From contig NZ_CP080507.1 of assembly GCF_019464535.1 (NCBI RefSeq), positions 2,250,001 to 2,282,000 of the forward strand: 32,000 nt of DNA. Direction: 5' to 3'. Positions 1 through 32,000 of the stretch are shown here, in pieces. How positions within the stretch are numbered: position 1 is the stretch's first letter; each line of letters opens with the position of its first letter. The notes beneath the pieces were generated by a model. That model did no database searches, was not told the origin of the DNA, and saw only the letters and a program-made list of their open reading frames with translations. Both the position numbers and the translations under genes were made by a program. This DNA is from Horticoccus luteus (GTDB lineage Bacteria > Verrucomicrobiota > Verrucomicrobiia > Opitutales > Opitutaceae).

Positions 1-510
1 GACGCCCCTAATTTCACCTTCCGCCAGAACAACTGCAGTTTCTACTCCGGCACCAAAGCCCTCGGCGAAGACGTGCTCGCCGGCGCGCCCGACGTGTTCA
101 TCTGGCGCCTGCGCATTCCCTTCGATCACGTCGAAAACCCGCGCAACTACCTCACCAAATTGATGCGTTACCCGCGGCTCCTCGAAGCGACCAACTCCAT
201 TTCGCAACTCCACGAATTCGTTGCCGCCACCTTCGCCTGCTGGGAGCAACGCATTCCCTTCGGCACGTATAACGTCACCAATCCCGGCCGCGTGACCACC
301 CACGAAGTCGTCGCCCTCATCCGCGAATCCGGCGTGTGCGAAAAAGACTTCCAGTTCTTCGCCAGCGAAGACGAGTTCATGCACGTCGCCGCGAAAACCC
401 CGCGCTCCAACTGCGTGATGGATTCCGCAAAACTCGCCGCCGCCGGCATCACGCTCACGGAAGTCCACACCGCCATCGCCGCCGCGCTGCGTTCCTGGCA
501 ACGCGCCTGA
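1..510 (+). CDS. Sugar-nucleotide SDR, C-terminal part (5' end outside the window). It resembles a bifunctional 4-keto-6-deoxyhexose 3,5-epimerase/4-reductase (NRS/ER-type rhamnose synthase).
   Basis: Frame 1 is open from nt 1 (DAPNFTFRQNNCSFYSGTKALGEDV...) to TGA 508-510, so the track ORF 73..510 is only its tail. It carries the SDR YxxxK motif (YSGTK). The strings NPRNYLTKLMRY and TPRSNCVMDSAKL match my recollection of Arabidopsis NRS/ER (NPRNFITKISRY, APRSNNEMDGAKL). It lies directly upstream of rfbB-rfbA. Confidence 0.6.
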   Translation, partial: DAPNFTFRQNNCSFYSGTKALGEDVLAGAPDVFIWRLRIPFDHVENPRNYLTKLMRYPRLLEATNSISQLHEFVAATFACWEQRIPFGTYNVTNPGRVTTHEVVALIRESGVCEKDFQFFASEDEFMHVAAKTPRSNCVMDSAKLAAAGITLTEVHTAIAAALRSWQRA

Positions 511-558
511 ACGCGCTGCTCTTTTGGCGTTTCCCTCTACGCACGTCCCCTCTTCGGC

Positions 559-1629
559 ATGAAACTCCTCGTCACCGGCGGCGCCGGCTTCATCGGCAGC
601 AACTTCATCCGCCAGCGCCTCCTCTCGCGCGACGGCCCGGCGATCAGCCGGCTCGTCAACCTCGATGCGCTCACCTACGCCGGCAATCCCGCCAATCTCG
701 CCGACCTCGCCTCCGATCCGCGCTACGTTTTTGCGCACGGCGACATCGGCGATTCCGCCCTCGTCTCCCGCCTCCTCGCCGAACACGAGATCGACGCCGT
801 CGTGAATTTCGCCGCCGAATCGCACGTCGATCGCTCCATCGATTCGCCCGAGCCGTTCATCCAGACCAACGTCACCGGCACGCTCCGCCTGCTCAATTGC
901 GCGAAGCAACACTGGGCCCGGCTGCCTGCGCCGCAGCAAAGCGCGTTTCGTTTTCTGCATGTCTCGACCGATGAAGTTTACGGTTCGCTCCCGCCCGGCG
1001 CGCCCGCCTTCACCGAAGAGCACAACTTCGAGCCCAACTCGCCCTACGCCGCCTCGAAAGCCGCCAGCGACCACCTCGTGCGCGCCTACCAGCACACCTA
1101 CGGCCTGCCGACGCTCACGACCAACTGCTCCAACAACTACGGCCCGTATCATTTTCCCGAGAAACTCATCCCGTTGATGATTCTCAACGCCCTCGAAGGA
1201 AAACCGCTCCCCGTCTACGGCGACGGCCAGCAGATTCGCGACTGGCTCTACGTCGAAGATCACGCCGCGGCCATCTGGACCGTCCTCCAACGCGGCCGCG
1301 TCGGCGAGACTTACAACATCGGCGGTTGGAACGAAAAACCGAATCTCGAGATCGTGAAAACCATCTGCGCGCTCCTCGATAAAAAGTCCCCGCGCGCCGA
1401 CGGCCAGAGCTACACCACGCAAATCGCCTACGTCGCCGACCGCCCCGGCCACGACCGCCGCTATGCGATCGACGCCACGAAAATCCACCGCGAGCTCGGC
1501 TGGAAACCCGCCGAAACCTTCGCCACCGGCATCGAAAAAACCGTCGACTGGTATCTTGCCCATCCTGCCTGGGCCACCGACATCACCGCCACGCGCTACG
1601 CCCGCGAACGCCTCGGCGCCAAAGCCTGA
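559..1629 (+). CDS. rfbB: dTDP-glucose 4,6-dehydratase
   Basis: 356 aa. N-terminal [16 protein letters not shown] Rossmann motif, [19 protein letters not shown] (YxxxK), and the typical RmlB C-terminus ([12 protein letters not shown]). Adjacent to rfbA. Confidence 0.9.
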
Positions 1630-1718
1630 TTTCCTCGGCCGCGCCACCGCGCCACCCGTCCGGATCGGCGGCCGTCAGCATTCATTAGCGGTCAAAAAAC
1701 TTCACTCGTTCTCTCTCC

Positions 1719-2597
1719 ATGCAACGCAAAGGCATCGTCCTCGCCGGCGGCTCCGGCACCCGCCTCTATCCGCTCACCATCGCGGTCTCCAAGCAGCTCA
1801 TGCCGGTTTACGACAAGCCGATGATCTACTACCCGCTCTCGGTGCTCATGCTCGCCGGCATCCGGGAGATCCTCATCATCTCCACGCCGCAGGACCTCCC
1901 GCTCTTTCAACGTCTTCTCGGCGACGGCGCCCAGTTTGGCGTCACGTTCAGCTACGCCGAACAACCCCGCCCCGAAGGCCTCGCCCAAGCCTTCCACATC
2001 GCCGCCGACACCGGCTTTCTCACCGGCCACGAACCTTCCGCCCTCGTCCTCGGCGACAACCTCTTTTACGGCGCCGAGTTTGTCACCGCGCTCACCGATG
2101 CCGGTGCCCGCACCACCGGTGCGACCATTTTCGGCTACCACGTCGCCAATCCCACCGCTTACGGCGTCGTCGAATTCGCCCAGGATGGACGCGTCGTCTC
2201 GCTCGAAGAAAAACCCGCGCAGCCGAAATCCAACTACGCCGTCCCCGGCCTCTACTTTTACGACGAGCAAGTCGTCGCCCTCGCCCGCGCTCTCAAGCCC
2301 TCCGCCCGCGGCGAACTCGAAATCACCGACCTCAATCGCGTCTATCTCGACCGCGCCCAACTTCAGGTCGAACTCTTCGGCCGCGGCACCGCGTGGCTCG
2401 ACACCGGCACGCACGACTCGCTCATGCAGGCCGCCCAATTCGTCGAAGTCCTCGAAAATCGCACCGGCCTGAAAATCGCCTGCCTCGAGGAAATCGCCTT
2501 CAAGCACGGCTGGATCGATCGCGCGCAACTCGAACGCAACGTCCGCTCCCTCGGCAAATCCAGCTACGGCGAATATCTCCGGCGTCTGCTGACCTAG
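1719..2597 (+). CDS. rfbA: Glucose-1-phosphate thymidylyltransferase
   Basis: 292 aa. The [16 protein letters not shown] signature, [18 protein letters not shown], and the length are all typical of RmlA. Confidence 0.92.
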
Positions 2598-2613
2598 CCG
2601 CGGGCGGGCCGCC

Positions 2614-3555
2614 ATGCAGGTCTCCTTCATCGTCCCGCTCTACAACTGCCTGCCGCTCACGCAGGCGATGCTCGCGAGCCTGTCCGCCACGCTCCCGCCC
2701 GGCCTCGCCTGCGAAATCATCTTCGTCGACGATGGCAGCACCGACGGCACCCGCGCCTGGCTCGCCACGCTCCCGCCGCCTTGCCGCGCGCTCCTCAATC
2801 CCACGAACCTCGGTTTCGCCGGCGCCTGCAACCGCGGCGCCGCCTCCGCCCGCGGCGAATTGCTCTTCTTCCTCAACAACGACCTCGTCCTCCAGCGCCA
2901 CTGGTTCGAGCCCATGCGCGCCGCCTTCGACCGTTTCCCCGACGCCGCGCTCGTCGGCAACGTCCAGCGCCACGCGTCCTCCGGCGCCATCGATCACGCC
3001 GGCATATTTTTCAACGCCAAGGGCAAGCCCGCGCATCTCACCGCCCGCCCGCTCCGCTCCGCGCTCAGCGGCTACCGCGCCGTCCCCGCTGTCACCGGCG
3101 CCTGCTTCGCCATCCGCACCACGCTCTGGCGCGAACTCGGCGGCTTCGACGAACACTACCGCAACGGCAGCGAAGACGTTGACCTCTGCCTCCGCGCCGC
3201 CGCCCTCGGCCGCCGCCCCTACGTCGCACTGCGCAGCGTCGTCCGCCATCACATCAGCCAGTCGCCCGGCCGCAACCTTCGCAACGAGCAGAACACGCAA
3301 CGCCTCGTCCACCGCTGGCGCCCGCAAATCGTCCGCCTCGCCGCACGCGCACGGGCGCTGCACGACCTCCGCACCAACTGGGACGGCGCCCGCGACGCCA
3401 CCGATTTCGCCCGCGCCGCGATGACCCTCGCCTACGTGCTCCACCTCCGCCGCGAACCGCCCCGCCACGTCCTCACCGGCCTCGAATCCGCCCTCGACGC
3501 CGAATTCGCCCGCTGGCGCAGCCTCGGTCTCGCACCGCCTGACGCCCCCGCCTGA
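2614..3555 (+). CDS. Glycosyltransferase family 2 (possible rhamnosyltransferase, judged by context)
   Basis: 313 aa. VSFIVPLYNC...IIFVDDGSTDGT (GT-A DxD region), later FFLNNDL and EDVDLCLR. Starts 17 nt after rfbA. Confidence 0.8.
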   Translation: MQVSFIVPLYNCLPLTQAMLASLSATLPPGLACEIIFVDDGSTDGTRAWLATLPPPCRALLNPTNLGFAGACNRGAASARGELLFFLNNDLVLQRHWFEPMRAAFDRFPDAALVGNVQRHASSGAIDHAGIFFNAKGKPAHLTARPLRSALSGYRAVPAVTGACFAIRTTLWRELGGFDEHYRNGSEDVDLCLRAAALGRRPYVALRSVVRHHISQSPGRNLRNEQNTQRLVHRWRPQIVRLAARARALHDLRTNWDGARDATDFARAAMTLAYVLHLRREPPRHVLTGLESALDAEFARWRSLGLAPPDAPA

Positions 3556-3829
3556 ACAAATCCCCCGGAGCGTGGTGTCATCACGGCGATGAATCCGTAC
3601 GTGAACCCGTCGAAGACACGCGCACGCCAGCCAAATTGATCGAATTCAGGGCAGCCAACGGCGAAGAAGCGGATGCAGCGTTGGTGGAACGCGCGGCGCT
3701 GTTACGCAGATCAGGCGACCAACCTTTGCCCCCAACCTCCCTGTCAACTGACTCGCAGACTGACGACGATGGGGTCTCCGCCCCGTTGCAAACTTGCGCC
3801 GCCAGCACAATTTGCCATGAAAGCCGCTG

Positions 3830-4072
3830 GTGCCGGACTTTCGCTTTCACCAGACCAAACACCAGATGCTGCGCGTTTCCGAACGCGATCTCTCGTTCGA
3901 AAACATGAAGAATGTAGTCCGCTAACCTGACACGGAACAACCGCTGCGGCGCGGGGTTCATGGCGGCCTGGTGAAGAAATTCCGCAAAACGGTTGATGGA
4001 AAGACGCTCGTCGTCGTGGCGGAGCTCAAAGGCGCCGAGTGCTGGCTATTGACCGGATTTTTCGCAGATTAA
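3830..4072 (+). pseudogene. DUF4258-like toxin gene interrupted by an in-frame TAA (3923-3925)
   Basis: Frame-2 translation: VPDFRFHQTKHQMLRVSERDLSFENMKNVVR*PDTEQPLRRGVHGGLVKKFRKTVDGKTLVVVAELKGAECWLLTGFFAD*. The H..(K/R)...ER.(I/L)S.E.. start and the hydrophobic VVV...T.F end recall DUF4258. It ends 19 nt before a DUF2283-like gene. Neither half appears as an ORF in the track because of the stop and the non-ATG start. Confidence 0.45.
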
Positions 4073-4091
4073 CATCCAACCGGCCGCGCAC

Positions 4092-4400
4092 ATGAAAAAG
4101 GAAACGCAAAAACTGATCGTCCATTCCTCCCGCCCTCCCGTGGTGGAATTCGATGCCGAGGCGATGGCGGTGTATGTCCGCTTCCGACCGGGCAAGGTTG
4201 CCCGCACGGTCGAGTGCGAAGCCAGTTCCATGCACGTTGCGATCGACCTCAACGGCAGGGGAGACGTCCTTGGCATCGAAGCCATCGGCATGCAGGAGCT
4301 GGTGATCGAGCAGTTGCTCGCAGCCGCCCGCGTGGAAACTCCCAAGATCGACTATTCCCGCGCCCGCCTCATCGCGACCGGAAGCTTGATACCCGCCTGA
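4092..4400 (+). CDS. DUF2283-like small protein (putative antitoxin partner of DUF4258)
   Basis: 102 aa. VEFDAEAMAVYVRFRPGKVARTVE...VAIDLNGRGDVLGIEAIG matches the DUF2283 pattern (YD.E.D.LYI.L......E......D.D..G.IVGIEI). Local GC is lower than in the neighbours. Confidence 0.6.
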   Translation: MKKETQKLIVHSSRPPVVEFDAEAMAVYVRFRPGKVARTVECEASSMHVAIDLNGRGDVLGIEAIGMQELVIEQLLAAARVETPKIDYSRARLIATGSLIPA

Positions 4401-4446
4401 CGTCTGCGGCTGTTCCCAAGGGCCGAACTGCAGCCCCCGCCGCGCG

Positions 4447-5379
4447 TCACTGCGACCGCGCCACCTCCCGCACGACCGATTGCGGACGCTGATTCACCAC
4501 GAGAAACATGCGGCCCAGGTATTCGCCGAACAGGCCCAGCATCAGCAACTGCACGCCCGAGAACACCAGCAGCGCCGCCATCAACGAACCCCATCCAAAC
4601 GCCGGCCCCCGGTTCGTCGCCCACAGCCAGATCACGCCCGTCAGCGCCGCCAGTCCCACGACCGCCACGATCGCCCCCAGCACCGACGCCGCCCGCAACG
4701 GCATGATCGAGAAATTCACCCACGCGCTCAGCCATAACCGCACCAGCCGCCGCAACGTGTAGCCGCTTTGCCCCGCCACCCGCGCCGCGTGCTGCACTTC
4801 GATCGACCCGATGCGCTGCGTCACTTGCAGCAACAGTCCGTCAATATACGGAAATGGTCCCGCGTGCCGCGCCGCCTCCCGCGCCGCAAACGCCGACACG
4901 CACCGAAAACTCGACAGATAAAACCCCCGCGGTTTGTCCAGCGCCCAATCCGTCATCCGGCTCGTGAACCAACTCCCCGCGTTGCGCCACGCCGCGTGCT
5001 GTTTCGCCGCGTAGTGGCCGTAAACCACATCGAGCCCGCCCGTCGCCGCCCGCTCCCACAACCGCACCGCTTCGCGCGGCGGATTCTGCCCGTCATCGTC
5101 GAGGTTCACGCAAAACGTCCCCGTCGCGTGCCGCCAACCCGTCAGCACCGCGTTGTGTTCGCCGAAATTCCGCGCGTGCTCGACATACGTCACCCGCACG
5201 TTCGCCGTGCGCAGCAACTCCCGGCACACTGCCGCCGTCGCATCGCGGCTGCCGTCGTTGACGAGCACGATCTCGTGCCCGCCCGCCACCGTGAGCCCCT
5301 CGATATCCCGCACCACCGCCGCAATCGTGTCGGCGCTGTTATAGAGCGGAATGATAAAACTCAGAGCGGGGCTGGACAT
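4447..5379 (-). CDS. Polyprenyl-phosphate glycosyltransferase, GT2 (ArnC/GtrB/DPM1-like)
   Basis: 310 aa. FIIPLYNS...LVNDGSRD, NLDDDGQNPPREAVRL (compare ArnC LDADLQNPPEEIPRL). Two C-terminal TM helices end in GLFGEYLGRMF...QRPQSVV (compare ArnC GLLGEYIGRIY...RPRY). Confidence 0.85.
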   Translation of the reverse strand: MSSPALSFIIPLYNSADTIAAVVRDIEGLTVAGGHEIVLVNDGSRDATAAVCRELLRTANVRVTYVEHARNFGEHNAVLTGWRHATGTFCVNLDDDGQNPPREAVRLWERAATGGLDVVYGHYAAKQHAAWRNAGSWFTSRMTDWALDKPRGFYLSSFRCVSAFAAREAARHAGPFPYIDGLLLQVTQRIGSIEVQHAARVAGQSGYTLRRLVRLWLSAWVNFSIMPLRAASVLGAIVAVVGLAALTGVIWLWATNRGPAFGWGSLMAALLVFSGVQLLMLGLFGEYLGRMFLVVNQRPQSVVREVARSQ

Positions 5380-5412
5380 GCGCGCGTTGATAGCGGTTCG
5401 CCGCGCGCTCCG

Positions 5413-6522
5413 CTACGCGAAAAACGCCCGCACCGCCGCAATCACCCGCTCCACCTCCGCCGCCGTCAGCGTCGGATGCACCGGCAGGCACAACACCTCG
5501 CTGCACGCGCGCTCCGTCAACGGCAGCGCCACGTCGCACCGATACGCCGGCTGTTGATGCACCGGCACCGGATAAAGCACCGCCGTCCCGATCCGCCCCG
5601 CCGCCAATTCCGCGCGCAACGCATCGCGTTTTCCCGTGCGCACCGCGAACTGATGCCACACCGGCCGACTCCCCGCCGCCACGATCGGCAAGCGCAACGG
5701 CAATCCTGCGAGCCCGCGCCGATACGCCGCCGCATGCGCCGCCCGCTGCGCGTTCTCCGCCGCGAGATATGCGAGCTTCACGCGCAGGATCGCCGCCTGC
5801 ATTTCGTCGAGCCGGCTGTTTCGTCCCCCCTCCTCCGCCACGTATCGCGTCTGCCACCCGTATTGCCGCAACCGTCGCACCCGCTCGCCCAGCGCGACGT
5901 CGCGCGTCGCCACCGCGCCGCCGTCGCCGAGCGCGCCGAGGTTTTTCGTCGGATAAAAACTAAACGCCGCCGCCGCGCCCCACGCGCCCGCCGCCACACC
6001 GTTCCACGCCGCCCCGTGCGCCTGCGCGCAATCCTCGATCACCACCGCGCCGTGCGCCGCCGCCACCGCGCCAATCCGCGTCATGTCCGCCATCTGCCCG
6101 TAGAGATGCACCGGCACCACCGCGCGCACCTTTCCTCCGCGCAACACCGCTTCGAGCGCGCCCGGATCCATCGTCATCGTCGCATCGTCGATCTCGACGA
6201 ACATCGGCTCCGCGCCCACCGCGCCGATCGCCGCCACGGTCGCCGTCACCGTATTCGCCACCGTCGCCACGCGATCTCCCGACCGCACGCCCGCGGCCCG
6301 CAACGCCAGCTCCAGCGCGTCCGTGCCATTTGCCACGCCCACGCACGCGCCCACGCCCACGCCCACGAACCGCGCGAATTCTTCCTCAAACGCCGCCACG
6401 TCCGGCCCGAGCACGTAGTGACCGCTCGCCAGCACGCGCTCCATCGCCGCCCGAATTTCCGCCGCGTGCCGGCGCACGAGCGCGCCCGGATCGGCTGCCG
6501 GAATCGCCTCCGCTTCAGACAT
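5413..6522 (-). CDS. DegT/DnrJ/EryC1/StrS-family PLP aminotransferase (ArnB-like sugar 4-aminotransferase)
   Basis: 369 aa. GPDVAAFEEEFARF...ANGTDALELAL, SFYPTKNLGALGDGG (PLP-lysine region), and RLDEMQAAILRVKL are all typical of the family. Its start overlaps the stop of the upstream SDR gene by 8 nt. Confidence 0.9.
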   Translation of the reverse strand: MSEAEAIPAADPGALVRRHAAEIRAAMERVLASGHYVLGPDVAAFEEEFARFVGVGVGACVGVANGTDALELALRAAGVRSGDRVATVANTVTATVAAIGAVGAEPMFVEIDDATMTMDPGALEAVLRGGKVRAVVPVHLYGQMADMTRIGAVAAAHGAVVIEDCAQAHGAAWNGVAAGAWGAAAAFSFYPTKNLGALGDGGAVATRDVALGERVRRLRQYGWQTRYVAEEGGRNSRLDEMQAAILRVKLAYLAAENAQRAAHAAAYRRGLAGLPLRLPIVAAGSRPVWHQFAVRTGKRDALRAELAAGRIGTAVLYPVPVHQQPAYRCDVALPLTERACSEVLCLPVHPTLTAAEVERVIAAVRAFFA

Positions 6523-7510
6523 AGTGCCCGAGTTCCTTTCGGTAATACGCCAAGGTTTTCGCCAGCGCCGTGCGCACGCTCGTCCGCGCGCGCCACCCGA
6601 GCTCGCGTTCGATCAATCCCGCGTCCGCAAAAAAATCTCCGATGTCGATCTTCCGCCGCGCCGCCGGGAAACGTTTCACCACAAAACTCCCGCCACCGTT
6701 CAATTCCACCAGCAGTTCTGCCAACGCGAGCAACGTCATCGGCGGCGGACCGCCGAGATTATACACCGCTCCCTCCGCTTCTCGCCGCGTCGCCGCCCGG
6801 AGAAACGCCTCCACCGCATCGTCGACAAACGTGAAATCCCGCAGTTGCGCGCCGCCCCACACTTCAAACGGCTCGCCTTCCAGCACCCGTCGGATCCACA
6901 CGCCCACAAACGTCTGCCGCGCGTCCTTGATGCGCATGCCCGGCCCGATCGTGTTCGTCAGCCGCAGCACCGTGCTGCGAATCCCGTGCACGTCGTCGTA
7001 AAGCAGGTGATAGTTTTCGCCCGCGAGTTTATTGATGCCGTTCACGTCCACGGGACGAAGCGGGTGTTTTTCGTCCACCGGCAGATAGTCCGGACGCCCA
7101 TAAATCTGCCGCGTGCTCGCGAACACCACGCGCACCTGCGGGTTGTGTCGCCGGCACGCTTCCAGAATCGAAAGCTGCGAACGCGCGTTGATTTCGAGAT
7201 CCGTTTCCGGGTCCGTCATCGAGTCCATGTGACTCGTCTGCCCGGCCAGGTTGAACAAAAAATCCTGTCCGCGCACGAGCTCCGCCATCGTCGCGCGATC
7301 CCGCACGTCCGCCCGCTCGATCTGCACGCGCCTCGCCGCGCGCCTGAGGTTGCGCAGATGACCGCCGTGCTCGGGAATCAACGCGTCCGCCACCACCACG
7401 TTCGCCCCGAGCGACACCAAACGCTGGCTCAACCGCCCGCCGATGAAGCCCAGCCCGCCGGTCACGAGCACGCGCTTTCCAGCAAAGGCGGATTCTTTTT
7501 CAGCGTTCAT
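6515..7510 (-). CDS. NAD-dependent epimerase/dehydratase-family SDR with an altered catalytic motif
   Basis: 331 aa. KRVLVTGGLGFIGG Rossmann motif and FASTRQIYG. At the expected PxxxYxxxK position the sequence reads PVDVNGINK, with Asn in place of Tyr. Confidence 0.85.
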   Translation of the reverse strand: MNAEKESAFAGKRVLVTGGLGFIGGRLSQRLVSLGANVVVADALIPEHGGHLRNLRRAARRVQIERADVRDRATMAELVRGQDFLFNLAGQTSHMDSMTDPETDLEINARSQLSILEACRRHNPQVRVVFASTRQIYGRPDYLPVDEKHPLRPVDVNGINKLAGENYHLLYDDVHGIRSTVLRLTNTIGPGMRIKDARQTFVGVWIRRVLEGEPFEVWGGAQLRDFTFVDDAVEAFLRAATRREAEGAVYNLGGPPPMTLLALAELLVELNGGGSFVVKRFPAARRKIDIGDFFADAGLIERELGWRARTSVRTALAKTLAYYRKELGHYV

Positions 7511-7526
7511 GGGGCTTCCATCGGGC

Positions 7527-9743
7527 TCACGACCCTGCCGCGTCCGGTTGCACCCGCAATTCGATTTGCTCGGCCAAAATTCCCAGCAGCCGCGGATCGT
7601 CGTCGCCCGGCGACACCGCCGGCTGCGGCAAACGCAGCTCGATCGTCGTCGCGCCCGGCGGCACGGCGAACGGCTTCACTTTCACCCACGCGAGTTTCAC
7701 GCCCACGTTCACCGTCTGCACGCGTTGACCATTCGCCCAGATTTCAACCTCCCGCGGCACCAGGCTTCGCGTCAGCATCCGCAGTTCGATCTGCCGCGAT
7801 TCCGCGTGCGGATTGCCCACCGCGATCGTCGCGTTCCCCGACGTCCATTGCCAGCAAAGCCCGCTGTGCACGCGCGTCTCGCGGCCATGCCAGCCCGTCC
7901 CGAGCTCCGCCTGCAGATACGACGGACTCGCCCGTCGGATGACTGCGTAACGCTCGTTGAGCACCCAACCATCCGCCCGTTTCGGCGGCACCACGCGCAA
8001 GATATGACCGTTCAATTCCCACTCGCCTCGCATCGGCGTGTTGCGCCGCCCCTCATAGGTGTAGGTGTGAAAATACTGCGCCCGCCGCAGCAAAAACTGG
8101 TTCGCCCACAACCGCTCCCAGAAATCCGGCACCTCCAGGTTGATCGACGTCACCTCCGGATGACCCTCGAGCTGCTGCACCGCCGCGAGCCGTCGATCCA
8201 CCTTCAACGGCGGATCCGCCGCCTCCCTCAAAAACGCCACCGCGCCCACCCCCACGCCCACCGACACCGCCAGCGCCAGCAAACCCGTGCTCCACCTCAC
8301 CCACCGCACCCGCGACCGCGTAAACATCAGCCACCCACAAAACGCCGGCAGCATCCCCACGTAGAACACCGCGAACAGCTTGTAGGCATCGTAGCTCGCG
8401 TTCGTCCCGAGATGTTTCCCCCGCCACCACAGGTAACCATAGCCCACCAGAATCGGCGCTGTGAGCGCGACCGCCGCCCACGTGCGGCTGCGTTGACCAC
8501 GCTGCGAAAACCCCGCCACGAGAAACGCGATCAGCGCAAACACCACCACGACCGATCCCGCCCATTGCCACTCCGGGCCGATCGGATGCAACCCCGGCCC
8601 CGCCCGCACGCCCAACCAGCCCGACGGCGCCAAGCCCCGGATGTGCCACCCGATGTCCGCCTCGCGAAACAACAGCAGCCGCTCCCACAACCCCGCCACC
8701 CGCGTGAAAAAAACCGCCCCGGCCACGACGAGCGGCGTGAGCATCAGCCACGCCCACCGCCCGAGCCGCCGCCACTCGCCCGTGCGCAGCGTCAGCCCGC
8801 CCGCAAACGCCACCGCCGGCACCAGGCACACCAGCAGGATGAAATTATACGCTCCCAGAATCAGCGCATAGCCCGCGAACAACAGCCCGCTCAACGCCAC
8901 CCCGTTCCGCCTCGTCGGCCCCGCCCGCCACAACACCACGCCCGCCCACGTCACCAAAGCGATCGCCACCGCCGCGATCAATTGCGCCGTCGCTCCATGA
9001 TACACCGCATACCACGTGATCGGATTAAAACCATACAACGCCGCGATCCACACACTCCCGCGCTCCCCGTGCCCCACCACGCCCCGCGCCATCCACACCA
9101 CCGCCGGCACCGACACCGCCAGCAGCACCGTCGTGAAAACGCTCACCACTTGAAACGCCTGCCACCCAAACACACTCGCGTTCAACGCCATCAACGCCGA
9201 CGGCGTGAAGTGATTCAGCCGCAGCCAAAAATCGAAAAAGTTGTCCACCGAGTGCAGCCCCACCACCTCCGTCAACCCCATGAACCCGCCGCGGTCGCCA
9301 TGACTGAATTCCATGAACACCCGCGCCCCCGCCGCGTAATCCGCCGCATCGCAGCTCCCCAGCGACAAACTCGTCAACGCCGTCGCCGCCCACGTAAACG
9401 GCGCCACCAACACCGCCTGCACCAACGCCACCAGCACCCACACGCCCCGCGTCCGCCAAACCGGACGCCCGACCGCGAGCCCCCGCCGCCGCACGCGCAT
9501 CCATCCCGCCACGAGCAGCAACAGCGGCACCACCTCGCTCCACCGCGCATAAACATCCGTCCCCGCCACCTCCGTGTGCGCCGCGAAAACCCACACCACG
9601 ATCGACTGCAACGTGAGACCCAGCGCCGGGACAAATAGCGGCCAGAAATGCCAGTGCCGCCGCGGCGTCACGAGCCACGCTGCGCCCACGCCCCACCCCA
9701 GCACGTGAAAGAGCAGACCGAATGCGGCGAGGAAGTAGGCCAT
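7527..9743 (-). CDS. Polytopic membrane protein, GT-C-like putative glycosyltransferase with a C-terminal extracytoplasmic domain
   Basis: 738 aa. At least 12 hydrophobic helices in the first ~520 aa, then a soluble tail ending ...GDDDPRLLGILAEQIELRV. First gene of the SDR/aminotransferase/ArnC-like operon (16 nt gap to the next gene). I recognised no named family motif. Confidence 0.6.
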   Translation of the reverse strand: MAYFLAAFGLLFHVLGWGVGAAWLVTPRRHWHFWPLFVPALGLTLQSIVVWVFAAHTEVAGTDVYARWSEVVPLLLLVAGWMRVRRRGLAVGRPVWRTRGVWVLVALVQAVLVAPFTWAATALTSLSLGSCDAADYAAGARVFMEFSHGDRGGFMGLTEVVGLHSVDNFFDFWLRLNHFTPSALMALNASVFGWQAFQVVSVFTTVLLAVSVPAVVWMARGVVGHGERGSVWIAALYGFNPITWYAVYHGATAQLIAAVAIALVTWAGVVLWRAGPTRRNGVALSGLLFAGYALILGAYNFILLVCLVPAVAFAGGLTLRTGEWRRLGRWAWLMLTPLVVAGAVFFTRVAGLWERLLLFREADIGWHIRGLAPSGWLGVRAGPGLHPIGPEWQWAGSVVVVFALIAFLVAGFSQRGQRSRTWAAVALTAPILVGYGYLWWRGKHLGTNASYDAYKLFAVFYVGMLPAFCGWLMFTRSRVRWVRWSTGLLALAVSVGVGVGAVAFLREAADPPLKVDRRLAAVQQLEGHPEVTSINLEVPDFWERLWANQFLLRRAQYFHTYTYEGRRNTPMRGEWELNGHILRVVPPKRADGWVLNERYAVIRRASPSYLQAELGTGWHGRETRVHSGLCWQWTSGNATIAVGNPHAESRQIELRMLTRSLVPREVEIWANGQRVQTVNVGVKLAWVKVKPFAVPPGATTIELRLPQPAVSPGDDDPRLLGILAEQIELRVQPDAAGS

Positions 9744-9918
9744 CCGTGAGGAGCGGCCACCCTGACGCCTCCACCGCCCGTGTTAAGGAAAAACGTCCCC
9801 CCCACCCGCCGTATGATTCGCCTCAACGCCCCGCCCGCCATTCGCTTCGCGCTCAACGCCCGGCCCGATTCTCGCCATCTACCGGGCCCGCCTATTAGCC
9901 TTACGCGTCACGGGTGGA

Positions 9919-9984
9919 CCGTGCGCTCCGCGCGCGGTGATTGGTCGAGCGACGTTGCGTCCAAGTCGCGCGCGGAGCGCACCG
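9919..9984. repeat. Imperfect palindromic (REP-like) element, copy 1
   Basis: A perfect 16-bp stem, GTGCGCTCCGCGCGCG (9921-9936) with CGCGCGCGGAGCGCAC (9967-9982), encloses a 30-nt loop. Arms and loop are both closely similar to 15613-15677. Confidence 0.8.
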
Positions 9985-10753
9985 CTCACCTCTCCGTCTG
10001 CGACCCGGACTTCAATCCGCCCCAACCCAGCGGCGTCTTCGCTCCGTCAAAGCCGCCGCCCAACCGCGCAAAAACTCAAAATTTTGTTCGGCGACCGCCC
10101 GCCCATCCGCCATCGTCCGTCCACTCCGCGTGCGCCCGCCTCACCCTGCCTCCACTCGCACTTTTCCACCCCGCTCGCTCGCCCACGCACCGGGGCGTCA
10201 CCGGGTTCTTGTTCGCCAATGCTTCGCTACATCCGTCGCGTTCGTCGTGGATCAATCCGTTGACCAGCAGGCAACGTTCGCCGCCCGGCTGCACGCCGTC
10301 GACGATCGGCCCTTCGACTTCCCGCCAGTTCACCCCGTTCAAAACGGGAACAACGTGCGCCTGCGCTTCTTCAGCCCGCCTACGACTACGACGACGATTC
10401 CGCCGCTTCTCCGTCGAACACGCGCAGCGGCCACGGGACCGGCTCGATACAACTATGCCGGCAGGACCATTCCTCTGAGTCGTCGCCAGAAATATCCTGC
10501 CCCCAGCACTGTCCCTTCGCGTCTGAAACTCATGGCGGCAAAGGAAGTAACCCGCGCCCGCCGAAAATATTTGCGCGCCAGTTCGCGCTCCGCCGACTCG
10601 CACCACTCGACCGCAACTTACAACTACGCCGCTCGGCGCAACCTCACGGTCCCGACCTTTCGCCGAGCATCTCCTGCTCCAACGACCTCCCGCTACGCTT
10701 CACGGAGCCACTTACGCTCACGCGAAGATTTTGTCGCCCCAAACAGTGGAGCC

Positions 10754-11305
10754 ATGGGCCCCGCTGGGCCGGCCGGGAATATTTTGGTTTCAGCCACCGG
10801 AGGCCCCGCAGCAGGTAACAGCGTCTATGACCTTGGCTCGAAAGCCATAGCGGGAGCTGGAGGAGTTCAGACAGCCGTAGGTTTGGTTGGAACCACGGGG
10901 GCGTCGATAGGCAGCAATGGCAAGGTTTATACCAGTGGCTGGGGCGGCAACCAATACGTCACAACAGCCAAGTTCGCAGAGATAGCCACCAAGGCCGGAT
11001 TTGTTTTAGCGGCGGCTGGAACGGCGTGGGATTGGATTAATGTGTTCAATGGGAGCGGAAGTATCTCTGGCACTAAGGCGACGGTGAACACTGGATTTAC
11101 TGGGCTGGGGCTGCTAGGTGGTCCGATGGGCGCAGCCGGTGGCGCTGGATACTTCCTCATCGACAACTTCTATCCGGGCGGCTGGTTGGGCAATGGATCG
11201 AATCAGCCCTACAACGGCGCAGGTGCGCTGCGTGATTATGGCACAACGATTGAGAACAATCAGAAGATCGTCCCGGGGTGGGAACCGCGCGATCCTCCGT
11301 TCTAA
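10754..11305 (+). CDS. Glycine-rich protein with a glycine-zipper hydrophobic segment (candidate membrane-active toxin or bacteriocin); unrecognised family
   Basis: 184 aa from ATG 10754; an in-frame ATG at 10532 is an alternative start. Codon usage and GC are visibly different from the flanks. Contains AGFVLAAAGTAWDWI and FTGLGLLGGPMGAAGGAGYFLI (GxxxGxxxG). No signal peptide. Confidence 0.5.
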   Translation: MGPAGPAGNILVSATGGPAAGNSVYDLGSKAIAGAGGVQTAVGLVGTTGASIGSNGKVYTSGWGGNQYVTTAKFAEIATKAGFVLAAAGTAWDWINVFNGSGSISGTKATVNTGFTGLGLLGGPMGAAGGAGYFLIDNFYPGGWLGNGSNQPYNGAGALRDYGTTIENNQKIVPGWEPRDPPF

Positions 11306-11322
11306 CGCCAAGACGCATTGCA

Positions 11323-11730
11323 ATGAACCGCTTGAAACAAATCTACCTGACAGTCTTCACTCTCTTTTTTCGAGCAGCGGCTGACTCTTGGACTGCGTCG
11401 ATCAACGCTTGGAAGGGTGTTGTCGGGGTGACGATGATCGAGTGGGCGATCCTTGTCGCAGTGAATGCATGGTTGCAGTGGTGGCTTGGCACAAAGCTCT
11501 TGTTCGGGTTGGAGAAGTGGGCGTTCTACGCGCTGTTTTTACTGTCGTTTGGTGTGAACTATTACGCCCTCATCACCCGCGGCTTTGGCATCCAATACGA
11601 GCAAGACTTCTCTACGCTGCCTAAGAGGGAAAGAACGTCGCGGCTCGTAATCGGGATCAGCACCGTCGTCGTGATCGTCGGGTTGTTGGTTGTGTCGTTT
11701 TATACAGCGAGGCCCGGTGCGCCTCGATGA
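11323..11730 (+). CDS. Small 4-TM membrane protein (candidate immunity partner)
   Basis: 135 aa from ATG 11323, 17 nt after the preceding stop; the track ORF 11278 start would overlap the upstream gene. Four hydrophobic helices: IYLTVFTLFF, VTMIEWAILVAVNAWLQWWL, WAFYALFLLSFGVNYYALI, LVIGISTVVVIVGLLVVSFY. Same low-GC composition as the upstream ORF. Confidence 0.55.
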   Translation: MNRLKQIYLTVFTLFFRAAADSWTASINAWKGVVGVTMIEWAILVAVNAWLQWWLGTKLLFGLEKWAFYALFLLSFGVNYYALITRGFGIQYEQDFSTLPKRERTSRLVIGISTVVVIVGLLVVSFYTARPGAPR

Positions 11731-11818
11731 GTCAGGCGGCACACGTCGCGCCAGCTCTCCGCAAGCTCCGATCTGTCACGCCGTCTGCTTCCTCCTCCGC
11801 TGTCGCTCCGTCCGGTGG
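11727..11818. repeat. Direct repeat of ~85-92 bp, copy 1 (begins at the stop codon of the 4-TM gene)
   Basis: ATGAgtCAGGCGGCACACGtCGCGCCAGC...TGTCACGcCGTCTGCTTCCTCCTCCGCTGtCGCTCCGTCCGGTGG. It recurs at 11910-11993 with one internal indel. Confidence 0.8.
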
Positions 11819-11819
11819 C

Positions 11820-11853
11820 GCAAGCCGGACGGGGTCGCAAGCCGGACGGGGTC
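11820..11853. repeat. Perfect 17-bp tandem duplication (GCAAGCCGGACGGGGTC x2)
   Basis: Read directly at 11820-11836 and 11837-11853. CCGGACGG also pairs with CCGTCCGG at the end of direct-repeat copy 1. Confidence 0.85.
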
Positions 11854-11909
11854 AGGCCGATAATTGTTGATTTTGTCCTGCTGCGCTGACGCTTGCCGCA
11901 ACGTCCTCA

Positions 11910-11993
11910 ATGACCCAGGCGGCACACGCCGCGCCAGCGCCGAGCCGCTGTCACGTCGTCTGCTTCCTCCTCCGCTGGCGCTCCGTCCGGTGG
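11910..11993. repeat. Direct repeat of ~85-92 bp, copy 2
   Basis: ATGAccCAGGCGGCACACGcCGCGCCAGC...TGTCACGtCGTCTGCTTCCTCCTCCGCTGgCGCTCCGTCCGGTGG, lying 183 bp after copy 1. Confidence 0.8.
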
Positions 11994-12137
11994 AGTCCTG
12001 CCCCGCCGGGGGCGGCGTGCGCGGCAAGAATGCCGCGCGAACGCGGCGCTCCTGTAAGACCCGCGCCGGCACGTCACGCGTCCACTGCGCTGCGCTACGT
12101 TCCCGCGAGTCGTGCCCGCCCTATCGTGACCGGCGGG

Positions 12138-13802
12138 GGGGCCCAAGCCAAAAACCTCATGTCTTGACTCTTGACAATCACGCGTGGAACAACGCGCCCG
12201 AGGCCTCGCGTGCAGGTCGCCGTCCACTCCGCCCTCTCACTCCCTTAAGTAGCGCCACCCGCGAGACCGAAAGACCCTCGAACTCACGAACCTTCCCCTG
12301 CTCACCCTCCTTTCCGGCCTACCGCGAAGATCGAACTTCCCCACGGAAACGCGGCGCCCGTCCGCAGCCACGCTCGCTCCAACGTCATTGCCCCGCGCAG
12401 CACCCCCTCGACCGGCGCTGGCATCAGCCGCACATCCGATCCAGCCGCCGGCGCCGGCCACAACTTCCGCCGCGCCACGATCAACGGCAACGGCAACGTG
12501 TTCCAGTGCGTCAGCCGCTCCACCCCAAAGCCCGCGTCAACCAGCAGCCGTCGCATCCCTGCCCGCGTGTAGCGCCGGCGTCCCTCCACCGCCACGTCGT
12601 GATACGACCATAACCACGGATGCGCCGGCACGTTGATCACCGCGACACCACCCGGCCGCAGCACGCGGACAAACTCCCGCACCGCCGCCGCGTCGTCGTC
12701 GAGATGGTAAAGCACATCCGTCGACACCACGGCGTCGAATCGCGCATCCCCCAGCGGCAACGCCGTCAACGGCGCCTCCCTCACCTCCGCCGCCGGCGCG
12801 CGTTCCCGGGCGAGAGCCACCGCCACCGGCGAAATATCCACGCCCGTCCAGCGCCACGCCTTCTCGTCCGCCAGTCGCCGCATCAACCCGCCCGTGCCGC
12901 AACCCGCGTCGAGCAACGCGGCCTCGCGTCCCGCCCACGCCCTCAACGCCCCGCGCACGTGCGCGTGCAACGGGCCCGATCCGAAAACCTCATGTCTTGA
13001 ATCTTGACTAGCGCGTAGCACAACGCGCCCGACGCCTTGCGTGCAGGTCGCCTTCCACTCCGCCCTCACTCCCTTAAGTAGTGCCGCCCCGCGAGACCGA
13101 AAGACGCACGAACTCACGAACTTTCCCCTGCTCACCCTCTTTTCCGGCCTACCGCGAAGATTGAACTTCCCCACGGAAACGCCCCGCCCGCTCGCAGCCA
13201 CGCTCGCTCCAACGTCATTGCCCCGCGCAGCACCGCCTCGACCGGGGCTGGCATCAGCCGCACATCCGATCCAGCCGCCGGCGCCCGCCACAACTTCCGC
13301 CGCGCCACGATCAACGGCAACGTCAACGTGTTCCAGTGCGTCAGCCGTTCCACCCCAAAGCCCACGTCGACCAGCAGCCGTCGCATCCCTGCCCGCGTGT
13401 AGCGCCGGCGTCCCTCCACCGCCACGTCGTGATACGACCATAACCACGGATGCGCCGGCACGTTGATCACCGCGACACCACCCGGCCGCAGCACGCGGAA
13501 AAACTCCCGCACCGCCGCCGCGTCGTCGTCGAGATGATAGAGGACATCCGCCGACACCACGGCGTCGAATCGCGCATCCGCCAGCGGCAACGCCGTCAAC
13601 GACGCCTCGATCACCTCCGCCCCCGGCGCGCGTTCCCGGGCGAGAGCCACCGCCACCGGCGAAATATCCACGCCCGTCCAGCGCCACGCCTTCTCGTCCG
13701 CCAGCCGCCGCATCAACCCGCCCGTGCCGCAACCCGCGTCGAGCAACGCGGCCTCGCGTCCCGCCCACGCTTTCAACGCCCCGCGCACGTGCGCGTGCAA
13801 CG
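12138..13802. repeat. Head-to-tail tandem duplication, two units of ~830-834 bp (12138-12972 and 12972-13802)
   Basis: Long collinear near-identical stretches. For example, 12150-12360 matches 12984-13190 (AAAACCTCATGTCTTGA...CTCCCTTAAGTAG...CCGCGAAGAT(C/T)GAACTTCCCCACGGAAAC), and 12420-12970 matches 13250-13800. Homology stops at GTGCGCGTGCAACG on both units. Confidence 0.9.
12302..12970 (-). pseudogene. 5'-truncated paralogue of the class I SAM-dependent methyltransferase (lacks ~35 N-terminal codons and an ATG)
   Basis: Its translation (..LHAHVRGALRAWAGREAALLDAGCGTGGLMRRL...SSIFAVGRKGG*) differs from the 13132..13863 product at roughly a dozen of ~220 positions. Homology ends at the duplication junction. 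Only TTG (12970) or GTG (12958) could serve as starts. Confidence 0.6.
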
Positions 13803-13863
13803 CACGGAAATACCACATCGCGTCCTCCACGGCGGCGAGCTTGCGGTGTTCCTCGGGACTCAT
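13132..13863 (-). CDS. Class I SAM-dependent methyltransferase
   Basis: 243 aa from ATG 13863 (MSPEEHRKLAAVEDAMWYFRALH...). SAM motif I LLDAGCGTGG, then VVSADVLYHLDDD and LRPGGVAVINVPA. I preferred this start over the track start at 13938, which would overlap the divergent GT4 start codon. Confidence 0.85.
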   Translation of the reverse strand: MSPEEHRKLAAVEDAMWYFRALHAHVRGALKAWAGREAALLDAGCGTGGLMRRLADEKAWRWTGVDISPVAVALARERAPGAEVIEASLTALPLADARFDAVVSADVLYHLDDDAAAVREFFRVLRPGGVAVINVPAHPWLWSYHDVAVEGRRRYTRAGMRRLLVDVGFGVERLTHWNTLTLPLIVARRKLWRAPAAGSDVRLMPAPVEAVLRGAMTLERAWLRAGGAFPWGSSIFAVGRKRG

Positions 13864-13936
13864 TCCTCCGAGCGAAGCCGCGGCGTTAAGCTTTGCCAAG
13901 GGAAACACCGCCGCCCAGCGTTGCCCGCTCGCCGCC

Positions 13937-15559
13937 ATGCCTGAGCGCCGCCCGCCACGCCTCGAACATTACACCGGAATTTTCTTCGACGAAATTCATC
14001 CCGGCTCCGCGTGGATGCGCGACACCGCCGTCTTGCGCCTCCCGCCCTTGCGCCAGTCGGTCGAACTCGTGCTGCGCGGCGAATTCATCACGCTGTCCAA
14101 CGCCGGGGCGCTCCCGCGCGCCGAGGTGTTGCTCGGCCGCCGCCGCGTGGCGCGTCTCGCCCCAACGTCTCCCGGGCCGTTCGCCATCGCCCTCACCGCC
14201 TCCGCCGCGCAAGCCGCGCACGGCCTGCACCTCACGCTCAAACTCCGCGGCGTCGCACTCACCAACGCCGCCGCCTGGCTCGGACGCCTCTTCGCTGGCT
14301 GGCCCGGCGCGGGCCGGCTGCAACGGTTCCGCGCGCAAACCAAAAACCGTCAGTTGCGCGTGCTGCGACTCGAGACCGCCGCCGGCGAGCTGATCTACGA
14401 TTTCGCCAACCGCACCGCGCCCATTTCCGCCGCCTTCAAGCGCCGCTACCTTCACCTCGGTCTCAACATTGCCGGGTTTTTCCGCGCCGACCTCGGCGTC
14501 GCAGAGAGCGCGCGCTGCATGGTCCGCGCCGCCGACGCCGCGAACCTCAACGTCGCGCTCATCGAACTCCGCCTCCCCTGCAAAAACCCCGCGACCGACG
14601 ACACCTACACGCCCCGCCTCGCCACCGCCGCGCCCGAATCGGTCAACGTCATCCATCTCGACGCCCCCGTCTCCCGCGACGTCGATCACTATCATCCCGG
14701 TCTGCGCGCCGGCCGTTATAACATCGGCTATTGGGCGTGGGAGCTGCCCGATTTTCCCGACGTCTGGGTGCCGCACGCACGTTATTTCGACGAAATCTGG
14801 GCGCCCTCGCGCTTCGCCGCCGACGCCATCGCCGCCAAAGTCCCCGTGCCTGTCCTGCCGATGCCGCACGCGATCGGCTTCACGCGCCCGACCGCCGCGC
14901 CTCCCGAGTTGCGCGCCAAATTCGCCCTCCCGCGCGACGGATTTCTTTTCCTCTTTCTCTGCGATCTCAACTCCTACGCCGAACGCAAAAACCCCCGCGC
15001 CGTCCTCGAAGCCTTCCGCCGCAGCGGTCTCGCCGGCACTGGCGCCGCGCTCGTCATCAAGGTGCACAACGTCACCGGCAACGAAGCCGATCTCGCCGCC
15101 CTCGAAGCCGCCGCCCGCGATCTCCCCGGCACCACGCTCCTCGCGCGCACGCTGCCGCGCCACGAAATCTACGAACTCGAAGCCGCGTGCGACGCCTTCG
15201 TCTCGCTGCATCGCGCCGAAGGTTTCGGACTCGCGCTCGCCGAGTGCATGTTTCTCGAACGCCCGGTGATCGCCACCAACTGGTCCGCCACCACCGAATT
15301 TCTCAATGCCGCCAACGGCTGTCCCGTCGACTACCGCCTCGTGCCCGTGGCCCGCAGTCACGGGCCCTACACGCAAGGCCAGGCGTGGGCCGACCCCGAC
15401 CTCGATCACGCCGCCGACTGGATGCGCCGCCTCGCCGGCGACCGCGCCCTCGCGCAACGCCTCGGCGCCGCCGCCCGCGCCACGATGGAAGAACACTTCT
15501 CGCCCGCCGTCATCGGCGAACGCTACCGCCGCCGTCTCGAAGCCATCGCCACGTGGTGA
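13937..15559 (+). CDS. Glycosyltransferase family 4 (GT-B) with an ~240-aa N-terminal non-GT domain
   Basis: 540 aa from ATG 13937; the track ORF 13724 start lies inside the divergent methyltransferase gene. The GT4 C-terminal half carries the EX7E-type region (SLHRAEGFGLALAECMFLERPVIATNWSATTEF). Confidence 0.8.
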   Translation: MPERRPPRLEHYTGIFFDEIHPGSAWMRDTAVLRLPPLRQSVELVLRGEFITLSNAGALPRAEVLLGRRRVARLAPTSPGPFAIALTASAAQAAHGLHLTLKLRGVALTNAAAWLGRLFAGWPGAGRLQRFRAQTKNRQLRVLRLETAAGELIYDFANRTAPISAAFKRRYLHLGLNIAGFFRADLGVAESARCMVRAADAANLNVALIELRLPCKNPATDDTYTPRLATAAPESVNVIHLDAPVSRDVDHYHPGLRAGRYNIGYWAWELPDFPDVWVPHARYFDEIWAPSRFAADAIAAKVPVPVLPMPHAIGFTRPTAAPPELRAKFALPRDGFLFLFLCDLNSYAERKNPRAVLEAFRRSGLAGTGAALVIKVHNVTGNEADLAALEAAARDLPGTTLLARTLPRHEIYELEAACDAFVSLHRAEGFGLALAECMFLERPVIATNWSATTEFLNAANGCPVDYRLVPVARSHGPYTQGQAWADPDLDHAADWMRRLAGDRALAQRLGAAARATMEEHFSPAVIGERYRRRLEAIATW

Positions 15560-15612
15560 TGCTCGCTCTGCGTAAGGGGGCTGGCCCTTTCGATTGACGC
15601 GGCGCCGGTGAA

Positions 15613-15677
15613 CCGTGCGCTCCGCTCGCGGTGGATTGCCGGCAACGTTGCGCCCAAGCCGCGCGCGGAGTGCACGG
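15613..15677. repeat. Imperfect palindromic (REP-like) element, copy 2, between convergent genes
   Basis: CCGTGCGCTCCGCTCGCG ...loop GTGGATTGCCGGCAACGTTGCGCCCAAGC... CGCGCGCGGAGTGCACGG. Same arms and loop as 9919-9984, in the same orientation. Confidence 0.8.
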
Positions 15678-15735
15678 CCCACCCGTCAGCCTATTACGCG
15701 AGCGTCCCTCATGTGCGCTTGCTCCCGCGCACGCC

Positions 15736-17337
15736 TCACTCACGCGCCACCGCGCTCACCGTCACGACCAGATCGCGCATGCAAAATCCCAGCAGCCGCG
15801 GATCGCCGGCGATCGTCTGCGGCGGCGCGTCGGTCTGAAACTCCAGGCGGTTCCACCCCGGCGCCAACGTCGTCGCCGCCTCCTCCGCGTGAACGCTTCG
15901 ATCCGTCACCTCGCCCTGCCAGATCTGCGCCGCAGCGTGGATCAACCTCACGCGGCGCGGCGCGATCGTGGACATCCCAAAGCGCAATTGCGCGCGCACC
16001 GGTCGCGCCGCGGGGTTGAAAATCTCCAGCACCGCACCGCCGTCGCTCCAGCACCACGTGTGCCCGTTCGCCGCCTCCACGCCATACCATCCGCTCACGA
16101 AACGCACGCTCATCGTCCGGCCGCCGTTCTCCCGCAACGCCGCTGGGCCTTCCACAGTGTAGCCCGGTCCCGGGGGCGGCGCGAATGCCGCCGGCGCGCA
16201 TACCAGCGTCAGGTTGCCCAGCATGAGCACGACGAGCCATTTTCGCCCGCGCGGCACGAGCACGTTAAACGCGAGCTGCATCGGCAGCAGCACGCGCGAC
16301 GCTGCGCCGGGATAGCCTTCCCACACCGCGTCGCCCAAAAATATCATCAACACCGCAAACGTCAGCGCCACGCGCCACCACGCATCGCGCCACCGCGGCC
16401 GCAGCACGAAGAACAGAAACTGGGTGGTCAGCGCGACGAGGGTCAGCAGGCTCCACCACGTGCCGAGGTTGCGCGCCGATCCGAAAAACGCCGACAGCAC
16501 CGTCGTCCACTTCGCCACGTAGCCGCTGAACGGTCCCGCGAAGTTGCGCGCGCCCAAGTCCGTCGCCGGCCCCACCACGCGCTCAATATAAACCAACCAC
16601 AGCGCGAGCGGCAGCGCCACCAGCCCAGCCCGCACTCCAGCGACCCACCATCGTCGCCACGGGCGCGCTTCCGCGGGCGCCAGCGCGATTCCGCCCAGCA
16701 GATTCGTCTCCTTGCCCAGTCCCGCGAGCGCGAGCAAACCGGTCGCCAGCCACGGACGTTTCTTCTCCACGCACCACACCGCCAGCGCGATGAGCAGCAG
16801 ACTCGGCCCGTCGATCAACGCATACCGCACACTCAGACAGATCCCGAACGAAAACAGCACGCCGAGCCAGCGCATCAGATTGCTCACGTTGACCGGCGGA
16901 AACCATCGCAGCAGCACCGCCGCGAGCGCGAACCAACACAGCGCGTTAAAGAGTGCGAAGGCCTGCAAAATCCACGCCGGCTGCCCCAGCCCCAGCAGAT
17001 ACGCCGTCCACGGCATCAAGATTCGCCGCCCGCGATACGGCAGGCTGTCCACTGCCTGCTTCAATGCCGGATCGCGCAACGACGGATGCACGGCGATCTG
17101 CGCGTAATACTGCGCGTCGTAACCATCCGAGTTTTGCGCCACGTAATAGTCCACGTTGCGCAGCGCCTCGATGCGCTCCTCCGCCTGTTTGCCGCCAAAC
17201 GCGATCAGGTAGGTGAACCCTTTCCCGGGCACATAAAATGCCGCGAACGACCACGCGAAAAACACCAGCGCCACGAGATACGCCGCTCTCACCCCGCGCA
17301 CGCGCGCTCCGTCGCCGCAAGCCCTGCGCCAGCTCAT
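15736..17337 (-). CDS. Polytopic membrane protein (GT-C-like or unknown) whose C-terminal domain is homologous to that of the 738-aa protein
   Basis: 534 aa from ATG 17337 (MSWRRACGDG..). The upstream 175 codons of the track ORF are Arg/Gly noise antisense to the next gene. About 10 TM helices, then GWYGVEAANGHTWCW...NPAARPVRAQLRF...IAGDPRLLGFCMRDLVVTV. Confidence 0.65.
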   Translation of the reverse strand: MSWRRACGDGARVRGVRAAYLVALVFFAWSFAAFYVPGKGFTYLIAFGGKQAEERIEALRNVDYYVAQNSDGYDAQYYAQIAVHPSLRDPALKQAVDSLPYRGRRILMPWTAYLLGLGQPAWILQAFALFNALCWFALAAVLLRWFPPVNVSNLMRWLGVLFSFGICLSVRYALIDGPSLLLIALAVWCVEKKRPWLATGLLALAGLGKETNLLGGIALAPAEARPWRRWWVAGVRAGLVALPLALWLVYIERVVGPATDLGARNFAGPFSGYVAKWTTVLSAFFGSARNLGTWWSLLTLVALTTQFLFFVLRPRWRDAWWRVALTFAVLMIFLGDAVWEGYPGAASRVLLPMQLAFNVLVPRGRKWLVVLMLGNLTLVCAPAAFAPPPGPGYTVEGPAALRENGGRTMSVRFVSGWYGVEAANGHTWCWSDGGAVLEIFNPAARPVRAQLRFGMSTIAPRRVRLIHAAAQIWQGEVTDRSVHAEEAATTLAPGWNRLEFQTDAPPQTIAGDPRLLGFCMRDLVVTVSAVARE

Positions 17338-17430
17338 GCTCACGCGCGCCGCCCGCGTCCCGCGCCCGCCCGCGCCGATCGCCCGCCCTCCATCATGTGC
17401 CGGCGAATACGCGGGTTTTTGATTTGTGGC

Positions 17431-18984
17431 ATGCGGAAGAAGAATGGCACGGTTACACCCGCGACAACGCAAAAGATGGACGCCCTCCGCCCGCCCGACT
17501 CTCCCGCCTGCCCTCCGCGCCTCTGGCCGCGCTCCCTCGTCGCGCTCGTCCTGCTCGTCGCGCTCGCCGCTTACGGCGCCTTCATGTTTCCGCGGCTCGG
17601 CGCCGTCGCGGGCGGCTCCGATTCCTCCGGCTATCTCAACAACGCCCGCCTGCTCGCGCAACGCCGGGTCACGGTCCCGGCCCGCCCCGTCGCGGGCGCG
17701 GAGCCACTCAGTGTCGGCGCGCGCGAGCCGCTTGGCTTTCATCCTTCCACCGACGACACCGCGCTCACCCCGACCTATCCCACGGGCTTTCCGCTGCTGA
17801 TTCTCGCCGCAACGACGTTCACCACCTGGACCGCCGCGCCCAACGTTGTCGCCGGGGCGCATCTGCTCGCCGGACTTCTCCTCACATATCTGCTGGCGCG
17901 CGCCTGCGGCCTGCGCCGGCCGTGGGCCGCGCTCGCGTTTCTCCTGCTCGCGTCATCGCCGCTCTTTCCCTTTATCGGCTTGCAGGCGATGAGCGATGTG
18001 CCCGCGCTCGTCTGGATCGCCGCCGCGGTGCTCGCGGCCCTGCATGCGCGTCGCCACGCCGCGTGGGCCGTCGCCGCCGGGTTCGCGTTTGGGCTTGCCG
18101 TTCTCATCCGCCCGACGAACGCCCTCGCGCTCCTTCCGCTCGCGCTTGCCCTCGGCGGGTCGTGGCGCCGCTGGCTCGGCTTCGGCCTCGGCGGTGCCCC
18201 TGCCGCCGCGTTTTTCGCGGCTTACAACCACGCTGCCTACGGCTCGATGCTGGCCACGGGCTACGGCAATCCCGGCACCGATTTCTCGCGCCATTTCTTC
18301 ATCGGCACACTCGGTCACTACGTCGTCTGGCTGCCGGTATTGCTTACTCCCGTCGTGCTCGCGGGTCTCGCGTTGCCCTTCATGCGGTCCCTCGCGCCCA
18401 TCCCCGTGAGACGCGTGCTGCTCGCGTGGGTCGCGGTCTTTCTCGGCTTTTTCGCGTGTTACCGTTTCACTTCGGAAACGTGGTGGTATCTGCGTTTTCT
18501 CCTGCCGGCGTTTCCGGCCTTGATCATCGGCGCCTTGCTCGTGCTGCAAGCCATCACGCCGCGCGCGCGCTCGCTCCTCTGGCCCGCGTCGGTCTGGGCG
18601 CTGGCGGCCTGCGCCATCATCGCGATCGGGGCCGGCGGCATGCGTTCCCTCCGCGCGCTCAAATCCGGCCGCGACGAATCCAGCTACGTTGAGGTGAGCC
18701 GCTGGGCCCAATCTCACCTTCCCGCCGATGCCGTCATCGTCTGCATGCAAAACAGCGGCGCGCTTTTCTATTATACCGACTTTGCCCTCTTGCGGTGGGA
18801 TTGGGTTAAGCCGGATGACTTCCGCCACATCGCCGCGGCCAACGCCGCCGCGCCGCACCCGATTTACGCGTTGTTGCAGGATTTCGAGGTGCCAACGGCG
18901 TTTCACCATCATCTCCCCGGCCGCTGGGAAGTCGTGGACCAGGTGCGCAACGTCACGATCTGGAAACTTCGCCCGTCCTCGTGA
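17431..18984 (+). CDS. GT-C-fold membrane glycosyltransferase (ArnT/PMT_2-like)
   Basis: 517 aa from ATG 17431; ATG 17476 is an alternative. This is the C-terminal part of the 1117-aa track ORF. Contains GGSDSSGYLNNARLL, TPTYPTGFPLLI, multiple TM helices, and a short soluble C-terminus. Confidence 0.7.
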   Translation: MRKKNGTVTPATTQKMDALRPPDSPACPPRLWPRSLVALVLLVALAAYGAFMFPRLGAVAGGSDSSGYLNNARLLAQRRVTVPARPVAGAEPLSVGAREPLGFHPSTDDTALTPTYPTGFPLLILAATTFTTWTAAPNVVAGAHLLAGLLLTYLLARACGLRRPWAALAFLLLASSPLFPFIGLQAMSDVPALVWIAAAVLAALHARRHAAWAVAAGFAFGLAVLIRPTNALALLPLALALGGSWRRWLGFGLGGAPAAAFFAAYNHAAYGSMLATGYGNPGTDFSRHFFIGTLGHYVVWLPVLLTPVVLAGLALPFMRSLAPIPVRRVLLAWVAVFLGFFACYRFTSETWWYLRFLLPAFPALIIGALLVLQAITPRARSLLWPASVWALAACAIIAIGAGGMRSLRALKSGRDESSYVEVSRWAQSHLPADAVIVCMQNSGALFYYTDFALLRWDWVKPDDFRHIAAANAAAPHPIYALLQDFEVPTAFHHHLPGRWEVVDQVRNVTIWKLRPSS

Positions 18985-20168
18985 CCATGCTCCTGCTCGA
19001 TCTCACGCACACGAGCCACACCGGCGCGCGCACCGGCATTCAGCAGCTCACGCGCGCGTTGCATGCCCAACTCGCCGGTCGCGTCGAGCCCGTGACGCGC
19101 GATCCGTATCTCAACGTCTGGCGCCGGCTCGAATCATGGGAGCGCGCCAACCTCGACGACACGGCCGCAACGACCTCCCGCTCTGCCCGCTGGCCGCGTT
19201 GGATCAAGTGGCGCGGGCGTGTGCTCCACGCGAGCGGACTCGCCGCCCGCCGGAGCCTTCAAGGTCAGGCCGCCGGCCTCATCGTGCCGGAACTTTTTTC
19301 GCCGACCGTCGCGCGCAGTCTGCCCGCATTGTTTGCCCATGTGGCCGGCCCGCGCGTCGCCGTGTTTTACGACGCGATTCCGCTCAAACTTCCGGAGCTC
19401 ACGCCGGCCGCAACCGTCGCGCGCTTCCCCGGTTACTTGCGCGAATTGCTCGCGTTCGACGGCATCGCAGCGATTTCCGAGGATTCGCGGGCGGCGCTCG
19501 TGGATTACTGGGAATGGCTCGGCGTCGCCTCGCCGCCTGTTGTCAGCGCCCTCCCGCTCGGCATCACTCCGCCCCTCCTCTCCGCCGAGTCCGCCGTCGC
19601 GCCCGAGGCCGTGCCCATTGTGTTGAGCGTGGGCAGCATCGAAGGACGAAAGAACCACGTCGCCCTCTTCGAGGCGTGCGAGCAACTCTGGGCGGCCGGT
19701 CGCCGTTTCGAGCTCCGCATCATCGGCCTCGCGCAGCGCCCGACCGGCACACGCGGACTGGAGCGGTTGCAGGCGCTCCAAGCGGCCGGGCGGCCCCTGC
19801 GCTACGATGGTGCCGCGAGCGATGCCACGGTCCGCTCCGCCTACGCTGGTTGCGCCTTCACCGTTTACCCGTCGCTGATGGAAGGTTTCGGCCTGCCCGT
19901 GCTCGAAAGTCTCGGTTACGGGAAACCGTGCATCTGTTCGGCGCGGGGAGCGCTCGGCGAGGCCGCGGCGGGAGGCGGATGTCTCACGCTTCCGCACGTC
20001 GATGCCTTCTCCCTCGCCGCCGCCATCGACGAATTGCTTTCCGCACCCGAACGGCGCGCTGCACTCACCGCCGAAGCCCGCCGCCGCCGCTTTCGCACCT
20101 GGTCCGAATACGCGCAGGCGTTGGTTGCCTTTACGCAGTCGGTTCCCGTGCGCCGCACCGGAAATTAG
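18981..20168 (+). CDS. Glycosyltransferase family 4
   Basis: 395 aa. GTG 18981 overlaps the preceding TGA by 4 nt (GTGA); ATG 18987 is an alternative. LLLDLTHTSHTGARTGIQQ N-terminus and YPSLMEGFGLPVLESLGYGKPCICS (EX7E region). Paralogous to 21433..22452. Confidence 0.85.
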   Translation: MTMLLLDLTHTSHTGARTGIQQLTRALHAQLAGRVEPVTRDPYLNVWRRLESWERANLDDTAATTSRSARWPRWIKWRGRVLHASGLAARRSLQGQAAGLIVPELFSPTVARSLPALFAHVAGPRVAVFYDAIPLKLPELTPAATVARFPGYLRELLAFDGIAAISEDSRAALVDYWEWLGVASPPVVSALPLGITPPLLSAESAVAPEAVPIVLSVGSIEGRKNHVALFEACEQLWAAGRRFELRIIGLAQRPTGTRGLERLQALQAAGRPLRYDGAASDATVRSAYAGCAFTVYPSLMEGFGLPVLESLGYGKPCICSARGALGEAAAGGGCLTLPHVDAFSLAAAIDELLSAPERRAALTAEARRRRFRTWSEYAQALVAFTQSVPVRRTGN

Positions 20169-20212
20169 CCTTTCCCTCGCGGGCGGGTGGCCTAATTTCG
20201 GCCATTCCATCC

Positions 20213-21409
20213 ATGGCGCTTCCGTTTTTCAGCCGCAGCAAGAACCCCGTTCTCGAACGCTGTCGCGACGATTACCTCACCAAGATGCGGTTGAAATACG
20301 CGCCGTATTATCACGCGTTGGGCGTGCCCCACGGCACGACGCTGCCCTACGAGGGCCACGACGTGATCATGCTTTCGAGCAATGATTATCTCGGCCTCTC
20401 GACGCACCCCAAAGTCATCGAAGCCGCGCGCAACGCGACCCTCGAGTGGGGCACCAGCACGACGGGCGCACGCTCGTCGAACGGTTCGCGCACGTTTCAC
20501 CTCGAACTCGAAGAACGCCTCGCCGCCTTCCTCGAACGCGAGGCCTGCCACGTGCATTCCGCCGGCTACCTCTCGTGCCTCACCTGCCTCGCCACGTTTC
20601 CGCAGAAAGGTGACGTCGTTTTCGCCGACAAAAATCTGCACTCCTGCATGTGGGACGGCTTGCGCCTCTCCCACGCCACGGTCGAGCGGTTCTCGCACAA
20701 CAATCCCGACGACCTGCGCGAAGTCGCCGCCGCCACGCACTCCCCGGCACCGAAGATCCTCGCCCTCGAGGGCGTCTATTCGATGGAAGGCCACACCTGT
20801 CGACTGCCTGAACTGCTCGCGATCGGCGAACCGCACGGCTGTTTCAGCATCGTGGACGACGCCCATGGCTTCGGCGTCCTCGGGCGGCAGGGCCGCGGCA
20901 CGGTCGACCACTTCCAACTCAATGACCGCGTCGACATCATCTGCGGCAGCCTCTCCAAATCCCTCGCGAGCGTCGGCGGCTTCGTCGCGGGTTCGCGCGA
21001 TTTGATCGAGTATCTGCGCTCCAATTCCAAGCAGACCATCTTCAGCGCCGCGATTCCCCCCGGCCAGGCCGCCGCCGCGCAAGCGGCCCTTGAGATCATG
21101 CAGACGGAGCCGTGGCACCACGAACGCCTGTGGGCCAACACCCGCCGCTACCGCGCGATGCTGCAAGACCTCAAACTTGACATCTGGGGCAGCGAAACTC
21201 CCGCGATTCCCATTGTCCTCGGCTCAAAGGAACGCGTCTACATCTTCTGGCGCGCTCTCCTCGAGAAAGGCGTTTTCACGGTCATGTCGATCGCCCCCGC
21301 TGTGCCCGCCGGCAAGGATCTCATTCGCACCGCGATCTCCGCGACCCACACCGACGAGCAAATGGATAAAATCCACGATGCGCTCGTCTACGCGTTGAAG
21401 AAACTCTGA
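20213..21409 (+). CDS. PLP-dependent alpha-oxoamine synthase, serine palmitoyltransferase-like
   Basis: 398 aa from ATG 20213. LEGVYSMEGH, VDDAHGFGVLGRQGRGT, and the PLP-lysine motif CGSLSKSLASVGGFVAG (compare Sphingomonas SPT VGTFSKSVGTVGGFVVS). HERLWANTRR and PAVPAGKDLIRTAISATHT also parallel SPT. Confidence 0.75.
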   Translation: MALPFFSRSKNPVLERCRDDYLTKMRLKYAPYYHALGVPHGTTLPYEGHDVIMLSSNDYLGLSTHPKVIEAARNATLEWGTSTTGARSSNGSRTFHLELEERLAAFLEREACHVHSAGYLSCLTCLATFPQKGDVVFADKNLHSCMWDGLRLSHATVERFSHNNPDDLREVAAATHSPAPKILALEGVYSMEGHTCRLPELLAIGEPHGCFSIVDDAHGFGVLGRQGRGTVDHFQLNDRVDIICGSLSKSLASVGGFVAGSRDLIEYLRSNSKQTIFSAAIPPGQAAAAQAALEIMQTEPWHHERLWANTRRYRAMLQDLKLDIWGSETPAIPIVLGSKERVYIFWRALLEKGVFTVMSIAPAVPAGKDLIRTAISATHTDEQMDKIHDALVYALKKL

Positions 21410-21432
21410 GTCGCGCCAGGCGCACGCTCCGC

Positions 21433-22452
21433 TCAGCACCCGAGAGCCGCCCGCACCTGCCGGGCCGTGTCCGCCCACGTCGGTAGCGGACGCGTCGCGG
21501 CCGCGGCGCGCAATTGCCGACGCAACTCCGCCTGCCCGACGACCGCCCGGACGGCCTCCGCCCACGCGTCGACCTCGCCGCTGCGCACGTAGACGCACCC
21601 GCCGCCGCGTTCGTGTTCGCGCAACACCGGCAAATCGCTGCACACGCACGGCACGCCCTGCCACAACGCCTCCACCACCGGCAGGCCACACCCTTCGGCC
21701 TGGGTTGGAAAAACCGCCACGCTCGCACCCCGATAAAGCTTTCGCAGTGCCGCATCGTCCGGCGCTTCGTGCCAGACGACCGCGCGCCCGCGCCGCCGCG
21801 CCGCCTTGATCGCCGCCACTGTGGCGCGCCCGAAATGCGGATTCATCCGACCCGCCACGTGCAAACGGAAATCCAGGCCCTCCCGCCATACCCGTTCGCA
21901 CGCCTCCAGCAGCAAGAGCTGATTCTTCCGCGGCTCAATAATGCCAACGCAAAGCAGACTCACCCTTTCCTCCGGTTCCGGCCCTGCCTGGCGCGGTTGT
22001 CCGTCAAAATCCGCGCCCAGCGTCAGCGCCGTGACCGCTGGTGCGTTCTCCCTCCCCAGCCAGCGCCAATAATGTTCGAGCTCGCCCCGGCTCGCCTCCG
22101 AATTCGCCAACACCCGACCAAACTGTCCCAGCATTTTCAGATAATGCGGATGACGCGCCACGCTCTGGGGCCACGTCACGTGCGGCAGTTTCATCGGAAT
22201 GGCGTCGTGATAAAGCGCCGCCGTCCGGGCTCCTTGGGCGGCGAGAAATGCGTTCATCCCCACGCGCTCATCCGGTGCAAACAGCTCCGCCGTCAGAAAC
22301 CAATCGCTTTCCCCCATCACACGCGGATCCCACTCGCCCCAACGCACCGGCGTGACCGCTGCCCCGAGCGCGATGCGCACGCGTTCGCTGGTGCGCATCA
22401 AACCGGAGCGCGGACCGCCCCGGCCGGCTTTGGTGACGTCGTAGAAAATCAC
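21433..22452 (-). CDS. Glycosyltransferase family 4 (paralogue of 18981..20168)
   Basis: 339 aa. IFYDVTKAGRGGPRSGLMR N-terminus, YHDAIPMKLPHVT...HYWRWLG (compare YDAIPLKLPELT...DYWEWLG in the paralogue), and FPTQAEGCGLPVVEALWQGVPCVCS. Confidence 0.85.
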   Translation of the reverse strand: MIFYDVTKAGRGGPRSGLMRTSERVRIALGAAVTPVRWGEWDPRVMGESDWFLTAELFAPDERVGMNAFLAAQGARTAALYHDAIPMKLPHVTWPQSVARHPHYLKMLGQFGRVLANSEASRGELEHYWRWLGRENAPAVTALTLGADFDGQPRQAGPEPEERVSLLCVGIIEPRKNQLLLLEACERVWREGLDFRLHVAGRMNPHFGRATVAAIKAARRRGRAVVWHEAPDDAALRKLYRGASVAVFPTQAEGCGLPVVEALWQGVPCVCSDLPVLREHERGGGCVYVRSGEVDAWAEAVRAVVGQAELRRQLRAAAATRPLPTWADTARQVRAALGC

Positions 22453-22577
22453 GCCGCCATCGCCGCAAAATCCGCGCGCCAGCGCAAAACGTTATTCGCG
22501 CCGCCCCGTTCGCGCGCGTCATTTCATTCCCGCCTTGCGGCCCTGCGCCCGGGTTCGGCATAAGCCCAAGTTTCACG

Positions 22578-24071
22578 ATGAACATCCATCCGACCAAGGA
22601 AGCCTTTCTCCATCTCGCCGAGGCCGGGAATGTCATCCCTGTTTACACCGACCTGATGGCGGACTTCGAAACGCCTGTCTCCGCCTACGCCAAGCTCCGC
22701 GAAGCCGGTCCCTCGTATTTGCTGGAATCCATCGAAGGCGGCGAACGCCTCTCGCGTTACAGCTTTATCGGTTGCCGGCCGCGCAAAATCTTCATCTGCG
22801 GCCCGGAGAAAACGGAAATCCGCGAGGCCGGTCGTCCCGCGCAGCATCTCGCGACGCCCGCTGATCCGCTGACCCTGCTGGAGCACGAGATGAGCACGTA
22901 TCGGCCGGTGTCCCTTCCCGGCATGCCCCGGTTCACCGGCGGCGCCGTTGGCTTCGTCAGCTACGAATACGCCACGCGCATCGAGCCCACCGTGCCCGCC
23001 GCCCCGGTGGATGAGCTGAAAACGCCTCTCCTCTATTTCATCCTCTCCGACTCGCTGCTCATTTTCGACCGCGCGAAACAGACCCTCCGCCTCTGCGTCA
23101 ACGCCCACGTCTCCGACCGCGCCGACGCAGCCGCCGCCTACGACCGCGCCATCGCCGAGCTGCACCACCTTTACGCGTTGCTGAAACAGCCGCGCGGCCT
23201 CTCGCCCGCCCCGCTCGTCGATCCCGGCCGCCCGGACGTGCCGCCCGGCAATTTCACGCCTCAAGGCTTCGAACGCGCCGTCACCGCGTGTCAGGAATTC
23301 ATCCGCGCGGGCGACATCATTCAAGCGGTGCCCTCCCAGCGCTTCGTGCGGCCGTTTGCCCGCTCCGCCCTCGATCTCTACCGGGCGCTGCGCACGGTCA
23401 ACCCGTCGCCCTACATGTTTATCTTGGATGCGGGCGACTTCGCCATCGTCGGCGCTTCGCCGGAAGTGCATGTGCGCCTCACGGACGGACTGGTGGAGAT
23501 TCGCCCGATCGCGGGCACCCGGCCCCGCGGCGCGACCGTCGAACAGGATGCGATCTACGAACAAGAACTCCTCGCCGACGAAAAGGAACGCGCCGAACAC
23601 CTCATGCTCGTTGATCTCGCGCGCAACGACATCGGCCGCGTCTGCCAGTTTGGCACGATCCGCGTGCCCGAATTCATGGTCGTCGAACGCTACTCGCACG
23701 TGATGCACATCGTTTCGCAGGTCGAAGGCAGCATCGACCCGGCGCGCAATGCCTTCGATCTGCTCCGCGCCACTTTCCCCGCCGGCACCGTCACCGGTGC
23801 GCCCAAAGTCCGGGCCATGCAGATCATCGCCGCCCAGGAACCCTCTCAACGCGGTTTCTACGCCGGCGCCCTCGGCAATATCGGTTACGACGGCAATATG
23901 GACACGTGCATCACCCTGCGCACAGCGCTCCTCAAGGACGGTCACATCTATATTCAAGCCGGCGCCGGCGTCGTGGCCGATTCAGTTCCCGCGTCCGAAT
24001 ATCAGGAGACGATCAACAAGGCGGGCGCCCTCCTCAAAGCCGTCGCGCTTGCGGAGCAGTTCGCGTCCTAA
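22578..24071 (+). CDS. trpE: Anthranilate synthase component I
   Basis: 497 aa. LLESIEGGERLSRYSFIG, PSPYMFIL, IAGTRPRG, EHLMLVDLARND, GAPKVRAMQII, and GAGVVADSVPASEYQET are the canonical TrpE motifs. No trpG/trpD follows in this window. Confidence 0.92.
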   Translation: MNIHPTKEAFLHLAEAGNVIPVYTDLMADFETPVSAYAKLREAGPSYLLESIEGGERLSRYSFIGCRPRKIFICGPEKTEIREAGRPAQHLATPADPLTLLEHEMSTYRPVSLPGMPRFTGGAVGFVSYEYATRIEPTVPAAPVDELKTPLLYFILSDSLLIFDRAKQTLRLCVNAHVSDRADAAAAYDRAIAELHHLYALLKQPRGLSPAPLVDPGRPDVPPGNFTPQGFERAVTACQEFIRAGDIIQAVPSQRFVRPFARSALDLYRALRTVNPSPYMFILDAGDFAIVGASPEVHVRLTDGLVEIRPIAGTRPRGATVEQDAIYEQELLADEKERAEHLMLVDLARNDIGRVCQFGTIRVPEFMVVERYSHVMHIVSQVEGSIDPARNAFDLLRATFPAGTVTGAPKVRAMQIIAAQEPSQRGFYAGALGNIGYDGNMDTCITLRTALLKDGHIYIQAGAGVVADSVPASEYQETINKAGALLKAVALAEQFAS

Positions 24072-24313
24072 GCGTAGTCTCCCGCATCCGCTCCGCCGGC
24101 GCCGCACGGTGCGCCAAGGTGACGTTCCTCCGTTCACGCGAATGGCGCGTTGTGCGTCAGCTTGACGCACGGCAATCCGGGATTTTCCCGGGCTGAGAGG
24201 AGAGAAAGTGAGGAAGGATTGGAACGTTTATAGCTCATACGTTGTGAAAACAACCTGCGGAACACGTCCTCCCGTGTCCGTGACCAATCCCAACGCCTTC
24301 ACCGGTATCCATC

Positions 24314-25396
24314 ATGGCTCTTAAATCAAAATACAAACGCACCTTTTCCGAGCCTGACGAGTCCAACGAGCTCGTCCCGCCTGCCGCTCCCACCGGCAAT
24401 GCCGCTCCGTCGTTTCTCGAACGCAACGAGCCGGCCCCTGCGGCCGAATCGGCTCCCCTTGAGCGCAGCAATCTTCAGCTCTACCTCCAGGAAATCGGCA
24501 AGACCGCCCTCCTGACCATTCAGGAGGAGATCGTCCTGGCCAAACGCATCCGACGCGGCGACAAGGCCGCGCGCGATCACATGATTTCCGCGAACCTTCG
24601 CCTCGTCGTGAAAATCGCGATGGACTACAAGGATTTTGGCCTGCCGCTTCTCGACCTGATCAGCGAAGGTAACATCGGCCTCGTGAAGGCCGTGGAACGC
24701 TTCGATCCGCGCAAGGGCGGCAAACTCTCCACTTACGCCGCGTGGTGGATCAAACAGTCCATCAAACGCGCCCTCGCCAACCAGTCGAAGACGATTCGCC
24801 TGCCCGTGCACTTGGTGGACAAAATCTCCAAGATGCGCCGCACCGCCATGGCGTTGACCGAGCAACTCGGCCGCGAACCCACCGATGAGGAAATCGCGAT
24901 CGAGATGCAGATCCCGACCAGCAAGGTCGCGCATCTCAAATCGGTCAGCGTGCGTCCCGCCTCGCTCGACGCGCCCGTCGGCGACGAGTCGGACTCCGCA
25001 ACGTTCGGCGAAATCGTCGGCGACGAAAACGCGACCAGTCCGTTCGAGAATCTCCGCGAGAAAAACCTCAACGAAGATCTCCGCGAGATGGTCGACTCCC
25101 TCGACAAGCGTGAAGCCGAGATCATCCGTTTGCGCTTCGGCCTCGACGGCAAGGACGAGCTGACGCTGGAGGAAGTCGGCAAGCGCTTCAACGTCACCCG
25201 CGAACGCATCCGCCAGCTCGAATACCTCGCGCTTACGAAAATGCGGAAAGCGATGACGAAGAACGAAACCATCCGCAGCGTCGATGAGATCGAGGAAGAC
25301 GAACGCCTGCGCCAGCGCATGGCGATCATCCGCGAATTCGTCGAAAGCAAGAGCCGTCCCGCGGGCGCCGCGCGCGCTCGTGCGGGCCGCAACTAA
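24314..25396 (+). CDS. RNA polymerase sigma-70 family factor (RpoD/RpoS-like, group 1/2) with a C-terminal extension
   Basis: 360 aa. Region 1.2 is LQLYLQEIGKTALLT. Region 2 is ANLRLVVKIA...LISEGNIGLVKAVERFD...YAAWWIKQSIKRAL. Region 4.2 is LEEVGKRFNVTRERIRQLEYLALTKMR. A further 47 residues follow. Confidence 0.88.
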   Translation: MALKSKYKRTFSEPDESNELVPPAAPTGNAAPSFLERNEPAPAAESAPLERSNLQLYLQEIGKTALLTIQEEIVLAKRIRRGDKAARDHMISANLRLVVKIAMDYKDFGLPLLDLISEGNIGLVKAVERFDPRKGGKLSTYAAWWIKQSIKRALANQSKTIRLPVHLVDKISKMRRTAMALTEQLGREPTDEEIAIEMQIPTSKVAHLKSVSVRPASLDAPVGDESDSATFGEIVGDENATSPFENLREKNLNEDLREMVDSLDKREAEIIRLRFGLDGKDELTLEEVGKRFNVTRERIRQLEYLALTKMRKAMTKNETIRSVDEIEEDERLRQRMAIIREFVESKSRPAGAARARAGRN

Positions 25397-25421
25397 GCTC
25401 GCGCATTCCCTTCACCAAACC

Positions 25422-25450
25422 AAAGCCGGCGGCCCTCCGCCGGCTTTTTT
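25422..25450 (+). terminator. Rho-independent terminator downstream of the sigma factor gene
   Basis: AAAGCCGGCGG-CCCT-CCGCCGGC followed by TTTTTT (25445-25450). GC-rich 8-11 bp stem, 4-nt loop, U-tract. It starts 26 nt after the stop codon. Confidence 0.8.
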
Positions 25451-25549
25451 GCGCCCGCGGGACATCGCCTGCGGGTGAATACGTTCTCTGGCGCGGACTT
25501 CTCCCACCGTGCCGATCCGGGAACGCGCGTGCCGCCCCGCGGCCAACAT

Positions 25550-28021
25550 TTACGGTCCCACCCGCAACGACGGTCGCGACCACTCGGCGTAATCGTCGTT
25601 CACCTGCCGCAGCATGGTGATCACGATTCTCACATAAGCCGCTTCCTCCGGCGCGCGGGCGATCGCACGCAAGCGCACGGAATCCCGCGTTTCCCCCACC
25701 GGCAACCGATCCGTCGTCGTTTTCGGCAACACGTTTCCGTCGGCATCGAGAAATACCACGCCCACGGACGTTTCATTCCCCGCACTGACCTTCGCCCGCA
25801 CGCTGACCGACGCATCGCAGAGCTCTCCGGCCTTCACCATCACCGTCTGGCCCACATAGTCCTGCGCGCAGCCGCTGAAGCGCAGCGTTTTTCCGCCTTC
25901 GACTGTGCGAATGCCTTTCACTCGTCGCCCCAGCACTGCCTCCTTATCCGCAAACCACGCCGCGCCCGGCGGCGTCCAGCGGCATGCATAAAGAGGCGAC
26001 GATTCCTGGACGATGAGATCCTTCCACTGAGGATCGCGCAACCGCTCCGCTCCTGCGCTCAATTCCTCCGCGCCGTGAAGTCCCAAGGTTTCGCTGACCT
26101 CACGCTCGAACCGAGCCACGCTTGCGTCCGCTTTGGCCAGCTCCGCCCATCGCGCGGCCAGTCGCGCCGTCGGGTCATAGCGCATGAGCTTCGAAATCTT
26201 CTCCAGGCGCACCGCCAACGGCGTGTCCGTGCGCACCCGCACATGCTCCGCCAAAAACGCCGCGCGGCCCGTGTGAAACGTTCGCCACGCCTCCATCAAA
26301 ACCGCCGGCGTCATCGTGGGATCCTCGAGCTGGAGCGACAAGGCATCGCGCGCTTCGCAAAAATCGGCAAACGCTTCCGTGAGCCGAAAGCCGGCGTCCA
26401 CAAAATCCAGCCGATCGCGCAACATCGCATCCTTCGCCGTCGCCCGTCGCGCCTCCTCCAGACACGCCCGCATCTGCGCGCGCCGCTCCCGCCCAAACAA
26501 CAACGCCTGCTGTTCATCCGCGTAGAACTTTATCCAATAACCCGGGCGCGGCTGCGTCTGCCAAGCCTCCTCGGCCAGACCGTAGAAACGTCGCATGGGC
26601 GCGGCGGCGCGTCCCCAGAATTCCCGGTAATACGTCGCCAGCAACTGGTCCGCATTGCGTTCCGGATCCCACAGCAACTTCGCCGTCAGCCACATTTTCG
26701 GCCCATCCAGCGCCCAGTTGGGATTTGCTTCGGCAAAGAAAACCCGCACACCCGCCCGGTGCTCGAACGGAATCGACGCCCGCACGGCGTAGAGCGTCGG
26801 ACGCGGCACCAGAAACGGCGCGCCATAAAAGTAATCATAAACGCCCACGAGCTTTGCGCCCGAAGCGCACCAGCGCTGAATCAGCGCTTGATCCTCCCGC
26901 GCAAAAGCCGGGTCAAACCACTGGCTGCGATCCGCCGTGAGGATCGGCACCAGGTTCGGTTCGACGGCAAATGTCGGCGTGTTTTCCGTCCAAAAATACG
27001 CATACGCCGGGATGAATCGGTCCGGGAAATCCTGCGCGACTTTCTTGGCCACCGCATTCGTGAATCCGAAGACCATGTCGGAAAAATCCGGCCGCCGACG
27101 AAAATATTTCAATGGCAGCACCAGCGCCTGCGTCTCCGCCGATTGGTCGAAATAGATGCTGTCGTTTTCGCACAGTGAATACCACCGCCTTGCCGGATCC
27201 GCGGCAAACGCGTCGCCGATCACGCGCGCCGCAATGTCCGCCGCGTGCGGATTGGCGATGTTGGGCTGCCATTCGTAACTCTCTCCGTTCGGGAAATAGC
27301 GCTGCCCGCGAAGGACTGGCGCGAGCTCCGGATTTGCCTGCACCACGTCAGGCGAAAAAACGCGATCAAAGCTGTGGCCATGTCCGATGCGCTGCTCAAA
27401 CGCGTTCGCGCGATACCAAGCGCGTTCCTCCGGTGTCCTGATGCCTGATAATGATCGCGACAAAAACGCCGGCCGCGCGCTCACGCGGCCTGCTCTCAGC
27501 ACCAACGAATCCCGGCGCGGGATCACTTCTCCGCGCGCTCCCGGCACAAACCATTCAGCGTTGAGCGTTTGCTCCAAAAACCACGCCGCCGCGACCATGA
27601 TCGAGGCTCGCGCCTCACTCGTGATAATCACCGCGCCTGGCTCCACCCGATAAGCCACGCCGGTATCGAAGGGCGCTGCGTTCGGCACCAGCCACTCCTT
27701 TGCCCCGCGGCGCGTGGCTCCGACGAAAATTGCTCGCGCGCCGTTTTCCGCTGCGTCTTCGAGCACGATCGGAAACGCCGCCGGCACCGTGCCGGCCGCC
27801 TTGGCCAATCCATCCGCGAGCATGCGCGCCGCCTCCCACTCCTCGTCGCGGGCGTCGGCTGGCACCACCAGTTCGCACCCCGGCCATTCTGGCGAAAACA
27901 CCACGGCGGCATGCGCCAACCGCACCACGCGCTCGCGGTGCGTCCAGATGGCGACGACCGCCAGCAACGCGCCGGCCAGCAGCAGGAGCCAAGCCGCACT
28001 GGCGCGGCGGGCAGCAGTCAA
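25550..28021 (-). CDS. DUF4838-like exported or anchored protein (putative glycoside hydrolase-like) with a C-terminal carbohydrate-binding-like domain
   Basis: 823 aa. TTG start at 28021 overlaps the upstream TGA (TTGA). N-terminal signal anchor AAWLLLLAGALLAVVAIW. The central region (YAYFWTENTP, FFAEANPNWALDGPKMWLTAKLLWDP) fits my recollection of DUF4838. Family call is from memory only. Confidence 0.6.
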   Translation of the reverse strand: MTAARRASAAWLLLLAGALLAVVAIWTHRERVVRLAHAAVVFSPEWPGCELVVPADARDEEWEAARMLADGLAKAAGTVPAAFPIVLEDAAENGARAIFVGATRRGAKEWLVPNAAPFDTGVAYRVEPGAVIITSEARASIMVAAAWFLEQTLNAEWFVPGARGEVIPRRDSLVLRAGRVSARPAFLSRSLSGIRTPEERAWYRANAFEQRIGHGHSFDRVFSPDVVQANPELAPVLRGQRYFPNGESYEWQPNIANPHAADIAARVIGDAFAADPARRWYSLCENDSIYFDQSAETQALVLPLKYFRRRPDFSDMVFGFTNAVAKKVAQDFPDRFIPAYAYFWTENTPTFAVEPNLVPILTADRSQWFDPAFAREDQALIQRWCASGAKLVGVYDYFYGAPFLVPRPTLYAVRASIPFEHRAGVRVFFAEANPNWALDGPKMWLTAKLLWDPERNADQLLATYYREFWGRAAAPMRRFYGLAEEAWQTQPRPGYWIKFYADEQQALLFGRERRAQMRACLEEARRATAKDAMLRDRLDFVDAGFRLTEAFADFCEARDALSLQLEDPTMTPAVLMEAWRTFHTGRAAFLAEHVRVRTDTPLAVRLEKISKLMRYDPTARLAARWAELAKADASVARFEREVSETLGLHGAEELSAGAERLRDPQWKDLIVQESSPLYACRWTPPGAAWFADKEAVLGRRVKGIRTVEGGKTLRFSGCAQDYVGQTVMVKAGELCDASVSVRAKVSAGNETSVGVVFLDADGNVLPKTTTDRLPVGETRDSVRLRAIARAPEEAAYVRIVITMLRQVNDDYAEWSRPSLRVGP

Positions 28022-29970
28022 CGTTCCGCCCGCTGCCGGGCGTCCGCTTCGATGTGCTTCATGATTTCATCCAGCGCCGCCTGCGCCCGCTGCTTCACCG
28101 CGGGCAGCTCGGACGCTCCGCCGACTTTGGCCTGCGCGAACACATAGAACTTCATCTTCGGCTCCGTGCCGCTGCCGCGCGCCGCAAAGCAGGTGCCGTC
28201 GCCCAGCGTCACGAAATACAGATCCTGTTTCGGCACTTCCTCGCCATCCGCATCGAGAATGCGCTCGCGGCCGAAGTCGTCGAACTTCACCACCGCCACG
28301 TCGCCAAACGCCGTCGGCGGGGCGGCGCGATAGGTTTCCAAAATGCGTTTGATTTTAGCCGCCCCCGTCGCGCCTTCGTAATAAAGGTTGATCGTGCCTT
28401 CGAGGAAGAAGCCGTATTTCAGGTAAATCTCATCGAGATATTCCGTGACGGTGAGGCCGCGCTTTTTCACCCACGCGCACAGCTCTGCAAACATCACGCA
28501 GGCCGCGTTCCCATCCTTGTCGCGCAAATAATCGTTGGGCAGGTAGCCGTAACTTTCTTCGGTGCCGAAGGCGTAAAACGTGGCGTGCTCCTGCAGTAGC
28601 CGCGCGCGCTCCCGAAACGGCGTCGCATCGTAATCGAACCCCGGTCCCATCGCCGCGCGCAACTGCTCTTCATAACCGCGCATCTTCGCCGCGATCCACT
28701 TGAAACCCGTCAACGTGTTCACGACTTTCACGCCGTGACCGCGACCGATCGCATCTTGGAGTTGGGTCGTCACAAAGGTCTTGATGATCGCGACGCGCGA
28801 CGAGCCTTCCGCGGGGATCCAGCCCAGCTCCTTGTAGCGCGCGAGCCGGTATTCCGCGAGGAGTGAGCCGATCTGGTTGCCCGTTAAAAGCTGCAGTTTC
28901 CCCTCGCGCGTGCGCACCGCGCAGGCCATGCGGTCCGCGTCCGGATCCGTCGCCAACACAACATCGGCGCCGGTCTTCTCCGCCAGCTCGACGGCCAGTT
29001 TGAGCGCCGCGGCGTTCTCCGGGTTAGGCGACTTCACCGTCGGGAAACGTCCGTCAAACGCCACCTGCGACGGCACCTCTTCCACCCGCGCGCCCGCGTG
29101 CAGGAGCAGCGGCACCGAGTGAATGCCGCCCGTGCCATGGATGTTCGTGAAGACAATTCGCAGTTTTTCCCCGCCGCGGAACACCTCCGGGTCGATCACC
29201 GCTTTCGCCGCGACGGCGAGATACGCATCGTCCGCCGCGCGCCCCAGTGTCGTCACGCCTTGCAAATCGATCGCGAGAAACGCCGCCAGTTCGGCGAGCG
29301 GCACGGCGTTGACTTCGGTCACGATGCCTTTGTCGTGCGGCGCGATCACTTGCGCGCCATCCTCGAAATACGCTTTGAAGCCATTGTCGTGCGGGGGGTT
29401 GTGGCTCGCCGTGATGACCACGCCCGTGTGCGTCTTCAGCGCCCGCACCGCGAAGCTCAACTGCGGCGTGGGCCGCGGCCCGTCGAAGATGAACGCCTCG
29501 CCGCCGAGCCGCGTCCACGTCGACGCCGCGAGCTCGCAGAAATGCCGCGAAAAATGCCGCACATCGTGCGCGATCACCAGCCGCGGCGTCTCCTGCCGGC
29601 CCGCGCCGGCGAGAAACTTGACCGTATAACGATGCAAACCGACCACGGCGCGGATCAGCGTGAAATCGTTGAGCATATTGCTGCCCACCGCGGCGTGCTC
29701 CGGCGTGCCCGCAGCATTCACCTGGCCCGTTTCGGCCGCCGCCTGCACCACGCCGATCGTCCGCCCGCGCATGCCGCCGGTGCCGAATTCGAGATAACGA
29801 TAGAAGCGGTCGTTCAACTCGCTCCATGCCTCCTTCGCGACCAGTTCTTCAACGCTCGCGCGCACCCACGCCGGCAATTGCGCCTCGCTCCACGCAATCA
29901 AGTTATCCTCGGCAGACGGCATCAAGCGGCCCGCCTGCACGGCATCGGCGATTTTTTGGCGAAGTGACAT
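28018..29970 (-). CDS. Phosphohexomutase (phosphoglucomutase/phosphomannomutase family)
   Basis: 650 aa from ATG 29970 ([11 protein letters not shown]..); the 66 upstream codons of the track ORF are not protein-like. Active-site loop [17 protein letters not shown], metal-binding TDPDADR, sugar-binding GTEESYGY. Confidence 0.88.
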
Positions 29971-30180
29971 GCGCTGAAGATAGATAAACCGCGACTGCCC
30001 GGAAAGCGCGGAGTTACGGCACCCGCCACATTTCGCGCGCCTACTCCGGCGACTGCAGGCTTGCAGTCCGGATTCGACATTCGCTTTTTGGCGGAGGAAA
30101 TCACCCGCCGGCCACCTTTTCGCCCCCCGCATATATTCCGCATGGCCATTTTCCGCCTCCCTTCCCAACCTGCCGCTTCG

Positions 30181-32000
30181 ATGATTTTTCGGCAGCTGGC
30201 TTTGTGGCTCACAGGACTGGCTCTGGTCGCGACGTCCTGGGGACGCGAGTCGCTCCCCGTCATCCGCTTTGGCGTCCCGCGCGATGCCGCGCCCTTGTGT
30301 TTCATCGATGAGAACGGCCAGCCCAAAGGTTTCACCCCTGATCTCTTGGCCGCGGTCGCCAAAGCGGGCGGCTTCAAGGCCGAGTATGAGGTCAACTGGT
30401 GGAGCACGAACATCGTTTCATTCCAAGCCGGGAAAGTCGACGCGCTCACCACCATCAGCAGCACGGATCCAGATCTGGAGAACCATGCCTATTCCATCAT
30501 CACGGCCACCATTCGCGGCGTGACGTATTCGCGCCCGGACCGGCCGCCCTTGCTCCGGACTTCGGATTTCAAGGGTAAAACCCTCGGAGCGATGCTCGGC
30601 ACCACGGCCCTCGCTCATGCGCTGCAACACCCCGAATGGGGCGCCACGATCGTCCAATACAAGTCGCCGGACGACATCCTCCGCGACACGGCCGAAGGCA
30701 AGTGCGATGCGGCCCTTTTCACGAGCGTCCTTTCCCTCCGCGTCGGCAACACCCACGGACTGCGCAAGGTGTTCGTCGAAGATCTGGTCCACAACTACCA
30801 CGTGGTTTTTCACAAGCGCGACGCCGCCCTCCTCGCGCGCTTCAATGAAGGCCTCGCGACGATTTTGCACAACGGCACTTACGACCACATCTTCGCGAAG
30901 TGGATCGGGCCGGTGGAGCCGCGACCCATCCGGCTGGCCGATCTGCGTCCTTACGCCGTTCCGCTCATCAGTTTGATCGTCGTGGTGGCCGTGATTTTTT
31001 TGTGGCAACGCCGGACGCTCCGGCACATCGCCCGGCACGCCGAGGCGTTGCGCCTGAGTCGGGTCGAACTGGAAGACGCCAACGGGAAACTCGAAGCTGC
31101 GATCGCACGCGCGGAGACCATGGCCGCCCAAGCGGAACTAGCCAGCCAGGCCAAAGGCAGTTTTCTGGCCATGATGAGCCACGAAATCCGCACCCCCATG
31201 AACGGCGTGATTGGCATGGTGGGCCTTCTGCTCGATACGCCGCTTACGCCCGAACAGCGGTTCTTCGTTTCCACCGCCCGCCACAGCGCCGAGTCCCTCC
31301 TCGCGATCATCAACGACATCCTTGATTTCTCGAAAATCGAGGCCGGCCAGTTGCAGTTCGATGCCCAGCCCTTCGACCTTCGCGAAGTGGCCGAAGGCGC
31401 GCTGGCAACGATGGCCGAATCCGCGCAGGCCAAGAATCTCGAACTGCTCCACACCATCGACGCCAACGTGCCCGCCGGCCTGGTCGGCGATGCCGGACGG
31501 CTCAATCAAATCCTCATCAACCTCGTCGGCAACGCGGTGAAGTTCACCTCGCACGGCGAAATCACCCTCGAAATCACCCAAGTCGAATCGCATGACGGCC
31601 GCGCGCGTCTGCGTTTCGCGGTGCGCGACACCGGCATCGGCCTGCTGCCCGAGGAACGCGCCCGGCTCTTTCAACCCTTCACGCAAGCCTCCTCCGGCAC
31701 CACGCGGAAATACGGCGGCACCGGGTTGGGCCTCGCGATTTGCAAGCAACTCGTCGAGCGAATGAACGGCCAGATCGGAGTCGAAAGCGCCCCCGATCAA
31801 GGCTCCACGTTCTGGTTTCTCATCGATCTGCCCGTCGCCGATCCCACGGCCCCCGCGCTGGACAAATTCCACGGCCAACGCACGCTGGTCGTGTCCGCCA
31901 ACGCCGCCGCCCGCGCCCATTTTCGCGCGCAACTGGAATCCTGGGGGCTCGACGTGACGGACGCGCCCGACGGCGAACGCGGCCTCGAGACCTTGCGCGA
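30181..32000 (+). CDS. Sensor histidine kinase with a periplasmic solute-binding (SBP_bac_3-like) domain; 3' end outside the window
   Basis: Not in the ORF track because no stop is reached. My own translation gives [21 protein letters not shown] (signal), a periplasmic-binding-like domain, a TM helix ([17 protein letters not shown]), a coiled coil, His[17 protein letters not shown], and HATPase N/G boxes ([27 protein letters not shown]). A receiver-like start then reads [11 protein letters not shown], which lacks the usual DD pair. ATG 30142 is an alternative start. Confidence 0.85.

Follow-up and report, generated by a model that had tools for sequence, protein, structure and literature searches.

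A probable orphan Rhs toxin tip with its putative immunity gene inside a glycan operon of Horticoccus luteus

Two adjacent genes of Horticoccus luteus (Opitutaceae, Verrucomicrobiota), ORF1 and ORF2, probably constitute an orphan Rhs tip that was gained horizontally, lies in a glycan operon, and consists of a membrane toxin and an orphan immunity gene. They are located in a 32,000-nt stretch of genomic DNA, referred to as the window. Judged from homology, ORF1 is a stand-alone copy of a widespread, nameless Rhs C-terminal toxin domain. ORF2 is the predicted cognate immunity protein of this domain and would neutralise it. With these assignments, the "hypothetical proteins" K0B96_09455 and K0B96_09460 of H. 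luteus gain a concrete role. The kind of system is already known, as Rhs tips, orphan modules and membrane-embedded immunity proteins are well described. The toxin and immunity families themselves are uncharacterised and nameless in the libraries tested.

The two genes lie on the same strand with a spacer of 17 nt (Table 1), as reported in a preliminary description of this DNA. That description assigned 184 aa to ORF1; the start at ATG 10754 holds, and the figure of 184 is reached when the stop codon is counted. NCBI places the start of the same frame at TTG 10784, giving a protein of 173 aa (K0B96_09455). ORF2 is 100% identical to K0B96_09460. Both entries are labelled "hypothetical" by NCBI.

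Table 1. Positions of the two genes, the cassette edges and the interval that holds them, in window coordinates
Feature	Coordinates	Strand	Remarks
Interval between membrane-protein and methyltransferase genes	9744..12301	.	2558 nt; inserted interval
Left edge of Rhs-tip similarity	10726..10753	+	..DFVAPNSGA vs ..AFSGNAPNSGA (L005), ..FSFAPNS (L002)
57-nt in-frame segment, 19 codons	10754..10810	+	absent from L005 Rhs; by-eye comparison
ORF1	10754..11305	+	ATG 10754, TAA 11303-11305; 183 aa (184 codons including stop)
ORF2	11323..11730	+	ATG 11323, TGA 11728-11730; 135 aa
95-nt element, copy 1	11722-11818	+	overlaps ORF2 stop
Cassette 3' tail	11731..11890	+	moves with the cassette
52-nt AT-richer piece	11840-11890	+	83% identical to sequence just past the ORF2 homologue in L023
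95-nt element, copy 2	11905..11993	+	88-96% identical to copy 1

The region had been described as a low-GC stretch, and the computed windowed GC bears this out. Positions 10754-11730 have a GC content of 56.3%, against 65.6% for the whole window (z = -3.1). Practically no 977-nt window of the 32 kb is lower, the true minimum being 56.0% in a window that starts at 10731. In 300-nt windows over ORF1-ORF2, the GC fraction goes down to 0.52-0.59. GC3 is 0.60 in ORF1 and 0.70 in ORF2, compared with 0.63-0.85 in fifteen neighbouring ORFs. The GC skew over ORF1-ORF2 is positive because their coding strand is opposite to that of the neighbours. In every context examined, including a full-length Rhs gene, the GC content of the tip is 5-15 points below that of its flanks. 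A contrast in GC between core and tip is a classical feature of Rhs genes.

ORF1 is composed of 21.9% Gly and 13% Ala and contains no Cys and no His. A strict GxxxGxxxG motif occurs once, at residues 122-130 (GGPMGAAGG), along with several small-xxx-small runs; the glycine richness and the motif had both been pointed out before. The protein is weakly hydrophobic on the Kyte-Doolittle scale, with one 19-residue window above 1.2, and no Sec signal is seen by eye. ORF2 is predicted from hydropathy to be a polytopic inner-membrane protein with approximately three firm transmembrane (TM) segments and a doubtful one. Its three strongly hydrophobic segments span about residues 32-54, 58-86, and 107-127. 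The four TM helices proposed initially therefore reduce to these three and a questionable fourth at residues 6-16, which is conserved and weakly hydrophobic. Mean hydropathy over 62 members of the ORF2 family, taken alone, indicates that the three firm TM segments are conserved. The family also shares an N-terminal K-x-IYLT-x-F...FR segment and a basic loop.

Neither protein has a significant match in Pfam, NCBIfam, PADLOC, or the PDB sequences, in agreement with the initial impression that no named family was involved. ORF1 matched no Pfam family at E ≤ 1, Gly-zipper families and Rick_17kDa_Anti included, and none in NCBIfam. The PADLOC models of anti-phage defence matched neither ORF1 nor ORF2, and a profile search of PDB sequences gave a single chance match (E = 8.6). 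Two sub-threshold matches fall on the last TM segment of ORF2, DUF515 with 18 bits (cut-off 29) and Psb34 with E = 0.2.

Relatives of ORF1 are absent from the plasmid and phage collections, and four are present in a large protein collection. P0004, a 311-aa "RHS repeat-associated protein", matches ORF1 over 91% of its length; it contains the Rhs core-end motif ...GGDPVNGFDSNGK followed by the ORF1-like part. A profile of the ORF1 domain was searched against 1.84 billion representatives at a threshold of E ≤ 1e-3, with clusters at 50% identity, and retrieved 295 cluster representatives. Among the 150 matches listed, the domain forms the C-terminal end or lies near it, in carriers of up to 3178 aa. 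The carriers in loci L008 and L021 are 3239 and 3535 aa long. Pfam identified RHS_repeat in 12 of the 26 carriers scanned and DUF6443 alone in one further carrier. Some carriers additionally possess DUF6443, or SpvB and TcdB_toxin_midN. No other delivery family, CdiA-type included, was found among the 26 carriers, and no Pfam model lies over their terminal domain. A core-end cleavage motif of the DPxGL type precedes the toxin domain in P0004 and in loci L005, L007, L019, and L021. The domain is distributed over Verrucomicrobiota-like contigs, Bacteroidota (Chryseobacterium and Flavobacteriia), and a Citrobacter MAG.

All of the conserved domain is present in ORF1, at residues ~25-165, with the family motifs iGsNgkvY, sGWgGNQYVsT, GGPxGA, and FYPGG. 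Four residues, Y59, G65, D93, and Y133, are at least 90% conserved in the family, and no others reach this level. The family has no conserved set of His, Cys, Glu, Lys, or Arg residues of the kind typical of nucleases, deaminases, or ADP-ribosyltransferases. It displays two charge-free stretches with conserved small residues, and the glycine-zipper spacing is kept family-wide.

A full-length Rhs relative is encoded on metagenome contig L005. The protein is at least 795 aa long (open at the contig end) and has YD repeats; its core matches the RHS2, TccC, and Tse5 structures and ends with ...RDPIEESGGVNLYAFVGNNAVNAWDYLGM (...NAWDYLGM). Its last 164 residues are 95% identical to ORF1. An ORF2 homologue (P0005), which at 97% identity is the closest relative of ORF2, is located 17 nt after the Rhs gene. 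As aligned by blastn, positions 1894-2814 of L005 and 10810-11730 of the window share 95.8% DNA identity, and the similarity ends exactly at the ORF2 stop. It begins in the linker, about 160 codons past the end of the L005 core. The dN/dS ratio against L005 is 0.27 for ORF1 and 0.14 for ORF2.

Profiles of the ORF1 and ORF2 families were run over every retrieved locus. In 15 of 17 loci with the toxin, its stop is followed within a few nucleotides by an ORF of the ORF2 family, which points to ORF2 as the cognate immunity protein. The 17 loci span Verrucomicrobiota-like contigs, Chryseobacterium, Flavobacteriia, and the Citrobacter MAG; the toxins of the last three are 28-45% identical to ORF1. 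The identities of toxin and immunity proteins to ORF1 and ORF2 co-vary, being 95/97% in L005, 64/51% in L002, 63/51% in L004, and 38-43/37% in L001. A search with the ORF2 family returned 64 clusters, all small, unnamed, and lacking a Pfam domain. Genes of this family are found directly 3' of DUF6531-Rhs genes of more than 3000 aa, and they are the partners of Rhs genes in L018, L019, and L021. Two loci, L003 and L022, contain the immunity gene only, the latter in a toxin-antitoxin/restriction island. The proposal of a toxin/immunity pair made in the preliminary description is thus strongly supported by the Rhs C-terminal homology and the conserved downstream partner. Its epithet "bacteriocin-like" is imprecise, as ORF1 corresponds to an Rhs C-terminal toxin domain, here an orphan.

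The genes surrounding the cassette belong to a glycan operon on the - strand, opposite to that of the cassette. They encode a GT2 glycosyltransferase, a DegT aminotransferase, an epimerase, a 738-aa membrane protein, methyltransferases, and a GT87-like protein. On one side of the cassette, the membrane-protein gene starts at 9743 (- strand); on the other, the nearest methyltransferase copy has its stop at 12302 (- strand). For comparison, 19 metagenome loci with relatives of the membrane protein (40-55% identity) were used, 12 of which also show the methyltransferase upstream. In all 12, the methyltransferase is followed by the membrane protein, with the aligned segments 21-416 nt apart (21-93 nt in 10), and ORF1 and ORF2 are absent from every one. 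Longer related contigs show the order GT87, p598, methyltransferase, membrane protein, epimerase, (DegT), and GT2. The gap of 21-416 nt in the related operons against 2.56 kb here identifies the cassette as an insertion. It probably arrived by horizontal transfer, separating two co-directional genes of the glycan operon. The earlier term "insert" fits these empty sites, although the inserted interval measures 2.56 kb rather than 1 kb. No convincing target-site duplications or inverted repeats flank the cassette. The segment of about 1 kb between the membrane-protein gene and the cassette (9744-10725) is left unaccounted for by the orphan-tip reading.

At its left edge, the cassette shares a 16-nt sequence, CCCCAAACAGTGGAGC (10738-10753), with L005. 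After this identity, L005 runs straight into the sequence that is resumed at ~10811 in the window, and the blastn match starts from 10810. The intervening 57-nt segment carries both possible ORF1 starts, ATG 10754 and TTG 10784. An independent orphan, in L002, starts at the same "F-x-APNS" point; its N-terminal helix and any upstream start are gone.

A tblastn search with the Rhs proteins of L005 and L023 detected no Rhs core anywhere in the 32 kb, which makes ORF1 a homologue of the cargo domain rather than an Rhs protein. The core-end cleavage motif is missing ahead of ORF1 in the same polypeptide of the window copy. Since neither an Rhs shell nor a delivery domain is present, ORF1 alone cannot be a secreted weapon. 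The 32-kb window also contains no tRNA genes or Rfam families and no integrase related to that of L001. The lack of an Rhs core, integrase, and tRNA gene leads to the assignment of the cassette as an orphan tip. Upstream of ORF1, the frame stays open over 271 codons, with "YNYAGR"- and "YNYAARRNLT"-like strings in it; its codon-position GC gives no clear coding signal. A decayed Rhs gene at this position was considered and dropped, as tblastn with the two Rhs proteins and Pfam at E ≤ 10 were both empty.

The cassette resembles the orphan rhs-CT/rhsI modules of Enterobacteriaceae in having genes for a toxin domain and an immunity protein, no delivery part, and a lower GC content. The N-terminal delivery domain and the Rhs shell are both missing, as is characteristic of orphan modules. 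Classical orphans, however, form arrays right after the main rhs gene and keep a piece of the core, whereas the window has no rhs gene and retains no core piece, and the cassette begins in the pre-toxin linker. ORF1-ORF2 is thus an atypical orphan Rhs tip, isolated inside a glycan operon and without a core remnant.

The predicted structure of ORF1 was obtained with AF2 from 96 sequences and has a pLDDT of 80.8, rising above 90 over residues 50-140; an earlier model from four sequences (pLDDT 32) was not used. The model consists of five helices and a small sheet, with the GxxxGxxxG motif in helix 4. A Foldseek comparison with the PDB gave no match below E = 0.6.

The toxic activity of ORF1 would consist of membrane insertion and depolarisation, and the label "membrane-active" given to it earlier is a reasonable one. 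Depolarisation is favoured because the family lacks a catalytic-type residue set and has only four near-invariant residues, because of the two charge-free small-residue stretches, one of which includes GGPMGAAGG, and because the model is helical with the zipper in the fourth of five helices. In addition, the predicted partner is polytopic, as in Tse5/Tsi5 and CDI ionophores/CdiI. Within the class of glycine-zipper depolarising toxins (Tse5-CT, CDI ionophores, and EsxX), ORF1 displays the zipper without catalytic residues, and ORF2 displays, by hydropathy, the membrane-protein trait of the immunity partner.

Pore-forming colicins (A/Cai and E1/Cei) are helical toxins of the inner membrane that are blocked by a small immunity protein with 3-4 TM segments. 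ORF1-ORF2 is similar in combining a helical toxin with a small 3-4 TM partner; ORF1 has no match to the colicin pore-forming domain (no Pfam at E ≤ 1), and the size and delivery route differ. Functionally, the nearest systems appear to be Tse5-CT/Tsi5 and the CDI ionophores, by a likeness of kind. Tse5-CT is carried by an Rhs protein and comprises ~150 residues, for which no enzymatic activity is predicted; it depolarises cells and forms ion-selective pores, and Tsi5 is an integral cytoplasmic-membrane protein with two predicted TM segments (PMC9637101). ORF1 is like Tse5 (RhsP1, PA2684) of Pseudomonas aeruginosa in size, carrier type, and membrane-embedded partner. The two have no detectable sequence relation, with the PDB set searched holding Tse5 as a 1121-residue core chain only. 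Tse5 is a complete PAAR-like-Rhs-CT effector, whereas the window copy lacks the Rhs part, and ORF2 has 3-4 TM segments where Tsi5 has two.

The CDI ionophores of the CdiA-CT EC93 family are predicted five-helix bundles with a glycine zipper in helix 4, and a small, very hydrophobic CdiI is encoded adjacent to them, in highly polymorphic cognate pairs (PMC11630599). The ORF1 model likewise has five helices and the motif in the fourth, a likeness by description, and it contains an extra small β-sheet. The carrier of the CDI ionophores is CdiA in β- and γ-proteobacteria, whereas the ORF1 family is carried by Rhs. CdiI has 72-100 residues and two TM segments; ORF2 has 135 residues and three to four. 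Integral-membrane immunity proteins are described for both depolarising toxins, Tse5 and CdiA-CT(EC93) (PMC9637101, PMC11630599).

Other readings of the pair concern how the toxin acts, or whether it is a toxin at all. It is unlikely, although worth weighing, that ORF1 and ORF2 are a toxin/immunity pair in which the toxin is neither a pore nor an ionophore and instead inhibits a membrane-embedded target (a transporter, the lipid-carrier cycle, or a respiratory complex) or acts enzymatically at the membrane surface. Such a toxin would be compatible with the modest hydrophobicity of ORF1, with a model of a small β-sheet and amphipathic helices containing no obvious 20-residue TM helices, and with the invariant D93 and Y133, which could be functional. 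The missing catalytic-type residue set, the lack of any Pfam, PDB-sequence, or fold match to enzymes, and the glycine-zipper spacing conserved across the family argue against it. The location in a glycan operon and the Gly-rich ORF1 could also suggest an ordinary envelope pair, with a SlyB-type glycine-zipper protein and a membrane partner serving the glycan pathway. This is extremely improbable. No glycine-zipper Pfam family matches at E ≤ 1, the homologues are the C-termini of Rhs toxins, and the pair is missing from the twelve related operons, lies on the opposite strand, and has a foreign composition. The preliminary description had itself considered core SlyB-type envelope homologues without the partner; the homologues found are Rhs-borne, and the partner is conserved.

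The remaining alternatives concern what the cassette now does in H. luteus. Orphan tips in Salmonella and E. coli are mobilised by recombination, and the cassette could accordingly be spare ammunition, to be swapped into a complete rhs gene at some other site in the H. luteus genome (see also PMC7043789). A complete ORF1 domain under purifying selection, as judged by dN/dS, speaks for such a reservoir, but it is rather unlikely, as no stretch of Rhs core is left in the window copy through which recombination could proceed, and as this copy sits in a glycan operon on the opposite strand and not downstream of an rhs gene. Less probable still is an addiction module of the toxin-antitoxin (TA) type, in which ORF1, when not countered by ORF2, would damage the membrane from within the cell, on the cytoplasmic side, making the cassette self-stabilising or growth-regulating. 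An orphan Rhs toxin of Salmonella and its immunity protein behave as a type II TA module (PMC7043789), and Tse5-CT is toxic from the cytoplasm (PMC9637101). The 57-nt extra segment has created in-frame ATG and TTG starts for ORF1, which shares its strand with ORF2 and is separated from it by 17 nt. Against this, no promoter-like site is present in 9700-12400, where terminator-like sites are at chance level, and the Shine-Dalgarno-like GGAG lies just 2 nt from the ORF1 ATG. The orphan in L002 has lost its start and N-terminal helix and immunity-only loci occur, suggesting that the toxin part is dispensable.

Rhs shells enclose a toxin that is released after a core-end aspartyl-protease motif once it has been delivered to a neighbouring cell. 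For the favoured reading of an orphan Rhs tip, the native ORF1 domain would form the C-terminal ~150-165 residues of a large Rhs protein, enclosed in the YD-repeat shell and freed after the core-end motif upon delivery into a neighbouring cell. The producer would be protected by the ORF2-family protein encoded directly downstream. In the target, the toxin would enter the cytoplasmic membrane via its Gly/Ala-rich helices and dissipate the membrane potential, and the immunity protein would block it inside the membrane. In H. luteus, the domain has lost the Rhs shell and all delivery domains, so that ORF1 cannot be fired at competitors.

Orphan immunity genes can protect against non-self effectors (PMC10539506, PMC7043789). 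The cassette is most likely kept because ORF2 guards H. luteus against neighbours that deploy an ORF1-type Rhs toxin, and ORF1 would be a still-intact passenger. The immunity-only loci suggest that ORF2 is the selected part. ORF1 may not be a mere passenger, given its complete domain, start codon, and low dN/dS; at present it may be carried along as a passenger, be kept as a spare tip, or act as a partner of the TA type.

The toxin domain and the immunity family defined here are recognised by none of the profile libraries tested. At slightly short of even confidence, the ORF1 domain may be the founder of a family of toxins delivered by Rhs proteins, widespread with at least 295 clusters, that act as helical glycine-zipper depolarisers, with a dedicated 3-4 TM immunity family that also circulates alone. 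As the family is large and Rhs-borne, experimental work on one member would supply an annotation for hundreds of effectors, many belonging to soil and plant-associated Bacteroidota. The locus is also a clean case of an interbacterial-warfare cassette that landed in a conserved glycan operon of the cell surface, and relatives with empty sites are available for comparison. Integrase-primase elements in the 3' ends of rhs genes, as seen in related contigs only (L001 and L020), possibly exchange such tips and leave the previous one behind as an orphan. On the 3' side of the cassette in the window, the tail of the cassette includes the first of two copies of a 95-nt element (Table 1).

The Rhs tip, composed of the C-terminal toxin domain and the downstream immunity gene, lies next to putative mobile DNA in two contigs, L001 and L020. 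The two contigs contain related elements with a DNA identity of 83–88%, each encoding an HTH protein, a DnaG-type primase, and a tyrosine integrase. In both, the element is adjoined by an Rhs core tail, a toxin domain, and an ORF2-family immunity gene. The junction between element and Rhs sequence differs, being located about 130 aa upstream of the core-end motif in one case and about 15 aa in the other. In addition, the tip of L020 shares 97.7% identity with the 3′ end of an rhs gene in another contig, L019, which is full-length and encodes more than 3000 aa. To the left of the L020 element there appears to be the terminal part of a further tip module. The element–tip junctions, the L019 match, and this second module end suggest that integrative elements may reside at the 3′ ends of rhs genes, where they would dislodge the existing tip and leave it as an orphan.

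At some loci, the homolog of either ORF1 or ORF2 is present more than once. A Chryseobacterium candidae locus (L017) contains three toxin domains in succession, and an immunity gene was detected only after the last one. In a contig of a Citrobacter MAG (L016), a single toxin precedes two ORF2-family genes. Such arrangements are typical orphan and poly-immunity arrays. In L023, two ORFs of 59 and 1594 aa, in that order, come after a cassette about 82% identical to that of H. luteus. By eye, the N terminus of the larger product resembles the relaxase type (..HREHGRTELHLVVANVH..), whereas its later part is that of an Rhs protein and terminates in a different C-terminal domain.

The coordinates of these loci and of the features around the H. 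luteus cassette are listed below.

Coordinates of repeats, duplications, and tip-bearing loci
Feature	Sequence	Position	Detail
Membrane-protein gene to ORF1	window	9744–10753	~1 kb, 65% GC
Palindrome, copy 1	window	9903–9990	~88 nt; arms 9913–9936 and 9967–9990
Palindrome, copy 2	window	15597–15683	82% identity
~95-nt element, copy 1	window	11722–11818	overlaps ORF2 stop
~95-nt element, copy 2	window	11905–11993	spacing 175–183 nt
17-nt tandem repeat	window	~11819–11852	unit CGCAAGCCGGACGGGGT
Methyltransferase duplication	window	12139–13800	~830-nt unit
Distal methyltransferase copy	window	13132–13938	
Element and tip	L001	1–7786	
Element and tip	L020	1–11717	
rhs 3′ end	L019	8157–9947	
Toxin array	L017	2–4849	
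Immunity array	L016	3–1874	
Cassette and Rhs ORF	L023	1–5951	

The DNA preceding ORF1 is host-like in GC content and contains no recognizable gene. It has three long overlapping ORFs, one of which stays open for 271 codons and reads through into ORF1. No Pfam match was obtained for any of them, and the codon-position signal is not clear. This segment may belong to the insertion. The GC-rich palindromic element within it resembles a REP-like or hairpin repeat. Its second copy is situated where the 598-aa ORF has its 5′ end, just outside the gap preceding the GT87-like gene.

Both copies of the ~95-nt element are directly 3′ of ORF2, with no third copy in the 32-kb window. The first 30 nt of copy 1 also occur 3′ of the ORF2 homolog in L006, but not after that in L005 or L023. 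Farther downstream, the tandemly duplicated unit contains a methyltransferase gene, which is present as one copy in related operons. The duplicated blocks are 84–95% identical. The cassette-proximal gene copy, whose stop is at 12302, is shorter at its 5′ end: the ~45 codons that open the distal copy are absent from it.

Coding strands in the H. luteus genome are markedly G-rich. The + strand GC skew is strongly negative throughout window positions 1–32000 (−0.07 to −0.36 in 1-kb windows), with positive skew limited to the + strand cassette.
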